Notes under the pieces: model-generated
What the model saw: only the letters and a program-made list of their open reading frames with translations
The model's database searches: none
What the model was told of the DNA's origin: nothing
Assembly (NCBI RefSeq): GCF_035594765.1
Contig: NC_085842.1
Coordinates: forward strand, 320,601,359-320,665,358
Length of the DNA: 64,000 nucleotides
Source: Anolis carolinensis
Lineage: Eukaryota
Reading direction: 5' to 3'
Part shown: positions 1 through 64,000 of the stretch, piece after piece
How positions within the stretch are numbered: the first letter of the stretch is position 1
Layout: every line of letters starts with the position of its first letter
Made by a program: the position numbers and the translations under genes

Positions 1-238
1 GTTGTTTTGTGGGTCGCCGTGATGCCATCACTCTTTTATATATATAGATACAGAAGTAAGAAGTACTTTATGAGTTCAAACACTAAAAATATTAAAATGG
101 ATTGAAATAAATGATATCTCCTTTCATTCAAGGTACCTATTAGAGGCACATATTCTTTTTATGGGTTAACTGTAGGATTAGCATGATATTAATATAATAT
201 TTGTTGGAAGTGAAGCATCAACACTTGTATATATAGAG

Positions 239-362
239 CAGTGGTTCTCAACCTGTGGGTCCCCAGGTGTTTTGGCCTACAAATCAAAATCCCAGCCGGT
301 TTACCAGCTGTTAGGATTCCTGGGAGTTGAAGGCCAAAACACCCACAGGTTGAGAAGCACTG
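239..362. mobile_element. hAT MITE with SPIN-type termini
   Basis: CAGTGGTTCTCAACC ... GGTTGAGAAGCACTG TIRs; 8-bp TSD ATATAGAG. Confidence 0.85.
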
Positions 363-2815
363 ATATAGAGCCATGAGGAAGAGAGCAAACCCTGTGGTGG
401 AAACATGCCTCCTACCTTGTTTCACCTCCCTTGCCTAGTTCTACAAAGTTCAACATAATTTTTTGCTTCCTGCCTGCCTGGAGAAGCCACTTCCCTTTCT
501 TCCCAAGCATCTTTAGTGCTTTATTGTTCTTTTGTTTGAGAAGGGAGCATCATGAGGCATCTCTCTGCCCCACGATGCCTGGCACAGAGACATGAAAATC
601 AGCATTAGGGAGTCTGCTACTAAAGTTAGGTGCATTTCTTTTGTGTCTCTACTTTTTTATTTGAGATGTGTTACCTGCAATAAAGGAAGTGTTTACCTTT
701 TTAAAAACCTTATCAGAGCATCCTATGTCTTTGCTCTCCTATTTCCTACCATAAGTTCAGATATAGCACTGACTACACTGCACTCTGCTGTAGATACCAG
801 ATATTCCTACAATATTAACAGTGCTGCTCTTTAGAACAATGCTGATTTTAAAAAAGACCTTAGAAGTGGGATGTATATCTTATGAAAAATGTTCTCTGCT
901 TTGGTGCATCTGGATCCAGAGGAGCCCGAGTGGCTTGGGTGTATCACCTGTTTTATAGAGAGAGGATCACCCTTGCTTCCAGCTTTTTCCTCTCAAGATT
1001 GTTGTAGCAGAGATTGACTCTAACAGGCATGCTGTAGATTATGTTTCTGCCCCAGTCCCCGCTCTTTCAGGAAAAAGAAGTCTGCCATCCCGCTAATGAG
1101 ATTACAGACTAAATCCTGTTTTCCACTGTGGTCACAGCAGAACTTTTCTCCTCCTCTTTGGCCCATGATGTTTTCTAGAAACAGGTTTTCCCAGCCCCTC
1201 GGCTCTTGTTTAGGGGTTTCCTGGGGAGAGAGGAATTCTGTGATCCAGCTGTTTTGCAAACATTTGGATATTGCCAACATACAGATAATAACTATCCCAT
1301 TGTTCAACTTCCATATGTGATACTGCGCAATGCACTTGGGTACTTGATTTCAATATGTAAAACGTAGTTGAAATTTTAAAATAAAACGCCAGTATAAATA
1401 TGTCACAAAGCACTATTTTTATCCATCATTTTGCCTAGAAATATGAAAAACAACTTCCCCCGTTCTTTTAGAATGATAGAAGTTTAAAGACAAGGCTTTT
1501 ATATGTTTACTTCCCAAAATTATTTCTAAAAACTGTAACAGGAAGGCCTTTTGTATAGGACTGTGTGCAGGATCAGATAATTACAATTCCAGATCCTGTT
1601 CCCTTTTCTATCTTTTTATGAGAATGGCTGCTTTATGTCTAGTTGACACTCTAGAAGCCTAGAAGAGACAAAATGGCTCAACGTTGTTTTTGTCCAGTTC
1701 TCATAGTTGACGAAACCAAAAGGACATCTTGCAGTTTAGTTGCAAAAACATAACAGTTTTAAAAATTCCAGTAATTGTATCAAACTGTGCTTTTAATATG
1801 CCAGATATGCTGGTTATATGCCCTCTCAAATTAGACGTAATGGATTTTCTGTTCCTGGAATGACAAATTGATTTGCAACCTATAAAAAGTATCGGAATTG
1901 CATCCCCCCCCCCCCAGTTTTTGCAAAGGTTTCTACTTCCCTGGCCCTTTCCCCCATAGATACTGTTTCCCCTAAACAATCTGTCTTGTATTTATTTTTT
2001 CCCAAGAAGAAACACTATAATGGTTTATTTTCAGGGGATGTCTTTTTTATTAAGTATGGTACAACAATTTATATTTATTCAAATAAAGTTAAGTCACCTT
2101 CTTCTGAAACATTGTCATAACTCTCCAAAACCGGAATTCCATCCTGAATTTCTTTCAGCTCCATTTCCTTTAAAACCATTGGCCCCAATCTTTCATGTCG
2201 AGCAATAGAGCTGTCATTAAATGAGCTGCTCTTATCCATGTAACCCGCTTAGAGTGTATTGGCAACAACACTGTCTATGATTTTATCCCTTGTTGATGGG
2301 GCTGCCCGCACCTCTCTGGTCACCTCTGAAATAGCAGCTGTCATGATGGGACAGATGAGAATGCTTGCCCATCTTCTTTACCGTTCAGCGCCAGTATGCT
2401 GCATAGCCACTCCTATCACTATGTCTTATTTTCGGGGTATGGCTTATATTGCACAAATGCTTATAAGCTACGGCTTATTTATGGGTATTTTTTTTTTCGT
2501 GGAAACAGGGTAGCGTCAAGATTTCTGGAATGTTGACATTTCTGATTTTGAGAGCAGGCTGCTTGGAGTTGTGTATGCAACTTGCCATTGGTATAGCTAT
2601 GAAGATGAAGATACAGCTAGGATTCTTAGTCAAATTCTTACTCAACTTAGTTTGTGGAGAAGTTGTGATTTAACCTCTGCTCCAAGCACATTTTAGTCCA
2701 GCAGTGCTTAGAGGTTGATATGATGGATTATGCTTCGGCCTTAACTTAAGTTGGTGCAACTGCATCCCACCTTTGTCTCTTTCCTTCCATGAAAGTTTCC
2801 GTTTATTGCTTCCAG

Positions 2816-3016
2816 GTGACTCACCAAAGTTTCCCGACATCCCAAGTGCCCAGGGCCCCCGGCTGTATGAAATGGCCCAGCAGCTCCCCCTACGCAGAGG
2901 CGTTGCAGGCCCTTTCCTCCAGTGAGCGGCAGTGCGCCGAGACCGTGGTGAACATGGGCTACTCCTATGAGGACGTCCTGAAGGCGATGAAGAAGAAGGG
3001 GCAGAACATAGAACAG
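2816..3016 (+). CDS. UBAP1: UBAP1 internal coding exon (start of SOUBA/UBA region); upstream exons lie outside the window
   Basis: tccag|GTG acceptor; encodes VTHQ...[32 protein letters not shown]; ends at CAG|GCAAGT (GC donor), phase 0. Confidence 0.9.
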
Positions 3017-3882
3017 GCAAGTCAGGCTGGCGAGACTTTTCATGCAAACCCAGTAAGAAAAGTTAGAACAGAAACCTTGAATCAGCTGGCATTTGGTCAC
3101 AAGGAAGGAAGCCTGCTGTCTTGACAAAGCCCTCCTTGAGAAATAATATACAGTATTTTGATAACAGTTCCCATGTGTTTTTAGTGGCTGATACCTTTCA
3201 TGTAACTCAGACTGCCAGCAGTCAAAACTAACAAAGAGAATAAAAAAATAGTCAAGAGCATGAGGCTGCCATTGATAAACAAATATCATATAATATGTGA
3301 AAATATTTGGTAAGCGTATTACCACAATATTTCTTCATCTGGTGCAGTCATGCATGTTTTAACATTTTTGTTATGTTACAATTTCTTTAGTATTTCTTTG
3401 TTGGTTGATATATTAAATCATAGAGTTGGAAGCAAGTCCAATCCCCTGCTGTGCAAGCATAGACAACCAAAGCACTATGGTAAACACTAATCCATATTTT
3501 GGAGCACCCACATAGCCCAATAAACGCCAAAATTTGTCCCGGTCTCATTGTGGGATGGCAGTTGATCTATGATATGATGCACTGGCGATGCCCAATTTAA
3601 TATTTGCCAGTTACCTGGAGCTCCTTGAAATATGTGGTATTTTTATGCTAGCAATGTATTCAGCATCCGCATTCAGCTTTATCACTTCAGGATGCTTTCC
3701 CAACACAAAGGTATTCTTGTGTCGGGCATGAAATGTTATCGATTTTTCATGTGAAGGATTCATCAACAAGAGGCTCCTGATAGGCTTAGTTTGGGCAGAT
3801 TAGCCAAGGAAATGCATGCCTGAATGGATTATCCCTACAGAGCGAGTGCCTCAGTTCATCTCTGGCCTGTTCCTCCTCATAG

Positions 3883-3984
3883 GTTCTAGACTACCTTTTT
3901 GTCCACGGGCAGTTCTGCGAGAAGGGATTCGATCCGCTCCTTGTGGAGGCTGCTCTCGAAATGTATCAGTGTTCGGAAGAGAAG
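3883..3984 (+). CDS. UBAP1: UBAP1 penultimate coding exon
   Basis: catag|GTT ... AAG|gtgagt; [34 protein letters not shown], matching the UBAP1 C-terminal UBA repeats. Confidence 0.95.
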
Positions 3985-4189
3985 GTGAGTGGCTCAGCGC
4001 GTCCGTTGTCTAGCCAGTATTATATATGAGCTTATGGTAGGAAATGGGAAAGAACAATAGTTGGGATGGCAAGGTTTTGAAAGGATACCATGTAATACGC
4101 TTGAAATAAAAGAGTAGAGACACAAAATTACAGTTACTTTACTAATGCTACTCCTTAATGCTGACACTCATGTCTTTGTGTTCTGCATC

Positions 4190-4223
<34 letters not shown>

Positions 4224-4680
4224 CTTTATTTTTATATCCCACCCCATCTCCTCAGAGGGACTCCGAACGGCTTACATGGGGCCATGCCCGACAACAATAC
4301 AATAACAGCAATAAAACAATAAAACAAGATCAGCAATAAAACAATCTTGAGGCAGAGAGAAGCCTCATAGTGCTTCCTTCTCAAACTAAAGGAGAATAAA
4401 GCACTAAAAACCTTTGTGAAGAAAGGGGAAATGACCTCTTCATGCAGGCAGCAAATGAAACACCTAGAGTTACATAGATGTAGGAGACAGAAGTGAAAGT
4501 AAGACAACAGGATCCCCTTTGTCCCTAATTGCTGTGATTCACTTCTACCACTTAATCTAGAACTTTCCAAAATATCACATGTTTTAGGAATGCATCATTG
4601 AATGACATGGTAATTCCATTTTACTGGCAAACTGGAGATTAAGCCTTTCATTTATATATTTAAAAATAAATGATGCATTG

Positions 4681-4908
4681 GGTTGTTGTATGTTTTCCGG
4701 GCTGTATGGCCATGTTCCAGAAGTATTCTCTCCTGACATTTCTCCTACATCTATGGCAGGCATCCTCAGAGGTTGTGAGGCAACCTCTGCGGATGCATGC
4801 TATAGATGTGGGTGAAACGTCAGGAGAGAATACTTCTGGAACATGGCCATACAGCTCGGAAAACATACAACAACATTGTGATCCCGGCATGAAAGCCTTG
4901 GACAACAC
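4681..4908. mobile_element. Penelope-like element with inverted pseudo-LTR
   Basis: Inverted halves around 4778; 11-bp TSD ATGATGCATTG (4670-80, 4909-19). Confidence 0.8.
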
Positions 4909-5152
4909 ATGATGCATTGCTTATTTCCCATAGACCTAGGTGTCATCTTGCAACTGACACACTACTAAAGAGTCACAGCATAGAGTTTGGAAAGCTTTGA
5001 TTTAATGTTTTCCTTTTGTGCAGAGGGAAGGAATATAAATTCTGACATAAACTTGGCTTGAAAGCTCTAAAGTGGCTGTCATTGTAAAGGAAGACTTGGA
5101 TTTGCTTTGCAGAACCTGGGATGTCTTACTTTTTCATTGGGTTTTCCCTTAA

Positions 5153-5335
<183 letters not shown>

Positions 5336-6512
5336 AGAAGGCTGAAGGGAGCCCACTCCTGGCCCGGCCATCCGGACCCTGGCCCTCCTTGCCAAGGGGC
5401 TCTCTCTCTCTGCAGGCATTTGAGGAGGGGCAGCAGACCCCCAGGAAACCGACAAAGCTGGGGGGCCGTCCCATTGGCACTCCATTGGCGTCTCTCCACT
5501 CTGCCATTCCCTGGAGAGAGTCCCGTCTGCTTTCTTCAATTACAGTTTAAGTGTCCTTTCCTCTCCCCTCCCCCCCCCCACTTTTATTTTGACTAGGCCA
5601 CGGGAAATCTTGACTGGAGCTGTACATAGTCAGGCCAAGGCTAGTTGTATCCTCTCTCTCCCCCAAATCTTGCACTGGACTTGCCCCGTTTTGGAAATGA
5701 ACTACGCTTTGGTTCTTTGAAGCTGCTTTCGTTTGTGTATGTCTGCCTGTACTGAAAATATGGACTCCTGGTTGAGAGTAACAGGAATCCGGGAGCTTTA
5801 TGGGGCGGATGGGGAAAAATAGGGGGGCGTCTTTGGTCGAAGGGTAGTGCGCAATGTAGTTCAACACTGGTTCTGAAACTGCCGCTATGCATATAAGAGA
5901 GAAGCCTTATGGTGGGCCCTTTTCTCCCTGATGTTCGTTCTGGTCCGGGCTGCCCCACTCTCCTCTGAGTAGATGAACCCAGGTCTCAGAACAGGTAAGC
6001 TGTGAATCCCGTTTGGATCTCCTCCAACACTGCTGATTTTGAAACGCTGGGGAGTGAAGGCTCCCCTTGGAAATACATTTTCTATTTATACAGATCTGTG
6101 CAAACTTCAGCCCCCCCCCCCCCCCAGGTGTTTTGGACGTCAACTCCCACAATTGTGGGAGTTGACGTCCAAAACACTTGGAGAGCTGAAATTTGCACAG
6201 GCCTGAATTATAAGCAGAAGCCCTTCTGAGCAACCAGCCAATCATACAGTGTGAAATTGGAAATCTTTATCTTTCAAACACTTTCTTTTTTCATATTCAC
6301 TGCATTGGTTCCATTTTCCCCCCACACTGCTATAGTTACATTAATCTATTAACATCTAGTGATAGGAATCAAGACATTTTGGTTTGGTTTTGATAGTAAA
6401 AAAATGTATTATGTTGTACATGGTTAAAGATGTAAATACATAAAAAATTATAAGCAGTCCTGATGATCTTTGGAGTAATTTGCTAAGTATTTTGGTTCTG
6501 CAGAAGGAGACT

Positions 6513-6518
6513 AATAAA
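6513..6518 (+). terminator. Candidate UBAP1 polyadenylation signal
   Basis: AATAAA about 1.2 kb after the stop, preceded by TGTA motifs and followed by GT-rich sequence. Confidence 0.5.
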
Positions 6519-7057
6519 AACTTAAAACGTGTCCTGGTTTCCTGTTCTAGGGATTAATAGGGAAAAGAAATGCCTGAGTATTAAATAGTCATCGTGAATT
6601 AAATCCATCATAACCTGAGTATTTTCCACAAGTGTCCCTATGCTAGGTTCGGTTCGGTGGTTGTTTTTCGAGCTCCTACTGGCATGTTGAAAATGTTATT
6701 TCTGGGGAGTCTTGCATGGTTCTCTACAGACTTTATACTGAGAACAGGTGCTCTAAATCTTAACCCACTTGGGCAGATCATCCCCATAACGTGTCAACTT
6801 CCAGTTTGCTTTGATCTTCAGAGACTCCAGACTCCACCAAGACTATCATTTCTCCTCTTCATCTTAAAGCAAGGGATTGTGGAAACACAAGTTGGTTGAC
6901 AATTCCTTTCAGAATCATGCAGACAAGTGAATGGTCCAATATTAGCACCCAAATTTCATGAAACAGGCTTGAGTTGCAGGCCAGGGTTAAATGAATCCAT
7001 GTTACCGAGCAATAGACAACCACCCAACCTCGACTGCTATAATCCCTATTTAAAGTA

Positions 7058-7380
7058 CAGTAGAGTCTCACTTATCCAACACTCGCTTATCCAATGTTCT
7101 GGATTATCTAACACATTTTTGTAGTCAATGTTTTCAATATATCGTGATATTTTGGTGCTAAATTCATAAATACAGTCATTACTACATAGCATTATTGCGT
7201 ATTGAACTACTTTTTCTGCCAAATTTGTTGTCTAACATAATGTTTTGGTGCTTAATTTGTAAAATCATAACCTAATTTGATGTTTAATAGGCTTTTCCTT
7301 AATGCCTCCTTATTATTCAACATATTCGCTTATCCAACATTCTGCCGGCCCGTTTATGTTGGATAAGTGAGACTCTACTG
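7058..7380. mobile_element. Tc1/mariner-type MITE (~323 bp); copies at 25921-26243, 40513-40835, 42013-42333
   Basis: CAGTAGAGTCTCACTTATCCAA TIRs; TA TSD. Confidence 0.85.
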
Positions 7381-7384
7381 TATT

Positions 7385-7698
7385 ACACTATGTAACAAAA
7401 TTTGAGCCATTTTCTGTTCCTGATTTGAAAGTGTTATTTCCAGTTTAATTGTGTGGGAATTACTTTGAAAATAGTTGTTATACTCCAGAAACTTTGTTTT
7501 TGTGGCTGCCACAAACTAGGTTGAATTGGTTGAGACACAATGAGATATTAATTGAAAAACTAGAGCAAAATGTACTGCAGGATGTGCCACAAAAACAAAG
7601 TTTTTGCAGTTTAATACACTTTTACCATGTTTTTATGATAGAACCAATTAGAAAATAACATTTATTACCCAGGAACAAAAATCATATTACATAGTGTT
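7385..7698. mobile_element. Second MITE family; copy at ~24910-25227
   Basis: TACACTATGTAAC ... TTACATAGTGTTA inverted ends; two similar copies. Confidence 0.7.
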
Positions 7699-9459
7699 AT
7701 GTAATAATAATCTCTTGAGGGAATATATGTTTAAAGGTCAAATGAGTGAGTGCTAATGGCAGTAAAGTTCCATTAAACTCTGCATGATTAGGATAACATT
7801 TTTCATACTAAGATATGAAATTGAATTGTATACTGGGAGGAAAAAAACACCTCTATGCTGCTGTTGTCTTGTCTCCTGGCCAGCCTTTCCTTTTCTATCT
7901 CTAGTTGGTGCTCCATTGTCCTGGGAGTGATGTCGGAGCTGAGAAAGATCGGAAAGACTGGATCCTGAGAAAGAGGAACCCTGAATGGAGCCAGTAAATG
8001 TCCAGTTTTGGCTAATGATCTCAAACAAGCCTGGGCAATGGCAGAAAGATCATTGATATCCCATAAGGCTCCTTCCAACTCTAGGATTCTAAGACCGAGT
8101 ACAGCGAAACATTCATCTAGGCCAGGCATGGGCCAAGTTCGGCTTCCTCCAGGTGTCTCAGAGTTGAAAACACCTAGAGGGAGGGCCAAAGTTGACCTAT
8201 TTCTGCTCTGGAGACTTGGACTCAATGGAGCCATTGATTTGCTTAATTTGACACATAATAAGACCCAACTGTGTAGCAAATAAGACCTTTTAATGAAAGA
8301 AAAATCAACTCAGCAAAATAATCATCAGTATAAAAATGACATGCATATTACAATTCAATCATTGAGTTTTCAGCAGTTTGTGTAACTCTGAGAACATTCA
8401 TTCTTTTTAAACAAGGAGCCTCTAGAAACAGTAACACACAGTAAATGCAAATTGCTCCATTGACGCCACTCATGGGACTGCGGCATCATTTCGGCAATCA
8501 GGATGTGCGGTTTGCAAACATGAGCAGGAAGGACTTTTTGGATCTTGTCTACTTGTAGAAATGAGGAGTCAGGGAAGAATTCTACAGACATGATTCCTCT
8601 CTCAAGGAGAACTGCTATTTTGAATGCAGCATGGCTACCTGGACCAAGCCTGCATGTGTTGCATCTTTTAAAGAACATGGCAGGTGTGTTGCCGATCTTG
8701 CTGTGATCTCTGGTGCTTCTGCCACTGTATCTACGCAAAGGGGGCATGGGTGGGCCTGAGTGAGAAACTTCCAGAATATACCTGCATGTTAAATAGAGAG
8801 AAAATGTGTATAGCCAGCCCTACACATTTGCTGGGGCTAAGGGTACGCAATCCCCACAAAAGTGAAAAAAATGCCAATTAAAACATTCATTTTTAAAAAA
8901 ACCTGAGTGAACATTGCTGTAGGATCCTCCAGTGTGACTTTATGATCAACTTCTGCCGGAAATTAACCATATATTCATGCTGGCAGACTTAAGAGATTTC
9001 TAGAGTAGACTGTATTACTCAAATCTGCAAAGGTTAAACCCAAATTATCCAGCCAACAGCCAAGGTGTATTTGGTACTGGGAGAAGGGGATTAATCGCTT
9101 ATAGGCATGATTCGTACAAATTCTCTTCGGGGAACCTGTTCTGCACTGCTGACAACAGGCCCTGTCACTCACCTGACAATTTCAGTCACTCTAGAAGGCC
9201 CTATATTGCTGCAGTTCATGCATTTAGAGCTGATAACTTCCTTTTTTCAACGCATGAGCTGGAAATAGAACCAATGATCGTATGGAGTCACTTGTCATCA
9301 GCGATGAAAAGACCACGTGTGTTATAGGTGAGGGTTAGGAAACAGGAACACACACAGGCTGTTTTTCTTCTTAAGTCTTCCAAAACATACCAGGTGCCTC
9401 TCAAGTCTTTGCTGCCTGCCAGAGATGAAGGATTTGATGCCTTTGTTGCTTCATCACGG

Positions 9460-9603
9460 CTATGTTGGGGAAGTTGGCAGGAGTGCGGCCTCGTTGGAAG
9501 AAGTAGCAGCCAGGAAGGGCTGCAGCTGGGTCCGCATCCTTTGGATGCACTTGGACTTCAGGGTCAAGATTTCGTCCAGCTTCGTCACAAAGTCTTCAAA
9601 GTC
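9460..9603 (-). CDS. KIF24: KIF24 last coding exon
   Basis: DFEDFVTKLDEILTLKSKCIQRMRTQLQPFL...* (TAG 9462-9460); total CDS 3957 nt = 1318 aa. Confidence 0.92.
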   Translation of the reverse strand, partial: DFEDFVTKLDEILTLKSKCIQRMRTQLQPFLAATSSNEAALLPTSPT

Positions 9604-9679
9604 CTAAAGGGAAAACAATCAGTGAGTGGAAAATGCAAGGATTCAGAAAAGTTGATTCACATGCCATTTATGAAATTTG

Positions 9680-9827
9680 TCTAGAGTGGGCATGGGCAAA
9701 CTTCAGCCGTCCAGGTGTTTTGGACTTCAACTCTCACAATTCCTAACAGCCGGTAGGCTGTTAGGAATTGTGAGAGTTGAAGTCCAAAACACCTGGACGG
9801 CTGAAGTTTGCCTATGCCCACTCTAGA
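9680..9827. repeat. Fold-back (hairpin) MITE family; copies at ~6091-6205, 33515-33643, 46275-46402, 51895-52048, 58930-59046
   Basis: Near-perfect ~70-bp stem: ggcaaactt...ccaggtgttttggacttcaactc / gagttgaagtccaaaacacctgg...aagtttgcc. Confidence 0.85.
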
Positions 9828-10048
9828 GTATTTGTTGGAAGCCAGGTATTTTCTGACCTGTGCTCTGTTTATTAGCTGCCAGGCCTTATGTATGTCTACT
9901 CATTATTAAAGGAGCGCTCCTTTTCCAACTCAGATGAGGCCACGCTTAGTGCTTAGCTCCTGCTGTCTAAATAATGACACTGCAAGAGATGATGCGCGGA
10001 GAAAAACCTGGCTTCGGGGAGCGTAGAAGAGCCTGCAGACCCACTCAC

Positions 10049-10142
10049 CAGCTCTGGCATCTTACGGATCAGACTTTCTTCCCGAAAACACAGGTTTGCC
10101 ATTTCATCCAGTTGTTTCCGATGGATCTGGAGCACAGATTGC
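10049..10142 (-). CDS. KIF24: KIF24 coding exon 11
   Basis: RQSVLQIHRKQLDEMANLCFREESLIRKMPEL; phases 2/0 fit the neighbouring exons. Confidence 0.9.
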
Positions 10143-11296
10143 CTACGAGGCACAATTAAAAATAAGAATGACTCTGCTAACAAGCGTACTCCACTCCACT
10201 TAGTACAAACACTTATGGGCAACAACCTATCAGATTCAACTTGTCATCTGACCAGCTTCCCAGGAGCCTTCAATAACCCCAAGAATGGCACAATTTGGGG
10301 CATTAGTATACAGAGTTTGACATCTAAGGATCCAAATTATTGTGCTCACTTTCCTGCAGCAGTCTTGTACTTGCTTCCCCTTATTGCAGATGAGAGGCCA
10401 AGGCTTATAGAAAACCGTTTGCCAAAGGCAAGTTTTAAACTTACTGCTTTACAGCAAACAAGGTGTAAATACTTAAGAACACAGGTTAGAGGAATCACAT
10501 TTGAACTTCCCTGAAATCATGGATAGCTGGACACCCACCCCTTTTCTAAACTTTTTTTTTTTTTGGTTTAAAGTAGCATCCTTGGAAGTTTAGGGAACAA
10601 TTTCACCAAATTGAGATCCTTCCAAGCTATATTGGGTCCAGGAAAAGCTACAGGAATTTGATTAATTTGGTGCAAGAAGACAAAAACATGTGACAAAGTT
10701 GGACCCTCATCTCCTTGGACAGAACTCCTCAGGGTGATGGACCATAGCCCAACCCCTGAACCAGTGTCTTGCCACACCTGGAGTGATTCTAAGCAGGGGA
10801 AATAACCTTTGTTGCCAATGGACACAAAAATGGTGCCTGTTCTTGGAACACGGGGAAATACTGCCAGTCTTGCACATCGATAGCTGAAGATGTAGCTCTT
10901 TTGTAGATCAACGTTTGAATCCCTGCTCAGCCATGAAAACCCACTGGGTGGCTGAGCAAGTCACGCTGTCACTCAGCCTCAGAGTGAGGCAAAGGCAAAC
11001 CCTCTGAAAAATCTTTCCAAGAAAACCCTGTAATATGTTTGCCGTAAGTCAAAAATAACTTGAAGGCCACAGCAACAGTAATTTTAGCCAAAATGTTGGG
11101 ATGCTGAGAGCTGCAAAATGCCCTTGAAACTGCAGGTGTGTCTCCCGGCTTTGTGTCACCACTTTTTCATTAAAAAAATCAAGGCACTTTCACCTTTGGG
11201 ACCATTCCACATGTTTCCCACACCTGCCAATCCCTTTAGGAACCCAGTTCTGCCTTGCAAACTGAGTGAGGACAAAGGGAAACCAAGAATGCTCAC

Positions 11297-13414
11297 CTTC
11301 CCAATGCTTCTTTACTCTGGAGTGCCATTTCCTCGCTGCTGAACATCAATGTAAATGCCTCTTCTGAACAGTCAGGGTCCCCTTTCCTGAATGCCAAACT
11401 GGATGGCAGGGGAATGCCTTCCTTAGAGGGCTTTTTGCTTCCTGCATGATCAGAGATGGGCAATGGGATGAAAGGCTTTCCCACCATGTCGGGATGTTTG
11501 ACTTGTGCGCCTGGCTTGGTGCTGTCCTCTTCCCCCAAGATGAAACAGGCCAAGGAGCCAGTCCTAGCTGCTTCCGTGTCGGCATCATATTGTGGACTGG
11601 TCACATAGTCACTGAACTGGAGGTTACTAAGAAGCAGAGGGTCCTCCTCGCCCTTCCTCTCTGAGCCTGGAGAGAGAAGATCCGCCAGGCCTGTGGCTCC
11701 AGAGGGATATTTATGAAAAACAGAGCTCTCAAGTTCATTTAAGGCTGATTCCACTCCGAAGGCAGGAGACGTCTTCTGCAGATTAAGGTGAGACTGTGAG
11801 AGCCACCTGGACCTGGCTGGTGGAGAAGCTCCTGGACCAGCTGCTCTCCAGTGATCCATTTCCTGCCTGATGGATGGAGGGGATGTTTGGTTTCCGAAGA
11901 ACCTCCTGGGGTCTTCATCCCATCGCTTTCTGGGCTGGGAGGGCTTCTTTTCCCACTGTGCCTCCTGTTCCTGGCGCTGCTTCTTTCTTTGCCCCTGTAC
12001 GGACTGGCCTTCTGGACTATCAGGGTCGAGGAGGGACACTGTCAAGGGAGCCGTCTCTCCAGCAAAGTCCCCTGAACAACTCAGAGCCTCATCAAGGTCT
12101 GTTCCTTTGTGGGGGTACTTTTTCCTGCCAGTCTCTGACACAGGAGCATGTTTACCTTGAAGAGATTCTTCTTTCAGGCCATCCGCTATGGGGCTTGCAG
12201 ATGCCAACAGGTGGGCAAATGGACTTTGCATTGCATTTTCTACAACAGAGAAGCACTTGTCGGGACAGGTTAGAGGTAGATCTGAACATCTGGGCTTCTT
12301 TGGACTGAGCAGGGTTTCTTTGCTTTTGCTGTTACATACAACACTGTCATCCTGCGAGCAGTAAGGTTTTTCGGGCGTATCATTCTTCAGAGAGGAACTG
12401 AGTGCTGCAGATGCCTCTGTGCTCCACTCCGACTGATTCCTACAGTCTTCCTTGCAGATGGCAGAATCCTCCATCCCTGACCAAGCTTCTCTCCTTTGAT
12501 CCTCAAGCTCAGGCTGTTTGGAAAAGAGTTCTTGTCCAGCTTGGACTTCCTGGCCTTCGGCTTCATGCTCTCTCCGGTGGAGGAAGAACGAACCCTGGCT
12601 GCATTCCCGTTTAGCTTGCACCTCGACTTTCCTGGTGCTCGGACCGGGGGAGAAGGAGTCCTCGCTGAAGTCACTGTCGTCCAGGTCTTCCAGCTGCATT
12701 GTCTCATCGCAGTCCGGAGGGGAGAGAGGGGTCGGGGCGGGGGCCTCCTCTCTCACCCGTACCTCCTGGGGCTTGTACTGGGCTAAAAACCTCTCCAGAG
12801 GCTGGTAGCTCAGCTTCTGCTGCAGGATCGGAGGCTGCTGGAACTGCTGGTGATAAAGGCGGAGGTGCTGCTCCCGGTCTCTCTGGTGTGGAGGGGGCTC
12901 TGCCCAGGCCGCCTTGCACTGCTCCATAAAGAGCCTCCCTCCTTCCTCCGCAGGGGCCACCGAGGGCCGGTTGGTGTCGCCGAGGGAAAAGTCCTCTCTA
13001 GACACCAGTTGCTTCTGCACAGGCTGCACTTTCAGGCACTTGACCCCTGCGCTCCTGGACACAAAGTCCTTCCCAAACGGGTTCTTCTCAAAAGGCAGAG
13101 ATGGATCCTCGGGTGCCTTCTTGGCCGGTGCTCCTGCCCTTGGGGTGCTGCAGCTATGCCAATCCTGAGTGCCCAAATGCCCTTTGCGGGCCTGTCCTTT
13201 TGGGACAGAAGAGAAAGGAAACTGCCCTGGTGAAGCCTTGGACTTGGACAAGGTGGGGTGCTGAAGCCCCAGCTTTACTTTCTTTGGTGAGTTCTTCTCA
13301 CCGCTTTGTGCGCAAGGAGAGCTCTGGATGCGTTTGGGAGACACGTTTGCCGTCGCCCGGCGCCTGTTCACAAGTGGGGTGCAGCACTTCATGCCCCTCT
13401 TCAGCTCCTTCACC
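11297..13414 (-). CDS. KIF24: KIF24 coding exon 10 (2118-nt exon, disordered tail)
   Basis: 706-aa ORF starting RVKELK; contains HLRLYHQQFQQPPILQQKLSYQPL; donor AG|gtgagc. Confidence 0.92.
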
Positions 13415-13634
13415 CTGCAAGTAAAGAAGAGAAAAGAGTGTGGGTGTTAACTTGTATTGTGCTCATTTGAAAGGTTTCTAGACTGCGTTGTAGGGCACGG
13501 GCTTCTAAAGGAGACTTACAGAAAAAGAAGAAAATTCTAATAAAATGCAACCAAAGTCAAAACAGCAGTTGATATACTTCCAAGGCCAGAACAACCTTCA
13601 TAACCATTTAAACAGATAGTATCTTCCCAGTTAT

Positions 13635-24505: not shown

Positions 24506-27500
24506 CTGCCAAGGAAGACACACATTAGTCAAGAAAGTACTTTTTGAAAACCGGTTCAACAACAAAACCAAATTGTTTTTTAAAAGCCCATCCCACGAAA
24601 CTAGTTGCCTGCAAGATGTGTTCTGAGCAGAATGCAATTGATATCTATTATTGGAAATGTATAGAAACAGCCAAAGAAGAACCAGCTCAATAAGAAAACA
24701 AGGAGACAGTCAAGCAAGCCAACCAAAATTATATATAATGCAATGTATATTCCTAAAGTAGGAAAATGACTTTCAGCCTATAAAGGGTGATCTATTGCAG
24801 TTTACAATGTTTTTCTTAAAAAATCAAATTCTTTTTCTGGGGGAAAAATCTTAGCAAAAACGGCATAATATGCATGGCTTAATATGTACATATGGGTCCC
24901 ATTTTAATTACACTATGTAACAAAATTTGAGAAGTTTTGTTCCTGATTTGAAAGTGTTATTTCCTGTTTGATTTTGCGGTCCTTACTTTGAAAGTATTTG
25001 TTCTACTCCAGAAGCTTTGTTTTTGTGGCTGCTACAAGCTATGTTGAATTGGTTGAGACTCTATGAAATATTATTTGGAAAAACTACAGCAAAATATGCT
25101 GCAGAATGTCTCCACCGCAAAAACAGCTTTTGCAGTTTAATAAACCCTTTTCCATGTTTTTATGATTGAATCAATTAGGAAATGACATTTATAACCCAGG
25201 AACAAAAAAACGTGTTACATAGTGTTATGAAAGGATTGTTGTCGTGGGATTCCTTCAGGTTGTTTATGTTGTGCCCCTATCATGAGTTTTTGTGGGGATG
25301 AGGGTATGTGACTTGGCAAGATTTATTTAGAGGAAATTTGCCATGCCATTCCTCTAAGGCCGAGAGAGTGTGACTTGCTCAGTTAACCAATTAGTTTCCA
25401 CAGCAAAGCAGAGCATTGAACCTTGGTCTCCACAATCATAGTCCAACACTCAAACCACTACCCCATGCTGGCAATAGCATGTCCCTTCCCTTTAGTCAGT
25501 GAAGATGGGGAGATAACTCCAATTCTACTTGACACAAGTGGTTACTGACTAGAAATTGGTTTCATTCTTTTTCAGCATGTCATCCATTTCATTGTGAATC
25601 ACAATTTATAGCTGCAACTTCCCAACGGCAGCTCTGCATTTCATTTCACACTTGAACTGCACATAGTGGTTAGTTAAGCAGGATTGATTATACTGACGTC
25701 TAAATTATTATCTGCTGATTGCTCAGTTAACCACCCAGAGAAAGGTAGAATCTTCAGTTTCTATGGAGTTCTTACAACATAATAAACTCAGTCCCTGTGC
25801 AAGAAAGCAACTCCTTTGTTATGCAAACACCATTATGTTTCGAATGTCACCTTGCTAAAGGAGGAAGAAAAGTGAATGTGTGCACTGCCACTTGTCATGA
25901 TTCGAGAGAAAGTGATAATACAGAAGAGCCTCACTTATCCAAGCTAAACGGGCCGGCAGAAGCTTGGATAAGCGAATATGTTGGATAATAAGGAGGGATT
26001 AAGGAAAAGCCTATTAAACATCAAATTAGGTTATGATTTTACAAATTATGCACCAAAACTTCATGTTATACAACAAATTTGACAGAAAAAGTAGTTCAAT
26101 ACGCAGTAATGTTATGTTGTAATTACTGTATTTACGAATTTAGCACCAAAATATCACAATATATTGAAAACATTGACTACAAAAATGGCTTGGATTATCC
26201 AGAGGCTTGGATAAGTGAGGCTTGGATTAGTGAGACTCTACTGTACCTAGTTTGGAGCACTTAAAAAAAAATCTGTGTGCTGGCTAAAAGAATCATAAGA
26301 AAAATGGGATGGATTTTTGTTGAATTATATTAAATGAGTAATGGCCCAAAATCCTGTTGTTGTACTATACTAGCAGTTACACTTTGCCCAGGATTTATTT
26401 CATATTCTGCCTTTCTCCTCAAGGAAGGCAGGCAAATCTGCCTTCGAAACAGCGGAAAAACACTTGCGCTGCTCGTGTACCTGGATGCACAGCAACAGGC
26501 ATCTATTGTAGACATCTACTCATGACATCTTGGAGAATGTGTTGTCCCTTACACATCATGCTTTTCACCAGCCAAGAAAGTAATTTATAATTTCATACCA
26601 AGAGTATTATAAGCTATGCCTACAACTACTTTTAAGAGAAGAGAGAAGACCACGTTCCTTTCCCACTGACCTACGCATTATCTCTATAGATTGGGGTTGG
26701 CAAGTGTGCATTCTGCCCAGGACTCTTCAAAGGATATACCCTACCCAAACAAGTCCAAATACCTTGGTTTTCCTATATAGTTGCTCCCAAGATAATGACA
26801 GAAGAGACTGCACAGGAAAATATTTTAAGAGGAACCATAGAGCAACAAAAAAGCATTTGAAGATCGTTTCTAGTTGATCATTAAATTATGTATGCATATG
26901 AACACAAAGTTAAAACTGATGCTTTCTATTAGACAGCATTTAGATGTGCATTTATGAAGGGCAGCCCATGTAGTTCATTCCAACACCATGATTGTATAAA
27001 TTGTATTTTATAAATTAGTGATGTTAACTAAATAGTTCACTTCATGTCTTGTCATTGTTTAAAAGTTTGCTTTCTTGTATATGTTATGAGCTATCTTGGG
27101 AAAATAAGATTAAATAACATCTTTCCTTGTGCTGTTCTTCAAATTTTAATTGAAAGGTACTGGATTTAATGCAGTAATCATAACAATATTGTCCCCTTCC
27201 TAGAAAATCCCTTCACCTTCTCTTTGCTGTATATGTAGTCTTTCAGATTATACTGGATTCCCTGAAGCTGTTGGTGCATGCAGTTATAGCTTTCTGTATT
27301 TAATACTCATTCTTTTCTGCTGTAAATTAAAACTGATACTACGTTCACATTACCTAACTATCAACTATTTCCTTCCCATTATATCCATTGGCCTTTCCCA
27401 ATCTAATGCCTTCCAAATGAACTTGGTCTATCATTATTCCCAGGGAGGTTGGTCAAAACCAAAATGCTAGGACAAATAGCAAGCAACAAGAGAGGAGAGA

Positions 27501-27798
27501 CAAATAGTTTGTGTAGTTCTTCTACATAATTTGGAATAATTTAAACATTATTTACAGCAAGCATGGGCAAACTTCGGCCTTTCCTCCAGGTGTTTTGGAC
27601 TTCAACATGCCTGGTTCACAGGCTGCTACATGAACTTTAATAAATATATTCTAGACAGAAAACTGAGTTAGCACACCAAAACATTGCATACTTCTTCAAA
27701 AATGTTATCATTTTCTGATGCCAAGAAGCTTTCGCTCTGATCAACTCGATTTGATTTACAGTCTTTGTTTCAAAAGACATGTTCTCAGATTTAAGTAC

Positions 27799-28014
27799 CT
27801 TTTCCTTCCATTGAGCAGGTCATAAAGCTGCCCGCAGTAGATCTCGTAAAAGCTGATCCAGACATGAAGGTCTTTCCTGGTGTGTGATTTTTCCAATTGC
27901 CTAAAGATATCTTTAGCTGCCAGGGCATAGAGTCCTGGGTTTTGGTGAGTGCCAATCATTGTGTAGGTTTTGCCAGCCCCCGTCTGCCCGTATGCAAAGC
28001 AAGTGGCATTGCCG
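27799..28014 (-). CDS. KIF24: KIF24 coding exon 4 (P-loop)
   Basis: [17 protein letters not shown]...[15 protein letters not shown]. Confidence 0.96.
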
Positions 28015-28256
28015 CTGCAACAGAACAGAGAGAAGTATCTTTGAAAACCTTTACCCATTAAAAATATAGGATAAAACATACATTATTATCTGTTTTAAAA
28101 CATAACACTCATAAAATAACCGACCTGCCAAGAAAAATGTGGAATGGGCTTTGAGAAAAGTTCACAAGGAAGAAGGGTGAGCAGAGTGAAGAAGTGCATG
28201 AACAGTGCAAATGTTAAAAGGGTTTCCAGCCAATGCATCATGCAGTGATGCCCTAC

Positions 28257-28354
28257 CCGTTGAAAATGTGCTGGACGAGGGGGTGAGCAGTCTTCAAGTA
28301 CACATCCTGATTGGAACAGGCCTCCCCGAAGACTTCGTCAAAGTAAAACGCATG
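28257..28354 (-). CDS. KIF24: KIF24 coding exon 3
   Basis: HAFYFDEVFGEACSNQDVYLKTAHPLVQHIFNG. Confidence 0.93.
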
Positions 28355-31293
28355 CTGGAAAAAGGAAAAGGGATAGTTGGGAAAAGAGGGAATTCACTCT
28401 TCAGCTGCACTGGCAGCAAAATATAGATCGTACAGCGCTAGGTCACATAACAAATTCAGGCCTAATGCAGCCAACATACAACCTTCCCCAGGGGCAGCAA
28501 ACCAATAGATTTCAACAAATAAAGGCGAGTGAGAGCTCTCGCTCATTTCATTTTCAGTCCTCCACGGATGTCACTGGAAATAAAGCATGGAATGAAGCTA
28601 AAATTAAGATGTAGGTTCATGCCAAAGACCCTTAAATGAGCTGGTGGACAATGATGTAATGAATTTGTGCAGCATGACGCTATAGCATGAAATCTGGCCT
28701 AGGACAGGTTTGATCAATCCCAAATGTTGGGATCAAAAGAAGCCAGACCATTTTGGGATGCAGTTTTTTATGATTTCAGATCTTTGTCATCTAAACCCTT
28801 CTGATCTGTAACTGTTCCTTATTGTAGTGTTCAGGATGCCTAGCAGCTCTTCTTCATTGCAATTACAGAAAAGGACTGTGCTGGGAAATGGGCCTAATGG
28901 CGCAAACTTCCTGCAACGCAAAGGCTACAGGAATGCTCTGGGAGATCACTGTTCAAATGCAATTTAGTACAGTCAATTATTTTTGACATATGAAATCCTA
29001 AGAGAAAAGACACCACATAGTTTTACCTTAGAAAAACCAGAAGGTCCAATAGCAAACTAGAAATTGGATAAACCTCCACTGAAATGAACATGAGAGGGAA
29101 AGAGAGCCCAAGCAATTCAGCAACAACTTGTACTTTGTATCTTAAGTTTGAACTGCAAAACTTCTCAGGTTTGGATGTTTCTGTTCCTTCCTGCATTTCT
29201 TGACTTCAGTGTTCCTGAGCCAGATGAAAAGCTCAAGACTATTTCTAGAAAGCTTGTACGCTTTTGTGGCATTTTGGTTGGCACAAATATATGGGTATTT
29301 CTCCTACCATTAGATCATGAGGCAGTGCAGCTTTGTTTTTTTATCTAAAAAGCTAGAAGTTTATGCATGGACCCTGGATTTAAATTTGAGACTTCCCTTG
29401 AAACAACTGATCATCGTGCGGATTTATTCTTGCAACTGGATTAGAATCACAAAGTGTACTCAATAAGTATCTAAACAAGGAACACTAACAATAACTAGAG
29501 AATAAGCAACACTAAAATCAAATATGCCAGCAGTAGTCTTAGCATCCTGCTTCTAGACAGGTTTAGAATCCTAGAATCTGCCATCCTAGAATCTGCCATT
29601 TCTAAAAATATTCAAATAGCTGAAGTGGTCAAAGCTGAAAACAAGTTGGGATTTGTAGGATGGACATTAGAGGGCTTATGTAAGTTGAAATCACATTAGC
29701 AGCATCTGAAACCCTCCTGTGTCTTTTGTAAAGATTATCTATGACTTGCCTATAAAGGGCCAACCGACAACTAGGAAGACTGGAGATACTTACAGAGAAT
29801 CTGCACTTAGGGTGAAACTCCTTATTTTCAAGAGGTCCTAGTTTGACAAAAGCACCACTTATTATTCCTCTTATCTAGATGAATCAGTGACTTTTCCCTG
29901 GTCAGATGGACCACTGATAATCAAGATGGGAAAGGAATGGAAGATGTTTTATAATCTGGTAGATAACCGACTACTGCAATTCTATTTCATGTTCTGAACA
30001 GTTGGGCTCAGACCCTGGACTAGGGTGTGTGTGTGTGTGGCTGCTCTGTAGACCAGCTGTATTCCAGCTACTGTCAATTAGACTAAGGAATTCTTCTATG
30101 GCAGCGAAGACGACTTGGGAATGGAAAGGAAAGGTGCAAAACTACTAGCCCAAAAACCATTCACTCAAGAAGGAAGGGAAAATGAGGAGGAAGTGCAGAG
30201 AGGATATTGCATGTGAGTACAAGTGATCATTAAGGTGGAGCTTGTGTACCAACTGACTGTGAGACTCTTGCCCTCCAGGACTGGGGAAGCTGGTAAAAGG
30301 GGGATTCCCAAGACTGGTTTCCCGTTGTTCTGCTCTGATTTGAATAGAACAGCTGAAGATGCATAGACTGGTGCCCTCCGAGGCTGCCTTCAGTATTGAC
30401 TGGGTGGGCAGCAGGGAGCAGAAGGGGGAAGCCAGCTAGCAATCAGAAAAGAAGACCCATAGACTGCAACTCAATCAATTGACAATTTGTCTTGCTTGTG
30501 TAGCTCTCAAGTAGCAGAGGGAAGACATATTTTATCATTACCACAAGATGATGCATCCTTTCCAGGAGCACAAGGACACAGCCATCATCATTTCCATCTA
30601 TGTTTGTGCAATCACAAAACCTTGGGTCTAGTGTAGTTACCATGTTTCGGGAGGTGGGGGAGTGTTCAGAAACTGCAGTACACATTAGCTGTTAAATTTT
30701 GTGGAGTCGGATGGTGAGAATGCATGATGTTTATGTCAATGGAACTGTACTGGCTCCCTTTTAGCTTCTGAGAAGATTTGGACTTTCTGTTTTATCTGAA
30801 TTTATATGGGCATATTCTGTCTCTGAGCCTGAATATCCACTAACCACTTGGGAAGAAGTTCCTTTGCTCTGCATCTTCTACAAGGCCTAAACAAACAAGC
30901 AAACCCCCAACCCCACGCAAAAACAAAACCCAAAATAGCCACTGTCTGTTAGCCACATTCAAAAAGAAGCTTCCACTTGTAAAACACTTCCTCACTACAA
31001 AATGGCATAGAATATTCAACAGTGTTGGCACTTTGCTAAATATTTTGAATAGGGGTTTGCTTGAACTCTTCTGGTTTTGTATGTTCAGGTTTATGTATTC
31101 TTTTACATAACCTGAGCATGCAAGTGGTTACTTTGAAACTAGTCAAATTAAGCACTGATTTAAAAAGACAGGACTTCCATTTCTGTACTGGAAAAAGGTT
31201 TTTTAAATCCTTGTTTGATGAACAATAGATCATTTTGATCCTTTCACTTGAAAACTTTTAATAAAAGATTAAAAGGACAGAAAAAATTGCAAC

Positions 31294-31483
31294 CTGCAAA
31301 ATGTACTGGGTGAGGTCCACCGCCTCCTTTTTCTCATGGAGCAGGAGTGTGTCCTTGTCTTCCACTGTGATGATGTTCACTTCTCCACGCCGCTCCTCTC
31401 TCAAGCCAAGGGGACGCTTTCGCACACAAACACGGATCTTGTCTGTTTCAGTCCACGGAGCCTCTTTCTCGGAAGAAACAGAT
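31294..31483 (-). CDS. KIF24: KIF24 coding exon 2 (start of kinesin-13 motor)
   Basis: KIRVCVRKRPL...KEAVDLTQYILQ; AG/GT boundaries, phases consistent. Confidence 0.95.
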
Positions 31484-31693
31484 CTGCAGAACAAGGGACA
31501 TCAACATGCAGTTAGAAAACTGTTACTCCACAAATTAAACCATACAAAGCAAATGCATGTGAAATTATCTCTGGTTTCAGATTTTTAAAATAAAGTATTT
31601 GTTAAATTTGACCCATTTTCTATGTACATGTGGGAGAGAATTACATCACTAATGTTCTTTGTATGCAAAGGATTTCAAAGACATTGTTGTTAC

Positions 31694-32292
31694 CTGGTAC
31701 AAGAATGTGGCACTCCGTAATTATAACCAGAAACATGAGCTATTCTTTGGACAAAGGGGGCTTCAATCTCCCCTGAAAGAGGGGCAATATCACTCGATGA
31801 GCTGATAACTGGAACACCCACTTTGTATTCTGTCCACATTGAAGACTCTTTCCTGGGTCTTTTGTACTCAGCTTGATGACTGCTCAACACAGCAGCTAAA
31901 TCCTCTTTATCTTCACTCCCAAAGCAACTAGATAATGCACACGGTCCAGGTTCAAGATCTTTCCTTCCATCTCCTTCGTCTGGCAGGGAATCAAAGTGGA
32001 GTTGTCTCCGGGGGCCAGACCTAGACACTTGTGGCTGAAGGCGGACAGCACCGGCCTGGAAACCCGTCTGCTTTCTCCCTGCTGTTGCTTCTTCTGCCTG
32101 CAACATTCTGATGATTCGAATGAGCTGGAAAAGACGCTTGCGGTCCTTCATGTTGTGTACCCCCAGTTTGGCATAATCTTTCATGGAGACCTTGGCAAGT
32201 TCATCGATCCTCTGATAACCAAGGGCAGTAAAATGGGGGTAATATTTTTCAAGTTCTGCCTCACACAGGCATTCGTACAAACATGAGGCCAT
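31694..32292 (-). CDS. KIF24: KIF24 coding exon 1 (SAM domain)
   Basis: Acceptor at 32307-8, ATG at 32292; MASCLYECLCEAELEKYYPHFTALGYQRIDELAK...; donor AG|gtaac, phase 2. Confidence 0.95.
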
Positions 32293-35200
32293 CTTCAACT
32301 CAAAGTCTGATAGACAAATAAATAAGACAAAAGAGGGAAAACTTTGTTAAAAAGCATATTTTTCACAATGCATATACTCCGTCAAGCACTGCTGCCACTG
32401 AACTTCCATTTCATACTGCTAACAGGCTTATTCGTTGAAGGTATTCTAGGAGCAGTGCTTAAAAGACCAAGCCCCATCCAGGATAATTCCTACTATGCAG
32501 TCCGCACCCACTCTGCCCAAAGCTATGCCTGTAAATAGCTCAAAGGGCTCCAGAATTCCAGGATAATATTCCAAGTGGCTTGGACTCTTCATTACTACCC
32601 CATGAAACAATATATTAAATACTGAAAATAAGACACCACAGCATGACTCTGGTCATAATCTTATACAGTGGGAATAAATATCAATGAGTAAGGAAGATAC
32701 TATTAAGCACACTTTAATATGATTGTTCCTGTACAGAACCAGGGACTTAAAGAAGTTGAGGTTCAAATCCCTACTCAACCATGCCTTTGAGGCAGTTACT
32801 CCTCCTAGAAGAACAAGAGCTTTCAGATACTTTTCAGTGAGCAAAAGCTGGAGGGAATTTGAAGCTGAAACTTTCTGGATCCGTTATTACTTCCCTTTGA
32901 CTTCACAGGTTACAGCACGCTCTCTTTTTACTACAACTATTTCTACATATTTTGCTAAATTTGGAAAACATCTTATGTATCCAATACAGTAGAAACAGAT
33001 CAATGTGTCACAAGACATTTTGTTTCATTTTCTTTTCCTTCATAGGCTAACATGGGCAACCCTTCTGACAACTGCATTACACTGTTTCTTCTGAAAATTT
33101 AACACACTTAGAATTGCTGGCTCTGTTTCTATTTGTTTGGATTCATATTTCTGATTTTCTGCTTTTTATTGTTAGATTTTAATAGTTCTGAAGTTGTTCT
33201 TTTTAAATTGTATCAGCATGGTTTTCTGATTACTGTTTTGAGTTTTGATATACAGAAATCTTAATAAATACATTAAAGCTGTAGTTAAATTGGTTTATTT
33301 ATTTATTTACAGTATTTATATTCCACTCTTCTCACCCCGAAGGGGACTCACATTACACATATAAGGCAAACATTCAATGCCTTGACATAGAACAAAGACA
33401 AAGACAAACACAGACTCTGAGCTAGCCTCGAACTCATGACCTCTTGGTCAGTGTGATTGGTCGCAGCTGGCTGCAGCTGGCTGCTCACCAGCTTGCGCTA
33501 CAGCTCGGGCAGACCAAGCATAGGCAAACTTCAGTCCTCCAGGTGTTTTGGACTTCAACTCCCAGAATCCCTAGCAGTGTACCAGCTGTTAGGAATTGTG
33601 GGAGTTGAAGTCCAAACAATTGCTAAAGTTTGCTCATGCCTGATTTAGATTGTCACTGTTTTCATCTAGCCATTGAAAAGGTTAAGCAATGAGTCTCCCA
33701 GGAGCTTAGTAGCTCATGGGCATAGCTGGTACAATATTGTTTTATTTGGACTTTGTGATATAAAAGAATACCGAGAAAAGAGAAGTGACTTGTGTGGACG
33801 ATGGCTATGTCAGTGTTTGCAGTGGTGCGCATCCCATTACATTTCCGACACCATAAATATATATGCCTTCAAAATCATGCTTGTAGATCACCCAGGTAAA
33901 AGGAATAGGTCCCCACAACCCGCAAGCCACCTGTTAAACCAATATTCTTAAAGAAGGGAGAACAGGTAGCACTTCACCCATTTCACAGAAAAGAAGAAGT
34001 TGGTCTTTGTTTATCCAACCAGGAAGAGCCTGCAATTTCATTGCTTAAATTGTCATTCACAAAAAAATGTGCATGTCAGAAAAATAGTCAATCAACCAAG
34101 GGAGACTAAAAAATCACAGCAAACAACAAAGTAATGCAGATAGTATGTACTTAAAATGCACTCACTTACTGGTATCTCCCACCTTCTTCCACTTGTAAAG
34201 TCTATGTAACAAGTGGCTCAAGCTGCAGACACACACCACACCAGCTAGCTAGAGAAAGCAACAGGCCTAAATTTAGATCTGCCTCTTTCAGGCTAGTCAC
34301 AGCCCCCCAAAGCTCTCTATAGCTATGATCAGAGGCTGTGAAATAGATAGATTGCACCACAATGGGAAATACAAAGGCGTGGTTGCATGTATTAATAGAT
34401 AAGGTAAGCTGCTGGAATCTGGAGCATGATATTACTTCTTTTAAATACATAGACTTCAGTGATCCTTAAGGTAAAGCATGTGAGGGATCAGCAGGGTCAC
34501 CCTCTTCAAAAAGACCCCAGTACAGTTCTGGGCTGCATCAACAGAAGTATAGTAGAAATATAGGCATTTTTCAGGGGGGCTGTAGTTGTGCATTTCTGCA
34601 TGGCAGGAGATTGCACTAAATGATCCTTGGGGTCCCCTTCCATCTCTATGATTCTATGAACTTTTCCTCCCAAATACAAGGAAAGTACAGCAGGGTTTTC
34701 CCCTTCAAGGCCCACATTGCTGCCTCCTTTGCCACCTGCTGGTACACATAGGAGGCACTAACAATTTGCTTATTTCAATATGTGTTAAAGCCACATAGTT
34801 TGATAATATATCAATGAGACAATGATATCAATAGTTATACAAAACAGAGACTCAGTGTTCAAATCTGCAAAAGTTTCATACTTTCACTAAAGAGTATCAG
34901 TTCCTCCAGATAAAGAGTCCTGAAGCAAAGCAGGATTCCCAAGAAATGGGTTCATAAGGTATGATGGCAGAACGGCTGGGGATCTGGGAGGAATTTGTCA
35001 CTCATATTTAAACTTCGTCTCGAACAGCAGCAGCTGTTGCATTTGCATGTGCATGCATGAACTAAGAGATCACAGAGTAGAATAAAAAAGTCTAATTGAA
35101 TGGCTGGCTGGTCCTGCTGGTTCAAATCATCTAGTTTTTCAGTTACATGCTCAATTCAACACACACTAGTTTATACTTTCAAGTCTTTTCATTCAACGCA

Positions 35201-38200
35201 AGTGCTGTAAATTGTAAAGGCAGATGGAAAATACTTTTTTAAAAAAGGAGAAACATTTATTATGGTTCATTCTCTGGCTGTAGCTAGAATTTTACAGATA
35301 AACATTTGCCTTTACTACCTTCAACTCAAAAAAGGTAGTCAATTTATCCACTTTCTGGACAATATTAACCATTTTCTTTGTAAATCTTTATCCATTTTCG
35401 AATCACTCTTTCAACATAATTTTAGCTGATGATCTCACTGGAAAACCTTCTGCACAACAACTGATACAACAACTGCTTTGAGACAACAGCTGTTGCAGGG
35501 TATGAAAACGTCTCATTTTCATGGTGCATGCATAAAATAAATCCGTTATTCTGGGTGATGATTATTTAAAAGTTGTGTTTGATTCTTTCTGGTAAGCGAT
35601 GCCCCCAGAAATGCAAATGTGTTTCTATATAAAGGAAATGTGTTATCATATACATAGGTACAACTTCATTCCCTGTGTTTTGGTTGCTGTGTTAGTGGTT
35701 TCTGTTACATGGCAACCAGCTTCTTCCTTTCAAGTTAAAGCAGAGGGGGCTGGTTAGACTTCACCAAGAACTTCCTGCTTCAGCTTGAGCTGGGAGAGGG
35801 ACATTCCAAAGCCCTAAAATGTCCTCTGAGCTATGGCACCGGGAATTAAGCCTCTGGCAGGTCCAGCAAGTGAACAACCAAGAAAGTACAGGGGACATGT
35901 TACATTTCATTGAGTATTGCATTTCATTTGCTTTACCTACAGTGAAAAGCAGGATACAACACCGAGACTGTATGGCAAAACACACCATTCACTACCAAGA
36001 CCCTAAAAAGGCGCCCCCTCCATTCCAACTGCCACAGCCCCAGCCCAGGAAAGGAGATGAAGGCACAGCTCCATGTCCAAAAAGCAGATGAAAGGTCCAA
36101 CTGCACCTGCAGTGGGTTCAGAGAGAAAGAAGAACAGGCAACACAGCTCCCTCATCCTCAGGAAGAAAAGAAAGCCCCCTCCCATCCCAACTGCCATAGC
36201 CCAAGCCTCGGAGAAAAAGGAAGAGGATCAGGCATGGCTCCATGATGCTTAGGCCCTTCCTTCATCCTAACTATCACAGACCTGGTTTCAGAGAGAGAGA
36301 AGCAGCATCAGCTTCTGCTGACTTAATCCCCTCCTCCACTTCCATCCTCTTTCTGTGTGCATCCTGCTTTCAGACCACTTATGAGAAGAAACACATTGTC
36401 GCTTGAAAGTTTCAGTGTGGCTCTTTCCTGATATCTTGTAAAGTCTAATGGATTCTTCAGCACAGAGAATTAGCTCTTTTAGCATGCTGAGAGCATATTG
36501 CCGCAGTAAATACACTTGAGAGGCTTAATAGCAAAACTCTGCTCAAGAGATTCAAAAAGCATTTTGCTCTGCCTTGAAAGAAAATTTAGTCAAGGTGGAA
36601 GAGCTCAGAACTTAATTTGCATCCCAAAAAATTAAAAACATTACATGAAAGTAGTAAAAGAAAACCAGGATGGTTAATTCATTTGTTGCAACCTCCCTTG
36701 CCATTTCAAGGAAAGTGGATAACCAAAAGCCAAGGACCCTCTCAAGAAGTAAAAGGGAGATCATTTGAGGGATCCCATACTCTCATTGAACTTCAAACAC
36801 CAAACCATTTAGGAGTATGAGAAACACTTCTGAAGCCCTCTTCATTTCCAACTGTATGAAAAGTGCATACTCAGACAGAGGCAACTTTCACCGCAGCAGG
36901 GTCTTGTCTAGATAATACATCATCTACAAACATTATAACATCCCCATCAGTGTAATTAGCTTTGCTTGCATCTGTTCTAAAATGTTGACACATGAACAAT
37001 ATCTCTAGTGTTAAATGTCTGTGCAGCAAAGATTCTGCAAGTGAAACATGATAGGCAAAGGCAAAAATGGAATCAGCACTTACTTATTACATTTTTATCC
37101 TCTCTTTCCTCCCAAGAGCTTGGAATGGCATCCATAGTTCCTACCACCCATGTCAGCTTCAGAAAAGTCTTGTGAGTAAAATAAGATAAAATGCCTGGAT
37201 GGAAGTCAGCCAATATACATAGGATCTTGAGAGCTGAAAGGGACCAAAAGGGTCAATCTAGTCCAAATCCCTGCTTCATGGTGGATTGGGAATCTTCAGG
37301 AGCATCTCTCTACTTCTAGCCTGCCACTGTAATGACTCCACTGGTCCTCAGGTATCACTATATGATGGAAAGAAAAAGGCCCAGTAAAACGATAGGAAAA
37401 CAGTGAGGTAATCTCTTCCTAAGTAATCATTGTAATCCCCATGGTAATCTCTGTTTAGAAGAGTCCAGCCCAACAGAATAACATAACAATAGTAAAATAA
37501 AACACAAGGAAGTCAGTCCGTAAACGTGAGCTGGGATTTATGTCTGTGCCAATCCAATTAGCAGTGCAGAACTACCCACTTTAAGAAAAATAAAAAGCTT
37601 ATGTGCTTTGCAGCAGCAAAACTTCACCTTAGAATCTAGGGTGACAAGCTTCATTTTAGACCTTAAGACACAGGCCAAACCGCAACCCAGTGTCTGGACT
37701 GAATCCAATAAAGGCAACAAATGACTTGGAGCTAGAAAACTCAAATTCACAATTTAAATCCATGAAATACCCTGGGAAACATCATGTTACTGACATACAC
37801 ATTCATAGGTCTGGCCTGCATGCATGTCACCTGCTTTTGGGTGGGGGGCAGTGGCAATTCTTTTCACCTATCAAGTCCTAAGAGGGAAACATTGCCAATG
37901 CTTTCTGACAAGGAAGGAGGGGATAATTCAGATATGAAAGAATTGGCGGCTCTTGGCTTCCAAGGAAAAGGAGGACACTCTTTCACTGTAGCCCTTTCCC
38001 CATAGCTGAAATCAGATACTTCTTCACCCTCTAAATGACCTCCTTCCACATCTTGCAATCACTACAACAGCAGGGCTTTGAGAACTGCTGAGGTGGAGGA
38101 ATCACGCAAAAATGAGCAGGCTGTGCAATGTACTCTCCCTGCTTGAAGAAGAGTCCTGGCTAATAGATCAGTGCTTGCTCCCAAACTCCTAGCCAAACCC

Positions 38201-39110
38201 AAATTCCTGACATTAAAGTTTAATGACTGGCTTTTTCTTACTTATATAAAGATCTCTTACAGAACCCATTTGTATGAAGTCAAATAGACTGAAGAAGCAA
38301 TTTTATCAGAGGTGTCACCTGAGTTTTGGATTCCTCTCTGCAGGCGAAACCAAACAACCTTGTGGCACTTAGAGACCAACACGTTTGTTGTGGCATCAAC
38401 TATGATGTTGTCATGTAGCATCTCTGGTGCCTCAAGACTGGTTATTTTCCTGCAACAGACCAAAAGAGTTTCCTCTCTGAAAAGCCTCCTTGAGAAGCTT
38501 TGTCAGGTAACACCTTAATCCTGCCTGGATTAAAACATCAAACATATGAATGCAGTCAATAAAGATATTAATCAGTGTTTTAAGATCTAACAAAAACACA
38601 AATTTGTGTACTTGAGACAATCAACAAGCACTGCTGTAATGATAGGATTATCTAGAACTTTTTCTGGAAGGACATGGAAGCAGAGATGTCTTTCTGGTCC
38701 TTAAAACAAAGTAGGCACACATACATTCATATTAAACAAGTGCATTACATGTTTGTTTACTTCAGTCTTGCCTGCCTCTAGATGTATTAGTTTGCACCTC
38801 AACTGTTCTCTCTGAAGGCTTCTTCTTTACTTTCTTGATGCTTCCAGCATTTCAAGAGCAGCTTTTCCATTATAAGGCTAATGCCACCTCACACTTTTAA
38901 CTGGATTATTTAAAAGGATTTTGAAGTGAGAGCTGAGTACATTATCTTTTGTGACACAGCTTCTAAATAGGAATTTGGTACAACAATTTGAGAGTGTCCT
39001 AAAATACATGTGAATCATTGAGAGTGCAAATGTATTGTTCTTATGGTTGGTATTATTACATATTTATATATCGCCGACAATGTACATGGCACTTGATAAG
39101 TTCAACTAAC

Positions 39111-39142
<32 letters not shown>

Positions 39143-39550
39143 TTGCATTGTAGAGACTTATATGTTATTATTCCTTTACTCTGGATGTATGTATATGTAT
39201 TTATATGCAAACTATAATTTTTATTTTTTTTATTTTTATATTATGATATGATTACTTAAGTCAAAATATACTATAATATTATACACTAATTTATATAATT
39301 ACTTTTACATTTTATATATATATTTGTGTGCGTATCTATATATATATTTGTGTGTGTGTATATATATATATTTGTATATGTATCTGTTTTAATACTTGTA
39401 TATATTTTAAGTTGCATTGAAATGCTTTTTAGTGCAAGCTGCTTTGAGTCTCCTTGTGGAGTGAAAAAGCGGGATATAAATAAACATAATAATAATATTA
39501 ATTATTATTATTATACATTATATTATACTATTTCCCTCTCTATTGGGCAT

Positions 39551-39843
39551 AGTAAAGCTAAAGAATTTCCCCTGACATTAAGTCCAATTCTGGGGGATGG
39601 TGCTCATCTCCATTTCTAAGCCGAAGAGCCACCATTGTCCGTAGACACGTCCAAGGTCATGTGGCCGGTGTGACTGCATGGAGTGCCGTTACCTTCCCAC
39701 CGGAGCGGTACCTATTTGCATGTTTTCGAACTGCTAGGTTGGCAGAAGCTGGGGCTAACAGTGGGAGCTCACCCCCTCCCCGACCTTTTGGTCAGCAAGT
39801 TCAGCAGCTCAGCGGTTTAACTCACTGCATCACCGGGGGCTCC
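39551..39843 (-). mobile_element. Sauria SINE (reverse), next to a second tRNA-derived SINE at ~39999-40277 (+)
   Basis: Reverse complement of the 13635 element body and tail. Confidence 0.8.
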
Positions 39844-40454
39844 ATTCTTGTGCATATATATACATTATACCGGCATATATAAATGTATATGTATGCATTA
39901 CTTATACATTATATCATACCATTTCCCTCTCTATGTGCATATATATAAATTATATAAATGTATGTATCAAATATACATTGTATCATACTATTCCTCATGG
40001 AGCCCTCAGTGGTGCAGTGGATTAAATCCTTGTGCTGGCAGGACTGATGGCTTGAAGGTTGGGTTGCTGACCTGAAGGTTGCCGGTTCAAATTCAACCTA
40101 GGGAGAGCGCGGATGAGCTCCCTCTATCTGCTCCAGCTCCATGTGGGGACATGAGAGAAGCCTCTCACAAGTATGGTAAAAACATCAAAACATATGGGTG
40201 TCCCCTGAGCAATGTCTTTGCAGACGGCCAATTCTCTCACTCCAGAAGTGACTTGCAGTTTCTCACCTTGCTCCTAACCGTATTTCCCTCTCTATGTGAT
40301 TATGTATGTAAATAATACATTATATCATTCTATTTTCCCCTCTATATGTATATGGAGTAAATAATAGATTATATATATATACATATATGTCTGCATTAAT
40401 TATATATTATATTATATTATACTATTTCCCTTTGTATGTACATATGTATGTAAA

Positions 40455-40495
<41 letters not shown>

Positions 40496-41169
40496 CATTA
40501 TATATCATACTACAGTAGAGTCTCACTTATCCAACATAAACGGGCCGGCAGAACATTGGATAAGCGAATATGTTGGATAATAAGGAGGAGTTAAGGAAAG
40601 GCCTATTAAACATCAAATTAGGTTATGATTTTACAAATTAAGCACCAAAACATCATGTTATACAACAAATTTGACAGAAAAAGTAGTTCAATATGCAGTA
40701 ATTCTATGTAGTAATTACTGTATTTACGAATTTAGCACCAAAATATCACGATGTATTGAAAACATTGACTACAAAAATGCATTGGATAATCCAGAACGTT
40801 GGATAAGCGAATGTTGGATAAGTGAGACTCTACTGTATTTCCTTCTCTATGTCAAATACACACAGTATATATTATACATTATTTTATACTATATATGTAT
40901 ATATATACATATACTATATATGTCTGTGTATGCATTAATTATACATTAAATTATACTATTTCCCTCTCTATGTGCATAGATATGTAAATAATAATAATAA
41001 TATACATACATATAGATAGATAGATATATATTGATTATACATCATATCATACATTTCCCTCTGTATGTATATATATAAAATACATGTATACACAGTGAGA
41101 CAGAGGGAAGGTATAATAAAACAAATACTTAGTAACGTAATTATAAAATTAGTGCTATAGATTTAAAAG

Positions 41170-41890
41170 CCTCCAGGGCGATTTGGCGTTACCTCTTCCT
41201 CCTTTCCTTCATAAATCGCTTGTCACCATGGCGACAGGAGGGCAGAGGCGTAGTCTTGTTGTAAATAAAAAGAAATAGCATGGAAATCAGGGATTAGTTG
41301 TAAATCGAAAGAAACATGAGGAAAGGCCGCAAGCAAGACTGAGGCGAACTCGAGCGACGGCGGCGCCGCCTAGGCCGCGCGTTTCCCTGGCAACGCCGCC
41401 AAGCGTAGCGTTCAAAGCCTCGCGCCCGCACGCCGCGCCGCTAACATCCAATGGGAATCCAGCAAGCGAAAGGAGCGGGGCTTTATCCGACCAATCAGAA
41501 AAGCGGACGTAGAATCCCAATCCCGCCCTTTTATTCCAGGCAGGAAGACGCTTCTTCCGTCCCTCAAATTTAGCTGGATTTCTCATCCAATGAAGAAAGA
41601 GGCTCGGATTTTCCCTCTAATTGGTGCATCGACCTATCAATCCTAGTTTGAACTCCAATCAAAGCTCCGTCCTTAATACACCGCTCCGCCCTCGCTGTTT
41701 GGTCACGTCAAAGGCGGGTAAGTGTTGCTAGGAGTAATCACGTAGCTCTTTTTCCGATTGGGCGAACGGTTTGCCACGACGATTGACAAGCGCGAGGACC
41801 AACCAGGAGGCTCTATTGCAGCCAGGCTCTGATCAGGTCTTTCTGCTTAGTCTTCAAGGAAGAAATAGCCCGATTGGGTGAGGTAAATGA
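41170..41890. promoter_or_regulatory. CpG-rich bidirectional promoter of KIF24 (-) and NUDT2 (+), with probable non-coding first exons
   Basis: Strongest CpG cluster in the window; several CCAAT/ATTGG boxes; X-boxes at 41222-41235 and 41381-41394; minus-strand donor at 41192; plus-strand donors at 41718 and 41883. Confidence 0.85.
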
Positions 41891-42434
41891 TTTTTCTTAA
41901 AAGTCTCAAGATTTAATAATGTGTAATAACTGAACTTTTATTTATTGTATGTATTTCTATTATTTTTGTTATATTTATACCCTTAAGGAACTATTTAATT
42001 AAAAACTAAATACAGTAGAGTCTCACTTATCCAATATAAACGGGCCGGCAGAATGTTGGATAAGCGAATATGTTGGATTATAAGGGGAGATTAAGGAGAA
42101 GCCTATTAAACATCAAATTAGGTTATGATTTTACAAATTAAGCACCAAAACATCATGTTATACAACAAATTTGACAGAAAAAGTAGTTCAATATGCAGTA
42201 ATGCTACGTAGTAATTACTGTATTTATGAATTTAGCACCCAAAAATCACGATATATTGAAAATATTGACTAAAAATGCGTTGGATAATCCAGAACGTTGG
42301 ATAAGTGAATGTTGGATAAGTGAGACTCTACTATAAGTGTATTTGCTTTTAATTGTGCATTTTTTAATATTACTATATTTTATCAAGTCTAGGATGTACT
42401 TTCTCCACCATCTCTAAAAATATGATATGTCAGT

Positions 42435-42582
42435 GGCCCCTTCTACACTGCCATATAATCCAGATTATCAAAGCAGGAAATCCACATAATCTGCTTTGAA
42501 CTGGATTATACGAGTCTACACTGCCATATAATCCAGTTCTAAGCAGATAATCTGGATTTTATTTGGAAGTATAGAAGGGGCC
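42435..42582. repeat. Palindromic MITE family (ggccccttctacactgccatataatccag...); copies at ~17250, 42680, 44290, 47230, 51482, 53430
   Basis: GGCCCCTTCTACACTG / CAGTGTAGAAGGGGCC inverted termini. Confidence 0.75.
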
Positions 42583-43034
42583 TTAGAATCACAATTGCTT
42601 ATTCTCATATCTAAATAAAGCTTTTTTCCTGTTCATGGTAATGAAATCAGTGTGCATCTTACAGTCAATGGCATCAGAAGCCTCTTCCACACAGCTGTAT
42701 AAAATCTACATTGAACTGGATTATATGGCCGTGTGGGCTCAGACAATCTAGTTCAAAACAGATATTATGGATTATTCGCATTGATATTCTGGGTTAAATA
42801 GCTGTGTGAAAAGACCCTTAGAAGCAAAGAAATACAGTAACATCAAGAATACAGAGTTTATGGTAGGATGTATACGGGGGTATAGTATAATGCCTAAGTT
42901 TATAAGTAACGCTCAAGCAACTAGAAACTACATTTATCCAGTATCTACCAGGTAAACTGAACGTCTACTGTATTTATAATGTCCATTTAAAACAATCTAA
43001 AAGTGTAGCTCCCACCTATACAATTCTATGATTG

Positions 43035-43899
43035 TGTGATGACTCATGGGCCTTGTAGTCCTGTTCCTAGTACTATTGTGGCAGACGAAGAGGAAAACAT
43101 GGGATTTTCGCCGGTTCGGCCAGAGCCGGAGCCTCTTCACCTGCAGGATGTTGATATTTGCCCACAAGAATCTAGCCAAACAAGCCTTGGACAGAACTCC
43201 CCCCGTTTTCCCGGAGGGACAATTATACCAAAGATAGGGGAGTCAGGGAGGCTAATCGCAGAAGCCTGAGAATCGCTGCCAAACAAATGGCTGATTAGGC
43301 CTGCTTCCCTTGGGAAATTCTAAGGAGTCATGCATCTGGACAGAGTTGGGTTTCGCTTCTCGTTCTCTAGGGAAAGAATTCTGTTGGCGGGAAAACGAGA
43401 CCCAATATAGGTGTTTCGCGCAAGGGAGACTTTGCGGAGTCAATTGATCAGCTTGAGGAGAGAGATCGTGTGTGGACTTCGTAATCCCAGTTCCTTGCTT
43501 CCCGGATCAAGTTTCAAGCCTTGCCTTTGTCTCATGTTTTTACCACGGACTATGTTTCATGCTTCATGTTCATCTTGCCTCCAGTCAAGGATCTAGTCGA
43601 GAATCAAGTTTATTCAGCCTTGTTGTCAAGCTTCATTGGACTTTAAAGACTCTGTTATTTCCCCACACTATTGCTTGGCAAAGTGTGTGTTTCGGTCAAG
43701 TGGATTAAAACTTTGAACTCTAATATCTTATATTGGACAATACATTTCTTGACTATATTTGACCTTATCTGAAAGGTCTGCTTCTGAACTATATTCTTCA
43801 CTTGTTTTTATTGATTTTATATATTTCTTTAATAAAGATATTAGATAGATTCTGGCCTCTGTGTAAGGTTATTGGTGCCCTGCAGCCTGGGTCCTGACA
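43035..43899 (+). mobile_element. Solo LTR (second family) in the NUDT2 5' intron
   Basis: TGTGA...TGACA termini; 5-bp TSD GATTG (43030-34, 43900-04); AATAAA at 43831. Confidence 0.88.
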
Positions 43900-44813
43900 G
43901 ATTGGTAGCTTGGACTGAAGATACTTGGAGAGCTACAAGTTATGTTATCATATAACACACATACATATATACATACATCCATACATACATCTATATATAT
44001 AAAAACATAATGTGTGTTTTCAATAACAAACCCACTGAACCAAATCACACCATCCAATCTATGTCTTTCAATCAAATAAACCTACAAAATTAAAGTCAAA
44101 ATTAAAAAAAAACCCCGCTGAAAACACAAAGTGGGGGGGGGGGGGAGAAGAGAAGGATGAGGAAGAGCTGTTCTCCCTCTGGCTGCCAGTCAGAAGGGTA
44201 GGTCCTGCCCCTTTTAGGCTCCCCCACTTCGTGTCATAGCAACCTCCTCAGCCACAATGGTGCCCGGGAGAAAGGCAGGGTTCAATTAGGCCTCTTCCAC
44301 ACTGCCTATAAAATACATGGCAGTGTAGACTCAAGGCCCTTCCACACAGCTATATAACCCAGAATGCCAAGGCAGATAATCCACGGTATCTGCTTTGAAC
44401 TGGATTATCTTGAGTCCACACTGCCATATAATCCAGTTCAGTGTGGATTTTATAAAACTGTGTGGAAGGGGCCTCATATAATCCAGTTCAAAGCAAATAA
44501 TTTAAGATTATAAATATAATATATTAAATATAATATATTAAAATTACTGTTGTATAATAAAACAGAAAAATATAATATCTAAAATCAGGACTATGAATAA
44601 AGAACAACACTCTGAAAACGGGAATTCTAGACAGAAACAATCAGGGCCAACTAACACCTCCCAACAAAACATTCCCCCTGGGAGGAAGCAGCCAGTCTTT
44701 GAAGCTGAAAGGCCATTACATGCTAATCATTCTGGCTAATTGCAGCATTCATACTTGCCTCCAACAGACAAAAAAAGGAACAACGAGAAATATTGTATAT
44801 CCACGAGCTTTAA

Positions 44814-45215
<402 letters not shown>

Positions 45216-45708
45216 TGATGTAAGAGAGATCCCCCTATTGTGTGGAATTCCAGACAAAAACAATCAGGGCCAGCTAACACCCCAGGCAGGAAGGAGCCAG
45301 ACTTTACAGCTGAAAGGCCATTCAATGCTAATCAAGCTGGCCAGTTGCAACATTCACACTTGTCTCAATCAGACAAGAGTTTTTTCTCCCGCTCTGGACA
45401 TCATTCCACAGATATATAAACCCCACTTGCCTAGTTTCCAATAGACCTCACCATCTCTGAGGGTGCCTGACGTATATGTGGGCAAAACATCAGGAGGGAA
45501 TGCTTCTGGAACATGGCCACACAGCCTGGAAAACTCACAGCAACCCAGTGATTCTGGCCATGAAAGCCTTCAACTACATATCCCAATCTTATCAGTTGAA
45601 ACTAACCTATCCATAATTCGAAATTTCTTAGATTTTAAGTGGTTGCCTAATACAAAGTAGAAATGTATATATCTAATAGTAATAGCATTCTCCATCCACA
45701 GTTATTGA

Positions 45709-46185
<477 letters not shown>

Positions 46186-46431
46186 CATTTTCAAAGGAAT
46201 GGTTAGTGTGCCTCATCCATAAAAATAAAACATGGGCTACTAGTAAAATACATGTCTCTTCCAGTTCTACTAGAGCAGGCATGGTCAAACTTGTGCCCTC
46301 CAGGTGTTTTGGACTTCAGCCAAATTCCTAACAGCCTATTGGCTGTTAGGAATTTGGCTGAAGTCCAAAACACCTGGAGGGCACAAGTTTGACCATACCT
46401 GGTATAGATGCATCTGGTGGTTTTTTGTTTT

Positions 46432-47035
46432 GTTCTCAATCTGGCGGTTGTAGGGGGGGTGTTAGAGGGGTCGTGGGAGTTATGTGTGTCAAGATTGGTT
46501 GAAGTCCATCGTTGGTGGAGTTCAGGATGCTCTTTGATTGTAGGTGAACTATAAATCCCAGCAACTACAACTCCCAAATGTCAAGGTCTATTTCCCCCAA
46601 ACTCCAGAATTGTTCAAATTTGGGCATATTGAGTATTCATGCCAAGTTTAGCTCACCAAATCTTTCTAGTATTTTCTGTTGGCCATGGGAGTTCTGTGTG
46701 CCCAGTTTGATTCAATTCCATTGTTGGTGGGGATTCGGAATACTCTTTTGATTGTAGATGAACTATAAATCCCAGCAACTACAACTCCCAGATGACAAAA
46801 TCAATCCACCCCCAACCCCACCAGTATTTAAATTTGGGCGTATCCGATATTTGTGCCAAATTTGGTCCAGTGAATGAAAATACATCCTGCATATCAGATA
46901 TTTACATTACGATTCATAACAGTAGCAACATGACAGTTATGAAGTAGCAATGAAAATAATGTTATGGTTGGGGGTCACCGCAACACGAGGAACTGTATTA
47001 AGGGGCCGTGGCATTAGGAAGGTTGAGAACCACTG
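46432..47035 (+). mobile_element. SPIN (Space Invader)-derived non-autonomous hAT element
   Basis: 3' 145 bp (gatatttacattacgattcataacagtagc...ggaaggttgagaaccactg) matches the SPIN/URR1 end as recalled; 5' end degraded. Confidence 0.75.
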
Positions 47036-47110
47036 TTCTAGAGGGATAGGGTCATCAATAGTCATCATCAACCACCTTGAAAAGTAACATGACTTTTTTT
47101 TTTATATCTC

Positions 47111-48834
47111 ACTAGCTGTGCCCGGCCACGCGTTGCTGTGGCATTGTCTGGTGGTGTTGGTGAGAAATTGTTGAGGTAGTGGTGGTATTGAATGTCTGTT
47201 GTATGGTTGTCTTTATGTTTAGTATGCACACTGAAGTGGATTATATGGCAGTGTGGAGTCAAGATAATCCAGTTCAAAGCAGATAATATAAGATTCTAAA
47301 TGGGTTATATAGCTGTGTGGAAGGGCCTTGAGTCTACACTGCCATATAATCCAGTTAAAATCTGATAATCTGTGGAAGAGGCCTAAGTGAGGCCTAACTG
47401 TGCCTGTCCCCTGGGCTGAGTAGGTTGCTAGGAGACTAAGTGGGCGGAGCTTTGCCTTCAAACTGGCAGCAATTGGATAAAAACTGTTATTCCTCTCCCT
47501 GTAATTAGGACTTTATTTTTCTTTTCTTTTTGTTGTATCAACCTTGAGGCGTGGATGATGGGTTGTGTTGTCAAATTTCGAGGTTGGGGGGCCTGTACTT
47601 TTATTGTTTTGTGAATTGCCGTGATGCCATCACTCTTTTATATATATAGACTAGCTTGGGGGACCCGGCGGTGCCCGGGTTGTTAGAACAGTGGTTGTCA
47701 ACCTGTGTGCCCCCAGGTGTTTTGACCTACAAGTTCCAGAAATTCCAGCCAGTTTACCAGGTTTTAGGATTTCTGAGAGTTGAAGGCAAAAACATCTGAG
47801 AATCACTTCATTAGAAGAAGATATTTTTTTTTTGTTTTGGGTTGTTAGGTAATATTACTGAAGTGTGGTTCAGTACTGGCTGGCTTCGTGCCGTCTGGAT
47901 AATAGTGAACTACAACTCCCAGATTCCCAGAGCAATCACCTCCACACCCTGCCAGTATTCACAGTTGGCCATGTTGGGTCTTTGTACCAAGTTTGGTCAA
48001 GATCAGATGTCAGCTGGGTTCAGAGCTTTCTGGATGTAGGTGAACTCTAACTTCCAAAATCAATGTCAATTCCACTACCCCCTCCAGTATGTTCAGTTGG
48101 TTATGGGGATTCTCTGTGCCAAGTTTGGTCCTGATCCCTTGTTGATGGGGGGTCATTGTTTCTCTGGATGGAGGTGAACTATAGCTCCCAAAATCAAGGT
48201 CCATTCCCACTACCCCCTGCAGTATGTTCACTTGGTCATGGGGCTTCTCTGTGCCAAATTTGGTCCCAGTCTATTGTTGGTAGGGGTCACAGTATCAGTG
48301 AAGGTACTGCAAGTCCCATCATCCATGGCCAGTGTGGTCCAGATGTATTGTTGGTTGGGTTAACAGTACTCTCTGGATGTAGGCAAAGTACAACTCTTGT
48401 AAATCATGGTGTGAATTTTCCCCAAACGTCTCTAATATATTCAGTTGCTGATCAATTCCTCTGTTAACTGTGTGCCATAGGAAAGGGTAGGAAAGAGTTA
48501 AGGTAGAGGTGGTGGGCGGGGTCATGCAAAGTAAGGAACCTTGGGATGTCCATTCTGGAGGAGAAAACAGAACGTCTAGGATGAGATTGTCCCCGCATGA
48601 AAGCTTTCACTTGCGCGGGGGACACAATGGTGTTTGTGGAGGACACAGGCAGGGTTTGGGCTGCACGTTCATGGCACTCACTATAACCTGTAAAGTCAGG
48701 TGAGGAAATGACTTGGTGGCTCCATAGCATTGGGAACTATAGTCTGTTTGTGGAGGCAAGAGGCTGTCTGTGTGAGCAGACACTTGTGCCACATACACAC
48801 ATACAGATTTTTCACTTTTATTATCTGTATATAA
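47111..48834 (+). mobile_element. Two head-to-tail non-autonomous elements, possibly Helentron/HINE-like; related copies at 1-49, ~43990-44911 (-) and ~60307-61360 (-)
   Basis: ACTAGC start followed by a short GC hairpin; TTTTATATATATAGA-type end; no TSD seen; composite interiors containing other MITEs. Confidence 0.5.
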
Positions 48835-49155
48835 GGATAGAAGATAGATGATAGATAGATAGCTAGATATCAAAGAATCTTCCAGTTAGCATCACCAATG
48901 GAAGTTCTAGCCCAAGAAAAATATCATCTTCTAGCTGTGGGCTATTGTCTAGAAAAGGTTTGGGGCAGAAACAGTGTGCAATAGGCCCTAATATTCTCCT
49001 AATAAGGAGTTAAGGTTCCTGTCTATATATCTGGCCGTAGTGTTGCAGCCAGGAGTGGTGCTGATGTGATGTCATGCTCAGCACATGCATTGTGAACTCT
49101 CTTTATGTGTGAGCTATGGCGTAGCATTGTCATCTAGTCAAGCATTGCACATCCA

Positions 49156-49365
49156 ATGTGTCGTTGAAGGCTTTTATGGCCGGAATCACAAGATTGCTGT
49201 GTGTTTTCCGGGCTGTATGGCCATGTTCCAGAAGCATTCACTCCTGACGTTTCGCCCACATCTATGGCAGGCATCCTCAGAGGTTGTGAGGTATAAGATG
49301 TGGGTGTAACGTCAGGAGAGAATACTTCAGGAACATGGCCATACGGCCTGGAAAACACACAAAAA
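49156..49365. mobile_element. Penelope-like element with inverted pseudo-LTR
   Basis: Same family; 13-bp TSD CATTGCACATCCA (49143-55, 49366-78). Confidence 0.8.
49243..49283 (-). ncRNA. Minimal hammerhead ribozyme motif in a Penelope pseudo-LTR
   Basis: CCU-CUGAGGA-U-GCCUGC(cauagau)GUGGGC-GAAAC-GUC-AGG: intact CUGANGA, GAAA and GUC boxes with stems I and II. Confidence 0.7.
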
Positions 49366-50185
49366 CATTGCACATCCAGTTACACTTTCTGATACAGTGC
49401 TTATTCACTACCAACTGGGAATGTGCAAGCAGCAGCCACATTCACGGGGATGTACTTGGCTACACAACATCATCCTTCAGCACAAGGTGGCGCAGCTCGA
49501 GAGTTGCTTTGCGATGAGTGCAGTTTTACTCTATGGATCCTTTAGTGAGATATCAGTTAGGTTGTCCCTTTCTAGACTGTCCTGTTCTTTAAAGATACAG
49601 GAGGCGATGTCTCTGTTCTAGTTAAGACAATGACCGGAACTCTGTTGTCGTCAGTGACCTTTATGTGTGAGGTTTTACTCTGGGACAATTGCACAATGGC
49701 CGTATTAATTCACAGCTACCCATTGGCATGGAAGGGTTGACTTGCATCAGTGACCTTTCTGCATTTGCTTTGCAGTTTGAGGCTGGGAAAAGAGAGGAGG
49801 AATGAGAAGAGTCAGGGCAACAAATGCCTCTGTTGCTGACCTGTGTGCATGAGTTCCCATTGTGATTAGAGAGGAGGTGAGTCAGCTGCACTTTGACCCT
49901 CTTTGTTTGGTTCTGCATTAGATAAAGCCTTGGGAACCAGTCTTCCCTTGGACCCACCTTGCCAAAGGGCTCCTCTTTGTTTGAGTGGAACTTATTGGCT
50001 ATGCAAGGACTGGCATACTTCTCTGCTGTAGACCACCTCCGGCATCATTTGCCACAAATAAAGCTTATGTTATAGCACTAGAACCAAAGGGATCCTTTTA
50101 ATGGCAGAGAAGTATAACTGTTTCTGGAGCAAGACGGGGCCTTTTCAATGGCTCCCCTGAATCCCAGAAGCCCCTCTTCCTAGAT

Positions 50186-50228
<43 letters not shown>

Positions 50229-50678
50229 TACTACTACTACTACTACTTGCATTTCTGTACCGCTTTTCTCACCCCTGGGAGGGCTCAAAGTGGTTTACAG
50301 CATAAAAAATGGCAAAATTCAGTGCCTCACCTATGTGTAAAAATTATCACATATCTAAATCAAAAATATAACTAGATTAAACCATTAAAACTATAAAAAC
50401 ATAAAACATAGACATACGCACGAAACAAGTTATTGCAGCAATTAACATAGATCCTTTCTCTTCCCTCATCACCCCCCCCCCCCCCAATCTTCCTCTCCTT
50501 TGGCAGGAAAATACATTTTTTAATCAGGTAGTCTTCTAGAATATTGTTCAATAAAGGGTTGATATTGCTGCTGTTGTTGTTGTTTCCCTTCAAGCATGAA
50601 TTAGAAGCCCCGTCTCCAGAGCCACAGTCAAGCATTGACTCCACTATGATGTCTCTTTTGGTTGCTTCTGTGGAACTG

Positions 50679-51299
50679 TGTTGTTGAAGGCTTTCATGGC
50701 CAGAATCACTGGGTTGCTGGGAGTTTTTTGTGTTGTATGGCCATGTTCCAGAAGCATTCTCTCCTGACGTTTCGCCCACATCTATGGCAGGGATCCTCAG
50801 AGATTGTGAGCTCTGTTGGAAACTAGGCAACTGGGGTTTATATATCTGTGGAATAATGTCCAGGGTTGGAGAAAGAACACTTGTTTGCTTGAGGCAAGTT
50901 TGAATGTTGCAATTGGCCAGCTTGATTGGCATTGATTGGCCTTGCAGCTTCAAAGTCTGGCTTCTTGCTGTCTGGGGGAATCCTTTGTTGGGAGGTGTTA
51001 GCTGGCCCTGATTGTTTCATGTCTGGAATTCCCCCAGTAAGGAAGAAGCCAGACTTTGAAGCTGCAAGGCTATTAAATGCTAATCAACCTGGCCATTGCA
51101 CCATTTACACTTGCCTCAGGCAGACAAGAGTTCTTTCTCACACCCTGGACATCATTCCACAGATATATAAACCACACTTGCCTAGTTTTCCAACAGACCT
51201 CACAAACTCTGAGGATGCTTGCCATAGATGTAGGCAAAATGCCAGGAGAGAATGCTTCTGGAACATGACCATAAAGCCCAGAAAACTCACAGCAACGTT
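50679..51299. mobile_element. Penelope-like element, two inverted halves (another fragment at ~45245-45580)
   Basis: Same family; TSD TGTGGAACTG (50669-78, 51300-09). Confidence 0.8.
50763..50803 (-). ncRNA. Minimal hammerhead ribozyme motif (core intact, stems slightly mutated)
   Basis: UCU-CUGAGGA-UCCCUGC...GUGGGC-GAAAC-GUC-AGG. Confidence 0.55.
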
Positions 51300-52121
51300 T
51301 GTGGAACTGCTTTTAATTACCTTTTATCCTTTCGGGATGCTTGCCTTGAATTGTTTTAGTGTTGGAAAGAGTTTAATTTTACTTTAATGTTGATGTTTGT
51401 TAAACTTACATATAACCTTGAGTCGTGATTTTGCAGGAAAAGTGGAGTACAAATATAGGCACAAACAAATAAATAGTCTGAGGCCCCCTTTACACAGCTG
51501 CATAAAATCCAGATTATCTGCTTTGAACTGGATTTTGTGTAGAATCAGATAATCCAGTTCAACGCAGATAATGTGGATTATCTGCCTTGATATTCTGGAT
51601 TATATCGTAGAGTAGAAGGGCTCTGAGTTCTTCACATTGCTCCACCCAAGTATGTCTCTTTACCTTGGTTGACCCATCTGAAATCTGGATTAAAACTGCA
51701 GTGAACAGTCCAACACTTTTGGGACCAGGAGGCAAATGCAGACCTTTATTGGGGTGATCTATGCAAACTTGTAATGGCCAGTATGAGAAACAGTTGTATC
51801 CACACTGACATTGAGTATTTTATTTATTTTAAAACAAGCAGCATTTGAATGAGGGTGTTTGGTTAGTGACAGCTAGATGGTAAAGCATGGTTGATCTAGA
51901 GTGGGTAGGGGCAAACTTTGGCTCTCCCTCCAGGTGTTTTGGACTTCAACTCCCACAATTCCTAACAGCCTACCGGCTGTTAGGAATTGTGGGAGTTGAA
52001 GTCCAAAACACCTGGAGGGAGAGCCAAAGTTTGCCCATGCCAGCTCTAAATAAAGGCAGTACAAAGGCACTTTGTGCAAATAAACTCCACTTAAAAGCAA
52101 CACCTTCAGCTCAAGTCCCAT

Positions 52122-52332
52122 TTAGCATCTCTGCTCGCTCGTGCCGTCAAAGAGAGGGGTGATGGTCCCGTCCTTCCATTCGATCAGAATCTCCCCGTGT
52201 TTTAGCGAAGGCGAAGGGAACGCTGGGGCCACCTGCACCTTAGGGCTGGAGGCAGGTGTCCCAGGTAAGGACAGGCCCTCCTCCTGCCTCACCTGCCGGC
52301 TCTTCAAAGCAGACAACATCCTCTTCTTCTTC
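52122..52332 (-). CDS. Cytoplasmic-tail last exon of the same gene
   Basis: Basic stop-transfer KKKR...PSPSLKHGEILIEWKDGTITPLFDGTSEQRC*; total CDS 978 nt = 325 aa. Confidence 0.82.
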
Positions 52333-52559
52333 CTAAATCGGAAACCCAATGACATTATTTACAAGGTGATATGCTCTGAAATCCAGAATGAGGCTTCCCA
52401 GTATGGTACATGAGCATTTGCCCATTGAAACTTATGTGTTCAATGATGCCAAGGCACAAATTAATCAGCCAAGATCCCTGATCTGTGTGAAAGATTTCCT
52501 GCTCCTCAGTTGTTGTTGTTGTGTATTATTATTATGTTTATACCCCAGCTTTTAAACCA

Positions 52560-52645
52560 TTGAACTGTTGAATTTGCTGGCCTTAAGGCTGGCAGTTCGA
52601 AGCCTGTCAGGGTGAGTTCCCGCTTTCAGCCCTAGTTATATGATA

Positions 52646-52701
<56 letters not shown>

Positions 52702-52976
52702 TAGTTCCTGCCAATCTAGCAGTTTGAAAACATGCAAATGTGAGTAGATCAATAGATACCACTTCAGCAGAAAGGTAATAAAAGGCTCCCATGCAACTAT
52801 CTTATTAATTAATAAAATGTATATTTTAATATCAATTAATAACTTAGTAAAGGTTTCCCCAGTCGTGACCAACTCGGTGGGTTGGTGCTAATCTCCATTT
52901 CTAAGTCGAAGAGCCGGCATTGTCCATAGACATCTCCAAGGTCATGTGGCCGGCATGACTGCATGGAGCGCTGTTA
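52560..52976. mobile_element. Rearranged Sauria SINE (5' half +, 3' half inverted) with an (AAT)n insertion
   Basis: Head and body on + to ~52795; gtaaaggtttcccc tail on - from ~52847. Confidence 0.7.
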
Positions 52977-53731
52977 GAGTTAATTAATTACTTGGATATT
53001 AATAATATATATGTATTAATTAATAATATTTAATAATTAATATAATAAGTATTATTAATATTAATATTAATATAATAAATATTATTAATAATATTTAATT
53101 ATTAATATTAGCAGAATATTCTTGGAAAAGTATCACCATCAGATCCTCAGAGGTTGCCAGCCACAGATTTGTTTATTTGCTTCATTTATACCCCGTCATT
53201 CTAAACCTGTGGGGGACTCCAGGCGGCTTACAACTCTGGCAAGATTCAACGCCATTAAAAACATAATAAAACATATCCCATCAATTAAAACAGTTAAAAC
53301 TGTTAAGCAATAAAACACATAGAACAATAAACAGAATAAAAACAGATGCACTTGAAATGTCAGGAGAAGATTCTGCTAGGACGCGTTGGCCACACAGCCC
53401 AAAATTCACCCAACACCCCAGAATTATGAGTCTACACTGCCATATAATCCAGTTCAAGGCAGATAATCTGGACTTTATATGGCAGTGTAGAAGGGGCCTT
53501 AGTGGCTGCCCAAAGTTCTGGGGTCTCTTTCCTTGGAAGGCTATGAGATTGGCTCACTTTGAGAAAAGAAAACAACTATAGTTCCAGTGGTGAGAGGTGC
53601 CTTGGGAGCAATTCCAGACAAAGAATGTGAAGGAGATTGCCATAAATCGTATTCCATTAGGATGTCAAGTTTCCCTCCCTGATGTGAGGCTGGTATTCTA
53701 TTTATGTTAATATTGCATCAAGTCAACTTAC

Positions 53732-53822
53732 CTGTTGTAGTGGATATTGAGCAGGAGAATGACCAGTCCCAGGATAAAAGCCACCGGACTGAGGACAAGC
53801 ATGACTGTTTTCCAGTTGGTAC
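53732..53822 (-). CDS. Transmembrane exon of the same gene
   Basis: GTNWKTVMLVLSPVAFILGLVILLLNIHYNR; ttcag| ... AG|gtaagt. Confidence 0.85.
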
Positions 53823-54959
53823 CTGAACACAGAATTGTATATTAGGAAATGACACCTATAATCCAGGAACAAAAATGGTATTATTAGCCACGATAGCTGA
53901 AAGCCCTTTGCATAGAGAACATCTCTTTGAGAGATTTTGAGGACAATCAACAAGATGCTGCCATTATCTGGACGACTCTCTGCTCGTGCCCAGGAGATTC
54001 CCTTGCAATTCAATCATATACATATGTACTCAGACATAGAGCCCGTTCAGTCCAATGGGACTTAGTCCCAGAAATATGTGTGCCAGATTGCATCCTTAAA
54101 CTGCCTTTTCAGTTTGTATAATCAAGAGGTGGGAATCACAGTAGCATTCAGATGTTGCTTGAGGACTGCAACTCCCTACAGACTCATCCAGTACATCCAA
54201 TAATGATGAAAGATGGGAAATGCCGTCAAAGAACATCTGGAGGGCAGCACTGTTCTCAGGTGTGCCTTCAAGTCCCCTGTCGATTTATAGTGACCATATG
54301 TATTTCATAGGCTTTTTGGAAGCAGGGAAGACTCAGAGGAGGTTTTGCCAGTTCCTTCCTCTGAAACAGAGCTTAAGAGTGCTTGGGATTCATTGGCAGT
54401 TTCCCATCCAAGTATTAACCAGTACTGTTCCTGCTTCCAAAGATCAGACAAGATCTGGTGCTGTTTCAATGCCTTTCACCAACACAAAAAGCCACCGCTA
54501 TATTTTCTCATAGTGAATTCCAGGAGTATTTGTTTTCCTTGAATATTCTATTTCCCTTTTTTTGGCTTCCATCCTACCTGGATGTCGGGAACCTGCAGCT
54601 TTCCTTGGATGCTTTTTATGATGGGTGTATCTCTCTGGCGGGGAAATAAAAATACGGAGAATGAGATTAAATGACTTGGAGCAAAAGGAGGTACCTCTGT
54701 TTACACAATCTTGGTTGGCACTCATGCCCCTGAGTTTCAAAATTCTATTCCTTTCAGTATCATTTAAGAGTCTTGTTTAAGAGGGGAAAGTGAGGTATGA
54801 AGAAATATCATCATCATCATAATCATCATCAGTGCAGATTGATGGCAGCACCAAAAGCTACAGAGGTGGAATTAGCATGATTGCAAGAAAAGGAAAGGAA
54901 AATGAAGCAGAAGGGAGGAAAGAGAAGAACAATGTCTCTGGATTTCCATCCATCTAATC

Positions 54960-55250
54960 CCGCAAGATACAGTTTGTCAAATATTGGACTATGACTCAGG
55001 AAATCTCTTGATTTTTCAAGATTTATTGCAAGACCTGATATGTTTTCAATTTTTTAATTTACTATTTCCTTTACGGATTTCCCTGCTGTCCCTAATATTA
55101 TTGTGGCATCATCAGCATATAATTTTACTTTTATTTCTTCCCTACCTAATCCTTTTATTTTTTATTCATTTCTAATTAAATTAGTTAAAGGTTCTGTTGT
55201 CATGGCAAATATACTACGGGGAGAGAGGACAACCTTGTTTTGTCCCACTT
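54960..55250 (-). mobile_element. Decayed L1 reverse-transcriptase fragment
   Basis: Minus strand reads KIKGLGREEIKVKLYADDATIILG (YADD motif). Confidence 0.7.
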
Positions 55251-56160
55251 TTGATCTTGATAGTTCTTGACTTACACTCTCTCAGCCTCAGAGAAAAGCA
55301 ATGGCAAACCTCCTCTGAACAGATCTTGCCAAGAAAACCCTGTAACACGTTCACCTTAGGGTCGCCATAAGTCAGAAGACACACAAGAACAACAAGAAAT
55401 CCAGATATATCATAGCTTCAAAGCTGGAAAACAATGTAGCAGCTATACGATGCTCTGTAAATGCACAGGGCACAATTTCATGCACAAGTCTGCCTCCATA
55501 ACCTTGAATTGAATGCAAACATTCTACATCAGATAGAAAACATCCAACTACTTTCATAGCAGACGAGCAATGTAAATATGTAAAACACCAGACTGAGAGG
55601 CTCTAATTCATGATGGCCATGGATTTAGATGACTACCGGTGCATCTACACTGAAGAATTAATATAGTTTGGCCCCTCCTTGACTGCCATGGCTCAATCTT
55701 TTGGAATCCTGGCATTTATAGTTTGGTGACGTACCAGTGCACTTTGCCAGAGAAAGCTAAATATCTTGTAAAACTGCAGCAGCCATAATTCCATATTCCA
55801 TGATCCCATATTGGCCATGACAATTAAAGTAGTGTCAAAATGCATTAATTCTACAGTGGAGATGCACCCTAAGAGAACTACACTGATTCAGAAAAATACT
55901 CAGTTCATTCACTGCCTATGAATCGTGGAACCTAAAAGCTTCCAATGACGTCTAGCTCTGAATACCAGTTTCCATCAGGAAAAGAATAATGGGGGACCAT
56001 TGCTTTTTGAGCTTCATCATAATCATCATCATATGCTGGAAAGAGGACATTAGAAATTTCCTGTTTTTGGACTAATTCCTAAACAGATAAAGTACTCCTT
56101 GCCCTATAAAGTTCTCCTGTCTTCTTCTGCCTTGGTGACAGCTCTGTTTACAATACTCAC

Positions 56161-56304
56161 CTTGATCTTCTACAAAGTCCCCATCCTCATTTTTTGAAAA
56201 AGTGCTGGTGATGTTAGAAAAATCTTCCCAAATGGTGGCTGGAGGGACAGTGGTAGCCTCAACAGAAAACGTCATGTGAAGCTCAAGAGAAGCTGTAGAT
56301 TTAC
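56161..56304 (-). CDS. Ser/Thr-rich stalk exon of the same gene
   Basis: cttcctag| ... G|gtgagt; KSTASLELHMTFSVEATTVPPATIWEDFSNITSTFSKNEDGDFVEDQ; N-I-T sequon. Confidence 0.7.
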
Positions 56305-57533
56305 CTAGGAAGAAAGATGCCAAGAGGTGGTCATCAACATTTCTTCTGGCTATAAAAGATGCAGGGATCAGTGTGTCAGCGAACATCCAAGTACAGAAAT
56401 GAAGTGGCCATGTTGGCTGGTTTAACTATACACTACAACTCTCATATCCATGGGACCCTTATCTGCGGTTTCATTTATCCACATATGACAAAACAACCTT
56501 TCTATGTATTTTCTAGGTTCTCCGGTGTGACTCTGTCTATGCCATGGAATTCTAAAGTCATGCATCCTTCATTGCAAAAGGGTTTGTTATTAACTGTGGT
56601 TTCACAAAGTAATGAGAGGTCGGGCAATGCATCCCTTGCAGATATGGGGGTGGTCCTGTATTCTGGTGTAATTTGTATTGCAAATTGCCAGGCATTCCTT
56701 GCTGGGAGGAACATATAGGATGGGTGACACCTGGCTTGGAAACAGTCTATGCGAAAGGGATCTAATAGACCATGAGCTGAACATGAGTCAAGAGTGTGAT
56801 GCGACAGCTCAAAAAGTCAATGCAATTCTAGGCTTTGTCCGTAGGATTGAGGGAAGTTCTAGTTCTAGGCTGTTTTCTTCTACTCTAAAGACAAAGAGTC
56901 AATCAATTCAAACTGCCAGAAAGAGATTCCACTTAAACATTAGGAAGAACCTCCTGACAACAACAGCTATTTGCCAGTGAGATATACTTTCTCTGAGTTT
57001 GGTGAAGTCTCCTTCTTTGTTGCAGGTGCTTGGATTGCATGCTCCTGCATGGCCGAATGGGGTTGGATTGGATGGCCTCTGTAGTCATAGAATCATAGAA
57101 TCATAGAATAGTAGAGTTGGAAGAGACCTCATGGGCCATCCAGTCCAACCCCCTGCCAAGAAGCAGGAAATCGCATTCAAAGCACTAGTCTTCTCCAATC
57201 CTGTGATTTTGTGACGTCACATTAAGGAGGGGAGCAGCTTGATTTCTGTGCATAGAAACTAGGGCACAATGGATCAATGGGTTCAAATTGCAGGAAAAGA
57301 GATTCCACCTCAATATTAGGAAGAACCCATAAGGGTAAATGCTTTCACACTGGAATATGTTACTGACTGGGAGTCTGATGGCACCTCCTTCTCTGGAGGT
57401 TTTTAAGCAGAGGCTGGATGGTATTTGGATTGGATCTTCCTGTATGACAGAAGGGGGTTGGACTGGATGGCCCTTGGGTTATCTTCCAACTCCTGCAATT
57501 CTATGATTCTATATGATTAAAATGGAAATATAC

Positions 57534-58010
57534 TTTCTGGGACCCACTCCAGGGGGTCTAGAGATTCCTCCACTTGATCTCCAAATCCAGGATCCATCAC
57601 GTCTGGTTCTCCAGCACAGACTATCTTGTCAGTGAGCGTCTTCCACCTGCTGAACTTGTCCTTCTCTTTGGACAGGAAGGCCTTGTGCCCACCAGGTTTG
57701 GTGGTGAGGTGGAGGCCAGAGCCTTGCAGGGTGAGGTGTCCCTTTTGGCTGCAGGCCCAGCCCTGGGGTGACCCTTCTTCTTCGCAGGCCGCTAGCTGTG
57801 CCAAGGCAAACTCTTCTGGGTGGGAGACCGACAGGCATTGCTTGGTTGCGAGGCTGACCACGGCCTTCACAGCCAGGTTCCAGCGCCATTGATGGTGGAG
57901 GGAATGGGGCTTGCATTCGGAGAGGCCCACTTGGTCAACCGCGTGGGGGAAGACGTGGATGCACTTCCCCAGCCGGGAGTTTTTGATGAGGAAACTCTCT
58001 CCTCCCGATG
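57534..58010 (-). CDS. Ricin-B (beta-trefoil, mannose-receptor CysR-like) domain exon
   Basis: SFLIKNSRLGKCIH...ECK...HQWRW...QCLSV...AC...QGWAC...RWK...VC; symmetric phase-1 exon of 477 nt. Confidence 0.85.
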
Positions 58011-60038
58011 CTGAAGGGAATAAGACAACAACAACAACATTCAATGTGCTTCTAATTTGATACCAGGCATCATCTTACCCCTTTCATGACCCGTTTCTTC
58101 TAGTAACACATGTCTTGAGGATGATTTTTCCCTAATTCATATAACTCCACCACTTAATCAACATAAACCTTGTGTCTCTGTATTCATGGTTATGCTTGTA
58201 CATTTGGTGCCAACTGTACTTGTATCCTTTTGGATTGGATTGCTAATTAACCTCTGTGGCTGCTTTCACCTGGTGAGTGTGTTGTTCATCAGTTGGGAAC
58301 TTTGGGCTTTAGCATAAATGCTCACCAGGCATGGACCCTCCTTATCCACAATCCTAGTCTGAATTCACCCTCATATCTACATCTGCAACATCTCCTGACC
58401 CTCCACTAGCCCTCCTTAATAGCCAGCAACTGCCTTGGGAAGAGGAGGGTTTTTTAGCTGCTGTTGGAAGTCAAAGGAGGAGGATGTTTCCATCCACATC
58501 CCTCCAGCAAGCCACGAATTAGGATCTTCCCTCAGCCTCAGGTTTTGGCCCCCTAAAAATAGGACATTGTTCATGTGCAGCAGGGACCCAATCCTTCCTT
58601 GTGTGCTTTAGAAAACAGGGTGTTCCCCACCCCTTCTCTTTGCTTCATAATAAGTCCAAAACTCTATAGAGAGCTTCCTGTTCCTTTGGACATGAAGTAC
58701 AATACCTTTAATAAGGTGCCACAAAAAAACCCCAAAGATCAGCCTGGCTGTGTCAAAGGAACTTGGCTGGGAAATGAGCATACAATAGATGAAAAGCTTT
58801 CACTGTTTCCTTACAGGAAGATCCCAATAAGTATTTGGTTTTTGCAAGAAGGGGATCTCTCAACGTGAGCTGAGCACTGAACGGGGCCAGAGAAAAGCAA
58901 ACAATGCAATCCTGTTTAAGCTTCTACACCAAGCCTGGGCAAACTTCGGCCCTCCAGGTGTTTTGGACTTCAACTCCCACAATCCCTAACAGCCAGTACA
59001 CCTGAAGTCCAAAACACCTGGAGGGCTGAAGTTTGCCCATGCCTGGTAAATTAGGATACAGTAAAAACTACAGAAAGTCAACACTTTCTGTAAGAAAGCT
59101 GCGTAATCCTTTAACCAGTTAAACCCCTGGCTGCAGCTCTTGTACCAAGTGACATTTCTAAGCCTTCAAAACCATCCCCACATAGTTCCTTACAGTTATC
59201 CCAATGGGAATGAACTCAATATGTCCCGGTGGCCAGGTAAGGCAGGTCCCCAAAGAGGCTGAGAAGGTGCACAAGTTAGACGGGTGCAGGGGCGGCTAAA
59301 CCTATACACAAAGTACGCAAATGCGGAAGGCGCCAATCCCCTGGGGGCGCTATTGAGGTGCCCGGTTCAGTGCCCAGAGAGAGAGAGAGAGGTGGGCAAA
59401 CAAAACTTCTAGGAAACAGCAACGCGCCCCGGGTTTCTTTAAACCGGGCCTTTGCCGGAGGGAGGAAACTCTTCCCTCTGGTAAAGGCCCGGGACTTTGG
59501 GGACATCTCCATGGCTCCCTTCTTCCACTCTCACTTCATTTGGAGGTGGGGGACAAAATACTGTTTGCTTACACTTGAAAATTGCCTAGGGCCGGCCCTG
59601 GACGGGTGCAAAAGCAGTCCTTGTTGGAAATGCAGCAGTGAAGCGAAAAGTGGGTAGGAGTAATAGGGTTAGATAGTTAGACCTCTGTTTAGCTATTGTG
59701 ACTCCTCTGTGATACAAACGGATGCTCTTTGGGATGCTTCTCCACCTCTTCTGCTTCCCACGAATCTTGACCTTTCAAGTTGTAGCTAGGTCGGGTCAGG
59801 CCTCTTGAGTAACTTTCCTGTCTTAGAACAGAGTTCCTACAGTAAAGCTTCGTAGTTCCCTTTCTCCAAGCCAATGGCATGTTAAATCAAGATCTCTAAC
59901 TCAAAAGGGAAAACCTACTCTGTCAAAATAATGCAATTTTCACCACTTTACCTCACCATGGCTAAATGTTATGGAATCATAAGCGTTGCAGATTGGCACA
60001 GCACCAGCACTCTGGCAGAGAAGGCTAAAGACTTAATA

Positions 60039-60115
60039 CAGGGCGTTTGAAAAAGAACTCCCTAGTTTCACTGTATATATACTTAAAACTAGGGAGTTCT
60101 TTTTCAAACACACTG
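60039..60115. mobile_element. 77-bp mariner-like mini-MITE nested in an older palindromic repeat
   Basis: TA-CAGGGCGTTTGAAAAAGAACTCCCTAGTTT ... AAACTAGGGAGTTCTTTTTCAAACACACTG-TA. Confidence 0.75.
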
Positions 60116-61556
60116 TACAATTACAATTCCTAGGATTCTATAGCACCAAGCCATGCCAGTTACAGTGATGTCAAACTGGGTTAATTCTTCAGTGTAGGTG
60201 TATCCCTAATTCTCCTAATTCACCAATAATTTTCCTTGGGAAGGGGGAACAGAAGTGAGTAGGGTTTCATATCAATCCAAGAGGATTGACAAGCTCTTCT
60301 GCCCGTATTATACACATGATAAAAGTGAAAATCTGTATGTAGCTGGGGTGTCCATTTACACAGACAAGCTCCCACTTCCACAAACAGCTATAGCTCCCAC
60401 TACCCAGGAGACACCAATGGCCCTCCCTTCAATGACATTTCAGATTATAGAGGGAACCGTAAACATGTCCAAGAACCCTGACAAAGTCCTTCACAAACAC
60501 CATCCTTCCCACCACCCAAGTGAAGGTTTTCCTACAGGGACAATTTCATCCTAGTTTTTATGTGTTTCCTCCACCACAGACATCCCAGTGTTCTGACTGT
60601 CTCCATTGGTTTGGAATTTGCATGATCCCGCCCACTGCCTCTCCCATAACCCTTTCCTATTCTTTTCTATGGCGCACATCAAACAGAGGAATTGATCAGC
60701 AACTGAACATACTAGAGAGAATTTACCATGATTTATAGGAGTTGCAGGGATTGGAATGTATAGTTCATCTGCAATCTAAAAGCACCCTGAACTCCACCAA
60801 CGATGGACCTGGAACTAACTTGGCACACAGAGCTCCTATGATCAGCAAAAATTACTGGAGGTCTTTGGGGGAGTTGTAGTTCACCTACATCCAGAGAGCA
60901 CTGTGAACCCAAACATCGATGGATGTGGGCCAAACTTTCCACACAGACCTGATATGCTGAAATTTGATTACTGGAGGGGTTTGTGGGGAACTGACCTTCC
61001 TTTCTGGGAGTTGTAGTTCGCCCACAGCCAGGGAAACTGACCTTCACCAATGATGGATCTGGACCAAATTTGGCATACAGAAGCCCATGATGAACTCAAT
61101 CTACTGAAAGGGTTTGAGCGGACTGACTGGCTATAGTGGGAGTTGTAGTTTGCCCTACAGTCAGAGAGCACAATGAACCCCACCCATGATGCATCCAGAG
61201 CAAACTTTCCCAACATAACAAACTTTAAGTACTGATGGAGTTTCTGGGGGTTAACCTGGCATGATGTGAGTTGTAGTTCAGCCACGACCTTATGCGTTTT
61301 GTACAATTAAAAAACTGACTTTTTCAAATTACCTGGGCAACTCCAGGGACCCAAGTTAGTATATATATTTATATATTTGCACACTGAATCCTTCAGATGT
61401 TGCCAAGCGATCTGGCTTCACAACAAACAAAAAGCAGACCAAACAGGGGAGGCAAACTAAAGTAGTTCCCACAAGCAGGAAACATCTAATCTTACCGACA
61501 AGAAGAACATTCCCAAATTATGAATAAATTAGAAATAGACGGAAAAACGAACTTAC

Positions 61557-61611
61557 CCTGGAGCCACAAAAGGAGGAACGTCCAATTTGGGCCACTTTTG
61601 AAAAGCCCCAT
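61557..61611 (-). CDS. Signal-peptide exon of the ricin-B-domain type I membrane protein
   Basis: acaATGG Kozak context; MGLFKSGPNWTFLLLWLQ; donor G|gtaagt, phase 1 matches the next exon. Confidence 0.7.
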
Positions 61612-62479
61612 TGTGTCCCTCCCAGCAAAGAAAACCAGGAGCAAAGGACAGGGAGAGAGAACAAGGAGTTTTCTTTTGTAAAGAGCAAATTGGATTGCAG
61701 AGGGGAAGCTGCTTCAGTTTGCGTCCGTCCGGAAACGGGCTGGAAGGGAAAGAAGAAAAGATGCTAAGAGACAAACAAATGCCATAAGAAAACAAGGGTC
61801 CCTCTACCCAACAGATGCTAGTGCTCAAAGCGACAATGAGCTGCGGATCCACAAAGGAGAGACTCAGGGACATGCAATTTGCATCTCTCAGAACAAAATG
61901 TGACATTGCCCAGAGACGCCTGTCCTTGCCTTACCTCCCGATAGTAAAAAGCAGCGAAAGCTTTGGAGCCACACAGAGTTCTTCTTTGGGAAGGAAGGCC
62001 CCACCTTCCTAACTATGTGTCTGGAGAGGGATGCTCAATATAAATATTCTGAAACTTTAGGACAAAGGAAGGACCCCCCCCCCCTCTTTGGAAGCAGAGC
62101 TTTCTGAAGGGTGGCAGAGAATACTAAAGAGCTTGAGGGAGGGGAACATGCCTGAAAACTGGAAGAGAGCCAAGGTATCCATTATAAAGGCAAACAAAGG
62201 AGGAGTGGAGGCACAAAGTCGCCCAAAGTAGGAAGCTCATCGTTTGCTGCCGATCCTGATAATCCACATTGCACTGCTGGTGCTTGAATGTGTAGCTGAA
62301 AGCTATTGACTCTGGCCTATGGCCATCTATCTAAAGGGATGTCCTGTGCAAGGTGCAGCAAATTTATTTTCTGCTGCTTCAGACAAATCCAGAATTTCCA
62401 AAGTTTTTGAGTAGAGGTGACAATCATGAATCAGATCACAGGAATTAAAAAACTTGGGACTGCGCTTTGAATCAATACA

Positions 62480-63740
62480 GTGAAGCAAGGCCAAATCCAT
62501 ATACTTGATCAAAGTTATATCCAGAACTTGAGAACAAAACAGAGGATCTTCTTTGTTTCCGACTCTTCATGACCTCATGGACCAGTCCACGCCAGAGCTC
62601 CCTGTCGGCCGTTGCCACCTCCAGTTCCTTCAAGTTCATACCAGTCACTTCAAGGATAACGTCCATCCATCTCGCCCTTGGTCGGCCTCTCTTCCTTTTT
62701 CCTTCCTTCCCAGCATCATGATCTTTTCCAAGCTTTCCTGTCTTCTCATGATGTGGCAAAGGACTTCATCTTTGCCTCTAATCTCCTTCCCTCCAGTGAG
62801 CAGCCAGGTATTATTTTCTAGAGGATGGACTGGTTGGATCTTCTTGCAGTCCAAGGCATGCTCAGGATTTTTCTCCAGCACCAAAGTTCAAAAGCATCTA
62901 TCTTCCTTCGCTCAGCCTTCCTTATGGTCCAGCTCTCGCATCCATAGGTTGCTATGGGGAACACCACTGCTTTCACTATGCGGAACTTCATTGCCAGTGT
63001 GATGTCTCTGCTCTTCACTGTTTTGTCAAGGTTGGCCATTGCTCTCCTCCCAAGAAGGAAACGTCTTCTTATTTCCTTGCTGCAGTCTGCATTTACAGTC
63101 ATCTTCATACCTAGAAATATAATGTCTGTCACTCTCTCCACGTTTTCTCCCTCTATTTGCCAGTCATCAATCAGTCATCAATCAGAGGATAAACCAGACC
63201 AAAAACCATGAAGACAGGAACAGGAATTAATATGCAGGAACTTGAAACATAAACAAACAAACATGAACAAGACCCAAGATCCAGAAACTTGAACACTTAA
63301 AGCAAGGCCATAGAACTTCAGAGTTGTTCCAACTTGAAATGCAATGTTATTCTCACAAAGAGCAGTCTGCTTGGAGCCCGCTTAAAAGCCTCAATTCCTT
63401 CCCATAACATAATTTCTCATACACCTGGTTCTTCACTGCTTATCTCAAAGCCACTGGGAAAAGCGAGTCTGTCTCTCTTTCACATTCTCTCAGCACAGCT
63501 GCAGCTGCTCTGACCTAGTAACAGACTCACACTACCCCACATTCCTCTCAGGAGCAAACTGTGGCAGATTCTCATGGGAACAGATTTCACTTTCTCTAAC
63601 ATCCTGTGAACTACCGGGATGTTCACTAACAAATCTCTCCATGCCACTTCCATTCTCCATTCCCCCAAACCCCCTCCTGAGACCCCACAAAATCCCCTTC
63701 CTCATCCTCTGAAGCATCAGATTCTTCACAAACCACAACA
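62480..63740 (-). mobile_element. Decayed LTR (third family), interrupted by an RTE LINE; 3' end unresolved
   Basis: Begins TGTTGTG at 63740, exactly where the L1 zinc-knuckle coding stops; acidic U3 frame; LTR-like T-rich 3' part continues across the RTE insertion. Confidence 0.6.
62548..63182 (-). mobile_element. 5'-truncated RTE/BovB-clade LINE
   Basis: DCSKEIRRR...YGCESWT...IDAFELWCWRKIL..PWTARRSNQSIL, then GKRKRGRPRARWMD; flanked by CAGAGGAT repeats (62540-47, 63183-90). Confidence 0.9.
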
Positions 63741-64000
63741 AAGTCCAGCACATATGATAAAATGTTCCAGTTGTTGTCTTACATTTCAAGCATAATTTCG
63801 ATTTTTTATTTATCTTTGAGAGTTTTTCTGGAGTTTTGTACCACCTGGAGATCGTTTTGTAAACATTTTCTTTAACTGAGTAACATTTTGTAAATTGAAA
63901 TCTTTTCTTCCAGAATTCTTCCCATTATTCTACTAAGTGTATTGCTTGCCCTATGTTTTTTGCCAATTGGATCATGGAGTCTTTTATTTGTTCATCAATT
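63741..64000 (-). mobile_element. L1-clade LINE ORF2 C-terminal fragment
   Basis: ...RWYKTPEKLSKI...CLKCKTTTGTFYHMCWT zinc-knuckle region. Confidence 0.75.

Follow-up and report, generated by a model that had tools for sequence, protein, structure and literature searches.

The window, a 64,000-nucleotide stretch of Anolis carolinensis genomic DNA, contains LOC103280372, a minus-strand gene whose status as a real gene is confirmed and for which RefSeq holds isoforms of 325 and 344 amino acids. Its exons and tail motif, together with a neighboring exon used for a paralogous-block test, are as follows.

61557..61611 (-): coding exon 1, 55 nt, ending in phase 1; carries the start codon and encodes a predicted signal peptide (matches the RefSeq proteins; predicted helix 7-20)
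57534..58010 (-): exon 2, 477 nt, phase 1/1; CysR / ricin-B beta-trefoil and start of the stalk
56161..56304 (-): exon 3, 144 nt, phase 1/1; acidic, S/T-rich stalk predicted at low confidence
54578..54634 (-): cassette exon, 57 nt, phase 1/1; encodes 19 residues, of which K/R/H make up 10
53732..53822 (-): transmembrane (TM) exon, 91 nt, phase 1/2; conserved Trp, TM helix and Asn
52122..52332 (-): last exon, 211 nt with the stop; basic cluster and cytosolic tail
52149..52196 (-): tail motif GEILIEWKDG(TITPLF); predicted beta-hairpin, common with non-mammalian SLC51B
2750..3121 (+): exon of UBAP1 type, a name we presume; Pfam UBA_9, 80 bits

An earlier note on this DNA had described five exons that splice to a 325-residue protein. 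These five exons have GT-AG ends and phases 1,1,1,2, and the resulting open reading frame is identical to RefSeq XP_062828677 (isoform X2). The earlier model had overlooked a sixth exon, the 57-nt phase 1/1 cassette (54634-54578), which immediately precedes the TM exon and is present in the 344-residue isoform X1 (XP_008117378) but not in X2. Support at the RNA level came from X21 (depth 3.9), a single contig from one of five presumed-RNA sequencing runs, in which exon 3, through its 3' joint, the cassette and the TM exon are joined with canonical ends (joints 56161/54634 and 54575/53819). The remaining junctions, and the form with five exons, have no joint listed in the five RNA-type runs, four of which gave none at all.

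The hydrophobic start of the protein, with a helix predicted at residues 7-20, leads us to infer a signal peptide. The CysR domain in exon 2 covers residues about 24-150 and has six cysteines, and exon 3 carries one N-glycosylation sequon (N208). The stalk had been described as S/T-rich, which it is, but it is equally acidic, with 15 S+T and 18 D+E among 74 residues. Hydropathy gave one TM segment (peak 2.95), in agreement with the single-pass topology first proposed, and the Asn of the TM exon precedes the basic stop-transfer cluster. The strands of the tail hairpin are predicted at 324-326 and 332-334.

OST-beta, encoded by SLC51B, is usually regarded as an accessory subunit of 128 residues whose family has a single gene. 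Profile comparisons and exon structure indicate that the LOC103280372 family is almost certainly a true paralogue, the sister of SLC51B/OST-beta, as the earlier note had suspected. HHalign aligned the two families from the signal peptide through the tail (probability 100, E 2.7e-40, 274 columns). A profile of the TM region and tail, run against 1.84e9 representative proteins, gave 97 matches at E<=1e-3, of which 67 belong to the family itself and 30 are SLC51B proteins (E<=3.4e-4); none was an unrelated protein. The TM exon is 91 nt long with phase 1/2 in LOC103280372 and anole SLC51B alike (43/91 nucleotides and 9/29 residues identical), and their last exons match by BLASTP at E 8e-7. Anole SLC51B also carries, within its last exon, the same tail motif, which the earlier note had likened to one in non-mammalian OST-beta proteins.

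Several individual searches gave weaker signals. The Pfam OSTbeta model (PF15048) scored 23.2 bits (E 7.7e-5) on LOC103280372, with its match at the TM exon, under its cut-off of 27, so that of the two Pfam domains anticipated for this protein only Ricin_B_lectin (PF00652; 31.1 bits, cut-off 29) passed. Among 12 family members scanned, one exceeded the OSTbeta cut-off and all 12 matched at E<=8e-4, and 3 of 14 further members scored above 27. The human OST-beta segment quoted in the earlier note corresponds to residues 31-66 of PDB chain 9ljg_B. An SLC51B alignment profile finds human OST-beta at E 1.4e-17, over residues 15-96 only, a match that spans neither the CysR domain nor the tail motif. 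The direct match to human OST-beta is weak (E 0.42), and a full-length sauropsid profile gave no match to human OST-beta in the PDB at E<=10. An OSTbeta match elsewhere in the genome (G000:C1:151312944, 20.8 bits) was set aside as chance, because it overlaps a trinucleotide repeat and was seen by neither family profile.

The resemblance to OST-beta might in principle be a chance likeness between single-pass TM segments. The sub-threshold Pfam scores would fit such an explanation, as would an ESM Atlas search with the C-terminal part, which returned unrelated single-pass proteins at 0.75-0.80, under 0.9, and a word-based search for shorter relatives (residues 238-344), in which none of 11 candidates scored. 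We attribute the latter blank to sequence divergence, since the HMMER scan did find the relatives. Shared exon length and phases, a full-length profile match and the complete lack of unrelated matches weigh against chance, which has a negligible probability and is already refuted by the family-to-family HHalign result.

LOC103280372 is not the anole SLC51B orthologue. Anole SLC51B lies at a separate locus (G000:C13:8310096-8312639; 166 aa, XP_003226610) and belongs to a separate clade: in trees, both families include cartilaginous fish, and the LOC103280372 family forms one side of a branch with 100/100 support. Both proteins have a homologous TM exon, a Trp at the start of the TM helix and a basic cluster after it (SLC51B: PF15048; PDB 9ljg_B, 9unv_B), and the likeness to non-mammalian SLC51B extends to a signal peptide, a CysR domain and the tail motif G..W.DG. 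Within the LOC103280372 family, the first ten tail residues, GEILIEWKDG, are invariant in 21/21 aligned orthologues, as are the Trp, Leu, Gly, Leu and Asn of the TM helix. SLC51B likewise has an invariant TM Trp and Gly and conserves G..W.DG, although its tail motif is less well conserved.

Unlike SLC51B, LOC103280372 has no WFFR-type extracellular helix (aromatic-x-aromatic-Arg-x-Glu-Asp) before the TM segment. This helix is present in 24/30 SLC51B matches and in hagfish, and is missing from 5/30, including horn shark and coelacanth; some fish members of the LOC103280372 family retain only a trace of it (FFSLEY), and the long anole isoform has the basic cassette in its place. The Asn that follows the TM Trp, a residue important in mouse Ost-beta, occurs in 17/30 SLC51B matches and in none of 115 parsed LOC103280372-family members. 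Because each of the two changes also occurs among SLC51B proteins, with Lys or Thr after the Trp in 12/30 and Trp-Lys, as in LOC103280372, in 9/30, neither Trp-Lys nor the missing helix excludes a beta-subunit role. The two genes also differ in IR-1 (FXR-type) elements: two with a single mismatch lie at -913 and -604 of anole SLC51B, whereas we found no IR-1 with one mismatch or fewer in the 12 kb from -8 to +4 kb of LOC103280372, positions that are provisional with respect to the transcription start.

Orthologues of LOC103280372 span skates to marsupials and include zebrafish si:dkey-245n4.2 and chicken LOC427400; identity is 34-54% over 20 vertebrate orthologues. This orthogroup has the same architecture and tail, forms one well-supported group and shows no essential difference from the anole protein. 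The suggestion that the gene was lost in mammals was too broad, since at least five marsupial orthologues are among the matches listed. The family is jawed-vertebrate-wide, and no placental mammal protein appeared among the 120 listed of 130 matches, a blank that makes loss in placental mammals probable.

The MYORG synteny mentioned in the earlier note is not local in the anole, where MYORG-type single-exon GH31 frames lie 2.56 Mb from LOC103280372. The UBAP1-type exon lies 49 kb from LOC103280372, and its sole other genomic match, weak on a genome-wide scale (E 0.75), is a paralogous exon 41 kb from anole SLC51B. The pair of paralogues may have arisen by block or genome duplication before the split of sharks and bony fish, from an ancestor that would already have borne a CysR domain.

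The CysR domain was recognized correctly by the earlier note, with a Pfam score above the cut-off. The nearest PDB entry in both sequence and fold is the MRC1 CysR domain, 1dqg (E 7e-10, rmsd 2.1 Å). LOC103280372 shares the six-cysteine beta-trefoil and the phase 1/1 exon with the mannose receptor family (MRC1, MRC2, PLA2R1, LY75), yet it is a protein of 325-344 aa without fibronectin type II or C-type lectin domains by Pfam, and its CysR domain groups, weakly (78/84), with those of SLC51B rather than of mannose receptors. The same CysR beta-trefoil is borne by SLC51B of shark, sturgeon, bowfin, teleosts and turtle; lizard and human SLC51B are without it. Within 80 kb around anole SLC51B we found no CysR exon, and the first intron of that gene is only 278 nt. 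Most simply, the domain would be ancestral to both families and later lost in lizard and human SLC51B. Public databases already contain some long proteins named as SLC51B, and for some orthologues they display the two Pfam domains together.

The earlier note had instead envisaged a new fusion between a lectin and an OST-beta module, coupling recognition of sulfated glycans to transport. The closest solved fold is that of MRC1, whose CysR domain binds sulfated sugars, and the exon encoding CysR has the phase 1/1 form seen in mannose-receptor family exons of the anole genome, both of which would suit such a fusion. However, the CysR-bearing SLC51B proteins show that the lectin is not a fusion particular to LOC103280372. 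None of the five positions that we take to be the sulfated-sugar contacts of MRC1 is kept (0/5): Asn99 aligns to Thr, Asn102 to Pro, Tyr111 to Ser, Leu116 to Lys and Trp117 to Phe, which leaves sulfated-ligand recognition unsupported. Where ricin-type repeats have an Asp following their first Cys, the repeats of LOC103280372 have His, Ser or no counterpart. We therefore regard a new sulfate-sensing fusion as quite improbable.

The anole genome has three collinear OST-alpha-type loci with a poly-cysteine exon (C3:283.64M, C3:95.11M and C2:184.36M), that is, three OST-alpha-type genes against one canonical SLC51B; a metagenome scan for full-length vertebrate OST-alpha gave one distant locus only, which was left out. 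OST-alpha requires OST-beta for its surface expression (PMC11119549). In supplementary file 5 of a systematic transporter survey (PMC9333335), SLC51B is listed for human, mouse and rat only, and the published tree, which contains SLC51AL of chicken and si:dkey-16n15.6 of zebrafish, marks losses on the human/rodent side. The extra alpha genes, two in the anole and lost in human and rodents according to this tree, lend indirect support to a beta-subunit role for LOC103280372. As our leading explanation, we judge it an evenly balanced proposition that the protein is the single-pass beta subunit of one of the extra SLC51A-like transporters found outside placental mammals. By analogy with the service of OST-beta to OST-alpha, the TM helix with its conserved Trp would pack on the alpha subunit, which would then mature and reach the surface. 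Anionic conjugates of sterols, or solutes like them, might be what the complex moves, probably in a setting other than the gut pathway driven by FXR. The CysR domain and tail hairpin would serve to place the complex through protein binding, not to detect sulfated sugars. Against this role we count the absent WFFR-type helix, the absence of Asn after the Trp, the absence of an IR-1 element, of which anole SLC51B has two, and the consideration that one SLC51B could serve all three alpha genes.

Some of the same observations would suit a protein of OST-beta ancestry that acts alone at the cell surface, as a receptor or in adhesion. In such a protein alpha binding would be gone, the ligand of the basic CysR domain would be anionic or a protein, and a cytosolic partner would be recruited by the invariant hairpin of the tail. 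Besides the lost extracellular helix and the 12 kb without an IR-1 of at most one mismatch, such a receptor would fit a tail motif more conserved than that of SLC51B, a CysR domain kept in all named lineages and rich in lysine and arginine (K+R > D+E in 13/14 domains, the exception being a partial sequence), and differential expression of the stickleback orthologue in gill and brain (PMC13583502 Table 1). The conservation of the TM helix (21/21 at the invariant positions), however, exceeds what a plain anchor needs, and by eye the tail has no conserved known endocytic Tyr motif; a receptor function is possible, although we lean away from it.

Another candidate role is that of an auxiliary subunit of TMEM184A, B or C. 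Three loci of TMEM184 type, names that we assume, are found in the anole genome. TMEM184 belongs to the OST-alpha family (PMC9333335; PMC13346981). TMEM184A-C are nevertheless all kept in human, mouse and rat (PMC9333335), species in which LOC103280372 was not found, and they have invertebrate orthologues, whereas beta-family matches were only vertebrate where names were looked up. TMEM184 is a less likely partner than an SLC51A-type protein, and an auxiliary role of this kind seems improbable.

Returning to the beta-subunit reading, we tentatively propose, as a scenario less likely than not, a second, undescribed OST system in non-placental vertebrates, made of LOC103280372-type CysR-bearing beta subunits and the extra SLC51A-like alphas, in which the cassette would switch partner or ligand. 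Ancestral OST-beta would have been a lectin-fold surface protein. Its ectodomain would be removed by furin in bowfin and teleosts; lizards would skip it or have deleted it, and humans would have lost it along with the tail hairpin.

The literature searched holds no discussion of the LOC103280372 family, though its raw annotation is public; there, the fish gene of the orthogroup appears in gene tables only and four LOC ids of the orthogroup are not mentioned. As no human counterpart was found, medical interest is limited. For the family itself, OST-beta would gain a sister gene about 450 million years of age, and its ancestral shape would be revised to include a signal peptide, a CysR domain of mannose-receptor type and a hairpin motif in the cytosol. 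Should LOC103280372 be the partner of the orphan SLC51A-like proteins in fish, reptiles and birds, the subunit required for expressing and assaying them would be at hand, and the use of zebrafish and chicken as models of bile-salt transport would change.

The gene LOC103280372 is assembled from the following exons.

Exons of LOC103280372 (positions in the window)
61611-61557, 58010-57534, 56304-56161, 53822-53732 and 52332-52122, minus strand: five exons with GT-AG splice ends
54634-54578, minus strand: 57-nt cassette exon, whose inclusion gives the 344-aa isoform X1

The five exons splice into a 325-aa product identical to RefSeq XP_062828677 (LOC103280372 isoform X2, Anolis carolinensis), which upholds the model of the earlier note except that it overlooked the cassette. 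This exon adds 19 residues (K, R or H in 10 of the 19). In the LOC103280372 family (the gene and its vertebrate orthologues), birds, turtles and other lizards likewise have shorter listed models without it. RNA support for the junctions was partial: one of five runs guessed to be RNA (X21) joined exon 3, cassette and transmembrane (TM) exon in a single contig, and no joint was listed for the remaining junctions in the five runs.

We found that Ricin_B_lectin exceeded its Pfam cut-off in the protein, as proposed earlier, whereas OSTbeta scored 23.2 bits against a cut-off of 27, which 1 of 12 family members exceeded. In the AlphaFold2 model, the beta-trefoil was confident and the stalk of low confidence; a long helix crossed the membrane, and the tail formed a hairpin at 324-334. 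MRC1 CysR, the ricin-B-type trefoil of mannose receptors, was the nearest solved sequence and fold (E 7e-10; rmsd 2.1 Å). Despite this likeness, MRC1 Asn99, Asn102, Tyr111, Leu116 and Trp117, which we take to be its sulfated-sugar contacts, align with Thr, Pro, Ser, Lys and Phe. Because all five positions are replaced, the known sugar site is gone although the fold is lectin-like, and the suggested sulfated-glycan recognition is not borne out.

The anole also has three tandem MRC1-like CysR exons (L041-L043, G000:C6:96.62-96.73M), and the contact loop is kept only in the copy at 96.62M. Outside the mannose-receptor clusters, a phase 1/1 CysR exon (L044, G000:C5:152889339-152889695, minus strand), which we tentatively assume could belong to PTPRB, scored 41.9 bits against the LOC103280372-family profile; no OST-beta-type exon lay within 30 kb downstream. 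The tail motif (window 52149-52196) and SLC51B tails gave weak Pfam matches to SH3-C_UBE2O (E 0.006-0.13), an SH3-like strand pattern that may be chance.

To search for relatives, a TM-plus-tail profile built from 10 sequences was run against 1.84 billion representatives (E<=0.001). It returned 97 matches, 67 nearer the LOC103280372 family and 30 nearer SLC51B (OST-beta), with no unrelated proteins among them; 26 of the 27 SLC51B-type matches scanned, out of the 30, passed the Pfam OSTbeta cut-off. The match between the two family alignments spanned 274 columns and ran from the signal peptide through to the tail (probability 100, E 2.7e-40). The SLC51B alignment detected human OST-beta (E 1.4e-17, residues 15-96), which was also the top-ranked, weak direct match of the LOC103280372 family (E 0.42). 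Anole SLC51B sits on a separate contig (C13:8.31M). The TM exons of the two genes agree in length (91 nt), phase (1/2) and final codons, and the last exon of SLC51B carries a related tail motif. Together, the family alignments, shared TM exon and separate locus strongly support the proposed OST-beta paralogy. In a 34-row TM-plus-tail tree, the LOC103280372 family formed one side of a 100/100 branch, cartilaginous fish occurred in both groups, and a hagfish protein was placed with SLC51B, though its long branch makes that position unsure.

At a distance of 49 kb from LOC103280372 is a UBAP1-type exon; its sole other genomic match, weak genome-wide (E 0.75), lies 41 kb from SLC51B, a pairing compatible with paralogous blocks. 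From frames read at 2750-46182 in the window, we take the neighbours to be UBAP1 (+), KIF24 (-) and NUDT2 (+), of which the first alone was checked by Pfam. The next large frame, ~14 kb beyond the start codon, is a 2593-aa FAM75/SPATA31-type ORF (L007:368-8146). Two single-exon GH31 frames on opposite strands, presumably MYORG-type, lie 2.56 Mb away (G000:C2:323.22-323.23M).

The earlier note read the gene as a lectin-fused OST-beta paralogue, but SLC51B of horn shark, sturgeon, bowfin, teleosts (tiger barb, pollock) and leatherback turtle has the same signal peptide, CysR, stalk, TM and tail, as does, in part, a wren model. Ricin or CysR matches (E<0.01) were found in 8 of 27 scanned SLC51B proteins, 3 of them over the cut-off, and the turtle model likewise matched MRC1 CysR best. 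Four CysR-bearing SLC51B sequences derive from assembled-run contigs of 1.1-1.5 kb, which suggests spliced transcripts. An Atlas cluster of 116 proteins held the same mix of SLC51B architectures. Set against the MRC family, the CysR domains of both families form one weakly supported group (78/84). In anole SLC51B the signal-peptide exon is retained, and a 278-nt intron stands at the expected CysR position. The lectin fold is most simply ancestral to both families; since the two hagfish models lack CysR, its gain may date to the stem of the jawed vertebrates. A furin-type RS[KR]R site follows CysR in 6 of 21 SLC51B rows, from bowfin and teleosts (P0170, P0196, P0217, P0219, P0214, P0186), and in 0 of 17 LOC103280372-family rows. 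Cleavage at this predicted site would free CysR and leave a short OST-beta.

A profile search for the LOC103280372 family returned 130 proteins. The 120 listed included rays and skates, sturgeon, paddlefish, gar (named si:dkey-245n4.2), bowfin, eels and kin, amphibians, turtles, squamates, crocodilians, birds and five marsupials, the last of which contradict the suggested loss in mammals. No placental mammal or monotreme orthologue was found among these 120 of 130 (8 nameless). Coelacanth, lungfish and caecilian members were identified subsequently by name. The tail pattern GE[IV][LM]IEWKDG was present in 121 of 139 family proteins and one residue off in 5 more; 13 stop before the tail. Two protein models (P0149, P0154) join arrestin domains to family sequence and are probably fused predictions of adjacent genes.

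OST-alpha depends on OST-beta for surface arrival and function (PMC11119549). As a dimer of heterodimers, the complex has a single beta helix for each seven-TM alpha, together with an extracellular cap (PMC13346981, research highlight). Besides one canonical SLC51B, the anole genome contains three OST-alpha-type loci, which share collinear exons and a poly-cysteine motif.

OST-alpha-type genes of the anole
C3:283.64M: canonical-looking SLC51A, poly-cysteine exon and collinear exons
G000:C3:95.107-95.128M (L072-L075), minus strand: SLC51A/OST-alpha-like, poly-cysteine exon and collinear exons, partial reconstruction
G000:C2:184.355-184.373M (L076-L080), minus strand: SLC51A/OST-alpha-like, poly-cysteine exon and collinear exons, partial reconstruction

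PMC9333335 (supplementary file 5) gives a tree that includes chicken SLC51AL and zebrafish si:dkey-16n15.6 and marks losses on the human and rodent side; its SLC51B family comprises human, mouse and rat only. Since alpha genes and a beta-like gene are both present in surplus, over a similar range, our best single guess, by analogy and at roughly even chances, is that the LOC103280372 protein would be the beta subunit of a spare OST-alpha-type protein. Several differences weigh against this role. An extracellular helix precedes the TM in 24 of 30 SLC51B matches but not in LOC103280372, and the Asn that follows Trp in SLC51B occurs in 0 of 115 LOC103280372-family members; both features vary inside SLC51B too. 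In mouse OST-beta, the cluster of basic residues sets the membrane topology (PMC5942847). Anole SLC51B has two IR-1 (FXR-type) elements, one mismatch each, 913 and 604 bases upstream of start codon 8310096 (G000:C13, L004). Scanning the same 12 kb span near LOC103280372 gave no one-mismatch IR-1 and two two-mismatch sites against 0.7 expected. In stickleback, the orthologue is listed among genes with differential expression in gill and brain (PMC13583502, Table 1), a pattern not suggestive of bile-salt export in the gut. In the accessible text of PMC9210284, zebrafish si:dkey-245n4.2 is mentioned solely as one of the genes covered by an 89-gene deletion.

We found no description of the family, or of CysR in OST-beta, in the open literature searched, which mostly excludes subscription journals. 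Databases already contain the separate pieces (long SLC51B labels, Pfam domains), and PANTHER, we believe, groups ricin-domain proteins with OST-beta. The LOC103280372 family is a real, uncharacterised paralogue clade of the known OST-beta family, which gains a revised ancestral architecture.

Follow-up and report, generated by a model that had tools for sequence, protein, structure and literature searches.

A dead chromovirus-type solo LTR of Anolis carolinensis probably carries the decayed tail of an integrase in its U3

The DNA analysed here (the window) is a 64,000-nt stretch of Anolis carolinensis. Close to its end, on the minus strand, lies an old Ty3/Gypsy chromovirus-type solo LTR, referred to below as the 63740 LTR, with its copies as the 63740 family. 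Its 5′ part, the U3, starts with TGT at 63740 and covers 63180..63740, and the rest of the LTR is found past an inserted LINE at 62381..62547 on the same strand. The LINE is a later, 5′-truncated insertion (62548..63179, minus strand) that splits the LTR and that we take to be RTE/BovB-like. The copy ends at 62381, the final ~130 bases of the ~840-bp LTR being absent. The flank upstream of the LTR (63741..64000, minus strand) resembles the 3′ end of a LINE ORF2, presumably of the L1 type; neither the inserted LINE nor this flank had a match in Pfam, and the two LINE labels are unconfirmed. No polypurine tract was found in the flank, which therefore does not represent the internal region of the element.

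The window contains two further LTRs, both on the plus strand, and the DNA similarity of the 63740 LTR to them is negligible. The first (20184-21231) is a very young solo LTR with a GGATA duplication; full elements of this family, as at L092:2113-5757, have a chromodomain-less Pol and a U3-encoded tail with a JPO2-like helix-acidic-FxGF motif. The second (43035-43899) is a solo LTR of the chromodomain lineage with a GATTG duplication, an acidic NMGF start and a frame that is broken before RRSLRI. Host exons are present at 11293-13446, 27756-28082, 31690-32346, 45709-46185, and 57517-58074; from their translations, we assume them to be kinesin/SAM-like (KIF24), Nudix (NUDT2-like), UBA-domain, and ricin-lectin-like pieces.

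A DNA search with the 63740 LTR, in which 40 of 345 candidates were scored, returned 39 copies besides itself at 80-87% identity. When one naturally open copy was used for a protein search (150 scored of 817), a sister subfamily of the 63740 family was exposed at ~43-54% amino-acid identity. The 63740 family was represented by 51 distinct copies, 30 of them two-ended, seven 5′-truncated, and 14 with no 3′ end detected in the locus. The termini of the two-ended copies were nearly all TGT...ACA, and 24 of the 30 carried a 5-bp target duplication (13 perfect, 11 with one mismatch), scored in these other copies as the 3′ end of the 63740 copy itself is lost. Divergence from the commonest letter per column in the family was 8.6% at non-CpG columns and reached 37.7% at those of CpG type, and the 63740 copy itself differed by 5.6% at non-CpG sites. 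The best 40 matches of the LTR at 20184 were all 100% identical, and the 63740 family is therefore old by comparison. The 63740 element is thus a real, old solo LTR, as the original prediction had claimed on both counts.

Read on the minus strand from 63739, i.e., from LTR base 2, the sequence gives VVVCEESDASEDEEGDFVGS, exactly as had been described. This acidic beginning of the base-2 frame ends in FVGS (63680..63739). After a break, another frame continues as GMENGSG...ERNVG, passes two stops and reaches ...KERQTRFSQWL, a stop, DKQ and a stop, again as first read. The break had been ascribed to a frameshift in G-runs. It coincides instead with a tandem 7-nt repeat at 63649..63662, which no other copy has: the stretch measures 52 nt in the 63740 copy, the modal length being 45 nt (14 of 29 copies). 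Slippage in G-runs was rejected as the cause of the break. Four in-frame stops of the 63740 copy, at 63534, 63492, 63447, and 63435, lie within 63433..63534. They are common to 1, 5, 15, and 11 of 41 other copies, respectively, and to none of the sister copies, in agreement with the earlier view that they are not ancestral.

The base-2 frame had been proposed to be once coding, and the comparison of many copies bears this out. A stop in most copies occurred at none of the 109 codon columns of this frame in the 63740 family and at none of 108 in the sister subfamily; the first such shared stop follows after 113 and 115 codons, respectively. The other two forward frames had 12 and 1 shared-stop columns in the 63740 family and 9 and 3 in the sister subfamily, and the reverse frames had 1-4. 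The sole indel between the two subfamilies is 3 nt long, and the modal lengths of all segments from LTR base 2 to the arginine motif discussed below are multiples of three. It could be argued that the open frame is a by-product of the purine-rich composition of the LTR and was never translated. Indeed, frame 3 and the reverse frames are also stop-poor, and the excess of third-position differences between the subfamilies was not significant (31/97 vs. 46/200, p = 0.12). On the other hand, the same frame has stayed open in both subfamilies over ~26% divergence, its one indel preserves the frame, and in one sister copy, L110, it is in register with Pol at base 2. We therefore regard an origin by composition as very unlikely.

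Two motifs had been predicted for the encoded protein, an N-terminal acidic FxGF and a C-terminal RxSxRL. Both were counted in 41 other copies of the 63740 family and 31 sister copies that cover most of the first 480 bases, some of which were drawn from the protein search that favours open frames. FxGF was found in 0 of 42 copies of the 63740 family and in 0 of 31 copies of the sister subfamily. The Ser of FVGS had been interpreted as a decayed Phe, but it occupies a non-CpG column in which 35 of 41 other copies have Ser and only one has Phe. Ser is thus the family state, which was the very result named beforehand as speaking against an ancestral motif, and the beginning of the frame is therefore not an FxGF motif. 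In the sister subfamily, the columns of F, G, and F hold Ala, Ile, and Asp.

The arginine motif fared better. Its site (63448..63465, minus strand) reads RFSQWL in the 63740 copy and shows CpG-type scatter between copies. The complete RxSxR[LI] was present in 3 of 42 copies of the 63740 family and 3 of 31 sister copies, and SQR[LI] in 11 of 42 and 14 of 31, respectively. The second Arg column contained R in 15, W in 13, and Q in 10 of 41 copies of the 63740 family; in the sister subfamily, 22 of 31 copies have R. This R/W/Q scatter is as expected of a methylated CpG, so that the derivation of the site from RxSxRL by CpG decay, proposed at the outset, agrees with the copies. The residue before the Ser is Phe in the 63740 copy and in most natural copies, and the R-S-x-R pair is absent; a basic cluster follows the motif in natural copies. 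Accordingly, the many-copy check that had been suggested for the base-2 frame yielded the open frame with the RxSxRL site but Ser in place of the last Phe of FVGF.

What the frame encoded is suggested by L110, the LTR of which is 65% identical in DNA to the 63740 LTR over 501 columns. Upstream of it, a GPY/F stretch of integrase (65% identical to L166 across 49 aa) is followed by the terminal part of a chromodomain (58% over 26 aa), and these pieces run in frame through a purine tract into base 2 of the LTR. L110 is itself frameshifted, most of its chromodomain is deleted, and no target duplication was detected at its ends. The same arrangement is intact in young relatives. The 20184 family includes a full young element, L092, whose 1214-aa Pol passes the purine tract and terminates 138 codons into the 3′ LTR, also in the base-2 frame; this Pol comprises protease, RT, RNase H, integrase, and SH3 domains, with no match to Chromo. 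The order PR-RT-RH-IN was present in L092, P0006, and P0008. A search with the integrase/chromodomain stretch of L110 identified 28 further loci, and most of those numbered L145-L172 show a chromodomain, the junction, and a tail of 85-105 aa that contains an acidic N-[ML]-G-F motif and ends in RRS[LA]R[IL]. In 14 intact elements, the tails are fast-evolving (dN 0.35), and their median dN/dS was 0.34 vs. 0.16 in the integrase/chromodomain part, based on the 82 of 91 pairs whose dS exceeded 0.15, the pairs not being independent. In the young relatives, the LTR-encoded Pol tail is thus shown to be under constraint.

Given that, in one sister copy and many young relatives, the Pol frame of chromoviruses continues past the polypurine tract into the 3′ LTR, we conclude that the 63740 element is a dead chromovirus-type solo LTR whose first ~113 codons are very probably the decayed, disordered C-terminal tail of Pol (integrase); the stretch that likely once coded for it is the first 330 bases of the LTR. 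The frame is hence most likely the continuation of Pol and not the free-standing U3 protein that had been envisaged. In the 63740 subfamily itself, searching by pattern for a primer-binding site downstream of the LTR gave one solo copy, and searching for a purine tract ahead of it gave nothing. In the sister subfamily, the same searches returned only the L110 junction and four loci without integrase sequence. A tblastn search of 116 loci for internal sequence matched only the L110 locus, and a DNA search with the internal piece of L110 retrieved only its own tandem duplicate. With no internal sequence found for the 63740 subfamily, read-through there is deduced from one sister locus. With no Pol upstream of it, as in a solo or 5′ LTR, the frame would decay neutrally, fastest at CpG sites, which would account for the stops and the change of Arg to Trp or Gln. 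The lineage of the 63740 LTR was presumably the chromodomain-bearing one, with tails ending in a basic RxSxR[LI], and the tail may have been a disordered arm of the integrase that helped to choose the integration target.

Profile comparison of the old tail with the young tails detected no homology (probabilities of 0.15 and 0.24), and the tails of the three LTRs in the window likewise showed no profile homology. For the tail of the 63740 family nothing was found in Pfam, in a library of 1.84 billion proteins, or in the PDB, and a homologue search with the old tail gave one gene-model fragment. Among database proteins, the nearest ones are Gypsy entries of UniRef that bear the label Anolis carolinensis. 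Two lizard gene models in UniRef, P0014 and P0009 (transportin-3 and a cation ATPase), contain segments of these retrotransposon peptides, either as gene-model artefacts or by exonisation. At G000:C1:100251357-100262242, three identical LTRs of the young 20184 family are spaced ~5.18 kb apart and likely represent a tandem element.

To follow the two motifs, 37 distinct junction loci were compared, including near-copies picked by the queries; they therefore stand for two or few lineages and not for 37 events. At the 28 junctions with chromodomain traces, RxSxR[LI] was present in 19 and the acidic N-[ML]-G-F in 23, and FxGF was found in none of the open tails, the one match (L179) lying beyond a stop. 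The nine chromodomain-less junctions, three of which are decayed or doubtful (L184, L189, L194), had FxGF in six, twice in three of them, and RxSxR[LI] in none. The 3′ LTR junctions with two tandem FxGF motifs in the tail are L181, L190, and L192. In an unrooted tree of 66 SH3 columns (39 of 40 rows, all of them from our own loci), the seven chromodomain-less rows were set apart at 100/100, with L110 on the chromodomain side of this branch; the tree is otherwise unresolved. A third related family is without FxGF. A further abundant LTR family (L195-L214; 150 scored of 9049) has a similar acidic tail, and neither FxGF nor RxSxR[LI] was seen in the eight copies read.

These data also bear on the original proposal that an acidic FxGF and RxSxRL were once united in a single ancestral U3 protein, with both decayed in the 63740 LTR. 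The 63740 family and the young chromodomain families are similar in the spacing of acidic start and basic end, the tails of the young families have an acidic N-[ML]-G-F together with RxSxR[LI], and the sole stretch that hhalign paired between tails is the arginine motif. However, strict versions of both motifs occur together in none of the open tails of the 37 loci, the lineage with FxGF lies beyond the 100/100 branch, and the residues at the supposed FxGF site, the prevailing Ser and the Ala, Ile, and Asp of the sister subfamily, do not fit. A common ancestor with both motifs is thus hardly tenable, and for the 63740 family it is already largely refuted.

The tails were also compared with known chromatin-binding motifs. 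In the RRSAR of HMGN, two arginines around Ser (R-S-x-R) grip the acidic patch of the nucleosome, according to a recent preprint (bioRxiv 10.1101/2025.01.06.631586). The RRS[LA]R[IL] end of the young chromodomain tails matches this R-S-x-R anchor pair as it is given there for HMGN/Dsup. By analogy, the most likely role of RxSxR[LI] in the chromodomain lineage might be that of an extra grip on chromatin, an HMGN-like arginine contact on the nucleosome, although we consider this possible rather than probable. The tail could also be a plain extension of Pol, with a basic end that functions in nuclear import or in DNA binding, or that lacks a specific partner, and a likeness to HMGN that is due to chance. 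To this we give nearly an even chance: a basic cluster comes after the motif, the tails evolve fast, and for the old tail neither a protein family nor a structure was matched. In addition, the 63740 family has Phe before the Ser and thus lacks a counterpart of one anchor arginine, so the young RRSxRI tails fit HMGN better. Against a mere basic patch, RRSxR[IL] is retained in 14 of 14 intact young tails despite the changing length of the linker, which suggests a specific constraint. For the old 63740 family, a nuclear-import or plain basic patch appears as likely as an HMGN-like grip.

FxGF brings to mind another partner. The TND-interacting motif (TIM), defined as a helix, an acidic linker, and FxGF, is carried by all known LEDGF/HRP2 partners, according to PMC9987994. 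The linker is 8-16 aa long and acidic and follows a short hydrophobic helix. Only the chromodomain-less lineage is similar to the TIM/IBM of partners such as JPO2, with a helix-like hydrophobic stretch, an acidic linker, and FxGF. For a 40-aa piece of the L092 tail, the top PDB match was the LEDGF IBD-JPO2 M1 fusion 6EMO (E = 0.092), and the 120-aa tail of L181 with its double motif did not match 6EMO at E up to 10. The 63740 LTR differs in that the second Phe is absent; it has the acidic run, preceded inside the LTR by only three valines, and a PDB search with the old-tail profile matched no TIM structure. By analogy with JPO2, the chromodomain-less lineage may use FxGF to hitch onto active genes.

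Precedents for such tails exist in plants. In the CRM and some Reina chromoviruses, Pol extends into the 3′ LTR, and in CRM the LTR-encoded part is described as a putative targeting domain (PMC3059260, PMC3605345). The lizard elements resemble plant CRM of group A, with its CR motif, and Bingo of the Reina clade in that the Pol ORF likewise passes the polypurine tract into the 3′ LTR. They differ from them in that the lizard tail is acidic and of low complexity with short linear motifs, and in that it is located after a type I-like chromodomain or takes the place of the chromodomain. With the vertebrate Sushi-type chromoviruses (Ty3/Gypsy, Metaviridae), the clade to which we assume the lizard elements to belong, they share PR-RT-RH-IN, Tf2-like SH3 and Chromo domains, and 5-bp duplications. 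The TGT...ACA ends of Sushi LTRs, given in the main text of PMC3601003, are also found in the lizard elements. Unlike the Sushi-type elements, the lizard elements have a tail of 85-140 aa inside U3, and one lineage is chromodomain-less. A term search of that main text found neither 'reading frame' nor 'ORF' (PMC3601003), and our searches of the open-access literature listed no paper on such tails in lizards or fish. The 63740 copy is an ordinary decayed solo LTR, and the wider pattern of tails and motifs is a variant of a known design, the LTR-encoded Pol tail.

Tentatively, and with less confidence than in the arginine contact, the U3 of lizard chromoviruses could be viewed as a swappable targeting cassette fused to the integrase, which would combine a chromodomain with an HMGN-like grip in one lineage. 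In the other, the FxGF lineage, the chromodomain would have been lost and one or two JPO2-like TIMs acquired, and mimicry of host LEDGF/HRP2 partners would steer its integration into transcribed chromatin. The 63740 LTR would be a fossil of the type with chromodomain and nucleosome grip. If this is true, a retrotransposon would have arrived at the tether of lentiviruses through a short motif of host type and not through the integrase core.

LTRs that are spread by the thousand through the lizard genome thus carry the coding end of an integrase, and two chromatin-type motifs alternate with the presence or absence of the chromodomain. Very young copies are available for mapping insertion preference. 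If binding holds, these elements would provide a natural and testable case of a retrotransposon switching its integration targeting.
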